Below, piece by piece: positions 1 to 64,000 of a stretch of 64,000 bases of DNA; within the stretch, counting starts at the first letter, position 1; each line of letters begins with the position of its first letter. The stretch spans positions 96,001-160,000 of the forward strand of contig OZ219786.1 in the NCBI GenBank assembly GCA_964291285.2, in the 5' to 3' direction. Position numbers and translations under genes: made by a program. The notes under the pieces were generated by a model. It saw only the letters and a list, made by a program, of their open reading frames with translations, had not been told where the DNA came from and searched no databases. This DNA comes from Alphaproteobacteria bacterium. Lineage in GTDB: Bacteria > Pseudomonadota > Alphaproteobacteria > Bin95.

Positions 1-857
1 TCTCGCAGCCGGGCGGCCTCTTGCAGCACGGCCAGCGCCGCGTCGGAGAGCGGCACGCGGTGCGCCACGCGAGCCTTCATGCGCTCTGCCGGCACCGTCC
101 ACTGCCGCGCCTCCATGTCAATCTCTGCCCAGGCCGCGCCGCGCGCTTCACCAGAGCGCGCCGCCGTGAGCACCAGGAAGCGGAGGCAGAGCTTGGCCGC
201 CATGGAGGCGCTCGTTGCGTCCACCGTCGCCAGCGCAGCCGGTATCTCTGTATACGGCAGCGCCCGGAAGTGTGCGCCCAGGCGCGGCATGCGCGGCAGC
301 GCTGCGTCTATCACCTCGCCCGCCGGGTTCGCCTCCACATAGTCATGCGCCAGCGCCCAGGCGAAGACGGAGCGGATACGCTGCCGCACGCGCCGCGCCG
401 TCTCCGGCTTGGCCGCCCATATCGGCGTCAGCACCGCCAGCACATCGCGGCGCTCTATGCGGTCCAGCGCCATCTTGCCCAGCTTCGGGAAGGCGTAGGT
501 GCGCAAAGTGTTGAGCCACTGCTGATTGTGCTTGCCGTTCTTCCAACGGGGCATATTAGCCGCGTGAACCTGCCGCGCGGCCTCCTCAAATGTCGGCATC
601 TTCGCCCGGTGCTTCTCCGCCACCGGGTCGCGCCCGTCTGCAATCGCCGCACGATGCTCGTCGGCCAGCTGCCGCGCCTTGGCCAAGGAGACCGTGGGGA
701 AGCCGCCCAGGCCAATCTCCCGCCGTCGCCCGTCCACCGTTGCCCGGAAAATCCAGCCCTTGCTCCCGCCGCTGGCGATGCGCAGATACAGGCCGCGCCC
801 GTCTGCGTGCATGCCCGGCTTGGTCAGTGCTTTCGTCTTTGCTGCTGTCAGTGTCAT
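1..857 (-). CDS. Tyrosine recombinase/P4-type integrase with N-terminal Arm DNA-binding domain (partial, runs off left edge)
   Basis: Not in ORF track. Manual translation from ATG at 857: MTLTAAKTKALTKPGMHADGRGLYLRIASGGSKGWIFRATVDGRRREIGLGGFPTVSLAKAR, typical of Arm-DNA-binding integrase N-termini; directly downstream of a tRNA 3' end. Confidence 0.9.
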   Translation of the reverse strand, partial: MTLTAAKTKALTKPGMHADGRGLYLRIASGGSKGWIFRATVDGRRREIGLGGFPTVSLAKARQLADEHRAAIADGRDPVAEKHRAKMPTFEEAARQVHAANMPRWKNGKHNQQWLNTLRTYAFPKLGKMALDRIERRDVLAVLTPIWAAKPETARRVRQRIRSVFAWALAHDYVEANPAGEVIDAALPRMPRLGAHFRALPYTEIPAALATVDATSASMAAKLCLRFLVLTAARSGEARGAAWAEIDMEARQWTVPAERMKARVAHRVPLSDAALAVLQEAARLR

Positions 858-860
858 GGT

Positions 861-883
861 TTTGCCCACCACTTTGCCCACCA
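861..883. repeat. Direct repeat TTTGCCCACCA x2 (12-bp period), probable integrase arm-type binding sites
   Basis: Copies at 861-871 and 873-883, between integrase start and tRNA 3' end; function inferred. Confidence 0.55.
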
Positions 884-997
884 GAACAAGCGGCACAATA
901 CAGCACGGAAAAAGACAACGCAAGACAGAAATACAGCTCTATGCCTTGTTGTGCTTAGGTTTTTACGGGCAGCAGTGGACTGTGCAAAACAGGCTTA

Positions 998-1087
998 TGG
1001 CGGATGGGGAGGGATTCGAACCCTCGGTGGACTTGCGCCCACGCCGGTTTTCAAGACCGGTGCATTCAACCGCTCTGCCACCCATCC
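998..1087 (-). tRNA. tRNA-Ser(UGA)
   Basis: Reverse complement GGATGGGTGGCAGAGCGGTTGAATGCACCGGTCTTGAAAACCGG...GGGTTCGAATCCCTCCCCATCCGCCA; 90 nt, long variable arm, TGA anticodon, CCA end. Confidence 0.95.
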
Positions 1088-1188
1088 GGCAGGCCGGGCC
1101 GGGCTCGCGCCGGCTCCGTGCAGCAGCCGCACCATCCTGCTAGGCTGGCCGCTCTGGAACAAGCCGGATTACGAAAGGCGCGTCTTCC

Positions 1189-2274
1189 ATGAAGGTCGGC
1201 ATTCTCTTCACCTCGCATCCGGACCCGAAGTCCGAGCCCTATCCGCACCAGGCCATCCACGAGCGCACCACCCGTGAAATCCTGGAGGCCGAGGAACTCG
1301 GCTTCGACAGCGTGTGGATCGCCGAACACCACTTCTCGAACAAGTACGGCATCCTGCCGGACCCGTTCAGCTATCTCTCCTATCTCGCTGCGAAGACGAC
1401 GAGAATCCAGCTCGGCGCCGCCGTGATGGTCGTGCCGCTGCACCATCCCATGCGGATCGTCGAGAATGCGGCCTTCGTCGATATCCTGAGCAACGGGCGC
1501 TTCCAGCTCGGCCTCGGCTCGGGCTACCGGCCCTATGAGTTCGAGGGCCTCGGCATCAGCTACGAGGAACGCCGCGAAATCCAGGCGGAGGCGATTCCGC
1601 TCATTCTCGACGGCTTCCACAAGAAGCGGGTGAATGCCGACGGCAAGTATTTCAGGATCGAGATGGACGAGATCTACGAGGTCTTCCCGCAGCCGGTCCA
1701 GCAGCCGCACCCGCCGTTCTACATGGGCGCCGGCACCGAAGGCTCGATCCGCATGGCGGCGCGGAACGGGTTCGGCCTGATGCAGTCGTCACTGCCTTCG
1801 GCCGCCACCATCGGCGAGCATATCGCGGTCTATCGCGAGCACATGGCGGAGGCGCCGGCCCCGTTCAACGCCAACCCGGCTTTCGGCGAGGTGGACGTGG
1901 TGCGCATGACCTATGTGGCGCCGACCGACGCCCGGGCCCGCGAGGAGAGCGAGGCCGGCATCACCCACCACATGAAGACGTTCCTGAGCGGCGCGGTCGG
2001 GCGCTATCTGGGCGACGTGACCGAGAAGGCGGACGAGAACCAGTTCGCCTACGAGCACCTGGTGAAGGACACCATCCTGCACGGCTCGCCGGACACGGTG
2101 CTGCGCAAGATCGAGGCCTTCCGCGACGTCGGCACGACCTCGCTGATGATCCACTATCCGCCCTATTACGGCGTCGAGCGCACGCTGGACATGCTGCGGC
2201 TCTTCGCCGCCGAGGTGCTGCCGGAACTGAAGCGGATGGAGGCACGGCCCGAGCCGCTCCGCGCCGCCGGGTAG
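1189..2274 (+). CDS. LLM-class (luciferase-like) flavin-dependent oxidoreductase
   Basis: AEELGFDSVWIAEHHF, LSNGRFQLGLGSGYRPYEF, GSPDTV motifs. Confidence 0.9.
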   Translation: MKVGILFTSHPDPKSEPYPHQAIHERTTREILEAEELGFDSVWIAEHHFSNKYGILPDPFSYLSYLAAKTTRIQLGAAVMVVPLHHPMRIVENAAFVDILSNGRFQLGLGSGYRPYEFEGLGISYEERREIQAEAIPLILDGFHKKRVNADGKYFRIEMDEIYEVFPQPVQQPHPPFYMGAGTEGSIRMAARNGFGLMQSSLPSAATIGEHIAVYREHMAEAPAPFNANPAFGEVDVVRMTYVAPTDARAREESEAGITHHMKTFLSGAVGRYLGDVTEKADENQFAYEHLVKDTILHGSPDTVLRKIEAFRDVGTTSLMIHYPPYYGVERTLDMLRLFAAEVLPELKRMEARPEPLRAAG

Positions 2275-2281
2275 CGCCCCG

Positions 2282-3430
2282 GTGGCCTGGGGGGAGATCA
2301 CCGAAGAGCGGCTGGCGGAAGCGGCCGCGCTGATCGGCAGGCCGTTGCGCCGCTCGCGCCTGCAATGGATCGAGACGGCGACGCGCGACGCCGTCCGCCA
2401 TTTCGCCTGGGGCGTGGGCGACGACAACCCGCTCTGGCTCGACGAGGACTATGCCAGGGCGTCGCCCGCCGGCGGTATCGTCGCGCCGCCCTGCATCCTC
2501 TACGCCGTGGACATGACCATCGTTGCGCCCAAGCTCTCCGGCGTGCAGTGGATTTATGCCGGAACCGACTTCACCTGGTTCGACCGCATCCGCCTGGATA
2601 TGCGCTTCGAGGTCGAGGCGCGGCTGGTGCGCCAGGAGATGAAGTCCGGCCGGCGCTTCGCCCGGTGGGTGCTGCAGACGGGCGAGGTGGACTACCGGGA
2701 CAGGAGCGATGGCCGGCTTGTCGCAAAGGCCGTCGGACAGGTGGCCCGGACGCCGCGCGGCGAGCAGCTGAAGGCGGAGCGGGGCGGCGAGGCGGCGAGC
2801 GCGGCCGCCCACCGCTACACGCCCGAGGAACTGGACGGGATCGAGCGCGAGGTCCTCGCCGAAACCCGGCGGGGGCCGGAGCCGCTCTACTGGGAGGACG
2901 TATCGGTCGGCGACGCCGTGCCGCCGGTGGTCAAGGGGCCGCTCACCATCACCGATATCGTCGCCTGGTATTCCGCGACGCAGGGCGCCATGCCCTATGG
3001 CGGGGCGCATGGGGACGCGGTGCGTTACCGCCGGCGCCACGACGACTACCACATCAATCCGGAGACGGGCGCCAAGGACGCGGCCGGCCGCGGCCATCTC
3101 GAAGCCGCCACCGGCCGCGATGTCGGCATGGGCGGCGCCTACGACGTGGGCCCGCAGCGCATCGCCTGGGCGCAGCACATGCTGACGGACTGGATCGGCG
3201 ACCACGGCTTCCTGCACCGGCTGAACGTCTCCGTGCGCCGGCCGAACCTCGTCGGCGACACGATCCGGTGGCGGGGCAGGGTGACGGCCAAGCGGGAGGC
3301 CGGCGGCGCCATGCTGGCCGATCTCGACGTCGAGGCGCGGAACCAGTCCGAAATCGTCTCGGCCTTCGGCACGGCCACCGTCGCGCTGCCCTCGCGGAAG
3401 AAGGGGCCGGTGCCCCTGCCGTTATTGTGA
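2282..3430 (+). CDS. Tandem MaoC/hot-dog-fold acyl-CoA dehydratase-like protein
   Basis: AVRHFAWGVGDDNPLW and LYWEDVSVGD..PPVVKGPLT hot-dog motifs. Confidence 0.8.
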   Translation: MAWGEITEERLAEAAALIGRPLRRSRLQWIETATRDAVRHFAWGVGDDNPLWLDEDYARASPAGGIVAPPCILYAVDMTIVAPKLSGVQWIYAGTDFTWFDRIRLDMRFEVEARLVRQEMKSGRRFARWVLQTGEVDYRDRSDGRLVAKAVGQVARTPRGEQLKAERGGEAASAAAHRYTPEELDGIEREVLAETRRGPEPLYWEDVSVGDAVPPVVKGPLTITDIVAWYSATQGAMPYGGAHGDAVRYRRRHDDYHINPETGAKDAAGRGHLEAATGRDVGMGGAYDVGPQRIAWAQHMLTDWIGDHGFLHRLNVSVRRPNLVGDTIRWRGRVTAKREAGGAMLADLDVEARNQSEIVSAFGTATVALPSRKKGPVPLPLL

Positions 3431-5130
3431 AGGAGGCGCGCCGGCTGCCCGTCGGCCCGGTCCCGGCATCCTTCGACGGGACCGGCCGGGCGCCGGCCTA
3501 TGCCGAAACCTGGCTCGCCATGGCAGGCGCGGAAGCCGCGTCCGGCGGCCCGGCAATCCGGCTCTGGGATTTCCAGGTGGGCATGGAAGGCAGCGGCGCG
3601 GACGCGTGCGCCGTTGCCGGACCGGCGGCCGCGATCGGCCATGCGGACGGTCCGGGCGTGCCGCTGCCGGCGGACATGCCGGAGAAATGGTGCGGACTTG
3701 TGGGCGCCATACTGGCGCTAGCGGAGGCCTGGCGCGGACAGGACGGCCGTGCACCTGAATACGATGTGTCAGCGGCGGACATCATGCGCACCTTCGCACT
3801 GCAGAACTCCGGCACGCCGGAGGAGCGGCGCCGCCTCTGGAAGCGCAACGGGCGTATCTGCGTCGAGCATGGCCTTATCTTTCCCATGGGCTTCTTTGCC
3901 TGCCGGGACGGCCATGTCGCGCTGCTCGGGCGCTCCCGGCGGGACTGGCGGCGGATCGCGGCGGCATTGGGCGACCCCGGATGGACGCGCCGGCCGGGCT
4001 TCGACAATCCGTTCGCCCTGGCGAGAGACAGCGCTGAAGCGGACGCGCTCCTGGAAGAAACGCTGGCGGACAAGGAGAGGGACGGGCTTCTGGCGCGCGG
4101 GCTGGAGGAAGGCGCGGTCATCGCTCCCGTTTACAGCTATGGCGAGGCGCTGGAGCGAGGCGTGTTCAGGCCCGGTTTCGAAGAGCCGGCCATGCCGTTT
4201 CTGGCGGAGCCGTCGGGCGGCGGGGGCGCCAAGGTCCGCCGGAAGCGGGGCGGCCCGGCAGGGCCGCTGGAGGGGCTTGTCTGCGTGGAGCTTTGCTGGA
4301 TCTGGTCGGGGCCGATGGTGGGCCAGTTGCTGGCCGATCTCGGCGCGGAGGTCGTCAAGGTCGAGTCTCCGGACCGCTTCGATCTCTACCGCACGCGCGG
4401 ACTGGAGCATTTGCGGGGCGAGATGGACGAGCATGTCCGGCTCGAAAGCTCGCTTTACTTCCACAGCCTGAACCGGAACAAGACCGGGCTTTCGCTCAAC
4501 CTGAAGTCGGAGGAGGGCAGGACCCGGCTGCTTGAACTGGTGGCCCGAGCCGACCTGCTGATCGAAAATTTCACCGTCGGGACGATGGAGCGGATGGGGC
4601 TCGGGCGCGAGGTGCTGGCACGCGCCAATCCGGGTCTGGTCAGCCTGTCGATGAGCGGGCCGGGCAAGGGCTCGTCGGTGGAGTGGCTCCGGTCCTACGG
4701 TCTGGTGCTGAGCGCGCTCGGCGGCGCGGAAATCCTGATCCGGGACGATGAGGGCGCCTTCATCGGCTCGCCGACCTTCTCGATCAGTGACCCGAATGCC
4801 GCCTGTTTCGGCGCGCTGGCGGTGCTTGCCGCCCTGGTTGCGGGGGACCGCGACGGCGAGGGCCGGGCGCTCGACCTCTCGCAGATCGAGGCCGCCGCGG
4901 CGCTCGCCGCAACGCCGGCCGTCGGCCCGCCGTATCCGATGACGGCGCCTGTAGTCGAACTCGACGACAGCGACGCCTCGCCTGCCTTCGCGGACTGTCC
5001 CGGCTGGATCGAGGCTCACCATCCCGTCACCGGCAGGGAACGGCTGGTGGCCGCGCCCTGGCGCGTGGACGGGAGACGCCCGCCGTTCCGCAAACCCGCA
5101 CCGATGCTCGAACGGGGAACCGAAAGATGA
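3427..5130 (+). CDS. Family III (CaiB/BaiF) CoA-transferase, degenerate N-terminal repeat plus C-terminal catalytic repeat
   Basis: GTG at 3427 overlaps upstream TGA; GPLEGLVCVEL, LLADLGAEVVKVE, LNRNKTGLSLNLK, LIENF motifs. Confidence 0.8.
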   Translation: MKEARRLPVGPVPASFDGTGRAPAYAETWLAMAGAEAASGGPAIRLWDFQVGMEGSGADACAVAGPAAAIGHADGPGVPLPADMPEKWCGLVGAILALAEAWRGQDGRAPEYDVSAADIMRTFALQNSGTPEERRRLWKRNGRICVEHGLIFPMGFFACRDGHVALLGRSRRDWRRIAAALGDPGWTRRPGFDNPFALARDSAEADALLEETLADKERDGLLARGLEEGAVIAPVYSYGEALERGVFRPGFEEPAMPFLAEPSGGGGAKVRRKRGGPAGPLEGLVCVELCWIWSGPMVGQLLADLGAEVVKVESPDRFDLYRTRGLEHLRGEMDEHVRLESSLYFHSLNRNKTGLSLNLKSEEGRTRLLELVARADLLIENFTVGTMERMGLGREVLARANPGLVSLSMSGPGKGSSVEWLRSYGLVLSALGGAEILIRDDEGAFIGSPTFSISDPNAACFGALAVLAALVAGDRDGEGRALDLSQIEAAAALAATPAVGPPYPMTAPVVELDDSDASPAFADCPGWIEAHHPVTGRERLVAAPWRVDGRRPPFRKPAPMLERGTER

Positions 5131-6713
5131 TCCGCATCATGGGCGAGACGCCGCATGCCGCCACGCTCCGCGATCTGGTGACGATGCGCGCTGCGCTCGG
5201 CGACAAGCCGCTGCTCATCTGCCGCGACGAGACCCTGACCTACGCCGATGCCGACCGGCTCTCGAACCGCGCCGCCAACGCACTGCTCCAGCGCGGCATA
5301 GGCAAGGGCGATGTGGTCGCGACCTTCATGTACAACTCGCTCGCGCAGGAGATCGTCTGGTTTGCCTGCGCCAAGATCGGCGCGGTTTACGCGGCCCTCA
5401 ATGTCTCGCTCGCGCGCGACGACCTCGCCTACAGCCTGAACGATACCGGCGCGAAGCTGCTGGTCGCGGACGACGAGCTGATGGATGTCTGCGAGGCGGC
5501 GGCGGACCGGTTTTCGTCTCCTCCGACAATTCTGGTGCATGGAGCGCCGCGCGCGGGATACGGCGCCTGGGAGGAGCTGCTGACAGGCTCGGAGGCGCTT
5601 CCCGAGGCGGAGGTGCGGCCGACCGACCCCGCGGCCATCGTCTATACGGGAGGCAGCACCTCCATGCCCAAGGGCGTGCTCGTCTCCCACCTCTATTACA
5701 TCGGCGCGGCCATTCGCTATGCGGAGATCGCCGAGGCCGGTCCCGACGACGTGCATTTTGCGAACTCGCATTTCTTCCATATCGGCGGCCAGCAATTCGG
5801 CGTCACCGGTCCGCTCTACACCGGCATGACCGGCGTGATGCACAAATGGTTCAGCGCCTCGCGCTACTGGGAGACTGTGCATCGACACGGCGCCACCATC
5901 ATCGACCCGCTGGGCACGATGATGTCCGTGCTGCTGCGCCGGCCGGAAAGCGGGCTCGACCGCTCGCACCGGGTAAAGGTCGGGGTGGGAATTGCGTCCG
6001 GCCAGGTGCGACGCGAGCTCCGCGACGAGTTCGAGGCCCGTTTCGGCATCCCGATGCTGGAGGTCTATGCGATGACGGAGATGGGCGTGCTGCTCTGCTC
6101 CGAGCGCCTGCACGACCGCAAGGCCGGCACCTGCGGCCGGCCGCACGGGTGGGCCGAAATCATGGTCGCAGATGCCGACGACAACCCGCTGCCTGCGGGC
6201 GAGACGGGCCAGCTGCTGCTGCGGCCCGGAGTGCCGAACACCTACATGATCGAGTACATCAACAAACCGGAGGCAACCCTCGCCGCCTGGCGGAATCTCT
6301 GGTACCACTCGGGCGATCTCGGCTGGCTCGACGAGGACGGCTATGTCCATTTCGTCGGCCGCGAGGCGCACTGGATCCGCCGGCGGGGCGAGAACGTCTC
6401 GGCCTTCGAGGTGGAGAAGGCGATCACGGCCCACGAGGCGGTGGTGGACTGCGCTTGCGTGGGCGTGCCCTCCGATCTCGGCGAAGAGGACATCAAGGCC
6501 TATGTGCAGGTCTCCGCGCCGGTCGAGCCGGGGGCGCTGGTCGAGTGGTGCCGGGAACGCATCGCCTATTTCAAGGCGCCGCGCTACGTCGAGTTCGTGG
6601 ACGAGTTCCCCCGCACGATGACCAAGAACGAAATCGCGCGCCACGAGTTGCGCGAACGCGGGATCGGTGCCTGCTGGGACGCGGAGGCGGATCGGATGGC
6701 GCCGGCTTCCTGA
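5127..6713 (+). CDS. AMP-dependent acyl-CoA ligase (CaiC-like)
   Basis: YTGGSTSMPKG, YAMTE, WYHSGDLG, IRRRGENVS motifs. Confidence 0.9.
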   Translation: MIRIMGETPHAATLRDLVTMRAALGDKPLLICRDETLTYADADRLSNRAANALLQRGIGKGDVVATFMYNSLAQEIVWFACAKIGAVYAALNVSLARDDLAYSLNDTGAKLLVADDELMDVCEAAADRFSSPPTILVHGAPRAGYGAWEELLTGSEALPEAEVRPTDPAAIVYTGGSTSMPKGVLVSHLYYIGAAIRYAEIAEAGPDDVHFANSHFFHIGGQQFGVTGPLYTGMTGVMHKWFSASRYWETVHRHGATIIDPLGTMMSVLLRRPESGLDRSHRVKVGVGIASGQVRRELRDEFEARFGIPMLEVYAMTEMGVLLCSERLHDRKAGTCGRPHGWAEIMVADADDNPLPAGETGQLLLRPGVPNTYMIEYINKPEATLAAWRNLWYHSGDLGWLDEDGYVHFVGREAHWIRRRGENVSAFEVEKAITAHEAVVDCACVGVPSDLGEEDIKAYVQVSAPVEPGALVEWCRERIAYFKAPRYVEFVDEFPRTMTKNEIARHELRERGIGACWDAEADRMAPAS

Positions 6714-6962
6714 CGGCGAGGCCTCGCCGGTCGTCAAAGCGTCGCCGCCCAAGGTCGGTCCGGTCGTTATTCGCTGCTCTTTCGGTGCGTTCATTTGCCT
6801 GCAGGCGTCGGTTCTTTCTCCGGTTCTCTTCTTCCGGGACATCGCATTGTTTCCGTTGCGCCGGGATGAAACCGGGCCGGACAAGCAGAGAAGCGACGCT
6901 GGCGCGGAGACGATTGGGCGCTATGATTGCGGCAACGCAAGCGGCGGGATTGGCCGGCAAGC

Positions 6963-7700
6963 ATGAGACTGCGGATCAAGTTGGGACTGGCATTCCTGGC
7001 CGGCGTTGCCCTTTCTCTCGCGCTGGTCGTATATGCCGCACTCGACACGTTCGACCGCGAACTCCGGACCGTTAAGGCGTCGCACTTCGGTTTCACCGTC
7101 GATGAAATCGCCCATGCGGTTACGGTCCGCACGGATCTGGGCCTTCGGCTCGAAACGATCCCGGAAATTGCGGCATTGCTGGACCGTACCCAGGCAGCCG
7201 ACCCGGATATCGACCGGTTGCTGGTTTTCGGAGCGGACGGCCGGGTCGTATTCTCCACCGACCAGACAGACCTCGGGACCACGATCGATGCCGGCGACCG
7301 GACCGGGCGCTGGATTGAGGCCGATGAGCGGGCGGTGACCGTGGGCAGCCCGCTGATCAACAATTTCGGCAAGGTGGTCGGAGGCGTCCTGCTGGAGAGC
7401 GAAGTCCGGCACAGCGCGCCGCTGCGCGAACGCGCGGCCATTACCGTTTTCGGCATTGCCGCCGGCGTATTCGCGGTCTGCCTCCTGCTCGTTTTCCTGT
7501 TTGCCCGCTGGGTGCTGCATCCGGTTCTCGACATGCTGAGGCGAAGCGACGCTTCGTTGCTGGCGATGGCGGAGGGCCAGACGGTAGAGCTGGAGGGGGC
7601 GCCGCCGTCGCTTGCGGGCTTCCATGACACTGCGGCGAGAATGCTGGCCACGATGGACGACGATGCGCGCGAGGTCGACCGGCTGGACCGGATCGGATGA
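6963..7700 (+). CDS. Membrane protein: TM-extracytoplasmic sensor-like domain-TM, no output domain
   Basis: ATG 6963 (MRLRIKLGLAFLAG); two hydrophobic segments flank DLGLRLETI...DPDIDRLLVFGADGRVVFSTD...PLINNFGKVVGGV; paralog of 13729-14481. Confidence 0.75.
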   Translation: MRLRIKLGLAFLAGVALSLALVVYAALDTFDRELRTVKASHFGFTVDEIAHAVTVRTDLGLRLETIPEIAALLDRTQAADPDIDRLLVFGADGRVVFSTDQTDLGTTIDAGDRTGRWIEADERAVTVGSPLINNFGKVVGGVLLESEVRHSAPLRERAAITVFGIAAGVFAVCLLLVFLFARWVLHPVLDMLRRSDASLLAMAEGQTVELEGAPPSLAGFHDTAARMLATMDDDAREVDRLDRIG

Positions 7701-10621
7701 CGGGCATGGGCCGGGTCTCGCGCATGATCTGCCTGAAAGCCTGCGCCGCCGCCATCGTGGTTGCGCTGTTGCAGGCGGTGCTGACGACCGCAGCGTTCCA
7801 CTGGTGGGCCGAGGAGCCGCTGACGGGCGAGCTCGACCGCAAGGCGCTCGCAGTCGGCCAGGCTATGAAGGCCGAGATGGAGCGTGCCGCCCGGGTCGGC
7901 ATCCCGCTCGAGGAGCTCCGGGGAGTCGAGCCATTCTTCCAGCGCTTCCTCGACGACAACCCGGACATACGCTTCATCGCAATGACCACGCCGGACAAGG
8001 AGCCGGTCTATTTCAGCGGCGTCGCGCGCGCCCGGCTGGAGAAAGTCCTTGAGTCGGCGGGGACCGCATTTGAGGAGCGCCGCCTGGCGGGAGGTATGAC
8101 GGAAGCCCGGAGCCGTCATACCTTCGGCGACCTTTCTGTCGATATCCGTCCGATAGGTCCGGCGGACTATCCACTCGCCCTCCTGCATGTCGCGGTCGAA
8201 AAGGGCTTCGTGACGCATGTGCTGCGTCGCAATTGGCCGGGCTTTGCCATTGCGGGCGTGGTCGGCATCGTCGTCGGGCTGCTGTGCACGGTCGTTCTGA
8301 CATTGCGGGTCGGCCGGCGGTTGCAACGATTCGATAACGGAATCGCGCAAGCGGCCGGCGGCCACCCGGTGCTGCTCGCGGATCTGGGGCAGCGGGACGA
8401 AATCGGCTATGCCGCCCGCGCATTCAATGCGGTGCTGCACGGCCTCCGCACGCGATATGACGAAACCCTGGATCAGGCGGAGGACGCCCGGGACGCCGCG
8501 GTCGGCCGGACGGTGCGGGATTCGCTGGAACGCATTCGCCGGGGGCTGGTCCAGAGGCTGGAGCCCGCCTTCCGCGACATTCCCCCGACGCCGCCCACCG
8601 CGGTCGGCCGCTTCGGCCGGAATGTCTCGATACGCCTGCGTCTGACGGCAATCATCAGCCTTGCGGGGCTTCTGCTGGCGATAGGCCTCGGCTATGGCAG
8701 CATCGTGCGTGAGCGCCTTCTTGCCGAAAGCTATAACGAAGACCGCCAGACGGCATTGAAGACCGTCTGGAAGACCCTGTCGCAGCGCGAGACGGACACG
8801 GTCGCACGCCTGCTGGCCCCGTTGCGCGCCAACGAAGACGTCCGGGCCGCGCTTCTCGCCGGCGATACACTGCTTGCCGCGCGCCTGATCGAGGATCTTT
8901 CCGTGGGGAGCGGAATTGAACGGCTCGTGACGTTCGACCCCTCGGAAGGGGCAGGGGGGCGCCTATTCGTAGGCCGCAACCCCCTGTCGCCGCGCGTGGC
9001 CAAGCGAATCGTCGATACCGGGACGCGGGCAAGCGGCGGCGACATCGACGCCGACGGACAACCGGTCTGGACGGTTGCGGAGGCCCTCGGAGACCCGGAC
9101 CGGGGCGATGTGTTGATCGTTGCCGCAAGCCTCCCGCTTGCCTCCGCGGTGCAGGAAGCGGGGGCGGTCCTCGGTGGAGAAGCCTTTCTGGTCGGGAGCG
9201 AGGGCGGACTGATCTTCGGCACCAACCCGCCGCTCTGGCAAGGTCTGGACCAGAACAGTGCGGACTATGCCACGACGACAACGAACATCCCGGCCCTGAA
9301 CGGCGGGCGCCTTTCCGGCCTGCATGTCGTCTCCGATGTCAGCGAACTCGCCGCGCGGCAGCAGGCGCTGCGTATTGCCTATTTCGGAGCAGCGGCAGTT
9401 TTCGCCTGCATTGCCCTTTGGGCGCTCTATGCGAATCTGAGCGGCTCCCTGCAGCCGCTCGACCGTGTGATCGGCGTACTGGAGGCGCTCTCCGACGGCC
9501 GTCGCGGCGTGTGGCTCGAACAGGAGGCCGGCAGGGACGAAATCGCCCGCATCGCCAGGGCGGTCGAGGCGTATCGAAGTTCCCTGGGCGAGGTCGAACG
9601 CCTGTCAGCTGAGCGCCGCCGGGCGCAACGGCGGCGCGAACGCTTCCTGCGCCAGCAGATGGCCGGACTGACGTCGGCTGTGGGCGCGGAGGCCCGCCAG
9701 GCCGTTACGGACCAGCTCGCCGAGCTTGAACGGGAAGGCGCCAGCGACGAGTTCGAAGCTCTCACGCTCGTGTTCGAACAGATGGCGCAGCGCATTCGCG
9801 AACAGCATGGACGCCTGACCGAGCTGGTCGAGGAACTGCGCGAGGCGCTCAAGCACAAGGAGCGCCTGGTCGCGATCGAGCGCGAGCTGTCCATCGCGCA
9901 CGACTTGCAACTCTCGGTGCTGCCGCGCGAGACGCCGCCGCAGCGTACCGTCGAGATCGCGGCGCAGATGCTCCCGGCCAAGGAGGTCGGCGGCGACTTC
10001 TACGACTATTTCGCCATCGACGAACAGCGCATCGGACTCGTCATCGCGGATGTCTCGGGCAAGGGCATCCCGGCCGCCTTCTTCATGCTGATTGCGCGCA
10101 CCCTGCTCAAGGCTACCGCTCTGATCGGCGAGTCGCCGGGCCGGGTGCTGACCGCGTTGAACGACATGCTGGAGGCAGAGAACGAGCAGATGATGTTCGT
10201 GACCGCCTTCTATGCAGTCGTGAATACCGAAACCGGCCATGTGACCTTCGCCAACGCCGGACATAATCCGACTTACCGGATCGACGGTGGGGGGCAGCTA
10301 TCGACTCTGCCGATGGATCCCGGCCTGGCGCTCGCCATCATGCCGGGATTCGATTTCGAGGAGGGAGAGACGACGCTGGCGCCGGGCGACACGCTGTTCC
10401 TCTACACGGACGGCGTGAACGAGGCCTTCAACGAAGCGGGCGAACAATTCGGCGAACCGCGCCTGGAAGCGGAACTGGCGGCCCATGCAGACGCCTCGCC
10501 GGCCATCATTTGCGATGCGATGCGCGCCTCGGTCGAGGAATTCTCGACAGGAGTCGAGCAGAGCGACGACATCACCACGGTGGCGGTGCGCTATCTGGGA
10601 AACGGTCCGGCCGCGTCCTGA
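7697..10621 (+). CDS. Membrane sensor PP2C/SpoIIE-family Ser/Thr phosphatase with two TM-sensor-TM-HAMP modules
   Basis: EVGGDFYD, IADVSGKGIPAA, NAGHNP, LYTDGVNEA, QSDDIT PP2C motifs; two HAMP-like RDEIG/RDEIA segments. Confidence 0.9.
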   Translation: MTGMGRVSRMICLKACAAAIVVALLQAVLTTAAFHWWAEEPLTGELDRKALAVGQAMKAEMERAARVGIPLEELRGVEPFFQRFLDDNPDIRFIAMTTPDKEPVYFSGVARARLEKVLESAGTAFEERRLAGGMTEARSRHTFGDLSVDIRPIGPADYPLALLHVAVEKGFVTHVLRRNWPGFAIAGVVGIVVGLLCTVVLTLRVGRRLQRFDNGIAQAAGGHPVLLADLGQRDEIGYAARAFNAVLHGLRTRYDETLDQAEDARDAAVGRTVRDSLERIRRGLVQRLEPAFRDIPPTPPTAVGRFGRNVSIRLRLTAIISLAGLLLAIGLGYGSIVRERLLAESYNEDRQTALKTVWKTLSQRETDTVARLLAPLRANEDVRAALLAGDTLLAARLIEDLSVGSGIERLVTFDPSEGAGGRLFVGRNPLSPRVAKRIVDTGTRASGGDIDADGQPVWTVAEALGDPDRGDVLIVAASLPLASAVQEAGAVLGGEAFLVGSEGGLIFGTNPPLWQGLDQNSADYATTTTNIPALNGGRLSGLHVVSDVSELAARQQALRIAYFGAAAVFACIALWALYANLSGSLQPLDRVIGVLEALSDGRRGVWLEQEAGRDEIARIARAVEAYRSSLGEVERLSAERRRAQRRRERFLRQQMAGLTSAVGAEARQAVTDQLAELEREGASDEFEALTLVFEQMAQRIREQHGRLTELVEELREALKHKERLVAIERELSIAHDLQLSVLPRETPPQRTVEIAAQMLPAKEVGGDFYDYFAIDEQRIGLVIADVSGKGIPAAFFMLIARTLLKATALIGESPGRVLTALNDMLEAENEQMMFVTAFYAVVNTETGHVTFANAGHNPTYRIDGGGQLSTLPMDPGLALAIMPGFDFEEGETTLAPGDTLFLYTDGVNEAFNEAGEQFGEPRLEAELAAHADASPAIICDAMRASVEEFSTGVEQSDDITTVAVRYLGNGPAAS

Positions 10622-11619
10622 CCCCACTGCCGGTCGAGGCTTGTAGCAAGAATGTGCTCGACCAGGGCCTCCGAGGATATGCCTGCACGCGCCGCGCTTT
10701 GCGCGAAGGCCATCGCACCGCCGATCGAGCAGGCGAGATTGAACTCGAGGAAGGCATGTCCCGAGGGACCGAACCGGAAATCGCAGCGCAGATAGTCGTA
10801 TGGCTCCACCGCTCTCGCGAACCGCAGGGCATCTTCAACAATGGGCTTGAGCCAGGGCTCATCACCGGGGAACTCGCGTGTGAGGCCGGGTTCCAGCTTC
10901 CGTTTCTGACGGTGGGTGAACAGCCCGTAAGGACTGTCGCATGTCTGGGTAGCAGGGGGCAGGGCCACCGGCCCGTTATCGCCTACCAGGATCGGCACCG
11001 TCACGTCGAAGTCGCCGAAGACCTGCTCGACAAGGCACTCGTCGATGGTGGCCCCGAGAGCCGCGATCCGCGGTTCGAGAGCACCGAAATCCTCTTGCGC
11101 GCTCGAGGCGTCGATGCCTGTCGATGCGGCGCCAAAACGCGGCTTGGCGACATAGGGCCCGTCGAAGTCCGGCTTCCGCACCGGGCCGTTTCCCGCGAAC
11201 ACTTTCCCGTCCGGCGCCGGTATGCCGAGCGCCCGCGCCGCCAGCTTGCTCAGCCACTTGTCCTCAGCGAGCGCGCGAATGTTCGCCGGTGCGCCCATAC
11301 AGGCGATGCCGGCTTTCGCCGCCATAGCGGAGACGTAGATCTCGGAATTCCGGAACGGCGCAATGTTGTAGAGCGAGAAAACGTAATTCCGGCCTTCGAA
11401 GGCCTGGGGTACGACGTCGAGATCGGAACTGCTGTCGACATCCAGGCCGAGACCGTTTCGCAGCACATCCCAGATCTCATACTGGTAGGCCGGCTGCACG
11501 CCGTAATCCGGATGGATGTCTGGAGGCCTGGGTGTGTCGGGTGACGGCGCATGAGGCGCCAGATACAGGATTTTGAGCGCGGCGCGGCGTTTGTCGTCCA
11601 GACGTTTCAGGGCGATCAA
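10591..11619 (-). CDS. ATP-grasp ligase, D-Ala-D-Ala ligase-like (paralog 1)
   Basis: ALAEDKWLSK, PYVAKPRFGAASTGI, YLRCDFR, FLEFN ATP-grasp motifs. Confidence 0.8.
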   Translation of the reverse strand: MIALKRLDDKRRAALKILYLAPHAPSPDTPRPPDIHPDYGVQPAYQYEIWDVLRNGLGLDVDSSSDLDVVPQAFEGRNYVFSLYNIAPFRNSEIYVSAMAAKAGIACMGAPANIRALAEDKWLSKLAARALGIPAPDGKVFAGNGPVRKPDFDGPYVAKPRFGAASTGIDASSAQEDFGALEPRIAALGATIDECLVEQVFGDFDVTVPILVGDNGPVALPPATQTCDSPYGLFTHRQKRKLEPGLTREFPGDEPWLKPIVEDALRFARAVEPYDYLRCDFRFGPSGHAFLEFNLACSIGGAMAFAQSAARAGISSEALVEHILATSLDRQWGQDAAGPFPR

Positions 11620-12629
11620 GAATCGGCTCCGGTCTTTATGAATTGGGCGAAGCGCAGGATTTCCATGGGCGGATACACCTTCAGCTTGTGCGCCGTTTCC
11701 ATGTTGACCACGAAGGAGAACCGGGAGAGCGTTTCGATGGGGATGTCGCCGGGGTCCTTGCCGCCGGTGAGAATCTGCTCCGCCTTGAAGGCCGCGAATT
11801 GCCCGACCGCGTAGAGCGGGCTGACGAGCCCCGTCATGCAGTGCTGCCGGATCAGGGTCTCCACGCCGCAGAAGGTCGGCAGGCCGAGTTCAGTTGCAGT
11901 GCGGGTCACCAACTCGGCATGGGCGCCGAAGAAGTTGGACGGCGGGATATAGAGGAAATCGACTCCGGCCTGTTTCAGGCGCCGGAGCGCCGGCTCTATC
12001 TGGGCCGGGTCCCGTTCGACCTTGGGCTCCGTCGGGCTGTCGGAGACGAATTCGATGCCGGATTCCTCCACCAGCGTCCGCATGGAGGCCTCGGTGCGGC
12101 GCTGTGCGCCCGAGCTCTTGTCGTAGAGCATGCCGAGCTTCTCGAAGGGCATGTAGGTGCGCATCGCGTTGAGGCGCACGAGGTTCGAAACGACGTGCAT
12201 TGCCCCGGTGATGTTGCGCTTCGAAAGCATCGGCGCCGCCGGGTCCGGAGGCTGGGGCACCAGTTTCGACCGGGCAGGAAACGAGACCATCGAAAACACG
12301 ACGGGAATGTCGAGGACATGCTTCTGGGGATCGGCCTCTTCAAGCCGCCCGACGACCGCGCGCGTCACCGAGGTTGTCTGGGTATAGACGAGGTCGGGCT
12401 TGAGCGCCTTGATTTCCTCGACATAGCCCGGGAGGCGGGACCGGTCGTTCTCCATGTCGCGAAGGACGAAGTTGGCATCGACGCCGTTTGCCGTCAGGTA
12501 GTCGCGAAAGCCGTCATCCGCGCCTGACCCGGCGCGATGCACGATCATGTAGATGGTGAAGGGGTCGGCTTGGGAAGCCGGGGCCGCCACGGTCGAGATG
12601 GCGAACGCCAGCAATAGCACTCGTAACAT
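11616..12629 (-). CDS. Periplasmic solute-binding protein (ABC_sub_bind-like)
   Basis: Signal peptide MLRVLLLAFAISTVAAPASQA from ATG 12629; IPVVFSMV, AEQILTGGKDPGDIPIETLSRFSFVVNMETA C-terminal motif. Confidence 0.85.
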   Translation of the reverse strand: MLRVLLLAFAISTVAAPASQADPFTIYMIVHRAGSGADDGFRDYLTANGVDANFVLRDMENDRSRLPGYVEEIKALKPDLVYTQTTSVTRAVVGRLEEADPQKHVLDIPVVFSMVSFPARSKLVPQPPDPAAPMLSKRNITGAMHVVSNLVRLNAMRTYMPFEKLGMLYDKSSGAQRRTEASMRTLVEESGIEFVSDSPTEPKVERDPAQIEPALRRLKQAGVDFLYIPPSNFFGAHAELVTRTATELGLPTFCGVETLIRQHCMTGLVSPLYAVGQFAAFKAEQILTGGKDPGDIPIETLSRFSFVVNMETAHKLKVYPPMEILRFAQFIKTGADS

Positions 12630-12721
12630 GGGAGGCGGGTCCGCTGCGTTGCCGGTGGAAGGGTTGACAGCTATCATACGCTGGTTCCCTGTAATTTCGA
12701 CACACATCTGGCCAATTTGGG

Positions 12722-13732
12722 ATGCTCGAGCTGTTACAAATCGGCCCGGACCGGCGTGAGGAGCTGGATATCCTGTTTCTCGCCAAATATGCGGAGGACT
12801 GGACCGAACCGCCGCCCACAGTGCATCCGCGTTACGGGCGCGAGCTCTACACCAAGTTCGAGGTACTTTCGGTCCTGCGGGGCCTGGCGCGCTCTGTGGA
12901 GCCCTGCGCCAGCCTCGAGGCCTTCGAAGAACGCATGCGCCGCAAGCCGGCTCCCGACTACATCTTCCAGATCTACAACCGGGAGCCCGTACGCAACCCC
13001 GAGATACTGGTGTCCGCACTCTGCGCGCGCACGGGCGTTCCCTATCTTGGCAGCCCGCCCAATGTGCGCGCCATGGCAGAGGACAAGTGGATTACCAAGC
13101 TGATGGCCCGGGCCGCGGGCCTGTCGGTGCCCGAAGGCGCCGTGGCGGTCGCCAGGGCCGATCTTGACGAACCGCCCGGTTTCGACGGGCCTTATTTCGT
13201 CAAGCCCCGCTTCGGCGCCAACTCCGAAGGTGTCGATGAAGGCTCGATCTGCGATGGCTGGGAAGAAGCGCGGTCACGGGCATCGGCTCTGCTGGCGGCC
13301 GGTGAGGAGGCGCTGATCGAGACGCTGGCGCCCGGCCTCGACGTGACCGTGCCGGTGCTGGGCGGGCCTCTTGCGCTTCATCCCGTCGCCAACCATTCCG
13401 AACTGCGCGAAGGCGTGCAGACCGAAGGGCAAAAGCGCTTTCTGGAGCCCGGAAAGCGGGGCGAGCCGTTCGACGACGCCGCGCTTTGCGAAGAACTCCG
13501 GGAGGCGGCGGTTGCGTTCGCGAAGCTGGTGCAGCCCTGCGACTATCTCAGGGTCGATTTCCGGGTCGCGCCGGACCGGTCCTTCCGCCTGCTCGAGTTC
13601 AATGTCACCTGCAACCTGGCGACGGTCATGTCCATGAATGTCGGCGCAGGCGCCGCGGGCGTGTCGCATGCGGCGATGATCGAGCATTTCCTCTGCTACA
13701 GCATGCAGCGTCAGGGGCTGCTGGCGGCATGA
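12722..13732 (+). CDS. ATP-grasp ligase, D-Ala-D-Ala ligase-like (paralog 2)
   Basis: AMAEDKWITK, PYFVKPRFGANSEGV, YLRVDFR, LLEFN; aligns by eye with 10591-11619. Confidence 0.8.
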   Translation: MLELLQIGPDRREELDILFLAKYAEDWTEPPPTVHPRYGRELYTKFEVLSVLRGLARSVEPCASLEAFEERMRRKPAPDYIFQIYNREPVRNPEILVSALCARTGVPYLGSPPNVRAMAEDKWITKLMARAAGLSVPEGAVAVARADLDEPPGFDGPYFVKPRFGANSEGVDEGSICDGWEEARSRASALLAAGEEALIETLAPGLDVTVPVLGGPLALHPVANHSELREGVQTEGQKRFLEPGKRGEPFDDAALCEELREAAVAFAKLVQPCDYLRVDFRVAPDRSFRLLEFNVTCNLATVMSMNVGAGAAGVSHAAMIEHFLCYSMQRQGLLAA

Positions 13733-14481
13733 GGCTGCTGATTGTCCTGAACGGCGCTTTCCTTTGCGCCTTCGCGGTGACGATGGCGCTGATGATCCTG
13801 CTCAACCAGCAGAAGTTCTCCGACATCCTGCGCGGGCTGGACGATTCCCGGGTTTCGGTCGTCACGCTCGACACGTCCCGCCGGCTGCGGCAGGCCGTGG
13901 ACCTCGGGCTGCCTCTCAAGGACATCGCCGAGAGCCGGGCCATGGTGGAGGCGCTGGTCGCGGAGTATCCGGAACTTCAGTCCGTCAGCATTTTCGATGC
14001 GGGGGGCAGGCTGCTTGTGCATGGCGGCAACGAGTTGAGTGGCGGAGAGTCGGAGGCGCCCCGGGCGTGGAGCGCCGGCAACCGGGAGGCGGCCGGGGAG
14101 GTCTGGCGCATCGAGGACCCGGAATCCTTCGTGGTCGGCGCGCCCGTCATCAACAATTTCGGGAAGCTCGAGGGAGGGGTGGCGGTTCGCTACAGCAAGG
14201 CGCGCTTCAGCAGCATCGTTGAAGGATTGACGACCGAGCTCCTGGAAGCCGCGGTTCTCATCTTTATTGCCAGCGGACTGCTGGCGGTGCTGGGAACCGC
14301 CGCCGCGCTCTGGAGATTGACCAGGACCGCCCGTTATCTGCGTCAAAGTGTTGAAAACCTTCTGAAGCAGGATTCTGGCGAAACGCCGGCGGATACCGAC
14401 CTCGCCGAATTCGTTGGCTACAGCGCTTCCGTGCGGGAAACGGCGGCGACGCTGGCGGATGCCGAAAGGAACGTGCGGTGA
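13729..14481 (+). CDS. Membrane protein: TM-extracytoplasmic sensor-like domain-TM, no output domain
   Basis: ATG 13729 overlaps upstream stop; AVDLGLPLKDI...YPELQSVSIFDAGGRLL...PVINNFGKLEGGV. Confidence 0.75.
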   Translation: MRLLIVLNGAFLCAFAVTMALMILLNQQKFSDILRGLDDSRVSVVTLDTSRRLRQAVDLGLPLKDIAESRAMVEALVAEYPELQSVSIFDAGGRLLVHGGNELSGGESEAPRAWSAGNREAAGEVWRIEDPESFVVGAPVINNFGKLEGGVAVRYSKARFSSIVEGLTTELLEAAVLIFIASGLLAVLGTAAALWRLTRTARYLRQSVENLLKQDSGETPADTDLAEFVGYSASVRETAATLADAERNVR

Positions 14482-16508
14482 CCCCCGACCGCGACGACCG
14501 CCGACGGGCCCCGACCCTTGCGGGCATCGGCATCCGCATCGGTTTCGTCGCCGTGGTGGCTCTCGTGGCCGCCAATGCGTTCTTGGCCTGGATCGCGCTC
14601 GGCGCGGTCGAGACGAGGCTGGAGCCCGTCATCAAGGACAAGGCGCACGTCCTGGCCCGGTCGATTGCCAACGACCTCTACACGGCAGTGCGCCTCGATA
14701 TTCCGGTCCAGGGGCTGAGAGGTGTCGACGCCTATCTGGACGACCTGCTGACGGACCATCCGGAGGTTGCCTATCTCGCCGTGACCGACGCCGGGGGCAA
14801 GGTGCTGTTCTCGGCGGAGGCCAGCGGCGATGTAGAGGTCAGTTCCTACCCATTGGCCGCGAATGCCGGCACTTTCGTTTCGATCGGCTCCGACTACAAC
14901 ATCGCGCATCCCCTGGTTCATGGCGGCAAGCAGGTCGGACACGCAATGGTCGGGATAGACCGGCGCTATGTCCGCAACACCATGGCCGGCATTTTCACCG
15001 ATATCGGCATTTCGCTGTGTGTCGCCATCCTGATCGTTCTCGAACTCACCCTGCTGGTGCTGTCGCTTACGGTCGCCCGGTCCATCGGCCTGATGAGGCG
15101 GCTGATGCACGCCGTCAGCGAAGGGGACTTCTCGGCTTCCATAACCACGCGCGGACGGGACGATCTGGCCCGGGTCATCGATGCGATGAATGGCATCAAT
15201 ACCGAGATCAACCGGCGTTTCCGCGCATTGGTAGCCACCGGCGGCGCCGTCGAAAGGCTTCGGGAGGGGCGGGTGTTCGCCGAGGCGGGCGCCTACCGGC
15301 CCGTGCAGGTGCTGCGCGCCGGAGACGTGCAGTATCCGCTGTTCTTCTTCATTTTCGGCGTCGAGCTGTCGCGTCCGTTCTTCCCCCTCTTCGTGCGCGA
15401 CCTTTACGATCCCGCGCTCGGCATCGACGCCTCGATCGCGATCGCCATGCCGATGTCGGTCTGGGTGGTCGCGATGCTGTTCACGACGCCGCTCGCGCCG
15501 ACGCTGATCCGGCGCCTCGGCACGCGCAACACGCTGCTGCTCGGCATGGCGCCTACGAGCGTCGGCCTCATCGCGACGGCTTTCGCGACCGGGTTCATCG
15601 AACTCATTGCGTGGCGTTGCGTGACGGCGGCGGGCTTCGGCCTCGTCACCGCTGCAATTCTCGTCCGGCTCGCCATCACGGCGCCGGAACGGCGGCGCGC
15701 GCTCAATATCGGCGTGTTCGTCACGGCCACGGGCGGCGGCAGCATCTGCGCGACCGCAATCGGAGGCATCCTCGCCGAACGGCTGGGGTACGAGAACACC
15801 TTTATCGTCGGGGCGACTATCGTCTTCGTCGCCATGACGATCACCTACGGCTTCCTGTCGTCGGAGGAAGGGGTCGGGTCCAGCATTGGCACGCCGACCC
15901 AACGCAGGCGGCTGGGAATTTACGGCAGTCCGAGATTCATGACATTCATGGCCCTCTCGGCCCTGCCGTCACGGACCGTGCTCACCGGCTTCCTGTTCTT
16001 CCTGGTGCCGCTTTATCTCGATTCGCTCGATTTCGGCGGAGCGGCCATCGGGCGCACCATGATGGTCTATTTCCTGGTGCTGCTGGTCATGAACCAGGCG
16101 GCGGCGCTGATCGCCGACAGGTTCCAGAACCACGGCATGCTGATCGTCGTTGGCGGGATCTCGGTTGCAGCGGGCTGCCTGCTGTTCGTTTCCACGGCCG
16201 ACGCCTTGCTGCTGGCCTGCGGCGTTGCGCTGATCGGGCTCGGCCAGTCCTTCGTGATGACACCGCAAGTGGCTGTGCTGCCGACTTATTTCAGGTCCGA
16301 AACGGAGGCCTTTGGCACCGGCCCGGTAACGGCGGCGTTCCGGGTGGTGGAGCGCGCCGGCAGCATTGCCGGCCCCCTTCTTGCCGGGAGCATCGTTGCC
16401 TTCGCCGGGCTGCAGCATGCGGGCCGGCTGCTCGGCTACGGCATAGCGGTCACGACCCTGTTTCTGGCCCTGCTGCTTGTCGTTGGCGTGTTCACCCGCC
16501 GGCGCTGA
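14478..16508 (+). CDS. MFS transporter with N-terminal TM-sensor-TM-HAMP extension
   Basis: HAMP-like VSEGDFSASITTRGRDDLAR, then many TM helices with MFS-like LIRRLGTR, GGILAERLG, IADRF motifs. Confidence 0.85.
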   Translation: MTPDRDDRRRAPTLAGIGIRIGFVAVVALVAANAFLAWIALGAVETRLEPVIKDKAHVLARSIANDLYTAVRLDIPVQGLRGVDAYLDDLLTDHPEVAYLAVTDAGGKVLFSAEASGDVEVSSYPLAANAGTFVSIGSDYNIAHPLVHGGKQVGHAMVGIDRRYVRNTMAGIFTDIGISLCVAILIVLELTLLVLSLTVARSIGLMRRLMHAVSEGDFSASITTRGRDDLARVIDAMNGINTEINRRFRALVATGGAVERLREGRVFAEAGAYRPVQVLRAGDVQYPLFFFIFGVELSRPFFPLFVRDLYDPALGIDASIAIAMPMSVWVVAMLFTTPLAPTLIRRLGTRNTLLLGMAPTSVGLIATAFATGFIELIAWRCVTAAGFGLVTAAILVRLAITAPERRRALNIGVFVTATGGGSICATAIGGILAERLGYENTFIVGATIVFVAMTITYGFLSSEEGVGSSIGTPTQRRRLGIYGSPRFMTFMALSALPSRTVLTGFLFFLVPLYLDSLDFGGAAIGRTMMVYFLVLLVMNQAAALIADRFQNHGMLIVVGGISVAAGCLLFVSTADALLLACGVALIGLGQSFVMTPQVAVLPTYFRSETEAFGTGPVTAAFRVVERAGSIAGPLLAGSIVAFAGLQHAGRLLGYGIAVTTLFLALLLVVGVFTRRR

Positions 16509-18153
16509 CCATCGCTTCGATCAGGACGGGACCTGAGCCCGCAAGAGCATCGCGGTAGGCCTTGCGGAAAGCGGCTGGCGTTTCGGCCCGCAAGGCGGCC
16601 ATGCCGAAGCCTTCCGCAAGCCGCGTGGCGTCGATGGGGGGATCGCGAAAATCCATCCCTATCGGCGCGTCATTGTCGTGAAACGCCTTCATCCTGTCCT
16701 TCAGAATGCGGTAGCCGCCATTGTTGGCGATAACGAAAACGACCGGCAGCCGGGCATTGACGGCGGTCCAGAGCGCCTGGATCGAATACATGGCGCTGCC
16801 GTCGCCGATAAGCGCCACCGTGCGCCGGGCGGGCTGTGCGATCTGCACGCCGACGGCCGCCGCAATGCCCCATCCGATGCCGCCAGAGACATTGCCGAAA
16901 TACCCATTCGCATCCCGGAACGGTAGGAAGTCCAGAAGACGCGCGCCGGTGGTGATGCCCTCATCGACGACAATGCCGTCTTCGGGCAGCTCCTCGGCAA
17001 GGCACTTGCAGAGCCAGGCCGGCGGGATGGGCCCTGCGTCTTCCTGTACCTGCGCCACGGCGTCTGCCGCCTTCCGCCGGTTCGCGGTCCAATTGCTTTC
17101 CGCCAGCGCGGCGATGCGCTCCTGCCGGTCCGTGCCGAGCTTGTCCTCCAGCACCGGATTCAAGGCTGCAAGCGTCTCCCTTACACCGCCCAGCGCGGCG
17201 ATCTCGGCGGGATAGTTCTTGGCGAGCTCCCAGTCCCTCAGACCGATCTGGATGACCGACATATGGTCGGGCAGCGGGTCCGTTTCGCTCCACACCGACA
17301 TGCGCAGAAAGTCGGCTCCGAGTCCGACGATCAGGTCGTAGGGCGCAAGCGTCCGACGGACCTGGGGCTGACTGCGCGTGAGCGCCCCCATGAAGCAAGG
17401 GTGCTCCGAGGGAAAATGCGCCCCCTGGGGCACACTTTGCTGATAGACGGGCGCGCCCAGCAATTCGGCGAACCGGGCGGCAGCATCGAGCGCGTCGCCG
17501 GTGGCCGTCTCATGGCCGGCGAGGACAACCGGATTTGCAGCGGCAGCGATGCGGTCGGCCATCGCCGCCAGCGCTTCATCCGAAGGACGGGTGCGGGCAT
17601 CGACCCGGGTGGCCCGGCCAAGATCGATGGCCTCGTGGCGGTTCAGGATGTCTCCCGGCAGGGAGATGAACACGGGCCCCGTCGGCGGCGTTGTCGCAAC
17701 CTTGGCGGCGCGGCGTAAAATGCGGGGCAGATCCTCGATCCTGGAGACTTCGACGGCCCATTTGACTACCGGCTCGGCAATCGGGGTGAGCGGGGCATAG
17801 AGGAGCGGTTCCGTCAGCCCGTGGCCCTGTTCCTGCTGGCCGGCGGTCACGATGATCGGCGAGCCGCTTTGCGAGGCGGTGTAAAGCGCGCCGATGGCAT
17901 TCCCCAATCCCGGCGCGACATGAACATTGCAGGCCGCCAGCTTGCCGGACGCGCGCGCATAGCCGTCGGCCATGGCAACGACCACCGACTCCTGCAGTCC
18001 AAGCACGTAACCGAGGTCGGTCTGCTCGGTCAGCGCGTGCATGATCGGCAATTCCGTCGTGCCCGGATTGCCGAAAAGATGCGTGATGCCCTCGTCCTTG
18101 AGCACGGTAAGGAAGGCGCTGCGGCCGCTGATCGTGTTGGAAGGGGATGACAT
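16492..18153 (-). CDS. Thiamine-pyrophosphate enzyme, benzoylformate decarboxylase-like
   Basis: FGNPGTTELP, LQESVVVAMADGYA, IGDGSAMYSIQALW..NNGGY TPP motif; start ATG 18153. Confidence 0.9.
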   Translation of the reverse strand: MSSPSNTISGRSAFLTVLKDEGITHLFGNPGTTELPIMHALTEQTDLGYVLGLQESVVVAMADGYARASGKLAACNVHVAPGLGNAIGALYTASQSGSPIIVTAGQQEQGHGLTEPLLYAPLTPIAEPVVKWAVEVSRIEDLPRILRRAAKVATTPPTGPVFISLPGDILNRHEAIDLGRATRVDARTRPSDEALAAMADRIAAAANPVVLAGHETATGDALDAAARFAELLGAPVYQQSVPQGAHFPSEHPCFMGALTRSQPQVRRTLAPYDLIVGLGADFLRMSVWSETDPLPDHMSVIQIGLRDWELAKNYPAEIAALGGVRETLAALNPVLEDKLGTDRQERIAALAESNWTANRRKAADAVAQVQEDAGPIPPAWLCKCLAEELPEDGIVVDEGITTGARLLDFLPFRDANGYFGNVSGGIGWGIAAAVGVQIAQPARRTVALIGDGSAMYSIQALWTAVNARLPVVFVIANNGGYRILKDRMKAFHDNDAPIGMDFRDPPIDATRLAEGFGMAALRAETPAAFRKAYRDALAGSGPVLIEAMVSAGG

Positions 18154-18256
18154 CGGCTGTTCTCTTCCTTCATTCGCCGGGAAACCGGTCTGCCGGGGCG
18201 CCGGATTGGATGTGCCGGACGGGACCGGCGGTCCTGTCCCGTCCGGAAAGCAAAGG

Positions 18257-18997
18257 TCAGGACGCGAGAAAACCGCCGTCCACATAGAGCTCCACGCCGG
18301 AGCAGTAGCTGCTGTCGTCGGATGCCAGGAAGAGCACGGCTTTGGCGACCTCGTCCGCCCGCCCGTTGCGGCCCATCGGAACCCGGCGCAGCATCCGCTC
18401 GCGCACGGCGGGATCGGCGGTGGCGCCGGAGGTCCGCATAGGCGGCATCAGGCCTGGATGGACCGAATTCGCCCTGATTCCCTCGGGCGCGTGGCGCACG
18501 GCCAATGATTTCGTCAATACGCGGATTGCGCCCTTGGAGGCATTGTAGCCGTGATGGACGACGTCCTGGCCGACCACGCCGGAGATCGACGAAATATTGA
18601 CAATGACGCCGCCGCTCGCGGCCGCCATCTTCGGCACGAAATGCCGGCATCCGAGAAACGCCCCGGTGACATTGATGGCCATGAGGCTGTTCCATGCGTC
18701 GAGGTCGAACGGATCGGCATAGCCGCTGCCGCTGATGCCGGCATTGTTGACCAGAATACCGGCCTCCGGCCGGGAGGCGGCCAATTCCGCCCATCCCGAA
18801 TCCTCGGTCACATCCAGCCGGTGGAAGGATGCCTTGCCCCCGTTGGCGGCGATCTTTTCCGCCTGCGACCGTCCTTCCTTTTCCAGGATATCCGCGATGA
18901 CAATGTCCGCGCCCTCGGAAGCAAGGAGTTCGGCAGTGACCGCCCCCATGCCCCAGGCCCCTCCGGTGACGATCGCGGTCTTGCCGGCAAGCTTCAT
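18257..18997 (-). CDS. SDR family oxidoreductase
   Basis: TGGAWGMG, NNAGI, YNASK. Confidence 0.9.
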   Translation of the reverse strand: MKLAGKTAIVTGGAWGMGAVTAELLASEGADIVIADILEKEGRSQAEKIAANGGKASFHRLDVTEDSGWAELAASRPEAGILVNNAGISGSGYADPFDLDAWNSLMAINVTGAFLGCRHFVPKMAAASGGVIVNISSISGVVGQDVVHHGYNASKGAIRVLTKSLAVRHAPEGIRANSVHPGLMPPMRTSGATADPAVRERMLRRVPMGRNGRADEVAKAVLFLASDDSSYCSGVELYVDGGFLAS

Positions 18998-19177
18998 TCT
19001 TCTTCTCCCACAGCGAGGTCTTGCGCAAAGCGGCGCCCATCATGGCGCAACCGGAAACGCCCCGAAAGATACGCCATGGCGGGAACCGGCCGGCGCGACA
19101 GGCCTGGAATCGTCCGATATGTTGGCGCGGAAGTCGTCGGGCTTCCGGTTGCCGGGCCCGTGAACAAGGGGAAGGCG

Positions 19178-20191
19178 ATGCGGCGAAGCGCTGTCGCGCT
19201 TGCGGTGTTGGTCGGGGTCTGTTGCGCCGGCGGGAACGCGCATGCGGACGATTTCGGCAGGTGGCTGGCGGAATTTCGCGCCGAGGCCGCGGGAAAGGGC
19301 ATTTCGCCAAGCACGCTGGACGCCGCGCTGACGGGACTCAGGCCGCTGGAGAAGGTCCTGAACCGCGACCGCAAGCAACCGGAATTCAAGCTGACCTTCG
19401 AGACCTACAGCAACCGCCTTCTCAAGCCGGTCAATATCGAACGGGGCAGGGCGATGATGACGGAACATGCCGGGTTGCTGCGGCGCGTGTCTGGGCGCTA
19501 CGGCGTACAACCGCGCTTCATTGTCGCAATCTGGGGCATCGAAACCCGCTACGGCGCCATAAAGGGCAGCACGGAAGTGGTACCCGCGCTCGCGACGCTG
19601 GCGTTCGACCGGCGGCGGTCCCGGTTCTTCCGCGCGCAGCTGCTGGATGCGCTGCGCATGGTGGACAAGGGTTATATCCAGCTTGCCGACATGAAGGGCT
19701 CCTGGGCGGGCGCAATGGGCCATCCCCAGTTCATTCCGTCCAGCTACCTTGCATTCGCGCAAGATTTCGACGGCGACGGCCGGCGGGACATCTGGAATAA
19801 TCTCGGCGATGTTTTCGCCTCAATTGCCAACTATCTCCACCGGCACGGTTGGTCGGATGCGCGCACATGGGGGCGCGGGGTGCGGGTGCCGGAGGCAGTG
19901 AGACAGGCCTACGATTCAATGGCCGCCGGGAAAGCGAAGGGATGCCGCGCGCTCCGGCAGGCGACGAAAGCGCAAGGTCTCGCGGAATGGCAGGCGGCGG
20001 GCCTGCGCCGCCTGTCCGGCGCCGCACTACCGGCCGTGATGCTCGACGCCAGGCTGCTCATGCCGGACGGCGCCGATGGCAGGGCTTTTCTCGTCTATCG
20101 CAACTACGAGGGGCTGTTGCGCTACAATTGCTCCAATCTTTATGCATTGACGGTGGGGCTGTTGTCGGATGCTGTCGGGGGGCGCCGATGA
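19178..20191 (+). CDS. Lytic murein transglycosylase (MltB/SltB family)
   Basis: [36 protein letters not shown]. Confidence 0.9.
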
Positions 20192-21048
20192 TCCGCGTCC
20201 TTGCGCTGTTGCTGGCATTCGCTGTTTGCGCCTGCAGTTCGCCCGACCCGGTCAAGCGGACGGCGAAGACGGGAGAGCGGAGCGGAAAGGTGGTGGACAG
20301 GCGCCTCGGCGTCTCGGCATCGCCATACCGCCCGTTGACCTACAATGTCAGCAGCTACAAGGTCGGCGAGCCCTACAAGATCGCCGAGCGCTGGTACCGA
20401 CCGAAGGAATACGAGACCTTTTCCGAAACCGGCATAGCGTCTTGGTACGGACATAAATTCCACAGCCGCCAGACGGCCAATGGTGAAGTCTTCAACATGT
20501 ACGCGATGACGGCGGCGCATCGCGTGCTGCCGTTGCCGAGCGTGGTGCGCGTCACCAATCTCAGCAATGGACGAAGCGTGGTCGTGCGCATCAACGACCG
20601 CGGCCCCTATGCGCATGAGCGAATCATCGACCTGTCGCTTTCGGCCGCCGAGAAGATCGGTTTCCGCCGCAAGGGCGTCACCAGGGTGCGGGTCGAATTG
20701 CTGCCTGAACTGAGCCGCAAGGTCGCACGGATTGCAAGGGCCGGCGGCGGAGCCCGGAAGCAGGACCGTCTCGTGGCCGATTTCGTCAGAGGCGGCAGCC
20801 CCCGGACCGGCGTGTATTATGTGCAGGCGGGCACGTTTCGCGACCGCAGAAATGCCGAGGTCATGGCAAACAGGTTGAGGCGGCACTTCGACAGCGTGCG
20901 GGTTCACACGAGCACGGCGAAGAACGGCAGGGTCCTGCACCGCGTCCGCATCGGGCCGGAAAGCACCAGGCAATCGGCGGACGCCTTGCAGGCCCGCGTG
21001 AAGGCGCGCGGACCGCGGGACGCCTTTGTGGTCCGCTCGACCGGATAG
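20188..21048 (+). CDS. rlpA: Septal ring lytic transglycosylase RlpA lipoprotein with SPOR domain
   Basis: Lipobox-like VCAC; [31 protein letters not shown]; C-terminal YVQAGTF. Confidence 0.9.
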
Positions 21049-21059
21049 GGAGCGCGCCC

Positions 21060-22190
21060 ATGCGATTGAGTGTCTTCACTATTCTGGCCTCGCTGCTGTT
21101 GGCCTTGGCCGCCCGCGCCGATACGACCATCGCTCCGCACGCGATATTGATCGACGGGACGACCGGGACCGTGCTGCTGGAAAAGGACGCCGACACACCG
21201 CTCCCGCCGGCGTCAATGAGCAAGCTCATGACAGTGCTCATGGTCTTCGAGCGGTTGAAGGCCGGCGTGCTTTCGATGGACCAGACCTTCCCTGTCAGCC
21301 ACAAGGCCTGGAAGATGGGCGGTTCCAAGACCTTCGTGCGCGTCAACAGGCGCGTATCGGTTGCCGACCTGCTGCGGGGCGTCATCGTGCAGTCGGGCAA
21401 CGATGCCTCCATCGTCATTGCCGAGGGGATTTCCGGCAGCGAGGAAGCGTTCGCCGAAGCGATGACGGCACGCGCGCGGGAACTGGGCCTTACGAGCGCG
21501 AATTTCACGAATGCGACCGGCTGGCCGCATCCGCAACATGTGATCTCGCCACGCGACCTCGCCCGTCTTGCACAAATTCTTGTGACAGAGTTTCCCGAGC
21601 ATTACGGGATGTTTGCGGAGCGCGAATTCGAGTTCAACAAGATCAAGCAGCGCAACCGCAACCCCCTGTTGGGACGCGTGCCGGGCGCCGATGGCCTCAA
21701 GACCGGCCATACGAACGCATCGGGTTACGGCCTGACCGCCTCTGCCGAGCGCGACGGGCGGCGGCTCTACCTTGTGATGAACGGGTTGAGGAACTCCCGG
21801 GCGCGGGCGCGGGAGGCGGAGCGGCTGATCGAATGGGGCTTTCGCGAGTTCGCAGCCTATCCCCTCGTGAAAGAGGGAGAAACGGTCGAGAAGGCGGCCG
21901 TATGGCTCGGCAGCGTGGACCATGTGCCGCTGGTTCCGGACCGCGACGTGGTGCTTTCGCTGAAGCGCCAGGCGCGCTCCGGGCTGAAGGCGTCCGTCAG
22001 GTGGACAGGGCCGGTCGTTGCCCCCGTGAAGGAGGGCCAGCAGCTTGCAGTTCTGCGTCTGGAGGCGCCCGGCATCCAGCCGGTGGAACACCCGCTTTAC
22101 GCTGGAACGGACGTCGAGCGGATCGGTTTTTTCGGCCGCATCTTTGAGCGGATGCGCGCCATGATCTTCGGCTTCGACCCCGCGGCGTGA
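21060..22190 (+). CDS. dacA: D-alanyl-D-alanine carboxypeptidase (PBP5 family)
   Basis: PASMSK, SGN, KTG motifs. Confidence 0.9.
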   Translation: MRLSVFTILASLLLALAARADTTIAPHAILIDGTTGTVLLEKDADTPLPPASMSKLMTVLMVFERLKAGVLSMDQTFPVSHKAWKMGGSKTFVRVNRRVSVADLLRGVIVQSGNDASIVIAEGISGSEEAFAEAMTARARELGLTSANFTNATGWPHPQHVISPRDLARLAQILVTEFPEHYGMFAEREFEFNKIKQRNRNPLLGRVPGADGLKTGHTNASGYGLTASAERDGRRLYLVMNGLRNSRARAREAERLIEWGFREFAAYPLVKEGETVEKAAVWLGSVDHVPLVPDRDVVLSLKRQARSGLKASVRWTGPVVAPVKEGQQLAVLRLEAPGIQPVEHPLYAGTDVERIGFFGRIFERMRAMIFGFDPAA

Positions 22191-22807
22191 CGGGCAGGCT
22201 GATAACCTTCGAAGGCGGCGACGGGGCCGGAAAATCGACCCAGATCGCACGGCTCGCCGACTGGCTGGAAGAGCGCAACATTCAGGTGGTCTGCACACGC
22301 GAGCCAGGCGGCACGACGGAAGCCGAAGCCATCCGCGGACTGCTCGTTTCCGGAGAGTCGGACTGGGACCCGCTCACCGAGGCGATGCTGCATCACGCAG
22401 CGCGGCGGGAACATGCCGAAAAGCGTATCCGCCCGGCGCTTGCGGCCGGGACATGGGTGCTGTCGGACCGGTTTTTCGATTCGACGGTTGCCTACCAGTG
22501 CTATGGCCAGGGCGTTGCGCCGGAAGATGAGGCGGTCCTGCGACGGCTTGCAATCGGGGCACTGCGCCCCGACCTGACGCTGCTGCTGGACATACCGGTC
22601 GAAACCGGGCGTGACAGGGCGCGCGACCGGCGGAAGAGCCGCTACGAGGAGATGAACGACGAACTGCATCTCCGCGTACGCGCGGGGTTTCTGGAAATCG
22701 CGCGCCGGGAACCGGGGCGGGTGGCGGTCATCGACGCAGGAAGGGAGCCGGATGGCGTGGCGGCAGCCGTGCAAGCCATCGTCGCGGAGCGTTTCGGCCT
22801 GTCATGA
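22187..22807 (+). CDS. tmk: Thymidylate kinase
   Basis: FEGGDGAGKST, TREPGGT, DRF..STVAYQ. Confidence 0.95.
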   Translation: MTGRLITFEGGDGAGKSTQIARLADWLEERNIQVVCTREPGGTTEAEAIRGLLVSGESDWDPLTEAMLHHAARREHAEKRIRPALAAGTWVLSDRFFDSTVAYQCYGQGVAPEDEAVLRRLAIGALRPDLTLLLDIPVETGRDRARDRRKSRYEEMNDELHLRVRAGFLEIARREPGRVAVIDAGREPDGVAAAVQAIVAERFGLS

Positions 22808-23817
22808 TCGCCGGGGAGAAAGCGGAACCGAGAAAACGGGAGAGGCTGGTCGGCCATCCGGCAGCGGCAGGCATGCTTGCTACCGACCATGCTGCCGGCA
22901 GGCTGCATCATGCTTGGATTCTGGCCGGGCCGCGCGGAATCGGGAAAGCTACACTGGCCTTCAGGTTCGCCCGCTATCTCCTTGCAGGACAATCCGGATT
23001 GCTTCCGGAAGAAGCAAGGGCCAAGCCGCTCCACCTCCCGGCCGACGACCCGGTCTTCCGCCACGTGGCGTCGGGCGGCCATGCCGACCTGCGGACCGTC
23101 GAGCCGGCGGGCGCGCGCGGAGAAATCCGGGTCGATGCGATACGCGATGCGATTCGTTTCCTGAAGCTGACACCCGGCGAGTCGGCATGGCGCGTCCTGA
23201 TCGTGGACGGGGCGGATTCCATGAACCCGAACGCGCAGAACGCCGCCTTGAAGGTGTTGGAGGAACCGCCGCGCAACGTATTGATTCTGTTGATTGCCCA
23301 TCGCCCGTCGCTGCTTCTCCCGACGGTGCGCTCGCGCTGCCGCCTGCTGCGAATGGCTCCCCTCGACCGCCCGGCTTTCGACGAGGTGCTTTTCGACATC
23401 GCGCCGGAACTGGATGCGGAGGCCTGCGCCCGTCTGTTCGCGGTTTCCGGCGGCAGCCCCGGGGCGGCGCTGGAATTGGAACAGTTCGGCGGGCGCGGGA
23501 TCAAGGAGGCGGTCGATGCCTTGCTCGAGTCGCTGCCGGCCATCGACCGCGAGGCACTGGAAGCTGTCGCCGCCGCGGTAACCGGGAACCGCGAGCCCGG
23601 ACATTTCCAGGCGTTCGGGAGAATCCTCATGGCAAGCTTGGCCGAACGCCTGCGGACTGCCGGTCCTGACGCCGCCTGGCTGGACGCCGAGGCGGGCGTG
23701 TCGCGCCTGCTGGAGCGCTGTATTGCGCTGTCCCTCGACCGGCGGCAAACGGTGTTCGAGATTTTCAGCGGGCTCGCCAGAACGGCCGCCGGTGGGGGGC
23801 AGGGCGCCCGTGCTTGA
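22804..23817 (+). CDS. holB: DNA polymerase III subunit delta'
   Basis: HHAWILAGPRGIGKATLA, NAALKVLEEPP, TVRSRC; follows tmk. Confidence 0.9.
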   Translation: MIAGEKAEPRKRERLVGHPAAAGMLATDHAAGRLHHAWILAGPRGIGKATLAFRFARYLLAGQSGLLPEEARAKPLHLPADDPVFRHVASGGHADLRTVEPAGARGEIRVDAIRDAIRFLKLTPGESAWRVLIVDGADSMNPNAQNAALKVLEEPPRNVLILLIAHRPSLLLPTVRSRCRLLRMAPLDRPAFDEVLFDIAPELDAEACARLFAVSGGSPGAALELEQFGGRGIKEAVDALLESLPAIDREALEAVAAAVTGNREPGHFQAFGRILMASLAERLRTAGPDAAWLDAEAGVSRLLERCIALSLDRRQTVFEIFSGLARTAAGGGQGARA

Positions 23818-23877
23818 TTCCGTGAATTATAAGTGGGACAACCCGCCCGTGTTCCGGGACCCGGATGTCCGCCCCCC

Positions 23878-25428
23878 ATGAGCGACGCTACGCCGTTCTA
23901 CATCACCACGCCGATCTACTACGTCAACGATGCGCCCCATATCGGTCATGCGTACACCACATTGGCTTGCGATGTGCTGGCGCGCTTCAAGCGGCTCGAC
24001 GGCTACGATGTCCAGTTCCTGACCGGCACGGACGAGCACGGGCAGAAGGTTGAAAAGGCCGCTGCGGCGGCGGGCGAAGCGGCGCAGCCCTTCACGGACC
24101 GGATGTCCGGGAATTTCCGCGATCTGGCGGGAACCCTGCGCACATCCAACGACATCTTCATCCGCACCACCGAACACCGCCACAAGCTTGCGAGCCAGGC
24201 CATCTGGAAGGCGCTGGTGGCCGCCGGCGACATCTATCTCGGCAGCTATGCCGGCTGGTATTCGGTGCGCGACGAGGCGTTCTTCACCGAGTCCGAGGTG
24301 ACGAAACGCGAGGATGGCGTCCGCATCGCGCCGACCGGGGCCGAATGCGAATGGGTAGAGGAGCCGAGCTACTTCTTCCGGCTTTCAGAGTGGCAGGACC
24401 GTCTGCTTGCCTTCTACGAGGCCAATCCCGATTTCATCGGGCCGCAAAGCCGGCGCAACGAGGTCGTCAGTTTCGTCAGGGGAGGCCTGCAGGACCTGTC
24501 GGTCTCGCGTACGACCTTCAACTGGGGCATCCCGGTTCCCGGCGACGACGCGCATGTCATGTATGTCTGGCTGGATGCGCTGACGAACTACATTACCGGC
24601 GTCGGCTATCCCGAGACCGACGGCGCCTTTTTCTCCCGCTATTGGCCCGCAAGCCTTCACATGGTCGGCAAGGACATCGTGCGCTTCCATGCGGTCTATT
24701 GGCCGGCCTTCCTCATGGCCGCCGGCGTGGCACCGCCCAGACGCGTGTTCGCGCATGGCTGGTGGACCAATGAGGGCGAGAAAATCTCCAAGTCGCTCGG
24801 CAATGTCATCGATCCCTACGACCTGATCGATCGTTACGGGCTGGACCAGCTGCGCTATTTCCTGCTGCGCGAGGTGCCGTTCGGCAATGACGGCGATTTC
24901 TCGCACCGGTCGATGGTCCAGCGCATGAACGGCGAACTCGCCAACGACTACGGCAATCTGGTGCAGCGGACGCTGTCGATGATCGCCCGGAATTGCGGCG
25001 GCGAACTGCCCGGGCCGGGACAGTTTTCGCCCGAAGACAAGGGATTGCTCGGCGAAGTCGCCGGCCTGCTGGATCCGCTTCGCTCGGCGATGGACCGGCA
25101 GGCCTTCCACGAGGCGCTGGAAGACATCTGGCGCGTTATCCGGGCGGCCAATGCCTATATAGCCGGCGAGGAGCCTTGGGCGCTGCGCAAGAGCGACCCG
25201 GAGCGCATGGGCACGGTCCTGTTCGTTGCCGCCGAGGCTATCAGGGGCCTGGCTCTTGCGACCCTGCCATTCATGCCGGATGCGTCCCACCGTATTCTCG
25301 ACCAGCTTGCCGTCGAGCCCGAAGCCCGCGATTTCGCAGCGTTCGGAGAGGCCGGAACACTCAGCCCCGGCAGGGCGCTGCCCAGGCCGGAAGGCGTGTT
25401 CCCGCGCTATAGCGGCGAGGAAGCATGA
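23878..25428 (+). CDS. metG: Methionine-tRNA ligase
   Basis: FYITTPIYYVN, HIGH, KISKS; start placed at ATG 23878. Confidence 0.95.
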   Translation: MSDATPFYITTPIYYVNDAPHIGHAYTTLACDVLARFKRLDGYDVQFLTGTDEHGQKVEKAAAAAGEAAQPFTDRMSGNFRDLAGTLRTSNDIFIRTTEHRHKLASQAIWKALVAAGDIYLGSYAGWYSVRDEAFFTESEVTKREDGVRIAPTGAECEWVEEPSYFFRLSEWQDRLLAFYEANPDFIGPQSRRNEVVSFVRGGLQDLSVSRTTFNWGIPVPGDDAHVMYVWLDALTNYITGVGYPETDGAFFSRYWPASLHMVGKDIVRFHAVYWPAFLMAAGVAPPRRVFAHGWWTNEGEKISKSLGNVIDPYDLIDRYGLDQLRYFLLREVPFGNDGDFSHRSMVQRMNGELANDYGNLVQRTLSMIARNCGGELPGPGQFSPEDKGLLGEVAGLLDPLRSAMDRQAFHEALEDIWRVIRAANAYIAGEEPWALRKSDPERMGTVLFVAAEAIRGLALATLPFMPDASHRILDQLAVEPEARDFAAFGEAGTLSPGRALPRPEGVFPRYSGEEA

Positions 25429-26207
25429 TGCTGGTGGACAGCCATTGCCACCTCGATTTCCCGGACTTCGAGGGGGAAGTGGACGCGCTGGTGGAGCGCG
25501 CGCGGGAAGCCGGGGTCGGCTGCATGGTGACGATCTGCACGCGCCCGCGACAGGCCGAGGCCGTGATTGCGCTTGCCGAGCGCCATGAGAGCGTGTTCTG
25601 CGCGGTCGGGCTGCACCCGCACCATGTCGCCGCCGAAGGGCTGTCGGAAGAGGGGGATCTTGCCGGCCTGGCGGAACACCCCAAGGTCGTTGCGCTCGGC
25701 GAAACCGGTCTCGACTACCACTACGACCGCAGTCCGCGCGAGCTTCAGCAGGAAAGCTTCCGGCGCCATATCCGCGCCGCTGCAAAGGCGGACGTGCCGT
25801 TCGTCGTGCATAGCCGCAACGCCGATACGGACACCGCAACGATCCTTGAAGAAGAGGCGGCGGGGCAGGTCCCGGGCGTTATGCATTGTTTCAGCAGCGG
25901 GCAAGAATTGGCAGACAAGGCCTTGGAATTAGGGCTTTATATTTCGCTTTCGGGCATCGTGACCTTCCGTAATTCAGTGGCCCTGCGCGAGATAGCGGCG
26001 GATGTGCCGCTCGACCGGCTGCTGGTTGAAACCGATGCGCCGTTCCTGGCGCCGGTGCCGATGCGGGGCAAACGCAACGAGCCGGCCTATGTTGTCCACA
26101 CGGCCGCGGTCGCGGCCGAATTGAAGGGCATTTCGGGCGAAGCCTTTGCGGCGGCCAGCACGGACAACTTCTTCCGCCTGTTCCCGAAGGCGCGCACTTG
26201 CGCATAA
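25425..26207 (+). CDS. tatD: TatD family hydrolase
   Basis: DSHCHLD, GETGLDY, HCF, ETDAPFLAP. Confidence 0.95.
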   Translation: MMLVDSHCHLDFPDFEGEVDALVERAREAGVGCMVTICTRPRQAEAVIALAERHESVFCAVGLHPHHVAAEGLSEEGDLAGLAEHPKVVALGETGLDYHYDRSPRELQQESFRRHIRAAAKADVPFVVHSRNADTDTATILEEEAAGQVPGVMHCFSSGQELADKALELGLYISLSGIVTFRNSVALREIAADVPLDRLLVETDAPFLAPVPMRGKRNEPAYVVHTAAVAAELKGISGEAFAAASTDNFFRLFPKARTCA

Positions 26208-27808
26208 CCATTCTCGGCTGCGGCGGCTCCGCCGGCGTGCCGGTCGCGAGCGGCGACTGGGGCGCCTGCGACCCCGGTGACCCGCGAAACCGTCGCCGTC
26301 GTCCCTGCATCCTGATCGAGGCGGAAGGCACGCGCATAGTCGTCGATACCGGGCCGGATTTCCGCGAGCAGTGGCTTTCCGCGGGCGGCGGGCGGCTCGA
26401 CGCCGTCATCTACACCCATGCCCATGCCGACCATATTCACGGCATCGACGACCTGAAGTCCCTCTGCACCGAGCGCGGCGGTCCCATCGATGTTTACGGA
26501 CGGGCGGAAGTGCTGGAGCGGATCCGGCAGAGGTTCCCCTATGCCTTTGCCGGTCCCGTCGATGGACCGATCTACTTTCGGCCCTCCGTGAATCCGCATC
26601 CGGTCGAAGACCGTTTCGAGATTTCAGGCATTGGGTTCCGGGCCTTCGAGCAGCAACACGGGCAGGGACGGTCCACCGGGCTCAGGATCGGGAACTTCGC
26701 TTACAGCACCGACGTGTCGGCCCTCGACGAAGCCGCGTTCGAGGCGCTCGACGGAATCGAGACCTGGATCGTCGGCGCGGGCCATGCAGACTTCCCGAGC
26801 GGCAACCACGCCTTCCTGCCGGTCGTTCTGGAGTGGGTGGAACGCCTCGGACCTCAGCGTGTCGTGCTGACGCACCTTAATCATTTCATGGATTACCGCA
26901 CGGTCGCCGGCGAACTTCCGGAGGGGGTCGAGCCCGGCATCGACGGCATGACCTTCGACGTCCTTCCGAATTCGCCCGCCTCGATTTCCCATAATATACA
27001 TTATGCGATAATAAGATCGCAACCCGTTGATTCCCTTCTGGAAATCATGGCCACGCTGCGGGCGCCCTCTATTGGCTGTCCCTGGGATATCGAGCAGAAC
27101 TTCGAGACCATCGCGCCGTACACGGTCGAGGAAGCCTATGAAGTTGCGGAGGCCATCCGTTCCGGAGACCTCGACGCGCTGCGCGACGAGCTGGGCGACC
27201 TGCTCTTCCAGGTCGTCTTCCACGCAAGAATGGCCGAGGAGCGCGGCGCATTCGCCTTTGGCGATGTCGTCAATGCAGTTTCCGCCAAGATGGTCGCGCG
27301 CCATCCCCATGTCTTTGGCAGCGCGACGGTTGCCGACGCCGATGCGCAGACCGCCAACTGGGAGGCGCAGAAGGAACGCGAGCGGCAGCGCAAGGCCGAC
27401 GACGCCGGCGCGCCGCGTTCGAGCGTGCTGGACGATGTGCCGTTGGCCCTGCCGGCGCTGATGCGCGCGGAGAAACTGCAGCGCCGCGCGGCGCGGATCG
27501 GCTTCGACTGGCCGAACGCCGCGCCGGTTTTCGACAAGGTGCGCGAGGAACTCGAAGAAATTGCGGCGCCGGGCGCCGATGTTCCGGCCGAACTCGGCGA
27601 CCTGCTCTTTTCCGCCGTCAATCTCGCGCGTAAGCTCGGCGCCCAGCCGGAAACAGTGCTGCGGGACGCCAACGCCCGGTTCGAAAGGCGGTTTCGCCGG
27701 GTCGAAACCCTCGCGTACAAGGAAGGCATGGCGCTGGCGGAGGCGCCGCTCGCGGAACTGGACCGCTTGTGGGACCTCGCAAAACGGGAAGAAAAGGATG
27801 CAGGCTGA
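26198..27808 (+). CDS. mazG: In-frame fusion: MBL-fold metallo-hydrolase (PhnP-like) + nucleoside triphosphate pyrophosphohydrolase MazG
   Basis: N-term LGCGGSAGVP, THAHADHIHGIDD; C-term LLEIMATLR..GCPWDIEQ..EEAYEV, ELGDLL twice; no stop between domains. Confidence 0.8.
   Translation: MRITILGCGGSAGVPVASGDWGACDPGDPRNRRRRPCILIEAEGTRIVVDTGPDFREQWLSAGGGRLDAVIYTHAHADHIHGIDDLKSLCTERGGPIDVYGRAEVLERIRQRFPYAFAGPVDGPIYFRPSVNPHPVEDRFEISGIGFRAFEQQHGQGRSTGLRIGNFAYSTDVSALDEAAFEALDGIETWIVGAGHADFPSGNHAFLPVVLEWVERLGPQRVVLTHLNHFMDYRTVAGELPEGVEPGIDGMTFDVLPNSPASISHNIHYAIIRSQPVDSLLEIMATLRAPSIGCPWDIEQNFETIAPYTVEEAYEVAEAIRSGDLDALRDELGDLLFQVVFHARMAEERGAFAFGDVVNAVSAKMVARHPHVFGSATVADADAQTANWEAQKERERQRKADDAGAPRSSVLDDVPLALPALMRAEKLQRRAARIGFDWPNAAPVFDKVREELEEIAAPGADVPAELGDLLFSAVNLARKLGAQPETVLRDANARFERRFRRVETLAYKEGMALAEAPLAELDRLWDLAKREEKDAG
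26984..27011 (-). other. dif site (XerC/XerD chromosome dimer resolution site)
   Basis: Minus strand TTATCGCATAA-TGTATA-TTATGGGAAAT versus E. coli dif GGTGCGCATAA-TGTATA-TTATGTTAAAT; AT-rich patch in GC-rich DNA; KOPS polarity flips around it. Confidence 0.85.
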
Positions 27809-28946
27809 GCTTCAACAGGAACTCTCCCGCAGGCTGTTCGCCCATCTCGATGCGGGAACGACCGATGTCTGGCCGGAGGTCGTCCGCCAGCCGGTCAGCG
27901 CCTATACCTGCCCCGAGCGGGCCGAACGGGAAAACCGGGAGCTGTTCCGGAGGCGCCCACTCTTCGTCGGGCTCTCGGGGCTGTTGCCGAATCCCGGAGA
28001 CTGGATCACCAGTGACGAGACCGGCATACCGGTGCTCATCGTCCGCGGCCGCGACGGGGAACTCAGGGCTTTCGCAAATGTCTGCCGCCATCGCGGGGCG
28101 AGGCTCGTCGATGGCCGCGGCTGCGGCGCGGCCTCCTTCTCCTGTCCATACCACGGTTGGACCTATGACCTTGAGGGCCGGCTGATCGGCTTGCCCGACG
28201 AACGCAATTTCCCGGGTGTCGAACGGGACGGCCACCGGCTGGCGCCGGTGCCGGTGGCGGAGAAGCACGGCATGGTCTTCGTGCAGGCGACGCCGGGCGA
28301 GCCGTTCGATGTGGATGAACTGCTGGAAGGCATGGCCGCGGAGCTTGCGCCTTATCGGCTCGAAGGCTGGACGCCCTACTCCCACCAGCGCTTCGATTTC
28401 TCCATGAACTGGAAGATCGCCGTCGACACCTTCCTGGAGCCCTACCACTTCCCTTTCCTGCACAAGAACACCGTCGGCCCGATCTTTATCGGCAATCTCT
28501 GTCTTTACGATGGTTTCGGGCCGCATCTTCGCGAGGTACTGCCGCGCCATGGCCTCCGCGAGATGCGCGAGAAGCCGCCGGAGGACTGGGACCTCGTGGA
28601 CAACTCGGCGCTCGTTTACGTGTTTTTCCCGAATACCGCCTTCATCGTCCAGAAGGACCATATGGAAGTCTGGCGCTGCTTCCCGAAAAAGGACGGCGGA
28701 CCGGGCGCTTCGACGGTCCTGTTCGACTTCTACATCCCGAATCCGGTGCGGAGCGAAAAAGCACGCACCCATTGGGACAAGAACGTCGATCTGGCGGTGC
28801 GCACCGTGATCGAGGAAGACTTCCCGACCGGCGAGACGATCCAGGCGGGCTTCGCCGCCGGGGTGAACGCGCATGTCACCATCGGCCGGAACGAGCCGGC
28901 CGTTGCGCATTTCGAAACGGTGGCGAACCGCTACGTCGCGGCCTGA
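27798..28946 (+). CDS. Rieske aromatic ring-hydroxylating oxygenase alpha-subunit family protein
   Basis: NVCRHRG...CPYHGW Rieske motif; NWK..DTFLEPYH..FLH mononuclear iron site. Confidence 0.9.
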   Translation: MQAELQQELSRRLFAHLDAGTTDVWPEVVRQPVSAYTCPERAERENRELFRRRPLFVGLSGLLPNPGDWITSDETGIPVLIVRGRDGELRAFANVCRHRGARLVDGRGCGAASFSCPYHGWTYDLEGRLIGLPDERNFPGVERDGHRLAPVPVAEKHGMVFVQATPGEPFDVDELLEGMAAELAPYRLEGWTPYSHQRFDFSMNWKIAVDTFLEPYHFPFLHKNTVGPIFIGNLCLYDGFGPHLREVLPRHGLREMREKPPEDWDLVDNSALVYVFFPNTAFIVQKDHMEVWRCFPKKDGGPGASTVLFDFYIPNPVRSEKARTHWDKNVDLAVRTVIEEDFPTGETIQAGFAAGVNAHVTIGRNEPAVAHFETVANRYVAA

Positions 28947-29359
28947 AGCGCGTCCAGCGTCGTCTCGAAAGGCAGCAATACCGCGCCGTGGCGCGCTGTT
29001 ACTTCGCGCACAGGTTCAAGGCGTTCGAACGCGCTCCACACGCCCTTCGGCGTTGCCCCGCCCTTCAGGAACGCTTCGACCTGGGCGCGACCTTCCTCGA
29101 CCTCCCGGGCACTGCGTCCGGGCGCCGTCTCCGCAAACAGCGCCGCCGACGCCTGGCCGAAGGCGCAGGCCTGGATGCGCTGCGCATAGTCGGCAATCCG
29201 GCCGTCCCGGACCGCAAGCTCGACCGTCATCGCACTGCCGCAAAGCCGGCTGGTGCGCGTCGCAGCCCCGTCGGCATCGGCCAGCCGTCCCACGCGGGAA
29301 ATGCCGCCCGCAAGACGGAGGATGTCGCGCGTGTAGAGCTTGAAGAGCGCGTCCGTCAT
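28931..29359 (-). CDS. NifU/IscU-like Fe-S scaffold protein
   Basis: LYTRDILRLA, SRLCGS, ACAFGQASAA; ATG 29359. Confidence 0.8.
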   Translation of the reverse strand: MTDALFKLYTRDILRLAGGISRVGRLADADGAATRTSRLCGSAMTVELAVRDGRIADYAQRIQACAFGQASAALFAETAPGRSAREVEEGRAQVEAFLKGGATPKGVWSAFERLEPVREVTARHGAVLLPFETTLDALQAAT

Positions 29360-29421
29360 GGCAGAGCCCATCTGGGCCCGGGGAGGGCCGGCGGCAAGGC
29401 CCTGCCCTCCCCCGCCGGCGC

Positions 29422-30996
29422 TTACTTCTTCACGACATAGTAGAGCATGAACTGGTTGTCGGCGCGCTGGGCGAGCTCGACGGAGTCGCTCTTGCCCCAT
29501 GCAAGTCCCTGCTGGTGCAGTGGAATCGTGCCGACTTCCGAGGCAGCGATCCCGTAGGCCTTCGCGATCATGGCGTTGCGTTCCGCCTCGTCGGTCGAGA
29601 CCTTGATCCTGTCGGTCAGCGCATCGACTTCCTTGTTGCAGTAGCCGCCGACATTGAACTTGCCGCGCCCGGTTTCCTCCCGGCAATTCAGGAGGTTGTA
29701 GAGCACGTTCCAGCTATCGAACGAACCCGGTGTCCAGCCGAGCAGGAAGAAGCTGGTGTCGTAGTTCGGCCCCAGGATCTTCTTGAAGAACAGCGCCTTC
29801 GGTTCGGCCACAAGGTTCACCTTGACGCCGACCTTGGCGAGCATCGAGGAAATCGCGATGCAGATCTGCTCGTCGTTCACATAACGGTTGTTCGGGCAGT
29901 TCATGCCGACCTCGAATCCCTCGGCGTAACCGGCTTCCGCCAGAAGCGATTTCGCCTTGTCCGGATCATAGGCAAGGCGCTCAATGCCGGGCGCATGCGG
30001 GAAGAGCTTCGGTGAGATCATCAGCGCCGAGGGGTCGGACAGGCGGCGCATCACCTTCTTGCGGATCGCGTCGATATTGATCGCGTGATAGAAGGCCTGC
30101 CGCACCCGCACATCCTTGAACGGGTTGGCACCCTTGACGCTCGAATAGAGAAGTTCGTCGCGGGCGATGTCGAGGCCGAGGAAGATCGTGCGCAGTTCGG
30201 GGCCGATCAGCACCGAGGTGCCGTCATTGCCGTCCACGCGCTTGATGTCCTGCACCGGCACGGGATAGGCCATGTCGATCTCGCCGGAGAGCAGCGCGGC
30301 GACTCGGGTCGCGTCGGAGCCGATCGGCTTGAAGACCACGCGCGTCAGGTTGTGCTTCGGCGTGTCCCACCAGCCTTCATGCGGCTCCAGCACCGTCTCC
30401 ACATCAGTCTCGCGCTTCACGACCTTGAAGGGTCCGGTGCCGTTGGCGTTGAAGGCGGCGAAATTGTCCGTGCCTTCGGCAAGCGAGGTCGGCGCTGCGG
30501 CGTTGTTCGCTTCCGACCACTCCTTGTCCATGATGTACCAGGTCGCCCATTCCGAATGCAGGATCGGGTTGGGGCCGTCGGTCACGAAATCGACCGTGTA
30601 GTCATCGACCTTCTCGACCTTGACGCTCTTGGCGATGCGGGTCGTCAGGTCCGACCCCTCGGCCCGCACGCGGTCGGCGGAGAAGATCACGTCGTCGGCG
30701 TTGAAGGGGTTGCCGTTGTGGAAGACGACGCCCAGCCGCAGGTAGAAGCGCCACCGGTCGGGCTCGACGATCTCCCAGCGCTCGGCGAGTGCGGGCTGGA
30801 TGTCCAGGTCGGGGCCGCGCCGTATCAGCCCTTCATAGACATTGCCGAGCAGGCCGAGCGTGAAGGTCTCGTTCAGCACATAGGGATCGAGCGCCTGCGC
30901 GTCGCCCTGGAACGACCAGGTGAAGGTCTTGGCGCCGGCGGGCATCGCCATGGCCATCGTCGCGGCGATCGCCGCCGCAGCTGTTCGGAGTCGCAT
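29422..30996 (-). CDS. Peptide/nickel ABC transporter solute-binding protein (family 5)
   Basis: Signal peptide; PALAERWE, FHNGNPFNADDV, GTGPF, DVRVRQA. Confidence 0.9.
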   Translation of the reverse strand: MRLRTAAAAIAATMAMAMPAGAKTFTWSFQGDAQALDPYVLNETFTLGLLGNVYEGLIRRGPDLDIQPALAERWEIVEPDRWRFYLRLGVVFHNGNPFNADDVIFSADRVRAEGSDLTTRIAKSVKVEKVDDYTVDFVTDGPNPILHSEWATWYIMDKEWSEANNAAAPTSLAEGTDNFAAFNANGTGPFKVVKRETDVETVLEPHEGWWDTPKHNLTRVVFKPIGSDATRVAALLSGEIDMAYPVPVQDIKRVDGNDGTSVLIGPELRTIFLGLDIARDELLYSSVKGANPFKDVRVRQAFYHAINIDAIRKKVMRRLSDPSALMISPKLFPHAPGIERLAYDPDKAKSLLAEAGYAEGFEVGMNCPNNRYVNDEQICIAISSMLAKVGVKVNLVAEPKALFFKKILGPNYDTSFFLLGWTPGSFDSWNVLYNLLNCREETGRGKFNVGGYCNKEVDALTDRIKVSTDEAERNAMIAKAYGIAASEVGTIPLHQQGLAWGKSDSVELAQRADNQFMLYYVVKK

Positions 30997-31043
30997 CCTC
31001 GGAGCCTCTCAAAGTCGGTTGCGGGACGAGAACCTAAGCCGCC

Positions 31044-32009
31044 TCACCCGCCGTCGTAAAGCCAGCATGCCGCGCGGTTGGAGCCGCCCGTTTCCACCAG
31101 TTCCGGGCGTTCGCTGCGGCAGCGCGCAAAAACCTTCGGACAGCGCGGCCCGAAGGCGCAACCGGCGGGAATCTCGGTCAGGCGCGGCATCGCGCCTTCG
31201 ATCTGGACCAACCGGTCCCGGCGCTCCGCCATGGACGGGATCGAACCCATCAGGCCCTCCGTGTAGGGATGGCGCGCAGCCTGGATGACATCGCGCACCG
31301 GGCCGATCTCGGCGATCCGTCCGGCATACATCACCGCCACCCTGTCCGCTGTCTCGGCGATCACGCCCATATCATGCGTCACCAGCATCACCGCCGTGCC
31401 GTGCTCCCGGCAGAGGCGCTTGAGAAGCGCGATGATCTGCGCCTGGATCGAAACGTCGAGAGCCGTCGTCGGCTCGTCGGCGATCAGCAGGCGCGGATTG
31501 GCCGCGAGCGCGAGCGCGATCACCACACGCTGGCGCATGCCGCCCGAAAACTCGTGCGGATAGCTGTTGATGCGGCGCTCGGCGGCCGGAATGCCGACTT
31601 CCGACAGCAATTCGAGCGCGCGGTCCCGCGCCGCCCGCTCGCCGAGGTCGAGATGGGTCGTAATCGTTTCGGTGAGTTGGCGGCCTATGGTGTAGAGTGG
31701 GTTGAGGCTGGTCAGCGGGTCCTGGAACACGGCGCCGATCTGCTTGCCGCGAATGCGGCGCATGGCTTCCGGGGCGAGATTGTCGATGCGCTGGCCGGCG
31801 AGACGGATTCGCCCGTCCGCAATTCGTCCCGGCGGCTCCAGCAGGCCGATGATCGACATGCCGGTCAGCGACTTGCCGGCGCCGGATTCGCCGACCACGC
31901 CCAGCACCTCGCCCTCTTCTATCGCGAAGGAGATGTCGTCCACCGCAACCAGCACGCCGCGCCGCGTCGGGAACTCGACCCGGAGGTTCTCGACCTCAAG
32001 CAGTGGCAT
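31044..32009 (-). CDS. Oligopeptide/dipeptide ABC ATPase (DppD/OppD-like)
   Basis: GESGAGKS, YPHEFSGGMRQR, DEPTTALD, C-terminal CAFGPRC. Confidence 0.9.
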   Translation of the reverse strand: MPLLEVENLRVEFPTRRGVLVAVDDISFAIEEGEVLGVVGESGAGKSLTGMSIIGLLEPPGRIADGRIRLAGQRIDNLAPEAMRRIRGKQIGAVFQDPLTSLNPLYTIGRQLTETITTHLDLGERAARDRALELLSEVGIPAAERRINSYPHEFSGGMRQRVVIALALAANPRLLIADEPTTALDVSIQAQIIALLKRLCREHGTAVMLVTHDMGVIAETADRVAVMYAGRIAEIGPVRDVIQAARHPYTEGLMGSIPSMAERRDRLVQIEGAMPRLTEIPAGCAFGPRCPKVFARCRSERPELVETGGSNRAACWLYDGG

Positions 32010-32085
32010 CGCATCGCTCCCGTTCGCCGCCCGGCACCGCTATAAAGGCCGGCGGCAAGTGTCTTCTGCGGGAGGAATAACATCG

Positions 32086-33717
<1,632 letters not shown>

Positions 33718-33805
33718 CGGGTCGGACCTGCCGGGCGTTGCGCTCCGGTTTCCGTTCCATGCGCTTCCGTCGGGCACGGTCTCGCCGGGCGGCGGGACCC
33801 CCTGC

Positions 33806-33836
33806 GAAGTGTCATGAAGTGTCATGTTCTGTCATG
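33806..33836. repeat. Three 10-bp-period direct repeats with core TGTCATG
   Basis: GAAGTGTCAT GAAGTGTCAT GTTCTGTCAT G. Confidence 0.7.
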
Positions 33837-33874
33837 TCCGGGGATGCGCGCGCCTCCCGCCGGCCCCCTTTCCA

Positions 33875-34870
33875 TCATGCCCGGACTCGTTCCTGGCATG
33901 ACGATGTGAGGCCATGGCGGGAAGAGGGCCGGTCCGGCAGGAAGCTGCCGTCGTCGAAGCCGTCCCGCCGGTCCTTACCGTCCTCGTCGAAGGGGTCGTC
34001 GCCGCAGCGCCTCTCTTCCCGTTCGATCCGGTTCCGCCTGCGTTCCTCGACCTCCTCCGGGGCCCAGGGGTCGTAGATGTCGTCGTAGCCGTTGCGGCGC
34101 TGGTAGAGCCAGTCGTGTTCGGCGCTGTCGGCCCGGTCGTCGTCGATCCTGTCCTCGTGGCCGGGCGTGTCGGCGGCGGCCCAGGGGCAGTATTCGTAGG
34201 TCTCCTCGGGCGGGTCGTCGGCCGGCGGCAGGTCGTCCGGGGGCGGTGCGGGCAGCCCGAAGCCGAAGGGCAGGCGGGAGCGCTCCTCGACGGCCGCGGC
34301 GAGCCTGCGGGCGGCCTCCCCGTGCGCGGCCCCGTCGAAACCGTCGCGCGCCTCCATCGCCTCCCGGCAGGCATGGTGGCGTTCGAGCGCGCGTTCGGCC
34401 CGCTCCTGCCCCAGGCGCACGGCTTCGGCGAGCGGCCCCGGCTCGGTGCCGGCTGCGCGCGCCTCGCCCGCTTCGATCTCGCCGAACTCGTCCTCGTGCG
34501 GCATCGGCCAGAGGCGGGCGCGGTTGGCCCCGCCGGGCTTCACCAGGCCGGTAATCTCCGCCTGGAAGCGCAGCACCCGGAGCATGGTGTGGGCCGAGCC
34601 GCTGGCGACGGCGGCGTCCCAGACCTGCTCCAGCCGGGCCAGCAGGATGGCGGCTTCGTCCTTTTCGGTGCGCTTCCACGACAGGCGGATGCGGCGCAGG
34701 CGCTCGACGATGTGAGGGCGCTCCAGCAGGGCGCATCCGGTCTGGCGGGCGGAGCGTTCTGAGTAGCCGGCCCGCCTTGCGGCGTCGGCGGCATTGCCGG
34801 AGACGGCATAGTGGCGGCAGAAGGCCTCCTGACGTGTGGAGAGCGCAATGGCGGGGTCGATGATGGGCAT
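33875..34870 (-). CDS. Orphan protein with terminase small subunit-like N-terminal HTH and acidic low-complexity tail
   Basis: LSTRQEAFCRHYAVSGNAADAARRAGYSERSARQTGCALLERPHI resembles TerS N-termini; start ATG 34870 (ORF track extends to 34912). Confidence 0.7.
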   Translation of the reverse strand: MPIIDPAIALSTRQEAFCRHYAVSGNAADAARRAGYSERSARQTGCALLERPHIVERLRRIRLSWKRTEKDEAAILLARLEQVWDAAVASGSAHTMLRVLRFQAEITGLVKPGGANRARLWPMPHEDEFGEIEAGEARAAGTEPGPLAEAVRLGQERAERALERHHACREAMEARDGFDGAAHGEAARRLAAAVEERSRLPFGFGLPAPPPDDLPPADDPPEETYEYCPWAAADTPGHEDRIDDDRADSAEHDWLYQRRNGYDDIYDPWAPEEVEERRRNRIEREERRCGDDPFDEDGKDRRDGFDDGSFLPDRPSSRHGLTSSCQERVRA

Positions 34871-35127
34871 GGGGCGGCGGCTCCTTTCGTTCCGCTGGCG
34901 TTCGACAAACAAACCCGGCTGCGGTACGGGACCGCGCCGGGCCGGGGGGCGGCGTTGACGGGCAGCACCGCCCCGTCGGGGAGCGACCCTGTTTCGCGCG
35001 TATCGCGTGCGGGCGCGGGCGGGTGTCGGCGCCGGCGCGGTTCGCGCGCCTGATTGCGCGCGCGAGCCGCAGGGCGCACTTCGCCTGTGCGTCGAATCGG
35101 GGTCGTTCCGCGCCGGGCCGGCGCGAA

Positions 35128-35159
35128 GGGAGGCGAAGTCCGCGCGGACTTCGCCTCCC
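35128..35159. repeat. Perfect 32-bp palindrome
   Basis: GGGAGGCGAAGTCCGC|GCGGACTTCGCCTCCC. Confidence 0.85.
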
Positions 35160-35351
35160 CCGGACCTATCTAGGCATAGATTTTCCGGAGGTCAAGTCTT
35201 TTTCAGGAAATGTTTCTGATTTTTTAAACGAACTGAGATTTCAACAACCGGAACACAAGGCAATACCCGTCCCGGCCCTTCCCCGTCATACCCCGTATCG
35301 TCATGCCCGCCAAAGCCGGACCGGGGCGGCGATTGCGGGATTGCACTGCCT

Positions 35352-36257
35352 TCAGCGGTTGTCCCGCGCGCGTTCGGCGTAGCGGTTGTCCACGCAGGCT
35401 TCGTAGGGGATATCGCGGGCGATGAAGCCGCCGGAGATGAGCGCGCCCTTAAGGCGCACGAAACCTTCCAGCGGCAGCACCGGGTCCCGACCCCAGACGC
35501 CACCCGCCCTGTAGCGCGCCAGCGCGCCGGCGAGCCGTGCCGGGGCGAGGTCCGGGAAATAGCCCTGCAGCCGCGCCGCCAGCGCCCTTGCGTCGTGGCC
35601 GTGCAGCCAGCTCAGCGCTTCCATCACGCCGCCGGCGAGCGCGGAGAGCGCATCGGGATTGGCCTCGGCGAAGCCCCGGGAGGTGTAGAGCGTCGTGTAG
35701 GAGGTCGGCCCCCGCGAGGCGGCGGCGTACCAGACATGGCCGGCGCCCTCATGCAGCAGTTCTTCCACGAACGGTTCGAACACCTGGATCGCATCCACCC
35801 TGCCCTCGCGCAGCGCGTCCGCGTTCTCCGCCATGCTGCGGCCCGCCTCCCGGTTCATGGCGGCCGGGTCGAGGCCGGCGCGGCGGATGTCGTCCTGGAG
35901 GCAGAGCCATGGCGTCGGCACTTCCGAAACGCTGGCGAAGCGCGCGTCCATGAGGTCGGCGAAGCGGAAATCCGGATTCGGCTCCCGCCCGACCACATAG
36001 AACGGGTCGCGCGTGACCGCCTCCGCAAACGCCACCACCATCCCGTCCCCGTGCTGCTGCTGATACTGCATCATGCGCATCGGGCCGCCCCAGACGACAT
36101 CGGCGCCGCTGCCGAACAGGCTCGAAGCGGCGTCGTCGGGGCTGTCCGGCCGGCCGAATTCCACCTCGAGGCCGCGCCGGCCGTAAGCGTCCAGTTCGAG
36201 TGCCAGGTAGAAGGGCGCGTAGAAGACGGCCCGAAGCGACTCGAACAGCCTCACCAT
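35352..36257 (-). CDS. ABC solute-binding protein, NMT1/TauA-like
   Basis: RAVFYAPFYLA..GLEVE, WGGPMR, DAIQVFEP. Confidence 0.8.
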   Translation of the reverse strand: MVRLFESLRAVFYAPFYLALELDAYGRRGLEVEFGRPDSPDDAASSLFGSGADVVWGGPMRMMQYQQQHGDGMVVAFAEAVTRDPFYVVGREPNPDFRFADLMDARFASVSEVPTPWLCLQDDIRRAGLDPAAMNREAGRSMAENADALREGRVDAIQVFEPFVEELLHEGAGHVWYAAASRGPTSYTTLYTSRGFAEANPDALSALAGGVMEALSWLHGHDARALAARLQGYFPDLAPARLAGALARYRAGGVWGRDPVLPLEGFVRLKGALISGGFIARDIPYEACVDNRYAERARDNR

Positions 36258-36988
36258 GCGTTGTAACCGCCGTCCACCAGCAGGTCGGCGCCGGTCATGT
36301 AGCTGGACTCGTCGCTAGCGAGGAAGAGCGCGGCTTCGGCGATTTCCTCCGGGCGGCCCATGCGGTCCAGCATCGTGAGCGCGCCGTTCTCCCGTTCCGC
36401 CGCCTCCCGTCCTCCGTGCTTGGCGTGGACGCGCGGCGTGCCGATGGGGCCGGGCGAGAGGCTGTTGACGCGGATGCCTTCGCCCGCATGGTCGATCGCC
36501 ATGACCTTGGCCAGCTGGATCAGCGCCCCCTTGGCGGCGTTGTACCAGCAGTGCCCCGGCTTGCCGACCTGGCCCAGTTGCGAGGCCACATGGACGATGC
36601 TGCCGCCGCCGCTCGCCGCGATCAGCGGAACGGCGTATTTGCTCATCAGGAAGGGGCCGGTGAGATTGACCGCCATCGACCGAGTCCAGTCCTCCTCCGC
36701 GACATCGACAACAGTCCCGTAACGCACGAAGACGGCGGCATTGTTGACGAGGACATGCAGTCCGTCGAAACGCTCCTTCGCCAGCTCTGCCGCGGCCCTG
36801 GCGTCGGCGGCGCGGGACACGTCGCAGCGCATCGCAACCGCACCCTCCGGCGCGCGCTCCACAATGTCGGCCGCATTGTCCGCCGCGATGACCTCCGCGC
36901 CCTCGCGCAGGAAGGCGGCGGCGATGGCGTGGCCGATACCGCCGGCCGCGCCGGTGACGATGGCGGCCTTGCCCGCGAGCCGGGCCAC
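36251..36988 (-). CDS. SDR family oxidoreductase
   Basis: GTG at 36988; TGAAGGIG, NNAA, YNAAKG. Confidence 0.85.
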   Translation of the reverse strand: MARLAGKAAIVTGAAGGIGHAIAAAFLREGAEVIAADNAADIVERAPEGAVAMRCDVSRAADARAAAELAKERFDGLHVLVNNAAVFVRYGTVVDVAEEDWTRSMAVNLTGPFLMSKYAVPLIAASGGGSIVHVASQLGQVGKPGHCWYNAAKGALIQLAKVMAIDHAGEGIRVNSLSPGPIGTPRVHAKHGGREAAERENGALTMLDRMGRPEEIAEAALFLASDESSYMTGADLLVDGGYNAW

Positions 36989-37830
36989 TATTCCCAGCGT
37001 CCTTCCGCGTGCCACTCCACCTGCTCGGCATAGCTGGCGCTGTAGGCGGCGCGGTGGCGGCGGTAGCTGTCCCAGTCGAGGCCGTCTTCTTCCGGGCGCG
37101 GTTCGAGCTCGAAATGGCCGTAGCGGTCCTCGCCCCGCACCAGCGTCGCCGGGACGGACATGCTGCCGATATGGCGGACGTTCGCCGGGATGTAGGAAAT
37201 GCCGATGCCGATGCGCCGGTCGCCGGCCCGGTTGGGGCCGGAGGCATGGACCGCGAGCGTGTGGTGGATCGAGAACTCGCCGGGCGAGAGCGGCACCGGC
37301 ACCGCGTCTTCCGTCCGGAAATCGGCCTCGGTGCGCTGGCCGGCGCTGTTGATGCTGTTGGGCGCTACATTCGCGATATGGCGCATCAGCCCGCCCCGGC
37401 TGGTGCCGGGCACGAAGCGCATGCAGCCCGCTTCCTCGGACGCCTCGCTCAGCGCCAGCCAGGCGGTGACATGAAGGTGCGGGCGCAAGCCGAAATAGGT
37501 GGCGTCCTGGTGCCAGATGGTCTGCGCCTTCGTTTTCGCATCCTTGACGAACCAGGTGCTCGTCCAGCACAGGATGTCGGGTCCGAGCAGCGCCTCCACC
37601 GCATCGAGTATGCGCGGGTGGCGCACAAGGTCGGCCGCAAAGGGCAGCAGCAGGTGCGTCTTGAACCGGGTGTCGGGGTCGCCGTCGGTGACGCGGTGGC
37701 CGAGCTCGGCCTCGTAAGCCTCGAATTTGCGGCGGTAATCCTGCGCCTCTTCCGCGGTCATGGCGTAGTAGGGGCCGCCGAAGCCGTTCCGCTCGAAGGC
37801 CCCAACATCGACCTTATGCGCTGCGCCCAT
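36988..37830 (-). CDS. Phytanoyl-CoA dioxygenase family Fe(II)/2OG oxygenase
   Basis: WHQDATY HxD motif, TAWLAL, distal HASGPN..RR. Confidence 0.9.
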   Translation of the reverse strand: MGAAHKVDVGAFERNGFGGPYYAMTAEEAQDYRRKFEAYEAELGHRVTDGDPDTRFKTHLLLPFAADLVRHPRILDAVEALLGPDILCWTSTWFVKDAKTKAQTIWHQDATYFGLRPHLHVTAWLALSEASEEAGCMRFVPGTSRGGLMRHIANVAPNSINSAGQRTEADFRTEDAVPVPLSPGEFSIHHTLAVHASGPNRAGDRRIGIGISYIPANVRHIGSMSVPATLVRGEDRYGHFELEPRPEEDGLDWDSYRRHRAAYSASYAEQVEWHAEGRWE

Positions 37831-37860
37831 CTTCTTCCTCCCTGCCCGCCTCTCTCCGCC

Positions 37861-39276
37861 TCACAGAACGCGGATCATGTCCTTCATACCGCTCGCCTGA
37901 TGCCCGAGGACATGGCAATGAAACAGCCAGTCGCCGGGATTGTCAGCAAGGAAAGCGATTTCCACCCGTTCGCGCGGGTCCATCAGCACGGTGTCCCGCC
38001 ATTCCCGGTGCGCCGTCGGCCTGCCGTTGCGCGAAAGCACCCGGAAGGCATGGCCGTGCAGATGCATCGGGTGGTGCCAGGCGGTGGCGTTGGTCATGGC
38101 GATGACGCAGCTCCGGCCGCGCCGGAGCGTCAGCATCGGCTCCGGAACGTCTCCCGAAGGGGGTTCGCCATTGACGAACCAGAACGAGCGCGGGCCGACC
38201 GGGCCCATGCGGCCGCCCATCTCGGCCATGACCGCCCCGCCCATCGCGCCGCCGGTGAACATCATCTCGTGGCGGATGGCGCCCCCGACCTCCGGCTCGG
38301 CCAACGGGTTGGGCGGCAGGCCGACCGGCCAGTCGGGCGGCTCTCCGCGCAGCGGCTCGGCCGTATAGGCGAGGTTGAGCAGGCGGTATTCCCGGTTGCG
38401 GTAGAAGGCGTCCACCACGGGCGTCTTCGCCCCCGGCTCCCCGGCCATATCGAGCACGATGTCGGCGCGCATGCCGGGGCCGAGCACGACCTGGCCGCCC
38501 TCCGGCGCATGGGGCGCGACCGGGTGGCCGTCGAGCGCCACGACCTGCGGACGGTGGCCCTCGAACTGCAAGCCGAAGACCCGCGCGTTCGCGGTGTTGA
38601 CGAGGCGGAGGCGTATGCGCTCGCCCCGATGCACGGCGAACTCTCCCGGACTGGAGCCGTTGACGGTGGCCCAATTGCCGAGGCGCCCGGCATGGCTCAT
38701 GTCGTGGGCGTTCCCGAAGCCGGGGGCAAGCTCCGCTTCCTCAGTCATCCGCCAGTCGTCCAGCACCCAGGTGACATCCCGGTCAACCCGAAGCGCCGGC
38801 TCGCGTTCCTCGACGACCAGCACGCCGTAAAGGCCGCGCGCGACCTGTTCGAGGCTGTTGGCATGCGGATGGTACCAGAAGGTCCCGGCATCCACGGCGT
38901 CGAACTCGTAGGCGAAGGTCCCGCCGGGGCGGACCGGCGGCTGCGTCACGCCGGGCACGCCGTCCATGGCGTTGGGCAGCCTGAGCCCGTGCCAGTGGAT
39001 CGTCGTGTCCTCACCGAGGCCGTTGTCGAGCAGGACCCGCAGCCGGTCTCCCTGGCGCACGCGGATTTCGGGGCCGGGCACGCTGCCGCCGTAACACCAG
39101 ACCGCCGTTTCGCCGTACGGCCCGGAGACGAGGCGGACGGACGCGGGCGCGGCCCGCAGCCGCATTTCCGTCACTCCCGCCGCCCGGACCCGGCCGAAGG
39201 GGACGAGCGCGAACCCCGCTCCCGCCGATGCGAGAAACGCGCGGCGCGTCATCGCTGGCACGGGCAATCCGGACAT
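37861..39276 (-). CDS. Multicopper oxidase, Tat-exported
   Basis: TRRAFL Tat motif; IHWHG, WYHPH, HPMHLHGH, HCHVLGH. Confidence 0.92.
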   Translation of the reverse strand: MSGLPVPAMTRRAFLASAGAGFALVPFGRVRAAGVTEMRLRAAPASVRLVSGPYGETAVWCYGGSVPGPEIRVRQGDRLRVLLDNGLGEDTTIHWHGLRLPNAMDGVPGVTQPPVRPGGTFAYEFDAVDAGTFWYHPHANSLEQVARGLYGVLVVEEREPALRVDRDVTWVLDDWRMTEEAELAPGFGNAHDMSHAGRLGNWATVNGSSPGEFAVHRGERIRLRLVNTANARVFGLQFEGHRPQVVALDGHPVAPHAPEGGQVVLGPGMRADIVLDMAGEPGAKTPVVDAFYRNREYRLLNLAYTAEPLRGEPPDWPVGLPPNPLAEPEVGGAIRHEMMFTGGAMGGAVMAEMGGRMGPVGPRSFWFVNGEPPSGDVPEPMLTLRRGRSCVIAMTNATAWHHPMHLHGHAFRVLSRNGRPTAHREWRDTVLMDPRERVEIAFLADNPGDWLFHCHVLGHQASGMKDMIRVL

Positions 39277-39296
39277 GGAGGACTCGCCTGGAACTC

Positions 39297-39373
39297 TGGC
39301 GCGCCCGGCACGACTCGAACGTGCGACCTTCTGCTCCGGAGGCAGACGCTCTATCCGACTGAGCTACGGGCGC
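39297..39373 (-). tRNA. tRNA-Arg(CCG)
   Basis: Reverse complement GCGCCCGTAGCTCAGTCGGATAGAGCGTCTGCCTCCGGAGCAGAAGGTCGCACGTTCGAGTCGTGCCGGGCGCGCCA, 77 nt. Confidence 0.95.
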
Positions 39374-39409
39374 TTGCGCCGGGAGACCATAGATGCGCGG
39401 CCCCGGCTG

Positions 39410-40597
39410 TCAACCGAGATAGGACCCGTCGCGCGCGACGAGCCGCCCGGCCTTGAACACCAGCGCGCGCGGCGGGTGCTGGGCGACGGCCTCGGCGAGC
39501 GTTTCGGCGTGGACCGTGAACAGGTCGGCGGGCGCCCCGGCGGCGATGCCGCGGTCGTCCTGGCGCAGGACCCGGCGCGGGGCGGCCGTCGCGCAATCGA
39601 AGGCGACGGCAAGGTCCTCGTCGGTGCGGAAGCCCGAGCGCCATGACAGCAGCATGGCCCGGATCAACAGGTCCCCATTGCCGTAGGGGCCCCATGTGTC
39701 GCGCACGTCGTCATTGCCGACGAACACCTCGACGCCGCGTTCGCGCAGCTTCTTCACCGGTGGCAGCGGCGAGGCGCCGCCTCCGTGGGTGGCGAGCGAC
39801 AGGCCCGCCCCGGCCATGGCGGCGGCCAGGCGCTCGAAGACATCGTCCGGGCAGGCCCCGAGGCAGAAGCCGTGGCTGACGGTGACGCGGCCTTCCATGC
39901 CGGCTGCGCTCGTGCGTTCGGCCAGCGCGGCGATTTCCAGCAGCCCCGCTTCGCCGGGATCGTGGATGTGGATGTCGATGCCCTTGTCGTGCTTCCCGGC
40001 CAGCCGGAACAGCAGGTCGAGCTGGCCGTCCAGGTCCCCGTCCTGGCCTATCGGGTCGATGCCACCCACAAGGTCCGCGCCCATCGCCAGCGCCTCGTCC
40101 ATAAGCTCGAAAGTGCCCGGCGCGGCGAGCACGCCATATTGCGGGAAGGCGACAATCTGGAAGTCCGCGGCGTCAGCGAAGGCGGCCTTGACCTCGAGCA
40201 GCGCCTCGACGTGCCGCACGCCGATATCGGGTCCGATATCCGCATGGCTGCGGAATGCGGTCGCGCCGAGCGCCACGGCCTGCCGGACGAGGTTGGTCGC
40301 GCGCTCGGCCGGCGGCGGCAGCCCCGCGCGCAGGCCGCGCTCGGTCGCGATGCGGCTCGCCCTGTCCGGCCCGGCCGGATGCGGCATCCAGGGCAGGCCG
40401 GTCAGCGTCTTGTCGAGATGCACATGCCCGTCGATCATGCCCGGCAGGGCGAGCAGCCCGCCGCCGTCGATGCGCCCGGCGCCCGCCGGGTCGAGGCCGG
40501 GTCCGATCGCTTCGATCGCGCCGCCGGCCATGCGGATATCCGCCTTGCTCCCGTCTGCAAGACGCACGTTTGCAAGCAGGGTCGCCTCGTTGCTCAT
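39410..40597 (-). CDS. Amidohydrolase, cytosine deaminase-like
   Basis: [30 protein letters not shown]. Confidence 0.88.
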
Positions 40598-40682
40598 GGC
40601 TGCCGCCTCCCCGTTACCGCCGTCCCGGACACCCGCCAGAGAGCCTGCTATCGTCCGGTATTTCAAGGAGAAAGGGCCGGCA

Positions 40683-41513
40683 ATGGGCAAGGCGTCGGAA
40701 ATTCCGGATCACTACTCGCAGGGCGGCCTGCTCACGCGGCTGGAGGCGAGCTTGCGCGAGGACGGAGTCGATCCGGCGAGCCCTGCTCTGGAAGAGCTCG
40801 CGCCCTACGACCACTTCCACGGCCGCGGGCTGGAGGCGACCGAAGACATGGCGAACCGCCTTCCGGTCTCTGCGGGGGACCGGATCCTGGATATCGGCAG
40901 CGGCCTCGGCGGCCCGGCGCGCTACATGGCGCAGCGCTTCGGCTGCCGGGTCAGCGGCATCGACCTGACGGCGGAGTTCTGCGAGGTCGCGCGGCTCCTG
41001 ACCGCACGGCTCGGGCTGGAAGACCGGGTGTCCTTCGACGAGGGCAATGCGCTGGCGATGCCGTTCGAGGACGGGGCATTCGACGGCGCCTATTCCATGA
41101 ATGTCTCCATGAACATCGCCGACAAGCGCGCCTTCTACCGGGAGGTCCACCGCGTGCTGAGGCCCGGTGCATGGCTCTGCCTGTCCGAGGTCGCACAAGG
41201 GCCGGGCGGCGAACCGGAATACCCGCTGCCCTGGGCGGCGACCGCTTCGTCGAGTTTCCTCGCCACGCCGGAGGACACCTGCGCGGACCTCGAAGCCTCG
41301 GGTTTCAGGGTCGAGAGCCTGCGGGACACGAGCGGCGCGGCGCGGGACTTCGCGGCCCGCTCGCGCGCCATCGTCGAGGCCGGCGGAAAACCGCCGCACC
41401 GCGCCGTCATGCTGGCGCTTGGCGAACGCGCCCGCGAAGCGGTGGCCAACACCGGTCGTGCCGCGAAGGAGCGCCGCACGCTGCCGATCGAGCTCCTCTG
41501 TCGAAAGGCGTAA
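40683..41513 (+). CDS. Class I SAM-dependent methyltransferase
   Basis: ATG 40683; [28 protein letters not shown]. Confidence 0.88.
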
Positions 41514-41590
41514 CCCTGCCCCGCATGTTGCGCGCAGGGGCCGGTTCGCTATCATCCGTCCACCGCCGGACCAGCATGAGGGAAGCGCCG

Positions 41591-41770
41591 ATGGAACCGC
41601 CGGAGACGATTGAGGTCGAGGAGGCCACGATTGCCTGCGACGGCGGCGGCGGCGCGCTCGGCCACCCGCGCGTCTATCTTCATCTGGACAGCGAAGGCAG
41701 GGTGGATTGCCCCTATTGCGGCCGGCGTTTCGTGCTGAAGGACGGAGCCGGCCTCCGCGCGGCGCATTGA
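41591..41770 (+). CDS. Small zinc-finger (zf-CHCC-type) protein
   Basis: [17 protein letters not shown]...CPYCGRRF; conserved upstream of polA in many alphaproteobacteria. Confidence 0.8.
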
Positions 41771-44484
41771 CGGACGAAGCACCACGCCACGTCTTCCTGG
41801 TCGATGGCTCCGGCTACATTTTCCGCGCCTTCCACGCCCTGCCGCCGATGACGCGGCCGGACGGCACGCCCGTCAACGCCGTCTATGGCTTCACCGCCAT
41901 GCTGATGCGGCTGGTCGAGGACACCGACGCCGACCGCATCGCGGTCGTGTTCGACGTGGCGCGGACGACCTTCCGCAACGACATCTACGCCGACTACAAG
42001 GCGAACCGCCCCGACCCGCCGCCCGAGCTGGTGCCGCAATTCTCGCTGATCCGCGATGCCGTCAAGGCGCTGAACCTTCAGGTTGCCGAACTGCCCGGCT
42101 ATGAAGCGGACGACATCATCGCGACCTATGCCCGCCGTGCGGCGGCGCTGGGCGCGGAGGTCACGATCGTCTCCTCCGACAAGGACCTGATGCAGCTTGT
42201 GGACGAGCGCATCTCGCTCTTCGACCCGGTGAAGCAGCGCCGGATTGGCGGGCCGGAGGTGGTCGAACGCTTCGGCGTGCCGCCGGAAAAAGTGGTGGAC
42301 GTGCAGGCGCTTGCCGGCGATTCCAGCGACAATGTGCCGGGCGTGCCCGGGATTGGCGTCAAGACCGCGGCGCAGCTGATCGAAGAGTATGGCGACCTCG
42401 ATACGCTGTTGGCGCGGGCGGAGGAAATCCGCCAGCCCAAGCGGCGCAGCAATCTCATTGAATTCGCCGAGCAGGCGCGTGTCTCGCGGGAGCTCGTGCT
42501 GCTGCGCGATGATGCACCGGTCACGGAAGACCTGGACGCCTTCGCCGTGCCGGGTCTGGACCCCGCGCGGCTCAGACCCTTCCTGGAAGAGCAAGGCTTC
42601 GCCTCGATCCTTGCCCGGCTCGGCGGCGTCGGCGAGGAAGAGCAGACGGCCGCCCCGGTAGAGGCCGAGTACGAACTCGTCACAGAGGAGGAGACGCTAA
42701 AGCGTTGGGTCGAAGCGGGTTTCGAGGCCGGAATCGTCGCCATCGACACCGAGACGGACAGCCTGGATGCACAGCGCGCGCGCCTCGTGGGCCTGTCGCT
42801 CGCCGTGGCGCCCGGCAGGGCCTGCTACATCCCCGTCGGGCACGACCTGGCGGCGGAACTGCTGGAAGCCGAGGCCCCGCGCCAGCTTTCTCCCGAAACC
42901 GCGCTTGCGATACTGGCCCCGCTGCTCTCCTCCGACGCCGTGCTGAAGGTCGGGCAGAACATAAAATACGACATGGAAGTCCTCGCCAGGCATGGCGTAA
43001 GCGTCACGCCTGTCGATGACACGATGGTGCTGTCCTATGTACTCGACGGTTCGAGCCACGGCCACGGCATGGACGAGCTCGCGCGTCTGCATCTCGGCCA
43101 TGAATGCATCAGCTACGAAAGCGTCTGCGGCAAGGGCAGGAACGCGATCACCTTCGACAGGGTGGCGCTCGACAAGGCGCTCGACTATGCGGCCGAAGAC
43201 GCCGACATCACGCTCAGATTGCATGGAGTGCTGCGCCCGCGGCTCCGCGAGGAGCGCATGGCGGCGGTCTATGAGACCATCGAGCGTCCGCTGATCCCGG
43301 TACTCGCCGACATGGAGAATGCCGGCATCAAGGTCGATGTCGCGGCGCTGAACGCGCTCTCGAAGGACTTTGCGCGCCGCATCGGCGATCTCGAGCAGGA
43401 AATTCACGACCTTGCCGGCCGGTCCTTCAATATCGGTTCGCCCAAGCAGCTCGGCGAAATCCTGTTCGACGAGATGAGCCTTCCCGGCGGAAAGAAGGGC
43501 AAGACCGGGGCCTATGGAACGGGCGCCGAAATCCTCGAGGACCTGCGCGCGCAGGGTCACGACCTGCCGGCGCGGGTGCTCGACTGGCGCCAGCTTTCGA
43601 AGCTGCGCAGCACCTACACGGAAGCACTGGCCGCCGCCGCCCATCCCGGCACGCAGCGCGTCCATACCTCCTTCTCCCAGGCGGTTGCCGGCACGGGCCG
43701 CCTCTCCTCCAACGACCCCAATCTCCAGAACATTCCCGTGCGCACCGAGGAAGGTCGCAAGATCCGCCGCGCCTTCGTGGCGGAACCGGGCCATGTGCTC
43801 GTCAGCGCGGACTACTCGCAGATCGAACTGCGCCTACTCGCCCATGTCGCGGAGATCGAGCCGCTGAGGGACGCGTTCCATGCCGGCCTCGACATTCATG
43901 CGCTCACCGCCTCACAGGTGTTCGGGCAACCGGTCGAAGGCATGGACGCGATGACTCGCCGACGGGCCAAGGCGATCAATTTCGGCATCATTTACGGGAT
44001 TTCGCCCTTCGGCCTCTCGCGCCAGCTTGCGATTCCGCAGGGCGAGGCGCGGGCCTATATCGACGCCTATTTCGAGCGCTATCCCGGCATCCGCGACTAT
44101 ATGGGCCGGGCGCGGGCCTTTGCGCGCAAGCATGGCTACGTGCCGACCATATTCGGGCGGAAATGCCGCACGCCCTATATCGCCGACAAGAATCCCGCCC
44201 GGCGCAGCTTTGGCGAACGCGCCGCGATCAATGCGCCGCTCCAGGGCTCGGCCGCGGACATCATCAAGCGTGCCATGCTGCGCGTGTCTCCGGCGCTTGC
44301 CGAAACGGGCCTGAAGGCGCGCATGATTCTCCAGGTCCATGACGAGCTGCTTTTCGAGGTGCCCCAGGACGAGGTCGAGGAGACTCGCGCCTGTGTCGCC
44401 GGGACGATGGAAAGCGCGGCGGAGCTTGCGATACCGCTGGTGGTCGAGACCGGAGCGGCGGACAACTGGGCCGACTCGCATTAG
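41767..44484 (+). CDS. polA: DNA polymerase I
   Basis: TTG 41767; [45 protein letters not shown]. Confidence 0.97.
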
Positions 44485-44535
44485 CCCGGCGATTCGCTTG
44501 CCCGGAGCGTGCGCTTCCGTCATAGGTGGCGGGTG

Positions 44536-47055
44536 ATGACCGACCGGCAGGACGACGACCGCGACGATACCGACGAAGCGCTGGGCGACGCCGAACGGCA
44601 GGCCGCCGTATTCACTCATACCCGTCTGGCGCGGCGCAAGGAACTCGCAGAAGACTATGTCGAGCTGATCGACGACCTGATCGAGGCCAATGGCGAGGCC
44701 CGTCTGGTCGAAATCGCGCGGCGCATGGGCGTCACCCACATGACGGCCAGCAAGGCGGTCGCCCGCCTGCAGCGCGACGGGCTGGTGACGACCCGGCCCT
44801 ACCGCTCGATCTTCCTCACCGGGAAAGGCCGCCAGATGGCGCTGCGCTCGCGCCGGCGCCACCAGATCGTGCTCGACTTCCTCAAGACCATCGGAGTCAG
44901 CGACGAGACCGCGCGGCGCGACGCCGAAGGCATCGAGCACCATGTCAGCGAGGAAACATTGCGGGCGTTCACGCGGATCAGCGAGACGGGGAACGCCGCA
45001 AGCCCCCCGCGCGCGGAACGGCGGCCGCTGAGCATCACCCAGCACGGGCAGGAGCGCATCGACCCCTATGCCTGGCTCCGGGCGGGGAACTGGCAGGAGG
45101 CGATGCGAGACCCTTCCGTCCTGCCGGACGACATCCGCGGACATCTGGAGGCCGAGAACGAATACACAAACGCGGTCATGGAGCCGCTGCGCGGCCTGCA
45201 GGAGCGGCTCAGGCAGGAGATGCGTGCCAGGATCAAGGAGGACGACACGACGGCCCCTGCGCCCGACGGCCCGTTCGCCTACTACACCCGGTTCGTGACC
45301 GGCGGCGAGCATCCGCTTTTCTGCCGGCAGGACGGCGGCGGCGAAGAGACGATCCTGCTCGACGGCAACCTGCTGGCGGAGGGCCAGCCCTATTGCCGCA
45401 TCGCCGCCTGCGCCCACAGCCCCGACCACAGGCTCATCGCCTACACCGTCGATCTCTCGGGCTCGGAGGACTACACGCTCGCCTTCCGGGATGCCGGGAG
45501 CGGCGCGGACCTCGAAGACAGGGTCGAACGCACGGCCGGCGGCGTCGTCTGGGCGAACGACAGCCGGACCGTCTTCTACACCGTGCGCGACGACAATGCG
45601 CGGCCGCGCTGGGTTTACCGCCGCAGTCTCGGAGGGCAACCCGAGCTCGTTTACGAGGAGCCCGACCCCGGTTTCTTCCTCAATGTCGGCAAGACCCAGA
45701 GCGGTCGGTTCATCCTCCTGGATTCGCACGACCACACGAGCGGCGAAATCCGGCTGGTCGATGCGGACCGGCCGCAACACCCGCCGCGCCTCGTCGCCGC
45801 CCGGCGCGCGGATGTGGAATATTCGCTGGGAGATCAGGGGGAACGGCTGCTGATCCTCACCAATGACCGCAAGGCCGAGGATTTCCGCATCGCCGCCGCC
45901 CCGCTCGACGCCCCGGACCCCGGAGCATGGGAGGACCTGGTCTCCCACAGGCCGGGATGTCTCATCCTGCAATTACTGCTGTTCCGGGACTGGATCGTGC
46001 GGCTGGAGCGCGAGGACGGCCTGCCGCGGATCGTCGTGCGGGCCCTCGACTCCGGCGAGGAACACGACATCGCCTTCGACGAGGAGGCGTATGCCCTCGG
46101 CATCCTGCCGGGCTTCGAATATGCGAGCGGCACGCTGCGCTTCTCCTATGCCTCGCCGACCACGCCGACGCATGTCTATGACTACGACATGGCGGGCCGG
46201 ACGCGCCGGCTGCTGCGCAAACAGGAAGTGCCGAGCGGCCATGACCCCGGGGATTACCGCACGCGCCGGCTGGCCGCGACCGCGCCGGACGGCGAGCGGG
46301 TGCCCGTTACCCTGCTCTACCGCGCCGACCTCGAATTCTCGCCGCCGCCACCCTGCCTCCTTTACGGCTACGGCGCCTACGGCATATCGATCCCCGCCGC
46401 TTTCTCGACTTCGAGGCTGAGCCTGGTGGACAGGGGATTCGTCTATGCCATCGCCCATATCAGGGGCGGGACGGATCGCGGCTACCGCTGGTACCGGACC
46501 GGCAAGCTCGCAGGCAAGACCAACAGTTTCGACGACTTCACCGCGGCGGGACGCCATTTGATGGCCGAAGGCTGCGCCGGCGGCATCGTCGCCCATGGCG
46601 GCAGCGCCGGCGGCCTGCTTGTCGGCGCGGCGGTCAATCGGGCGCCGGAGTTGTTCACGGCGGTGCTGGCCGAAGTGCCGTTCGTCGATGTGCTCAACAC
46701 CATGTCGGACCCGACTCTGCCGCTGACACCGCCGGAATGGCCGGAATGGGGCAATCCGATCGAGGACGAGGAGGCGTTCCGGCGCATCGCCGCCTACAGC
46801 CCCTACGAGAATATCGCCGCCGCGTCCTATCCCGACATTTTCGCCACGGCGGGCGTGTCGGACCCGCGCGTCACCTATTGGGAGCCGGCGAAATGGATCG
46901 CCGCGCTGCGTGAGACGGTCGAAGGCGACCCCCTGCTACTGCTGCGAACGAACATGACCGCTGGACATGGCGGCGCGTCCGGGCGGTTCGAGACCTTGAA
47001 CGAACTCGCGGAGCTTTACGCCTTCGCGCTGAGCCGTTTCGGGATTACCGACTAG
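44536..47055 (+). CDS. In-frame fusion: MntR/DtxR-family metal regulator + oligopeptidase B (S9A, PtrB-like)
   Basis: N-term EDYVELI, PYRSIFLT, DAEGIEHHVS; C-term DPYAWLR, GGSAGG, DPRV, GHGG catalytic triad motifs. Confidence 0.85.
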   Translation: MTDRQDDDRDDTDEALGDAERQAAVFTHTRLARRKELAEDYVELIDDLIEANGEARLVEIARRMGVTHMTASKAVARLQRDGLVTTRPYRSIFLTGKGRQMALRSRRRHQIVLDFLKTIGVSDETARRDAEGIEHHVSEETLRAFTRISETGNAASPPRAERRPLSITQHGQERIDPYAWLRAGNWQEAMRDPSVLPDDIRGHLEAENEYTNAVMEPLRGLQERLRQEMRARIKEDDTTAPAPDGPFAYYTRFVTGGEHPLFCRQDGGGEETILLDGNLLAEGQPYCRIAACAHSPDHRLIAYTVDLSGSEDYTLAFRDAGSGADLEDRVERTAGGVVWANDSRTVFYTVRDDNARPRWVYRRSLGGQPELVYEEPDPGFFLNVGKTQSGRFILLDSHDHTSGEIRLVDADRPQHPPRLVAARRADVEYSLGDQGERLLILTNDRKAEDFRIAAAPLDAPDPGAWEDLVSHRPGCLILQLLLFRDWIVRLEREDGLPRIVVRALDSGEEHDIAFDEEAYALGILPGFEYASGTLRFSYASPTTPTHVYDYDMAGRTRRLLRKQEVPSGHDPGDYRTRRLAATAPDGERVPVTLLYRADLEFSPPPPCLLYGYGAYGISIPAAFSTSRLSLVDRGFVYAIAHIRGGTDRGYRWYRTGKLAGKTNSFDDFTAAGRHLMAEGCAGGIVAHGGSAGGLLVGAAVNRAPELFTAVLAEVPFVDVLNTMSDPTLPLTPPEWPEWGNPIEDEEAFRRIAAYSPYENIAAASYPDIFATAGVSDPRVTYWEPAKWIAALRETVEGDPLLLLRTNMTAGHGGASGRFETLNELAELYAFALSRFGITD

Positions 47056-47582
47056 CGGCGGCTGCCGAGATTGTACTCGAACTGTTCCTTCGTCAGCTGC
47101 ATTCCGACATAGACGCGGTAGGAGGCCAGAGAGGCGTTTTCCCCTGTCGGGATATCCAGAGCCAGACGCTCGGACTTAGCAGCCTCCGTCCCGCTGCCCG
47201 CCAACGAGACCTCCACGGAAAACGGCGTCCGCGCCGCAACGCCGCCGGCAGGGTCGACCACTGCAACGAAATAGTTGAATTGGTGTTCGCCCGCGGCACT
47301 TGCAGGGCCCCGCTGCGTGCGGAACACGATGTCCAGATCGATAGAGCCGACCCTGGTGTCGTCGTCGAAACTGCAGTCCGCCGTGAGGTTCCCGACATGC
47401 ACCTGGAACTCTATATCCGTCAGGTCTCTCCCGGCGCCCTTGAACCTCGTCAGTTGCCTTGCGCCGTCCAGGGCGTCGACCGTCGGACAGGCGACGGAGC
47501 TTCCGCCAAGGCTCGAGCACCCGGCCAGTATCGAAAGCGCCGCGACCGACGCTGCGGCTCCGGCCGCGAATCCTCTCGCCAT
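47052..47582 (-). CDS. Conserved hypothetical lipoprotein
   Basis: LAGC lipobox; CP, YFVAV motifs; divergent from ispH. Confidence 0.7.
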   Translation of the reverse strand: MARGFAAGAAASVAALSILAGCSSLGGSSVACPTVDALDGARQLTRFKGAGRDLTDIEFQVHVGNLTADCSFDDDTRVGSIDLDIVFRTQRGPASAAGEHQFNYFVAVVDPAGGVAARTPFSVEVSLAGSGTEAAKSERLALDIPTGENASLASYRVYVGMQLTKEQFEYNLGSRR

Positions 47583-47657
47583 CGACTGCCCTCTGGATTA
47601 GGTTCGGCGGTGCGCCAAGCGCGCTGCGGACCTTAGAACGGACCGGAGGTAGGCACA

Positions 47658-48608
47658 ATGACAAGCGAGAAGCCGGCTCTCACGATTCGTCTGGTCGGTC
47701 CGCGCGGATTTTGCGCGGGCGTCGTGCGCGCAATCGAGATCGTCGAAGCCGCTCTCGAACGCTACGGCGCGCCCGTCTATGTGCGCCACGAAATCGTGCA
47801 TAACCGTTTCGTCGTCGAGACGCTCGAGCAAAAGGGCGCGGTGTTCGTCGAAGAGCTGGACGAGGTTCCGGACGAGGTGCCGGTCGTCTTTTCCGCGCAT
47901 GGCGTACCGAAGTCCGTCCCCGCGGAAGCCGGACGGCGCGAGCTGCATTACATCGATGCCACCTGCCCGCTGGTCAGCAAGATCCATCGGGAGGCGGAGC
48001 GGCATTTCGCGACGGACCGGCACATCTTTCTGATCGGCCATGCCGACCACCCGGAGGTCGTGGGCACGATGGGCCAGTTGCCGAAGGGCGCCATCGAGCT
48101 GATCCAGACCGTCGATGACGCGCGGCGGGTCGAGCCGCCGGCCGGGCGCGAACTTGCCTATGTCACGCAGACGACGCTTTCGGTGGACGATACTGCGGAA
48201 ATCATCGAGGCGTTGCGCACGCGGTTTCCCGATCTGAACGAACCGAGACGGGAAGACATCTGCTACGCCACGACCAACCGCCAGGCCGCGGTCAAGGCCG
48301 CCGTGCCCGGCGCAGATGCCGTGCTCGTGATCGGGTGCCGGAATTCGTCGAATTCCAACCGCCTGGTGGAGGTTGCAAGGGCGGCCGGCTGTTTGCGGTC
48401 ATATCTCGTGGACGGCGTGGCCCATGTCGATTGGGCAGCGCTGATGGACATCCGGGTATTGGCCGTCACCGCGGGCGCATCGGCGCCGGAAGTGCTCGTC
48501 GAAGAGGTCGTGCAGGCCTGCCGCGAACGTTTCGATGTGACGGTCGAGGACTGGACGGACACGCTGGAAACCGTGAAGTTCAAACTACCGCGCGAACTGG
48601 TGGCCTGA
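47658..48608 (+). CDS. ispH: 4-hydroxy-3-methylbut-2-enyl diphosphate reductase
   Basis: [36 protein letters not shown]. Confidence 0.97.
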
Positions 48609-48614
48609 CCCCGG

Positions 48615-49532
48615 ATGGCGGTCTATACGCCGGTCGGCGAGACTGCGCTGGAGCGCTTTCTGGCCGGATACCGGATGGACTGCCTGCTGCGGTTCGAGCC
48701 CATAGCCGAGGGAATCGACAACACGAACTATCTGCTCGAAACCGCTTCGGGCCGGTATGTGCTGACGCTCTTCGAGAGCCGGATCGACCCCGCGGACCTG
48801 CCGTTCTTCGTGGACCTGATGGACTACCTTGCCGTTCGCGGCGTGCCCTGCCCTGCCCCGGTGCGCCGCCTCGACGGAGCGAGTCTGGCGCCGTTGGCCG
48901 GACGGACCGCGCTCATCGTGACCTTCCTGGAAGGTGAACGCGATCCCTCCGCATTCGGAGCTATCGGTGAGGCGCTCGCCCGGCTTCACCTGGCCGGCGC
49001 CGGATTTCCTTCGAGGCGTTCCAACGACCTGGGCCCGGAAGGGTGGCGCCGCCTCGCCGCCCTGACATCCGGCCGCGCCGACGAGGTGACTGCGGGCCTG
49101 GCTGATTACATCGCCGAAGTTCTGGGCGAACTGGCGAAGGCCTGGCCGGCGGACCTGCCCGGCGGCGCCATCCATGCCGATCTTTTCCCGGACAACGCGG
49201 TCTTCCGGGATGGCGCCGTATCGGGCATTTACGATTTCTATTTCGCCTGCATGGATGCGTTCGCCTACGACCTTGCCATTACCCAGGTCGCATGGGCCGT
49301 GGATGCGCAAGGGCGCTTCGACGCCCACGCCGCGGCCGAGATGCAGGAAGGCTACGAAGCCGCCCGGCCGCTCGAATCAGCCGAACTGCGCGCCTTGCCG
49401 AAGCTAAGGCGGGGAGCGGCGCTTCGCTTCCTTCTGACCCGGCTGCATGACTGGCTCTACCCGGCCCCCGCCGCACTGATGACTCCCAAGGACCCACTCG
49501 AATACATGCGCAAGCTCCGCGAACTCTCATGA
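48615..49532 (+). CDS. thrB: Homoserine kinase type II
   Basis: [30 protein letters not shown]. Confidence 0.93.
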
Positions 49533-49972
49533 CCGGTGTCGAAATCTTTACCGACGGCGCCTGTCTCGGAAATCCGGGTCCCGGCGGCTGGGCGGCGCTG
49601 CTGCGCTTTGGAGCGCAGGAATCGGAATTGGCCGGCGGCGCCCCGCATACCACCAATAACCGTATGGAACTGATGGCCGTCATTTCCGGCCTCGAGGCCC
49701 TCACCCGGCCCTGCTCCGTGCGCCTTGTGACCGACAGCCGCTATGTCATGGACGGTATCCGGTCCTGGCTGCCGGTGTGGAAGCGCAATGGCTGGCGCAC
49801 TGCGGCGAAGAAGCCCGTGAAGAATATCGACCTGTGGCAGCGGCTCGACATGGCGGCGGCCCGCCATGAAATCGAATGGCTCTGGGTCCGCGGCCATGCC
49901 GGCCACGCCGAGAACGAGCGCGTTGATGCCCTCGCGCGCCAAGAGGCCGAGCGCGAGGGCGGCGGCTGCTAG
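49529..49972 (+). CDS. rnhA: Ribonuclease HI
   Basis: [33 protein letters not shown]. Confidence 0.97.
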
Positions 49973-50451
49973 AGCTGCTCGAGAATTTTCTCGGCGCTGG
50001 AAACTTCGAAAGCCCCTCCGTCTTCCAGATTCAACTGCGTGACCGTGCCGTCTTCCACGACCATCGAATAGCGGCGCGCACGCACGCCGAGCCCGAGCTT
50101 GCTCAGGTCCAGTTCGACCCCCATTGCCTTGGCCAGGTCGCCATTGCCGTCGGCAAGCATCCGGATCTTGCCGGCCGCGCCGCCCTGTTCTCCCCAGGCG
50201 TTCATGACGAAGGCGTCGTTGACCGCAAGGCAGACAATGTCGTCCACCCCCCTGGCCCGGATCGCGTCCGCCTTTTCAACGAAGCCCGGCAGGTGTTTTG
50301 CCGAACAGGTGGGCGTGAAGGCCCCGGGCACGCAGAAGGCGACAACCTTCCTGCCGCTGAAGAGGTCCGCCGTTTCGACGCTCTGCGGTCCGCCGTCCGT
50401 TACCTCCTTCAAGGTCACGGCCGGAACCTTGTCTCCCTTGGCAATCGTCAT
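49969..50451 (-). CDS. Peroxiredoxin (Prx5-like)
   Basis: [22 protein letters not shown]; ATG 50451. Confidence 0.92.
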
Positions 50452-50593
50452 GCCTGCTACTCCTCGTATTGGACAGCCGCACCATAGGAACCCTCGGCCC
50501 CCGGTGCAAAGCGGTGATTTGAGAGCAGGTTGAACTGGACTGTCCGGCAATCCGTCTTCTATAACGGCGGGGTCGAATTGGCCGGAGGCGCTG

Positions 50594-51547
50594 ATGCCGG
50601 ATTCGGTACCGGCGGGCGTAGCTGACCGCGGGAAATTCCAGGATCCCGACCTGACTGCAGACGGCAGCCCCCGTGCGCGGGTCGCGTTGGGCAAGCTGGA
50701 GACGCTCTGGATCAATACCGGGACGCTCTGCAATCTCGCCTGCTGCAATTGCTACATCGAATCGAGCCCCCGCAACGACCGGCTCGCCTATATCCGGGCC
50801 GATGAAGTCGCGGCATATCTGGATGAGATCGCCCGAACGGATGCCGGGACCCGCGTGATCGGGTTTACGGGCGGCGAGCCGTTCTTGAACCCGGATTTCA
50901 CGGCCATGCTGGCGGACGCGCTCGAACGCGGCTTCGAGACATTGACGCTGACCAACGCGATGCGCCCGATGATGAAGCACAGCGGGGCGCTGCTGGAACT
51001 CCGGGCCCGCCACGGCGGCAGGGTCCGCCTTCGGGTCTCCCTGGACCACTACACCGAAGCGTTGCACGAGACGGAACGGGGCGAGCGCAGTTGGGAGCCC
51101 GCGCTCGCCGGACTGTCCTGGCTCGACGCGAACGGCTTTGCGCCGGAAGTCGCAGGCCGCACCTGCTGGGGAGAAGACGAAGCCTCCGCGCGCGCCGGCT
51201 ATGCGCGCCTGTTCGCCGGGCTGGGCCTTGGCTGCAAAGCCGACGACCCGGTTTCCCTGACGCTCTTTCCCGAGATGGATGAAGGCGCCCCCGTGCCCGA
51301 GATCAGCGCCGCCTGCTGGACGGTACTCGGCAAGTCGCCCTCCGACATCATGTGCTCGTCCTCCCGCATGGTCGTGAAGCGCCGGGGCGCGGCGAGACCG
51401 GTTGTCGTTGCCTGCACCCTCCTGCCCTATGATCCGCGTTTCGAGCTCGGCGAAACGCTGTCCGAGGCCGCCGGGTCCGTGCCCCTCAACCATGTGCATT
51501 GCGCGAGGTTCTGCGTGCTCGGCGGGGGAGCCTGCGGCGGCGCGTAA
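50594..51547 (+). CDS. Radical SAM protein
   Basis: CNLACCNC CxxxCxxC, FTGGEPF, Cys-rich C-terminus. Confidence 0.88.
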   Translation: MPDSVPAGVADRGKFQDPDLTADGSPRARVALGKLETLWINTGTLCNLACCNCYIESSPRNDRLAYIRADEVAAYLDEIARTDAGTRVIGFTGGEPFLNPDFTAMLADALERGFETLTLTNAMRPMMKHSGALLELRARHGGRVRLRVSLDHYTEALHETERGERSWEPALAGLSWLDANGFAPEVAGRTCWGEDEASARAGYARLFAGLGLGCKADDPVSLTLFPEMDEGAPVPEISAACWTVLGKSPSDIMCSSSRMVVKRRGAARPVVVACTLLPYDPRFELGETLSEAAGSVPLNHVHCARFCVLGGGACGGA

Positions 51548-51584
51548 GATTCTGCGTTTTTGCCCCGCTGTTTCGAATTGGTAT

Positions 51585-51640
51585 CTTGACTTTAGTTGCC
51601 TGGGCGACCATATCTCTGCATAAAGTCGCCTAGGTAACTA
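51585..51640 (+). promoter_or_regulatory. Sigma70-type promoter with two imperfect palindromic boxes (probable MarR operators)
   Basis: CTTGAC-N17-CCATAT (51585-51613); boxes TAGTTGCCTGGGCGACCA (51593-51610) and AAGTCGCCTAGGTAACTA (51623-51640), the second a 14/18 inverted copy of the first. Confidence 0.6.
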
Positions 51641-51659
51641 ATTCCGGATTCCCGAACAG

Positions 51660-52139
51660 ATGGAAGACGAACGCTATTTCGGCTTTCTGGTCTCCGACGT
51701 CGCTCGCCTGCTGCGCACCGAGTTCGACCGCCGGGTGCGGGATTTCGGCCTCACGCGCTCTCAATGGCTGGCGCTCACCCGCATTTACCGCCAGCCGGGC
51801 TGCACCCAGTCGGAACTGGCGGAGACCATGGAGATGGAAAAAGGCCCCGCCGGCCGCCTGATCGACCGGCTTGAGGACAACGGCTTCGTCGTGCGCGAGG
51901 CCGACCCCGCGGACCGGCGCGTCAAGCGCATCCACCTTACGCCGGACGCCGAGGCGATCGAACGGACGATGCGCACGATCGCCCTCCAGACGATTCACGA
52001 AGCCCTGAGCGACCTTGACGAGGCCGAGCGCGACAAGGCGGTCGAGGTGCTGATTACGGTCAAGGCCCGTTTGCAGGAAATGCTCCAGAACAGCAACCAG
52101 ACGGCCAGTGCGGCCGACCGACAGATGGCAGCCCAATGA
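51660..52139 (+). CDS. MarR family transcriptional regulator
   Basis: GLTRSQW, QSELAE, DRLEDNGFVVREADPADRR. Confidence 0.93.
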   Translation: MEDERYFGFLVSDVARLLRTEFDRRVRDFGLTRSQWLALTRIYRQPGCTQSELAETMEMEKGPAGRLIDRLEDNGFVVREADPADRRVKRIHLTPDAEAIERTMRTIALQTIHEALSDLDEAERDKAVEVLITVKARLQEMLQNSNQTASAADRQMAAQ

Positions 52140-53254
52140 GTTTGCGCCGCGTAAGCCGGGCCCTGACCCGCCTGTTCCTGCTGATCGTGGTGCCGCTCGC
52201 CGCGATAGCGGTCGGGTCCTATGTCTATCTCACGGGCGGGCGTTATGTGACGACCGAGAACGCCTATGTGAAGAACGACATCGTCCAGGTCAGCGCCGAT
52301 ATAGAAGGTCGGGTCGTGGATGTCGCCGTGCGCGACCACGAGGTGGTTCGCGCCGGAGACCTGCTCTTCCGCATCGACCCGGTGCCGGTCGAGATTCGCC
52401 TGGCGCGCGCCGAGGCGGAAATGGGCGTGGTGCGCGACGAGTTGCTCGGATTGCGGGCGGAATACGAAGTCGCGGCGGGTCAGCTGGAAGTAACGGAAGG
52501 CGAATCGCAGGAGGCGCTCGAGGCCGTTCGCTACCACCGGATGCAGGTGAAGCGCCTCCGCGACCTGCAGCGCCGCGGTGCCGCGGCTCGGATCAGGCTG
52601 GAAGCCGCCGAGCACGACCTGGCGGTCGCCCGCCAGCGGACCGAAGTGATCCGCAAGCAGGCGGAAGTGGCCCGGAAGCGGATGAGCCGGGTTCTGGTGC
52701 AGCTGGGGGGCGCGCTGGACACTCCTGTCGAGAAGCATCCGATGTACCGGGAAAAGGAGTCGCTGCGCGATGCGGCCAGGCTCGATCTCGACCGCACGGT
52801 TGTCCGCGCCGCGGTCGGCGGCATCGTCAGCAACGTCAAATTGCAGGCCGGCGAATATGTCGAATCCGGCAAGCCGGTGTTCTCCATCATCGTCGAGCAG
52901 CAGCCCTGGGTGGAAGCCAATCTCAAGGAGACGGAACTGACCCATGTCCGTGTCGGCCAGAAGGCGACGGTTGTGGTCGATGCCTATCCGGACTTCGTGT
53001 GGCAGGCGGTCGTGGATAGCATCAGCCCGGCCACCGGCGCGGAATTCGCCGTGCTTCCGCCGCAGAATGCGACCGGCAACTGGGTCAAGGTGGTGCAGCG
53101 CCTTCCGGTCCGTTTGGTGCTGCAGGACCGGCCCGGCGCGCCTCCGCTGCGCGCAGGCATGACCGTTTCCGCATCGATCGACACGGTGCGCGAGCGCCAT
53201 CTGCTGACCGTCATCAAGGATAGCTGGGCCCGCACCCGGGCCGACGCCGAATAG
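52136..53254 (+). CDS. HlyD/EmrA-family membrane fusion protein
   Basis: TTENAYV, EANLKETEL, LPPQNATGNWVKVVQRLPV. Confidence 0.92.
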   Translation: MSLRRVSRALTRLFLLIVVPLAAIAVGSYVYLTGGRYVTTENAYVKNDIVQVSADIEGRVVDVAVRDHEVVRAGDLLFRIDPVPVEIRLARAEAEMGVVRDELLGLRAEYEVAAGQLEVTEGESQEALEAVRYHRMQVKRLRDLQRRGAAARIRLEAAEHDLAVARQRTEVIRKQAEVARKRMSRVLVQLGGALDTPVEKHPMYREKESLRDAARLDLDRTVVRAAVGGIVSNVKLQAGEYVESGKPVFSIIVEQQPWVEANLKETELTHVRVGQKATVVVDAYPDFVWQAVVDSISPATGAEFAVLPPQNATGNWVKVVQRLPVRLVLQDRPGAPPLRAGMTVSASIDTVRERHLLTVIKDSWARTRADAE

Positions 53255-53339
53255 GGTGCCCCATGGACGACACGCCGCCTCATCGTAGATAATCGGGTTC
53301 GGCCTCATCAGAAAAGGCCTCGGCCCCAGGAGCCCGGAT

Positions 53340-56300
53340 ATGGCGCTTGCGCAAGTCAAGCTGGACGACAAATACACACTGGACGAAGGACGGGTTCTGC
53401 TGACCGGGGCCCAGGCCCTGGTGCGGCTGCCGCTGGTGCAGCGCCGCCGCGACCTTGCGGCGGGTCTCAATACCGCCGGCTTCATTTCCGGCTATCGGGG
53501 CTCCCCCCTTGGCGGTTACGACCAGCAACTCTGGGCGGCGCGCAAGCACCTCCAGGACCACCATATCGTCTTCAAGGCGGGCCTCAACGAAGACCTCGCC
53601 GCCACCTCGGTCTGGGGCACGCAGCAGTCGGACTTCTTCGGCGACGCGAAATATGACGGCGTCTTCGGCATCTGGTACGGCAAGGGCCCCGGCGTGGACC
53701 GCACCGGCGACGCACTGAAGCACGCCAACCTGTTCGGCACCCATCCCCATGGCGGCGTCATCGCGCTCGCCGGCGACGACCATGTCGCCAAGAGTTCCAC
53801 CACGGCGCACCAGAGCGAGTTCGCCTTCGTCGATGCGATGGTGCCGATCCTGAACCCGTCGGGGGTGCAGGAGTTCCTCGATTTCGGCCTCTACGGCTTC
53901 GCCCTGTCGCGCTATGCCGGCCTCTGGGCGGGCTTCATCTGCGTCACGGACACGGTCGACTCCACCGCCACGGTCGATATCGACCCCGACCGGGTGCAGG
54001 TCCGGCTGCCGACCGATTTCGAGATGCCGGAGGGCGGCCCGAACATCCGCTGGCCCGATATGTGGCTGGAGCAGGAGCCCCGCCTCCACCATGTCAAGCT
54101 GCCGGCGGCCGTGGCCTTCGTGCGCGCCAACCGGCTCGACCGGGTGACCGTCGGCGGGCCCGGCCGGCGGATCGGCATCGTCACCACGGGCAAGTCCTAC
54201 CTGGATACGCGCCAGGCGCTCTCGGCGCTCGGCATCGACGACGCGACTGCCCGCGAGCTCGGCCTCTCGGTCTACAAGGTGGCGCTCTCCTGGCCGATAG
54301 AGCCGGAAGGGATGCGCGCCTTCTGCGAGGGCCTCGAAGAGGTCATCGTCGTCGAGGAGAAGCGCGGGCTGATCGAGCCGCAGATCAAGGACCTGCTCTA
54401 CAGCACGCCGGCCGACCGCCGCCCCCGCATGGTCGGCAAGACCGACGAGGACGGCCGGCCGTTGCTGCGGACCCACGGGGAGTTGCAGCCGGAGGAAGTC
54501 GCGGAAGTCGTCCTGTCCCGCCTCGGGCGCGTCGCCGACATCGGCCGTTTCGAGTCCCGCCTGGCGGCGATCCGGGAAGTGACGCGCCAGTCGGGCGGCA
54601 ACCAGCCGAGCCTTGTGCGAACGCCCTCCTTCTGCTCGGGCTGCCCGCACAATTCCGGCACCAGGCTGCCGGACGGGTCGCGGGCGTTCTCGGGTATCGG
54701 CTGCCATTTCATGGCGCAGTGGGTCGATCCAGACAAGACCGCCACTTACACCCATATGGGGGCCGAAGGCGCAACCTGGGCCGGACTGCACCATTTCGTC
54801 GAGACGCCGCACATCTTCCAGAATATCGGCGACGGCACCTACTACCATTCCGGCATCCTGGCGGTGCGCGCGGCCGTCGCATCCGGCGCCAACATGACTT
54901 ACAAGGTGCTCTACAACGACGCCGTCGCCATGACCGGCGGGCAGCCGGTGGACGGGCCGCTGTCGCCCGCGATGGTGACGCAGCAGCTTGCCGCCGAGGG
55001 CGTAAAGCCGGTCTATCTCGTCACCGACACGCCGGAGGCCTACGAAAAGGCCCGCGACCTCGCGCCCGGCACGGTGGTCAAGCATCGCTCCGAACTGAAC
55101 CAGGTCCAGATCGAGCTGCGGGAGATCGAGGGCGTATCGGGCCTCGTCTATGTGCAGACCTGCGCGGCGGAGAAGCGCCGGCGGCGCAAGCGCGGCGCCT
55201 TCCCGAATCCGCCCAAGCGCATGTTCATAAACCCGGCCGTGTGCGAAGGCTGCGGCGATTGCGGCGTCAAGTCGAATTGCGTCTCCGTCATCCCGGTCGA
55301 GACCGAGTTCGGCCGCAAGCGGATGATCGACCAGTCCGCGTGCAACAAGGATTATTCCTGCCTGAACGGCTTCTGCCCGAGCTTCGTCACCGTCTATGAC
55401 GCCGAGCCGCGCAAGGGCAAGCCCGCCGGCCAGGCGCCGGGGCCGCTGGAAGTTCTGCCGGAACCGGATATTCCGGCGACCGACGAGCCCTACTCCATCA
55501 TGATCGACGGCATCGGAGGCACGGGCGTCATCACCGTGGGCGCGCTGCTTGCCATGGCGGCGCATCTGGAGGGCAAGGCCGCCACCGTGATGGACATGAC
55601 GGGCCTCGCCCAGAAAGGCGGCGCCGTCTGGAGCCATCTCAGGATCGCCGACAATCCGGAGGACCTGCACAGCGTGCGTATCGGTCTCGGCGGCGGACGC
55701 GCGCTCATCGGCTGCGACCTTGTGACCTCCAGCCAGATCGACACGCTCTCCAGACTGTCGCGCGGGACCAGCCGGGCGGTCATCAACACCTATCGCACCT
55801 ACACCAACGAGTTCGCCCGCAATCCGGACATGTCCTTCCCGGAGGACGAACTGCGCACCCGGATCGAGGCGGCGCTCGGGGGCGATGCCGTGGAAATGAT
55901 CGACGCCACACGCCTCGCCACGGCGCTCTTGGGCGACGCCATCGGCTCCAACCTGTTCATGGCCGGCTTCGCCTATCAGAGGGGCCTGGTCCCGGTCTGC
56001 GCCGAGGCCATCGAACGCGCCATCGAGCTCAACGGCGTTGCCGTCGAGATGAACAAGACCGCGTTCGACTGGGGCCGGCGGGCGGCGCATGATCTCGCCT
56101 TTGTCGAACGGATCGCCTACCCGGCGGACGCAAGGCAGGAGCGTTCCGTTCTCGAAAGCCTGGACGACATGGTCGCCCGCAGGACCGCGTTCCTGACCGG
56201 CTACCAGAACGCCGCCTATGCCGGGCGCTACAGGGCCCTGGTGGACCGGGTGCGCGAGACCGAGGGCGTGGAGGGCGGCGGGCCGCTTTCCCATGCGGTC

Positions 56301-56813
56301 GCGCGCTACTACTTCAAGCTGCTGGCCTACAAGGACGAATATGAGGTTGCCCGGCTACATGCCTCGGGGGATTTCCGCAAGCAGATCGAGCGCCAGTTCG
56401 AGGGGGGCTACCGGCTGGAGTTCAACCTGGCCCCGCCGCTCTTCGCCCGGAAGGACCCGGTGACCGGCGAGCCGCGCAAGATGCGCTTCGGCTCGTGGAT
56501 GCTGCATGTCTTCCGGCTGCTCGCCGCCATGCGCGGGCTGCGCGGCACGGCCTTCGACCCCTTCGGGCGGACGGAGGAGCGCCGCCGCGAGCGCGCGCTG
56601 ATCGTGCAATACGAGGCCGATGTGGAGGAAATCCTGAGCCGCTTCGCTCCTGAGACCAGCGCGGCCGCCGTCGGCCTGGCGAGCGTGCCGGAGCATATCC
56701 GTGGCTATGGCCATGTGAAGCTGCGTCATCTCGAAGCCGCGGAGAAGCAGCGCGACGCGCATCTCGAAGCGCTTCGCAATCCTGGCAAACACACTGTAGC
56801 CGCCGCCGAATAG
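53340..56813 (+). CDS. Indolepyruvate:ferredoxin oxidoreductase family protein (fused subunits)
   Basis: SGYRGSPLGG, FCSGCPHN, GDGTYYHSG, CEGCGDC, GLAQKGG, YKDEYEVARL. Confidence 0.93.
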   Translation: MALAQVKLDDKYTLDEGRVLLTGAQALVRLPLVQRRRDLAAGLNTAGFISGYRGSPLGGYDQQLWAARKHLQDHHIVFKAGLNEDLAATSVWGTQQSDFFGDAKYDGVFGIWYGKGPGVDRTGDALKHANLFGTHPHGGVIALAGDDHVAKSSTTAHQSEFAFVDAMVPILNPSGVQEFLDFGLYGFALSRYAGLWAGFICVTDTVDSTATVDIDPDRVQVRLPTDFEMPEGGPNIRWPDMWLEQEPRLHHVKLPAAVAFVRANRLDRVTVGGPGRRIGIVTTGKSYLDTRQALSALGIDDATARELGLSVYKVALSWPIEPEGMRAFCEGLEEVIVVEEKRGLIEPQIKDLLYSTPADRRPRMVGKTDEDGRPLLRTHGELQPEEVAEVVLSRLGRVADIGRFESRLAAIREVTRQSGGNQPSLVRTPSFCSGCPHNSGTRLPDGSRAFSGIGCHFMAQWVDPDKTATYTHMGAEGATWAGLHHFVETPHIFQNIGDGTYYHSGILAVRAAVASGANMTYKVLYNDAVAMTGGQPVDGPLSPAMVTQQLAAEGVKPVYLVTDTPEAYEKARDLAPGTVVKHRSELNQVQIELREIEGVSGLVYVQTCAAEKRRRRKRGAFPNPPKRMFINPAVCEGCGDCGVKSNCVSVIPVETEFGRKRMIDQSACNKDYSCLNGFCPSFVTVYDAEPRKGKPAGQAPGPLEVLPEPDIPATDEPYSIMIDGIGGTGVITVGALLAMAAHLEGKAATVMDMTGLAQKGGAVWSHLRIADNPEDLHSVRIGLGGGRALIGCDLVTSSQIDTLSRLSRGTSRAVINTYRTYTNEFARNPDMSFPEDELRTRIEAALGGDAVEMIDATRLATALLGDAIGSNLFMAGFAYQRGLVPVCAEAIERAIELNGVAVEMNKTAFDWGRRAAHDLAFVERIAYPADARQERSVLESLDDMVARRTAFLTGYQNAAYAGRYRALVDRVRETEGVEGGGPLSHAVARYYFKLLAYKDEYEVARLHASGDFRKQIERQFEGGYRLEFNLAPPLFARKDPVTGEPRKMRFGSWMLHVFRLLAAMRGLRGTAFDPFGRTEERRRERALIVQYEADVEEILSRFAPETSAAAVGLASVPEHIRGYGHVKLRHLEAAEKQRDAHLEALRNPGKHTVAAAE

Positions 56814-56826
56814 GAGCATTCCCGAT

Positions 56827-57519
56827 ATGAGTGGGACGGAAACCGCGATCATTGTCGGGGTGGGGCCCGGCCTTGGCGCCTCGCTTGGGCGCATTTTCTC
56901 TCGCGCCGGCATGAAGGTTGCGCTGGCCGCGCGTACGCCGGCGAAGCTGGAGCCGGTCGCCGCCGAACTGGGCGACTCCGTCAGCCTCCACGCCTGCGAC
57001 GCCACCGACGATGCAAGCGTCAAGGCGCTGTTCGCTGCGGCGCCGGAGCCGGACATCGTGGTCTTCAACGCTTCGGGCCGCGTTCGCGCCAGTGTCGTGG
57101 ACATCGAGACCGAAGCGTTCGAGCAGGCGTGGCGGCAGGCCTGCCTCGGTGGCTTCATCGTCGGCCGGGAGGCCGCGCGAGCCATGCTGCCGCGCGGTTC
57201 GGGCAGCATCTTCTTCACCGGCGCCACGGCTTCCGTGAAGGGCTATGCCATGTCGGCCGGTTTCGCGGTCGGCAAGTTCGGCCTGCGCGCGCTGGCGCAG
57301 TCCATGGCGCGGGACTACGGGCCGAAAGGCATCCATATCGCGCATTTCGTCATCGACGGCGGCATTCTGGGGCCGCACCACGCTCCCGACCCCGGCCTGC
57401 CGGAAGACCACCTCCTGGTCCCCGATTCGATTGCGGAGACCTATCTGCACGTCCACCGCCAGCATCGCTCGGCCTGGGCGCATGAGGTCGATCTCAGGCC
57501 GTGGACGGAGTCCTTCTGA
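56827..57519 (+). CDS. SDR family oxidoreductase
   Basis: [24 protein letters not shown]. Confidence 0.88.
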
Positions 57520-57547
57520 GGCGTCGCCGCGACTAGCGAGGATGAGC

Positions 57548-58003
57548 ATGGCAAAGCGCGTGCTGGTTCTGAACGGGCCGAATCTCAACATGCTCGGCCA
57601 GCGCCAGCCCGAGATTTACGGGCGCACGACCCTTGCGGAGATCGACGCGGACGCGAAGACGGCTGCGGGCGAACTCGGCATGGAGGCCGTCTGCCGGCAG
57701 AGCAACCACGAGGGCGAGCTCGTCACCTGGATACAGGAAGCGCGGGGCGACTTCGACGCCATCGTCATCAACGCCGCTGCCTTCACCCACACTTCGGTCG
57801 CGCTGCTCGATGCGCTCACGCTCTTCGAGGGCCCGGTCGTCGAGGTCCATCTCTCGAACATCCACCGGCGCGAGGCCTTCCGCCATCATTCCTACATATC
57901 GGGCGCCGCGCTCGGCATGATCGCGGGCTTCGGCCCGGTCGGATACCGGCTGGCGCTGCTGGCCCTGGCCGACCGCTGGCGCGCGGACGGAGATACGCCG
58001 TGA
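57548..58003 (+). CDS. aroQ: Type II 3-dehydroquinate dehydratase
   Basis: [36 protein letters not shown]. Confidence 0.95.
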
Positions 58004-58461
58004 GCGGCTTTCCCATCGACGAGGAAGCCGTCCGCCGGCTCGCGGCGCTGCTCGATGAAACCGGCGTCGGCGAAATCGAATACCGGGACGGGGACCGGAG
58101 TCTCAGAATCTCCGCCCGCGGCGCGGCGCCGATCTCCGCACCCGTCGCAGCGGCGGCAGCGCCCGTGCCGGAAACCTCGCCCGCCGGTGCTGCTTCGCCT
58201 CCACAACAGGCGCCCGCAGGCGTGGAGGGCACGCCCGTCACGGCTCCGATCGTGGGCACGGTTTATCTTCAACCGGAGCCGGGACAGCCGGCATTCGTGC
58301 AGGTCGGCGACCGCGTTCAGGCGGGCCAGACCCTGCTGATCATTGAGGCGATGAAGGTGTACAACCAGATTCCCGCCCCCTCGGACGGCATCGTCCGGCA
58401 GGTTCTCGTCTCCAGCGGCGACCCGGTCGAATACGGCGAGACCCTGATGATTCTCGGCTGA
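58000..58461 (+). CDS. accB: Acetyl-CoA carboxylase biotin carboxyl carrier protein
   Basis: EAMK biotinylation motif, Ala/Pro-rich linker. Confidence 0.95.
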
Positions 58462-58465
58462 GCCG

Positions 58466-59806
58466 GTGTTCGAAAAGGTTCTGATCGCCAATCGCGGCGA
58501 GATCGCGCTTCGCATCATCCGCGCCTGCCGGGACCTCGGCATCCGCACCGTCGCGGTCCATTCCACCATCGACTCCGACGCCATGCATGTGCGCCTTGCG
58601 GACGAGAGCGTGTGCATCGGCCCGCCCGCGCCGCGCGACAGCTATCTCAGCATGGCCGCGCTGGTCTCGGCCGCTAGCGTGGCCGGCGCCGACGCCATTC
58701 ATCCCGGCCTGGGCTTCCTTGCAGAGAACGCCACCTTCGCCCAGGTCGTGACCGACCACGGCTTCACCTTCATCGGCCCGAGCCCGGACCATATTGCGAC
58801 GATGGGCGACAAGATCGCTGCCAAGGCGGCCATGGCGGAGGTCGGCATTTCCGGCGTGCCGGGCAGCGATGCCGCAGTCGACGATGACGCGGAAGCCGCG
58901 CGGATCGCCGACGGGATCGGCTATCCGGTGCTGGTCAAGGCGGCAGCGGGCGGCGGCGGGCGCGGCATGCAGATCGCCCGCACGCCGGCGAACCTTGCGC
59001 CTGCGCTCGGACTCGCCCGGCGCGAGGCCGCCGGCGCATTCGGCGATTCGCGCGTGTTCATCGAGAAGTTCATCGAGAACCCGCGCCATATCGAGGTCCA
59101 GGTGCTGGCGGACTCCCACGGCAATGCCGTTCATCTCGGCGAGCGCGACTGCTCCATCCAGCGCCGCCACCAGAAGGTCATCGAGGAGGCGCCCTCCCCT
59201 GCCCTCGACGATGCCCAGCGGGCCGCGGTCGGCGAGCGGGCCGCAAGCGCGGTCGCCCGGCTCGGCTATCTGGGCGCAGGCACGCTCGAGTTCCTGTTCG
59301 ACGGCCGGGACTTCCACTTCATCGAGATGAACACGCGCCTCCAAGTCGAGCATCCGGTCACGGAAATGGTGACGGGCGTCGATATCGTGCGGGAGCAGCT
59401 GGCGGTCGCTGCAGGCGGCAGGCTGTCCTTCGGCCAGGACGATGTGCGTTTCGACGGCCATGCCATCGAATGCCGGGTCAATGCCGAGGACGCCCGCACC
59501 TTCGTGCCTTCGCCCGGACGGGTCCGCGAATACCACCCGCCGGGGGGGCCGGGGGTCCGCGTCGATTCTGCGCTCTTCGCCGGTTGTGTCGTGCCGCCGC
59601 ATTACGACAGCCTGGTCGCCAAGCTGGTCGTCCACGGCCCGGACCGGAGCACGGCGGTTGCCCGCCTCGCCCGCGCGCTCGACGAGTATGTCATCGAAGG
59701 CATAGACACCAATCTCGACCTGCACCGGCATATCGCGGGCAACCGGGACTTCAACAGCGGCGCCTGCGACATTCACTGGCTGGAACGCTGGATGGACGGC
59801 GCTTGA
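58466..59806 (+). CDS. accC: Acetyl-CoA carboxylase biotin carboxylase
   Basis: ANRGEIA, GGGGRGM, ERDCSIQRRHQK, EMNTRLQVEH. Confidence 0.96.
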   Translation: MFEKVLIANRGEIALRIIRACRDLGIRTVAVHSTIDSDAMHVRLADESVCIGPPAPRDSYLSMAALVSAASVAGADAIHPGLGFLAENATFAQVVTDHGFTFIGPSPDHIATMGDKIAAKAAMAEVGISGVPGSDAAVDDDAEAARIADGIGYPVLVKAAAGGGGRGMQIARTPANLAPALGLARREAAGAFGDSRVFIEKFIENPRHIEVQVLADSHGNAVHLGERDCSIQRRHQKVIEEAPSPALDDAQRAAVGERAASAVARLGYLGAGTLEFLFDGRDFHFIEMNTRLQVEHPVTEMVTGVDIVREQLAVAAGGRLSFGQDDVRFDGHAIECRVNAEDARTFVPSPGRVREYHPPGGPGVRVDSALFAGCVVPPHYDSLVAKLVVHGPDRSTAVARLARALDEYVIEGIDTNLDLHRHIAGNRDFNSGACDIHWLERWMDGA

Positions 59807-60069
59807 AGCGGATTTCGGCGGAAATGCTGCTGACCGCCTACCGGCTGGGGCTTTTCCCCATGGCGGACGGGCGCAGTTCGGACACGCTTTACTGGCTGGA
59901 CCCGCGCCGGCGGGGCGTCATTCCGCTCGACGGCTTCCATGTACCGCGGCGCCTCGCCCGCACCGTCCGCCAGGGCCGGTTCGAAGTTGTGGTCGACGGC
60001 GATTTCGACGCGGTGATCGCGGCCTGCGCCGAGCCGCGTGCGGATGACGGCGACACCTGGATCAATGAC

Positions 60070-61765
60070 CCTAAATCCGGCATTTGAGGATGGCGTGGCC
60101 TTGCCGAATCCCTTGTAGTCTGCGGATATGAGCGGCTTTTCAGGGGCCGAAGAGGCTCACCCTGTGGGTGATTATCCTGGCGCTGTGCGGGATGTCGCCC
60201 GAGCGTCGGTGAAGGTGGACACCTTCGGCGGCGCGGTTCATGTGGAATGGGACCCTGATGCGGCGGTAACGCCGCTGGGCCATCTGGCGTTTTTCGCGGA
60301 ATAGCTGAAGGTGAGCGGTCGCTTTGACGCTTTGGTTGCGGACTGCCCGCTGCGGTACACGAGCCCGAACGCGCCGTCGAAGCGGGATGTCCTGGGGACG
60401 GTTCTTCTGTCGGTTCTGGCGGGGCAATCGCGGTATGCGCACATCACGTCGCTGCGCGGCGACGGGGTGAACCCTGCGCTGCTGGGTATGGACAAGGTTG
60501 CGAGCGAGGATTCGGTGCGGCGCGGTCTGGAGCGGATCGGTGCGGAGGCCGGCACATCGTGGCTTCAGGGCCATCTGGACGAGGTGGTCCGTCCGCTGCT
60601 GAGGGAGCCGTGGGTTCTGGACTGCGACACGACGATCAAGGCGCTTTACGGTCGTCAGGAGGGAGCGGTTGTGAGCTACAACCCGAAGAAGCCGGGCCGC
60701 CCCTCGCATGCCTGCCATGCGTTCCTGATGGCGGGCACGCGGCTTGTTCTTGATGTCGAGGTGGCGCCGGGCAACCATCACCATTCGAGGCGCGCGGCGC
60801 CGTCCTTGTGGGCGTTGCTCGACCGTCTTGGGCGGGATCGCTGGCCGCGTCTGGTGCGGGGCGACAAGGACTGGGGCAGCGAGGCCAACATGGCGTCGTG
60901 CGAGGCTGCGGGTCCGGACTATCTGTTCAAGCTGCGCCTGACGAAGGGGGCGCGCCGGCTTGCCGGGCGGCTGATGGCGCGGGACGGCTGGGAGGATGCG
61001 GGCCAGGGCTGGTCGGGGATCGGGGCCGATCTGCGTCTGCAGGGCTGGAGCCGGACGCGCCGGGTTGTGGTGCTGCGCCGGCGGCTTCCTGCGACGCTGG
61101 CGCTGACGCGTGGCGACAAGGCCCGGGGCGAGCTGTTCCGGACCGGGGCGCAGCCCGGCACCGGGGTGTGGGAGTTCGCGGTGCTGGCGACCTCGCTGGA
61201 CCTGGAGATACGCTCGCTGGCCCGGCTCTACCGCGACCGGGCGGACGCGGAGAACGGCTTCGACGAGTTGAAGAACCAGTGGGGCTGGGGCGGCTTCACC
61301 ACGCGCGACCTGACGCGCTGCCGGCACATGGCCCGGCTGGTCGCGCTCATCTGCAACTGGTGGAGCCTGTTCGTGCGCCTCGCCGACCCCGACCATCACC
61401 GCGAGGCGATCACCAGCCGGCCGCTGCTCCTGCACGGGGTTGCCCGCCAGACCCACCACGCCGGCCAGACCCGGCTGACGGTGACCTCCCATCACGGGCG
61501 TCGCAAGACGGTGATGGCGGCGCTGCGCCGGATCGCCGGCTTCTTCCGGTCGCTGACGCAAACTGCGGAGCAGTTGAGCGCCGGGGATCGCTGGCGCCGC
61601 ATCCTCGCCGAGGCGCTCAGGAAATACCTCCATGGCCGCGAACCGGGGCGTCAACCCTGGCTGCCGCCACCCAGGGCCGCGACCGCGTGCTGAAATCCAC
61701 GCCCAAATCCGGCCGTTCACACTACCCCGAGACAGCGATCAAGCCCGTCAAATGCCGGATTTAGG
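60070..61765 (+). mobile_element. IS1380-family-like insertion sequence
   Basis: Perfect 18-bp IRs CCTAAATCCGGCATTTGA (60070-60087) / TCAAATGCCGGATTTAGG (61748-61765); 5-bp target duplication ATGAC (60065-60069, 61766-61770). Confidence 0.9.
60128..61693 (+). pseudogene. DDE transposase (IS1380-like) with in-frame TAG at 60302-60304
   Basis: ATG 60128 ...DTFGGAVHVEWDPDAAVTPLGHLAFFAE*LKVSGRFD...; LDCDTTIK, YNPKKPGRPSH, RGD, YRDRADAENGFDELK motifs. Confidence 0.8.
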
Positions 61766-62143
61766 ATGACGACATCCTGCGGCTATACCGGGAGCTCCAC
61801 CGGAAAGGCGCGGCGCACAGCGTGGAATGCCGGCTGGAAGGGCGGCTGGCGGGCGGCCTTTACGGCGTGGCCATCGACGGCGCCTTCTTCGGGGAGAGCA
61901 TGTTCTCGCGGGCCAGGGATGCGAGCAAGGTAGCGCTGGTCCACCTCGCGGCCCGCCTCCGGATCGGCGGCTACCGCCTTCTGGACACGCAATTCTTCAC
62001 CGAACACCTGGCGACCTTCGGCGCGGTGGAAGTCAGCCGCACGGACTATCGCCTCCGCCTCAAGGCCGCACTGGAGGTGGAGGCCGAGCTGCCGCGCGAC
62101 CTGCCGGAAGGACAGCTGGAGCGGTTCCTTGCTTCGGCGCGGG

Positions 62144-63187
62144 TCAGGCCGCTTCCAGAGGCACAACAGGCACCGCGTCCTTGACCACGATGCCGCCCCG
62201 GTCGCCCGGCCGGACGCTGCCGTAGCGGGCGGCAAAGGCCTCCGGAAGCCTGCGTCCCTCGGGCGGGCACAACCAGAGCCGCAACAGGTGGCGGCGGCGC
62301 TCCGGCTCCGGCCAGTCCTCGAAGGCGGTCCGGTCGTGCAGGATAACGTGGTTGCAGAGGAACTGCATGTCGCCGGCCTCGAACGCCATGTCGAGCCGGA
62401 ATTCACCGCTGTTACAGAGCGAGTCGAACAGGTCGAGGGCTTCTACCTGTTTCGGCGTCAGCGCCGGAACCTCCGGGAAGCGGCGCGCGGACTCGATGTA
62501 GCGCCGCGTGTAGATCGTGGTCAGCTCGTCGCCGATCCGGTTGAAGACGGGCAGCGCGAACCAGGGCTTCATGCCCTCCGGCACCTCGCCGCGCCGGTCG
62601 ACAATGAACGGCTCGTAGAGCTCGGCCGCAAGGTCCGGGCGCCGCCGCGCCATCTCGTTGTGGACGGCAACCGAACTCACGATGGAGCTCAGGCCGCCGG
62701 AGCGCGCCGGGTGCAGGCACATCAGCGCAACGATGTCCACTGAATCGGTGTGGAAAAGCTGGCGTTCGCGGGTCTGGTACACGCGGACATTGGGATCGCT
62801 GCTGTGCAGGCCCACATCCTTCACATGGCCCATCAGGTGGCCCCTGGCGTTCTGCGAGCGGGCGCTGCCGAAATGCGCGCCGATGCCCCAGAAGGCGGCC
62901 ACGGCCTCTTCCCGGCTCATTCGCCCGACCGGCAGGCCGCGCAGCAGGAAGAACCCCCTGCCCTCCAGCAGTTCGCGCCTGAGCCCGGCGAGCTTCGGAC
63001 CCAGCACCGGCAGCGGGAATGCCGCCTTGTCCACCTCGATCAGGGGCCGGTCGATGGCCGCGACCGCGCGGTCGATTTCCCCGATCTCGGCATCGGAGAG
63101 GCGAAGCTCCCATCCGCTCCCGGCGCACATCTCCGGGCCGCGCCAGGCTGCCGGGCTGTCGAGGACTTCTGGAGAAACTGTCGTCAT
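62144..63187 (-). CDS. TauD/TfdA-family Fe(II)/2OG dioxygenase
   Basis: FHTDSVD Hx[16 protein letters not shown]. Confidence 0.88.
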
Positions 63188-63273
63188 GCCATGCTCGTCC
63201 GGTCGATTTCACTGCCGGAGACTATAACCCCGATGCTGCCCCCGGAATCAATGGCGCCGGAGCGCCCGGCCCC

Positions 63274-64000
63274 GTGACGCCCGAGGAATTCAGGGCCCAC
63301 GCCCACCGCCTCGTGGACTGGATGGCCGACTACATGGCGGAGGTGGAGCGCCTGCCCGTCCGCGCGCAGACCCGCCCGGGCGAGATCGCGTCCGCCCTGC
63401 CTCCGTCGCCGCCCGAGGCCGGCGAAGGCATGGAAACCGTGTTCGCTGATTTCGAGCGCATCGTCATGCCCGGCATGACCCATTGGCAGCATCCGCGCTT
63501 CTTCGCCTATTTCCCGGCCAACTCCAGCCCGCCCTCGGTGCTGGCGGAGATGCTGACGGCCGCGCTCGGCGCGCAATGCATGCTGTGGCAGACCTCGCCC
63601 GCCGCCACCGAGATGGAAACCCGCATGCTGGACTGGCTGCGTCAGGCCATCGGCCTCCCGGAAGGCTTCTCGGGCGTCATACAGGATTCGGCATCGTCGG
63701 CCATATTGTGCGCCCTGCTGACGGCGCGCGAACGGGCGACCGGAGGCGCTGCGAACGAGCAGGGCCTCGCCGGAGCCGGGGCAGCGCCCGTCGTTTACAC
63801 CTCGGACCAGGCCCATTCGGCTACCGAGAAGGGAGCGAAGATCGCCGGCTACGGACGCCGCCATGTCCGGCTGGTCGAAACCGGCAGCGACTTCGCCATG
63901 AGGGCGGATGCGCTGGATGCGGCGATTTGCGCGGACAGGGCGGCCGGCCTCAGGCCCGCCTGCATCGTCGCGAGCCTCGGCACGACCGGCGTCGGCGCCA
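63274..64000 (+). CDS. PLP-dependent aromatic L-amino acid decarboxylase-like protein (partial, runs off right edge)
   Basis: Not in ORF track. From GTG 63274: TPEEFRAHAHRLVDWMADY...PGMTHWQHPRFFAYFP...SPAATEME. Confidence 0.88.
   Translation, partial: MTPEEFRAHAHRLVDWMADYMAEVERLPVRAQTRPGEIASALPPSPPEAGEGMETVFADFERIVMPGMTHWQHPRFFAYFPANSSPPSVLAEMLTAALGAQCMLWQTSPAATEMETRMLDWLRQAIGLPEGFSGVIQDSASSAILCALLTARERATGGAANEQGLAGAGAAPVVYTSDQAHSATEKGAKIAGYGRRHVRLVETGSDFAMRADALDAAICADRAAGLRPACIVASLGTTGVGA

Follow-up and report, generated by a model that had tools for sequence, protein, structure and literature searches.

The locus analyzed here comprises seven genes (A to G) in a stretch of 64,000 nucleotides (the window), and their coordinates are listed in Table 1 along with that of the intergenic region separating genes D and E. 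The original prediction had described seven genes in coupled units, two of which diverge from a shared spacer, and this layout was upheld when the coordinates, the 4-base overlaps, and the 92-bp spacer were read from the sequence. The overlap is ATGA at the A/B junction (A is translationally coupled to B), TTGA at D/C, where the TTG start of C overlaps the stop codon of D, ATGA at E/F, and GTGA at F/G (F is coupled to G). An alternative TTG start for gene A lies at position 6927.

Table 1. Genes and intergenic region of the locus (positions in the window)
Feature	Position	Strand	Description
A	6963..7700	+	245-aa stub 1; TM, periplasmic Cache-like domain, TM, short tail
B	7697..10621	+	974-aa membrane phosphatase; sensor module, second periplasmic domain, HAMP, coiled coil, SpoIIE/PP2C
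C	10591..11619	-	ATP-grasp ligase 1, 342 aa, Ddl fold
D	11616..12629	-	PF04392 periplasmic binding protein, 337 aa, N-terminal signal peptide
D-E spacer	12630..12721		92-bp divergent intergenic region; promoter-like match on either strand
E	12722..13732	+	ATP-grasp ligase 2, 336 aa, Ddl fold
F	13729..14481	+	250-aa stub 2; TM, Cache-like periplasmic domain, TM, ~50-aa HAMP-like tail
G	14478..16508	+	676-aa sensor-transporter fusion; TM1, PDC/Cache-like domain, TM2, HAMP, 12-TM DHA1-like MFS

The D-E spacer holds the sole two sigma-70-like matches found between positions 6600 and 16900, one per strand; these are consensus matches only, and their number (2 versus 1.1 +/- 1.1 in shuffled sequences) is a weak statistic. 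Contigs from three RNA libraries, generated in three studies and 90-95% identical to the window, cover each of the seven genes in part and span the A/B, C/D, and E/F junctions, which gives a hint of transcription across them; these libraries may contain DNA, so the contigs demonstrate neither transcripts nor levels, and the uncovered bins are uninformative. The recorded sources that hold this stretch or close relatives of it are sponge, coral, and marine metagenomes.

Three pairs of genes within the locus are related to each other. The two ligases, C and E, are paralogues with 41% identity, the two stubs, A and F, are paralogues with 30% identity, and B and G show weak similarity at their N-termini (E 1e-6). 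We annotated 13 flanking ORFs between positions 21 and 26207, and these encode a luciferase-like monooxygenase, a CoA-transferase, an acyl-CoA ligase, a TPP enzyme, an SDR, RlpA-like and DacC-like proteins, Tmk, HolB, MetG, and TatD, with two ORFs that gave no family match. As had been predicted, there is no gene for an ABC permease or ATPase, histidine kinase, response regulator, STAS protein, or anti-sigma factor among these 13 ORFs.

A conserved three-gene core with lineage-specific additions

Scanning metagenome contigs with an alignment of the sensor-MFS protein yielded 78 loci. Genes in high-GC loci were called using GC3-guided calling and homology maps. Four clusters of apparently conserved neighbors in the metagenome loci (0, 1, 5, and 7) proved to be Arg/Ala/Gly-rich artefacts of alternative reading frames and were dropped. 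A stub gene lies upstream of the sensor-MFS gene in all 61 loci whose flank is 900 nt or longer, and a PF04392 binding protein is encoded in 61 of the 64 loci with at least 1200 nt downstream (directly downstream in 55). Among the 34 loci flanked on either side by 3 kb or more, 34 have the stub, 33 the binding protein, 12 a PP2C phosphatase, and 6 an ATP-grasp ligase; after dereplication at 70% identity (24 clusters), these numbers are 24, 23, 10, and 3, respectively. Given the low occurrence of the last two, the invariant unit comprises a Cache-like stub with 2 TM helices, a 12-TM MFS carrying a fused Cache-like/HAMP sensor, and a PF04392 binding protein; the ligases and the phosphatase are additions specific to certain lineages.

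Starting from the ligases, the picture is different: of 52 genes of the ATP-grasp subfamily (one context-free clade is excluded from this count), 48 have an MFS gene and/or a binding protein gene no more than 4.5 kb away. The original prediction of a single functional set thus stands in part. The genes do form a set, with a conserved core that, searched outward from the sensor-MFS gene, consists of three genes and not seven; the ligases are co-conserved with an MFS and/or a binding protein when viewed from the ligase side and not when viewed from the sensor-MFS side, a result that by the prediction's own terms counts half against it; and the phosphatase, like the ligases, is an optional arm.

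The core unit extends well beyond the lineage under study. In Corallococcus, Cystobacter, and Hyalangium, the operon order is stub, sensor-MFS, ATP-grasp, and binding protein, with 4-base overlaps, while Azospirillum brasilense has a stub followed by a HAMP-MFS gene and a PF04392 gene, and the unit is also found in Burkholderiales MAGs and Zavarzinia. Because it is conserved across phyla, this arrangement is far beyond chance. Collectively, our data show that the locus is an elaborated copy of a widespread three-gene membrane unit, to which two ligases and a phosphatase have been added. Searches of an open-access literature library returned no description of this gene set, nor of any MFS that is fused to HAMP or coupled to a binding protein.

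The sensor-transporter fusion and the stub proteins

In protein G, the PDC/Cache-like domain spans residues ~83-161, HAMP residues ~195-253, and the MFS domain residues 282-675. Pfam assigns MFS_1 at 95 bits and HAMP at 24.1 bits, just under the cut-off of 25, and the HAMP scores of relatives are 23.1 (L025), 38.3 (Azospirillum), and 33.4 bits (P0202). Two other relatives, P0261 and P0203, match sCache_3_2. The AF2 model of G (pLDDT 80.6) presents a long helix, an alpha/beta domain, and then a helical hairpin. Pfam searches of the stubs gave no family and no HAMP for A, and only a below-threshold dCache_1 match and no HAMP for F; A aligns with the stub family (alignment A3).

A profile of the sensor module retrieved 222 representatives at E<=1e-30. 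We scanned 42 of the best 150 with Pfam and found MFS in 29 and SpoIIE in 2, with kinase, GGDEF, and MCP domains in none of the 42. Twelve of the scanned representatives are 846-1005 aa long and carry two sensor stretches each, and the N-terminus of one of these (P0212) matches the stub alignment with an hhalign probability of 99.6%; natural stub-sensor-MFS fusions exist. A word-indexed search with residues 1-280 of G gave 62 matches, nearly all of them sensor-MFS proteins; this search reaches close relatives only, and the range of outputs was accordingly taken from the exhaustive profile search.

The MFS domain had been proposed to move a compound, and its similarities are in keeping with such a role. 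The best Foldseek matches are VMAT, NorA, and MdfA, the best matches of G in a profile search of the PDB are VAChT, VMAT, NorA, EmrB, and QacA, and alignment with E. coli MdfA (hhalign probability 91%) brings motifs A, B, and C into register, using what we take to be the definitions of MFS motifs A and B and of the antiporter motif C in TM5. The best-conserved stretch of the sensor-MFS family is GTAIGGIL or GPSIGGIL, and many glycines, prolines, and arginines of the MFS domain are invariant. With an MFS fold, motifs A and B, and motif C in TM5, G would by its sequence belong to the DHA1 branch, in which the H+-antiport exporters that it resembles are found, and export is therefore likelier than import. 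Likeness in fold and motif leaves the direction of transport unfixed, however: the symporters sialin and DgoT trail the best Foldseek matches by no more than two to three logs, and the NCBIfam matches are weak and mix efflux with symport families, which makes them uninformative on direction.

The binding protein and its predicted docking

Protein D matches ABC_sub_bind (PF04392) at 58 bits, and its signal peptide, as read from the sequence, ends in ASQA. The original prediction held that this binding protein has no ABC partner, and the genome bears this out: D is its sole PF04392 match, a search with the partner permease of a canonical Collinsella operon retrieved only Liv-type BPD_transp_2 genes (24 and 20 bits), and the annotated flanks encode neither permease nor ATPase.

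Among solved structures, D weakly matches 3lkv, 6hni, and 3lft (E 3e-5). The available portions of two reports describe three solved PF04392 proteins as binding the amino acids Trp, Tyr, and Phe (PMC10443332, PMC6816091), and the available text on the CD0873 structure names the residues for side-chain selectivity (PMC6816091). We draw no ligand for D from these structures, given a similarity of only E 3e-5 and a source text naming just the side-chain selectivity residues.

The binding protein had also been proposed to present the compound to a membrane receptor complex. In multimer prediction, D docked on the pair formed by G residues 1-260 and F with ipSAE values of 0.45, 0.45, and 0.43, against 0.00 for the best control. 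Of 157 solved complexes, 116 attain the docking mark, as do 2 of 215 mismatches; at scores up to 0.60, it is attained by only 18 of these complexes and by both mismatches, so a pass in the band where D lies is more often wrong than right unless the pairing is likely a priori; the prediction weakly supports docking of D on the stub-sensor pair.

The ATP-grasp ligases and the phosphatase

Both ligases match Dala_Dala_lig_C, C at 21.4 bits (below the cut-off of 24) and E at 26.7 bits. The AF2 model of E (pLDDT 93.5) has DdlB and DdlA as its best fold matches, and the three-domain ATP-grasp fold superimposes on DdlB with a TM-score of 0.76-0.82. Residues K97, K144, E180, R255, D257, E270, and N272 (E. 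coli DdlB numbering), which we take to be the catalytic and ATP/Mg residues of ATP-grasp enzymes, are invariant in the alignment of the family with E. coli DdlB (A5). The substrate site, compared by sequence alignment alone, differs at what are presumably the D-Ala-binding positions of DdlB: E15 is Pro in seven of the eight family rows, including C, with Glu retained in E alone; at H63 the family has Y, L, F, or M; and the S281/L282 segment is not conserved. On the Ddl model TIGR01205 (cut-off 245.65 bits), C and E score 39.4 and 41.9 bits, whereas the true Ddl of this genome (G000:C2:558896-559777) scores 275.3 bits. In a phylogenetic tree, the ligase family is a clade distinct from Ddl, from which a very long branch divides it, and C sits in a clade of its own. 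C and E have the Ddl fold and yet are distinct from the housekeeping D-Ala-D-Ala ligase; synthesis of D-Ala-D-Ala by the two had been named as one finding that would refute the original prediction.

Protein B matches SpoIIE at 179 bits and HAMP at 32 bits. It is no SiaA equivalog, scoring 82.7 bits on the SiaA model against a cut-off of 700. In relatives, its residues 36-278 and 312-974 have their counterparts in two separate genes, for a sensor-MFS and a PP2C, respectively. PP2C-bearing metagenome loci include STAS genes in 8 cases and HATPase_c_2 genes in 6, and in L025 a HATPase_c_2 gene comes after the PP2C gene. The genome under study has one SpoIIE gene (B being its sole match), two stand-alone HATPase_c_2 genes, and STAS genes, the partner-switching genes being dispersed outside the locus.

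Discussion

The known outputs of HAMP relays are kinases, cyclases, chemoreceptor tips, and phosphatases. MFS proteins are regarded as autonomous monomers, and binding proteins as serving ABC, TRAP, or TTT importers or sensor kinases. Building on the observed gene content, three-gene synteny, fusions, DHA1 likeness, intact catalytic residues, and non-identity with the housekeeping Ddl, we infer, with a probability of roughly 0.4, a three-part device in which a stub/sensor receptor reads D and gates an MFS exporter, the ligases and the phosphatase being additions. We give even odds to the claim that, whichever the direction of transport, a full chain and an output-less stub make up a heterodimeric Cache/HAMP receptor that reads D and gates the attached MFS through HAMP.

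In this device, F and the paralogous sensor half of G, each of which has a TM helix, a single Cache-like periplasmic domain, a second TM helix, and a HAMP or HAMP-like tail, would pair as a heterodimeric receptor whose single output is the MFS domain of G. Secreted D would dock onto the periplasmic face of this receptor, and the HAMP bundle would pass the ligand occupancy of D on to the transporter, which would make G a ligand-gated transporter. Since its MFS domain is DHA1-like, the most likely activity of G is H+-antiport export of a solute from the cytoplasm. A and B may form a second stub/sensor pair, with the only SpoIIE/PP2C phosphatase of the genome as its output, and B would feed into partner switching by STAS and RsbW-type proteins whose genes lie elsewhere.

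The added ligases suggest that a secreted amide or dipeptide is made in this genus, and C and E are most likely the enzymes making an exported compound of this kind. The L-amino-acid ligase BacD sits with the MFS exporter BacE, and in dipeptide antibiotic systems a ligase and an MFS exporter usually come as a pair. One could conjecture that the ligase product, the transported molecule, and the ligand of D are the same. A biosynthetic gene is lacking from most core loci (6 of 34 have an ATP-grasp), and the cargo is therefore not generally a ligase product.

Several known systems share parts of this design. In LuxP-LuxQ, TorT-TorS, and ChvE-VirA, a periplasmic binding protein is likewise encoded beside a membrane receptor, whose PDC/PAS-like periplasmic domain signals the ligand state of the binding protein inward. 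The output at our locus is an MFS or a PP2C instead of a histidine kinase, the receptor is apparently a heterodimer of a full chain and an output-less stub, and the binding protein belongs to PF04392. TRAP (DctPQM) and TTT (TctCBA) transporters follow the same three-gene logic of a binding protein with a small and a large secondary-transporter protein and no ATPase. Here, however, the large subunit is a DHA1-type MFS and not DctM/TctA, the small one has 2 TM helices and a Cache-like domain where DctQ/TctB have 4, HAMP is interposed, the binding protein is from another family, and the direction may be outward; Pfam searches of D, F, and G identified no TRAP or TTT subunit (DctM/DctQ, TctA/TctB, DctP, TAXI, or TctC).

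The DHA1 transporters MdfA, NorA, VMAT, and VAChT share the 12 TM helices (with motifs A, B, and C in register in the case of MdfA), but all of them lack an N-terminal periplasmic sensor with HAMP, and they have neither a stub partner nor a binding protein dedicated to them. Ddl, VanA, and BacD have the three-domain ATP-grasp fold and ATP/Mg residues of C and E; unlike Ddl, the latter lie far under the family cut-offs, do not keep the N-terminal D-Ala1 site, and form a separate clade. B shares with SpoIIE, RsbU, and SiaA a SpoIIE domain preceded by HAMP, and in its relatives STAS and RsbW-like genes come after the PP2C gene; it differs in its two periplasmic domains, its stub partner, and the location of its partner-switch genes outside the locus. 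The SLC5/STAC histidine kinases CbrA and CrbS also combine transporter and signaling domains on one polypeptide, as described in the available part of the source (PMC9100948); as far as that text goes, their transporter-like domain feeds a kinase, whereas in G the sensor and HAMP would feed the transporter.

To our knowledge, the binding-protein-dependent transport systems described so far all import, and the strict conservation of D therefore fits uptake at least as well as export. D might accordingly capture a solute, with the stub and the Cache-like domain serving as a docking platform from which the MFS takes it up, and the ATP-grasp ligases, where present, would conjugate or trap the imported compound; the unit would then be one more tripartite class of uptake system next to ABC, TRAP, and TTT. 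The invariant trio of a binding protein with a small and a large membrane protein, mirroring DctPQM and TctCBA, speaks for such an importer, as do the missing ABC partner of D and the usual absence of a biosynthetic gene from the core. In Corallococcus, a gene of the phosphate porin family precedes the operon, which could point to anion uptake, and the ligands of the three solved PF04392 proteins are amino acids that serve as nutrients (Trp, Tyr, and Phe), according to the accessible text of the structural reports (PMC10443332, PMC6816091). We nevertheless consider an importer rather unlikely: the MFS is closest to H+-antiport exporters by sequence profile, fold, and motif C, a simple hand-over of substrate needs no HAMP between docking domain and transporter, and the same sensor module also drives a phosphatase, which favors signaling over substrate delivery.

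An exporter-like MFS encoded in one operon with a binding protein might also hand its compound over to D, which would carry it onward. A precedent is the mycobacterial operon of the MFS Rv1410 and the lipoprotein LprG, for which hand-over is proposed in the portion of the source available (PMC6519032). This arrangement would leave the Cache-like domains, the HAMP, the obligate stub, and the wiring of the same sensor module to PP2C unexplained, and the solved PF04392 proteins, as far as the accessible reports describe them, bind small amino acids and not lipids; we think it improbable.

A similarly slim chance is given to a pure signaling receptor, in which the MFS would be a non-transporting scaffold or co-sensor and the outputs would be neighboring PP2C, cyclase, GGDEF, and kinase proteins. 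Besides the 12 of 34 loci with PP2C, metagenome neighborhoods contain clusters of STAS, HATPase_c_2, GGDEF, hybrid histidine kinase, and Ser/Thr kinase genes, and a dCache-adenylate cyclase gene adjoins the Burkholderiales loci. Yet 22 of the 34 well-flanked loci have no PP2C, some of the signaling neighbors come from one sub-lineage and may reflect mere synteny, and the MFS keeps motifs A, B, and C as well as the invariant glycines, prolines, and arginines, as an active transporter would. Fortuitous clustering of spare D-Ala-D-Ala ligases with a D that serves an ABC importer elsewhere is very improbable and largely refuted, for although Ddl is the closest solved family and cell wall genes (RlpA-like and DacC-like) lie 3-5 kb downstream, C and E score far under the TIGR01205 cut-off with the true Ddl encoded elsewhere, the family does not keep DdlB substrate positions E15, H63, and S281/L282, synteny with the MFS and the binding protein spans Alphaproteobacteria, Burkholderiales, and Myxococcota, and the genome has no close homologue of a PF04392-type permease.

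One large family, of at least 222 sequence clusters at 50% identity (E<=1e-30), combines HAMP, MFS, and a binding protein, and it ranges over Alpha- and Betaproteobacteria, Myxococcota, and many metagenome lineages. As the system is present in Azospirillum brasilense, which is non-pathogenic and can be cultivated, it is directly testable. If a receptor that reads D does gate the MFS, this would be a new class of receptor-coupled transporter and the first case of HAMP signaling to a transporter, and the obligate output-less stub would be a simple answer to the problem of a dimeric receptor driving a monomeric output. It would also be a natural chassis for ligand-gated transport. Should transport be inward, the family would represent a fourth kind of binding-protein-dependent uptake; should it be outward, the device would be an exporter under feedback control, setting how much of a self-made metabolite is present in the periplasm or outside the cell. 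Either way, an extracellular receptor would switch transport directly, with gene expression unchanged.

Organization of the seven-gene locus

The seven ORFs named in the original prediction (A to G) are present where it had placed them. They encode two stubs (A and F, 2-TM Cache-like proteins without an output domain), a sensor-PP2C protein (B), two ATP-grasp ligases (C and E), a PF04392 binding protein (D), and a sensor-MFS protein (G, a Cache-like/HAMP sensor fused to a 12-TM MFS). The expected translational coupling is visible as 4-base start/stop overlaps at A/B, D/C, E/F, and F/G, and the proposed shared divergent promoter region corresponds to a 92-bp D/E spacer; two promoter-like matches fall in this spacer and none elsewhere in the 10 kb, a count of little statistical weight. 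C and E are paralogues (41% identity), as are A and F (30%), and the N-termini of B and G show a distant likeness. The annotated flanks (bases 21 to 26207) contain metabolic and housekeeping genes; as claimed earlier, no ABC, two-component, or partner-switching gene is found among them.

Features of the locus (nucleotide positions in the window), of protein G (residues), and of loci elsewhere
Feature	Location	Strand	Assignment
A, stub	6963-7700	+	Pfam: no family
B, sensor-PP2C	7697-10621	+	Pfam: SpoIIE 179 bits, HAMP 32 bits
C, ATP-grasp ligase	10591-11619	-	Pfam: Dala_Dala_lig_C 21.4 bits
D, binding protein	11616-12629	-	Pfam: ABC_sub_bind PF04392, 58 bits
E, ATP-grasp ligase	12722-13732	+	Pfam: Dala_Dala_lig_C 26.7 bits
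F, stub	13729-14481	+	Pfam: weak Cache match, nothing else
G, sensor-MFS	14478-16508	+	Pfam: MFS_1 95 bits, HAMP 24 bits
G, PDC/Cache-type alpha/beta domain (preceded by a long first helix)	~83-161		AF2 model
G, helical hairpin (probable HAMP), entered from a second long helix and followed by a short linker	~195-253		AF2 model
G, 12 MFS helices	282-675		AF2 model
Azospirillum brasilense, stub > HAMP-MFS > PF04392	chromid, ~341-345 kb of NZ_CP059450.1
Two kinases of the window's own genome, 143 and 144 aa	G000:C3:1673124-1673504, G000:C3:2027546-2027923		RsbW-like HATPase_c_2

A three-gene core around the transporter

A scan of metagenome contigs with a sensor-MFS alignment yielded 78 loci, which group into 63 clusters at 90%, 38 at 70%, and 17 at 50% identity. 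Separate HMMs for stub, sensor, ATP-grasp, and binding protein served to map them. A stub lies upstream of the sensor-MFS gene in all 61 loci with at least 900 nt of flank. Where at least 1200 nt are available downstream, 61 of 64 loci include a binding protein, directly downstream in 55 of the 64. In the 34 loci that extend 3 kb or more to either side, we counted the stub in 34, the binding protein in 33, PP2C in 12, and ATP-grasp in 6; dereplication at 70% identity (n = 24) gave 24, 23, 10, and 3, respectively. The invariant unit is therefore stub, sensor-HAMP-MFS, and PF04392 protein, and the ligases and phosphatase are optional arms.

Individual loci vary around this layout. At the main locus of one same-genus genome (L021:9492-9904), the binding-protein gene is reduced to three short fragments (88%, 74%, and 58% identity) and the C-to-E gap is merely ~500 bp; another contig of that assembly (L024:8894-12060) carries a second, intact pair of binding protein and ATP-grasp 2, followed by a LysR regulator gene. 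Upstream of its main operon and divergent from it, Corallococcus exercitus encodes a further MFS with an N-terminal extension (773 aa) together with a PF04392 binding protein (398 aa) (L036:2224-5734); a Porin_O_P gene (5733-7121) lies between this pair and the operon.

Sensor module and binding protein

Searching exhaustively with a profile of the first 270 residues of the sensor-MFS retrieved 1444 representatives at E<=1e-10, of which 222 reach E<=1e-30. Pfam analysis of 42 of the best 150 identified MFS in 29, SpoIIE in 2, and nothing or only HAMP/sCache in 11; kinase, GGDEF, and MCP domains occurred in none of these 42. The domain content suggests that the sensor module is dedicated to MFS/phosphatase-type use. 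Twelve of the 42 are long proteins (846-1005 aa) with two sensor stretches preceding the MFS, and the N-terminus of one of them, P0212, aligns with the stub family (99.6% probability); therefore, stub and sensor-MFS occur also as a single chain, a natural fusion which argues that the two probably work together.

In the AF2 model of G (pLDDT 80.6, pTM 0.76), the positive-inside rule would place the alpha/beta domain in the periplasm and HAMP in the cytoplasm. HAMP domains function as dimers. We propose that the stub would supply the second half of the receptor, so that a dimeric sensor would drive one monomeric transporter.

The genome has no PF04392 gene besides D, and a search of it with a Collinsella permease, taken from a canonical ABC operon of the PF04392 type, matched just Liv-type permeases (24 and 20 bits). 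A three-chain prediction that combined mature D with F and residues 1-260 of G gave scores of 0.45, 0.45, and 0.43, versus 0.00 for all three controls. Of 157 solved complexes, 116 reach the docking mark, as do 2 of 215 mismatched pairs; with scores of 0.60 or below, the complexes that reach it number only 18, and both mismatches are in that range. The prediction gives weak support to docking of D on a putative receptor formed by stub and sensor. Solved PF04392 proteins bind Trp, Tyr, or Phe (PMC10443332, Table 1; PMC6816091); D is too remote from the solved structures (E 3e-5) for a ligand to be assigned from them.

Direction of transport

The best solved relatives of the MFS family profile are VAChT, VMAT, NorA, EmrB, and QacA, and Foldseek ranks VMAT, NorA, and MdfA at the top for the MFS of G. 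An hhalign comparison with E. coli MdfA gave 91% probability and brought motifs A, B, and C of the two proteins into line; conservation across the entire sensor-MFS protein is highest in the motif C-like stretch. This likeness in profile, fold, and motifs points to export, to which we assign a probability of roughly 55-60%. It speaks against binding-protein-dependent uptake through the MFS, a reading we consider less likely, although symporters trail the best Foldseek matches by only two to three logs and a phosphate-porin-family gene lies upstream of the Corallococcus operon. Uptake would also suit the strictly conserved binding protein, which in all precedents known to us is a mark of uptake or sensing.

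ATP-grasp ligases

Ddl is the closest solved family to the profile of the 18-member ligase family (4e-24), and DdlB and DdlA can be superposed on an AF2 model of E that has a pLDDT of 93.5 (E 1e-20, TM 0.76-0.82). When the ligase family is aligned with E. coli DdlB, its catalytic and ATP/Mg positions show no variation, whereas E15, H63, and the S281/L282 segment, which we take to be the D-Ala-binding positions, are not retained. On this pattern, we read C and E as active-looking, putative amide-forming ligases. That they are themselves Ddl is very unlikely in view of this loss, of Ddl model scores of ~40 bits against a cut-off of 245.65, and of the genome's own Ddl (275 bits) at another locus.

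A full-length E orthologue is encoded in 13 of 16 other same-genus genomes, with a contig-end fragment in one more; all eight genomes from other genera of the family gave at most a weak match. A search of the species collection found relatives encoded in 194 stretches, and 66 loci were retained for tblastn mapping. The complete seven-gene layout was found within the genus. Corallococcus, Cystobacter, and Hyalangium have a tightly overlapping operon in the order stub, sensor-MFS, ATP-grasp, binding protein, an order also seen in Burkholderiales MAGs, and in Zavarzinia a sensor-MFS/ATP-grasp unit adjoins a binding protein/stub/sensor/PP2C unit.

We placed 81 family members and two Ddl sequences in a quick maximum-likelihood tree, where 29 ligases without MFS or binding-protein neighbours form one clade (SH-aLRT 90). 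The remaining 52 have an MFS and/or binding protein within 4.5 kb in 48 cases; of the four that do not, two are Thiomargarita loci, one sits on a contig of 1.7 kb, and one is the third copy within its genome. In Clostridia and Enterococcus caccae (L052, L056, L062, and L068), members of the context-free clade adjoin a ~770-aa TPR protein, and a RimK/R2K-like second ATP-grasp gene and a tyrosine recombinase gene are each present at three of these four loci; the setting looks like a mobile island. Alphaproteobacterial members of the clade (L046, L048, L051, L054, and L058, from Magnetospirillum, Rhodopseudomonas, and related MAGs) have recurring neighbours: ABC ATPases, a nitroreductase, a binding protein of the SBP_bac_6 family, and a 'metal chelation' gene of the DUF2478/DUF4213/DUF364 type. 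Pfam assigned a nitrogenase-like Oxidored_nitro gene in L054, and L048 and L058 have genes of the same cluster.

Phosphatase and signalling neighbours

B is the only SpoIIE-type gene in the genome. Since related loci have a sensor-MFS gene whose sensor is the counterpart of residues 1-280 of B, and a separate PP2C gene that is the counterpart of residues 312-974, B looks like a fusion of the sensor module with a phosphatase. PP2C-bearing metagenome loci contain STAS genes in 8 cases and HATPase_c_2 genes in 6, and L025, a relative's locus, has HATPase_c_2 downstream of PP2C; the PP2C arm is most probably a partner-switching arm. The window's own genome encodes two stand-alone HATPase_c_2 kinases and several STAS genes elsewhere; together with B, as the only phosphatase input, they could plausibly form a dispersed partner-switching network. 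No STAS or phosphatase gene adjoins either stand-alone HATPase_c_2 gene; one follows mfd, and the other has a TctC-family binding protein gene on one side and an SDR gene on the other.

At three loci of Burkholderiales and betaproteobacterial MAGs (L031:3781-6426, L034:3933-6461, and L042:7835-9967), a gene for a dCache-adenylate/guanylate cyclase-cNMP-binding membrane protein adjoins the stub/sensor-MFS/ATP-grasp/binding-protein operon in every case (identified by Pfam in L031 and L034, and in L042 through clustering with L034); it may be a further signalling output of the same sensor module. Within a subset of the metagenome loci L115-L161, one core sub-lineage regularly has as neighbours an alpha/beta hydrolase (in 21 loci), a GGDEF protein of the Tll0287-like kind (in 14), and a hybrid histidine kinase with PAS (in 12). 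Another has a dCache- and HAMP-containing Ser/Thr kinase (in 9 loci). These flanks may reflect lineage synteny, not function.

Interpretation of the locus

Collectively, the locus is best read as a binding-protein-read, HAMP-relayed, stub-assisted gated MFS transporter, extended here by a biosynthetic arm (the ligases) and a signalling arm (the phosphatase). The original prediction was a make/export/sense system, in which the ligases make a small amide or peptide, the MFS moves it, and the binding protein presents it. Its export-type MFS, orphan binding protein, and non-Ddl ligases fit our data, but the ligases and phosphatase fall outside the conserved core, and nothing ties the ligase product to cargo or ligand. 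We found no published description of a binding-protein/stub/sensor-MFS system in the open-access literature searched. Our analysis adds a counted three-gene core, a DHA1 assignment, natural fusions, a weak docking result, and, in Azospirillum brasilense, a tractable host that carries the three-gene unit.
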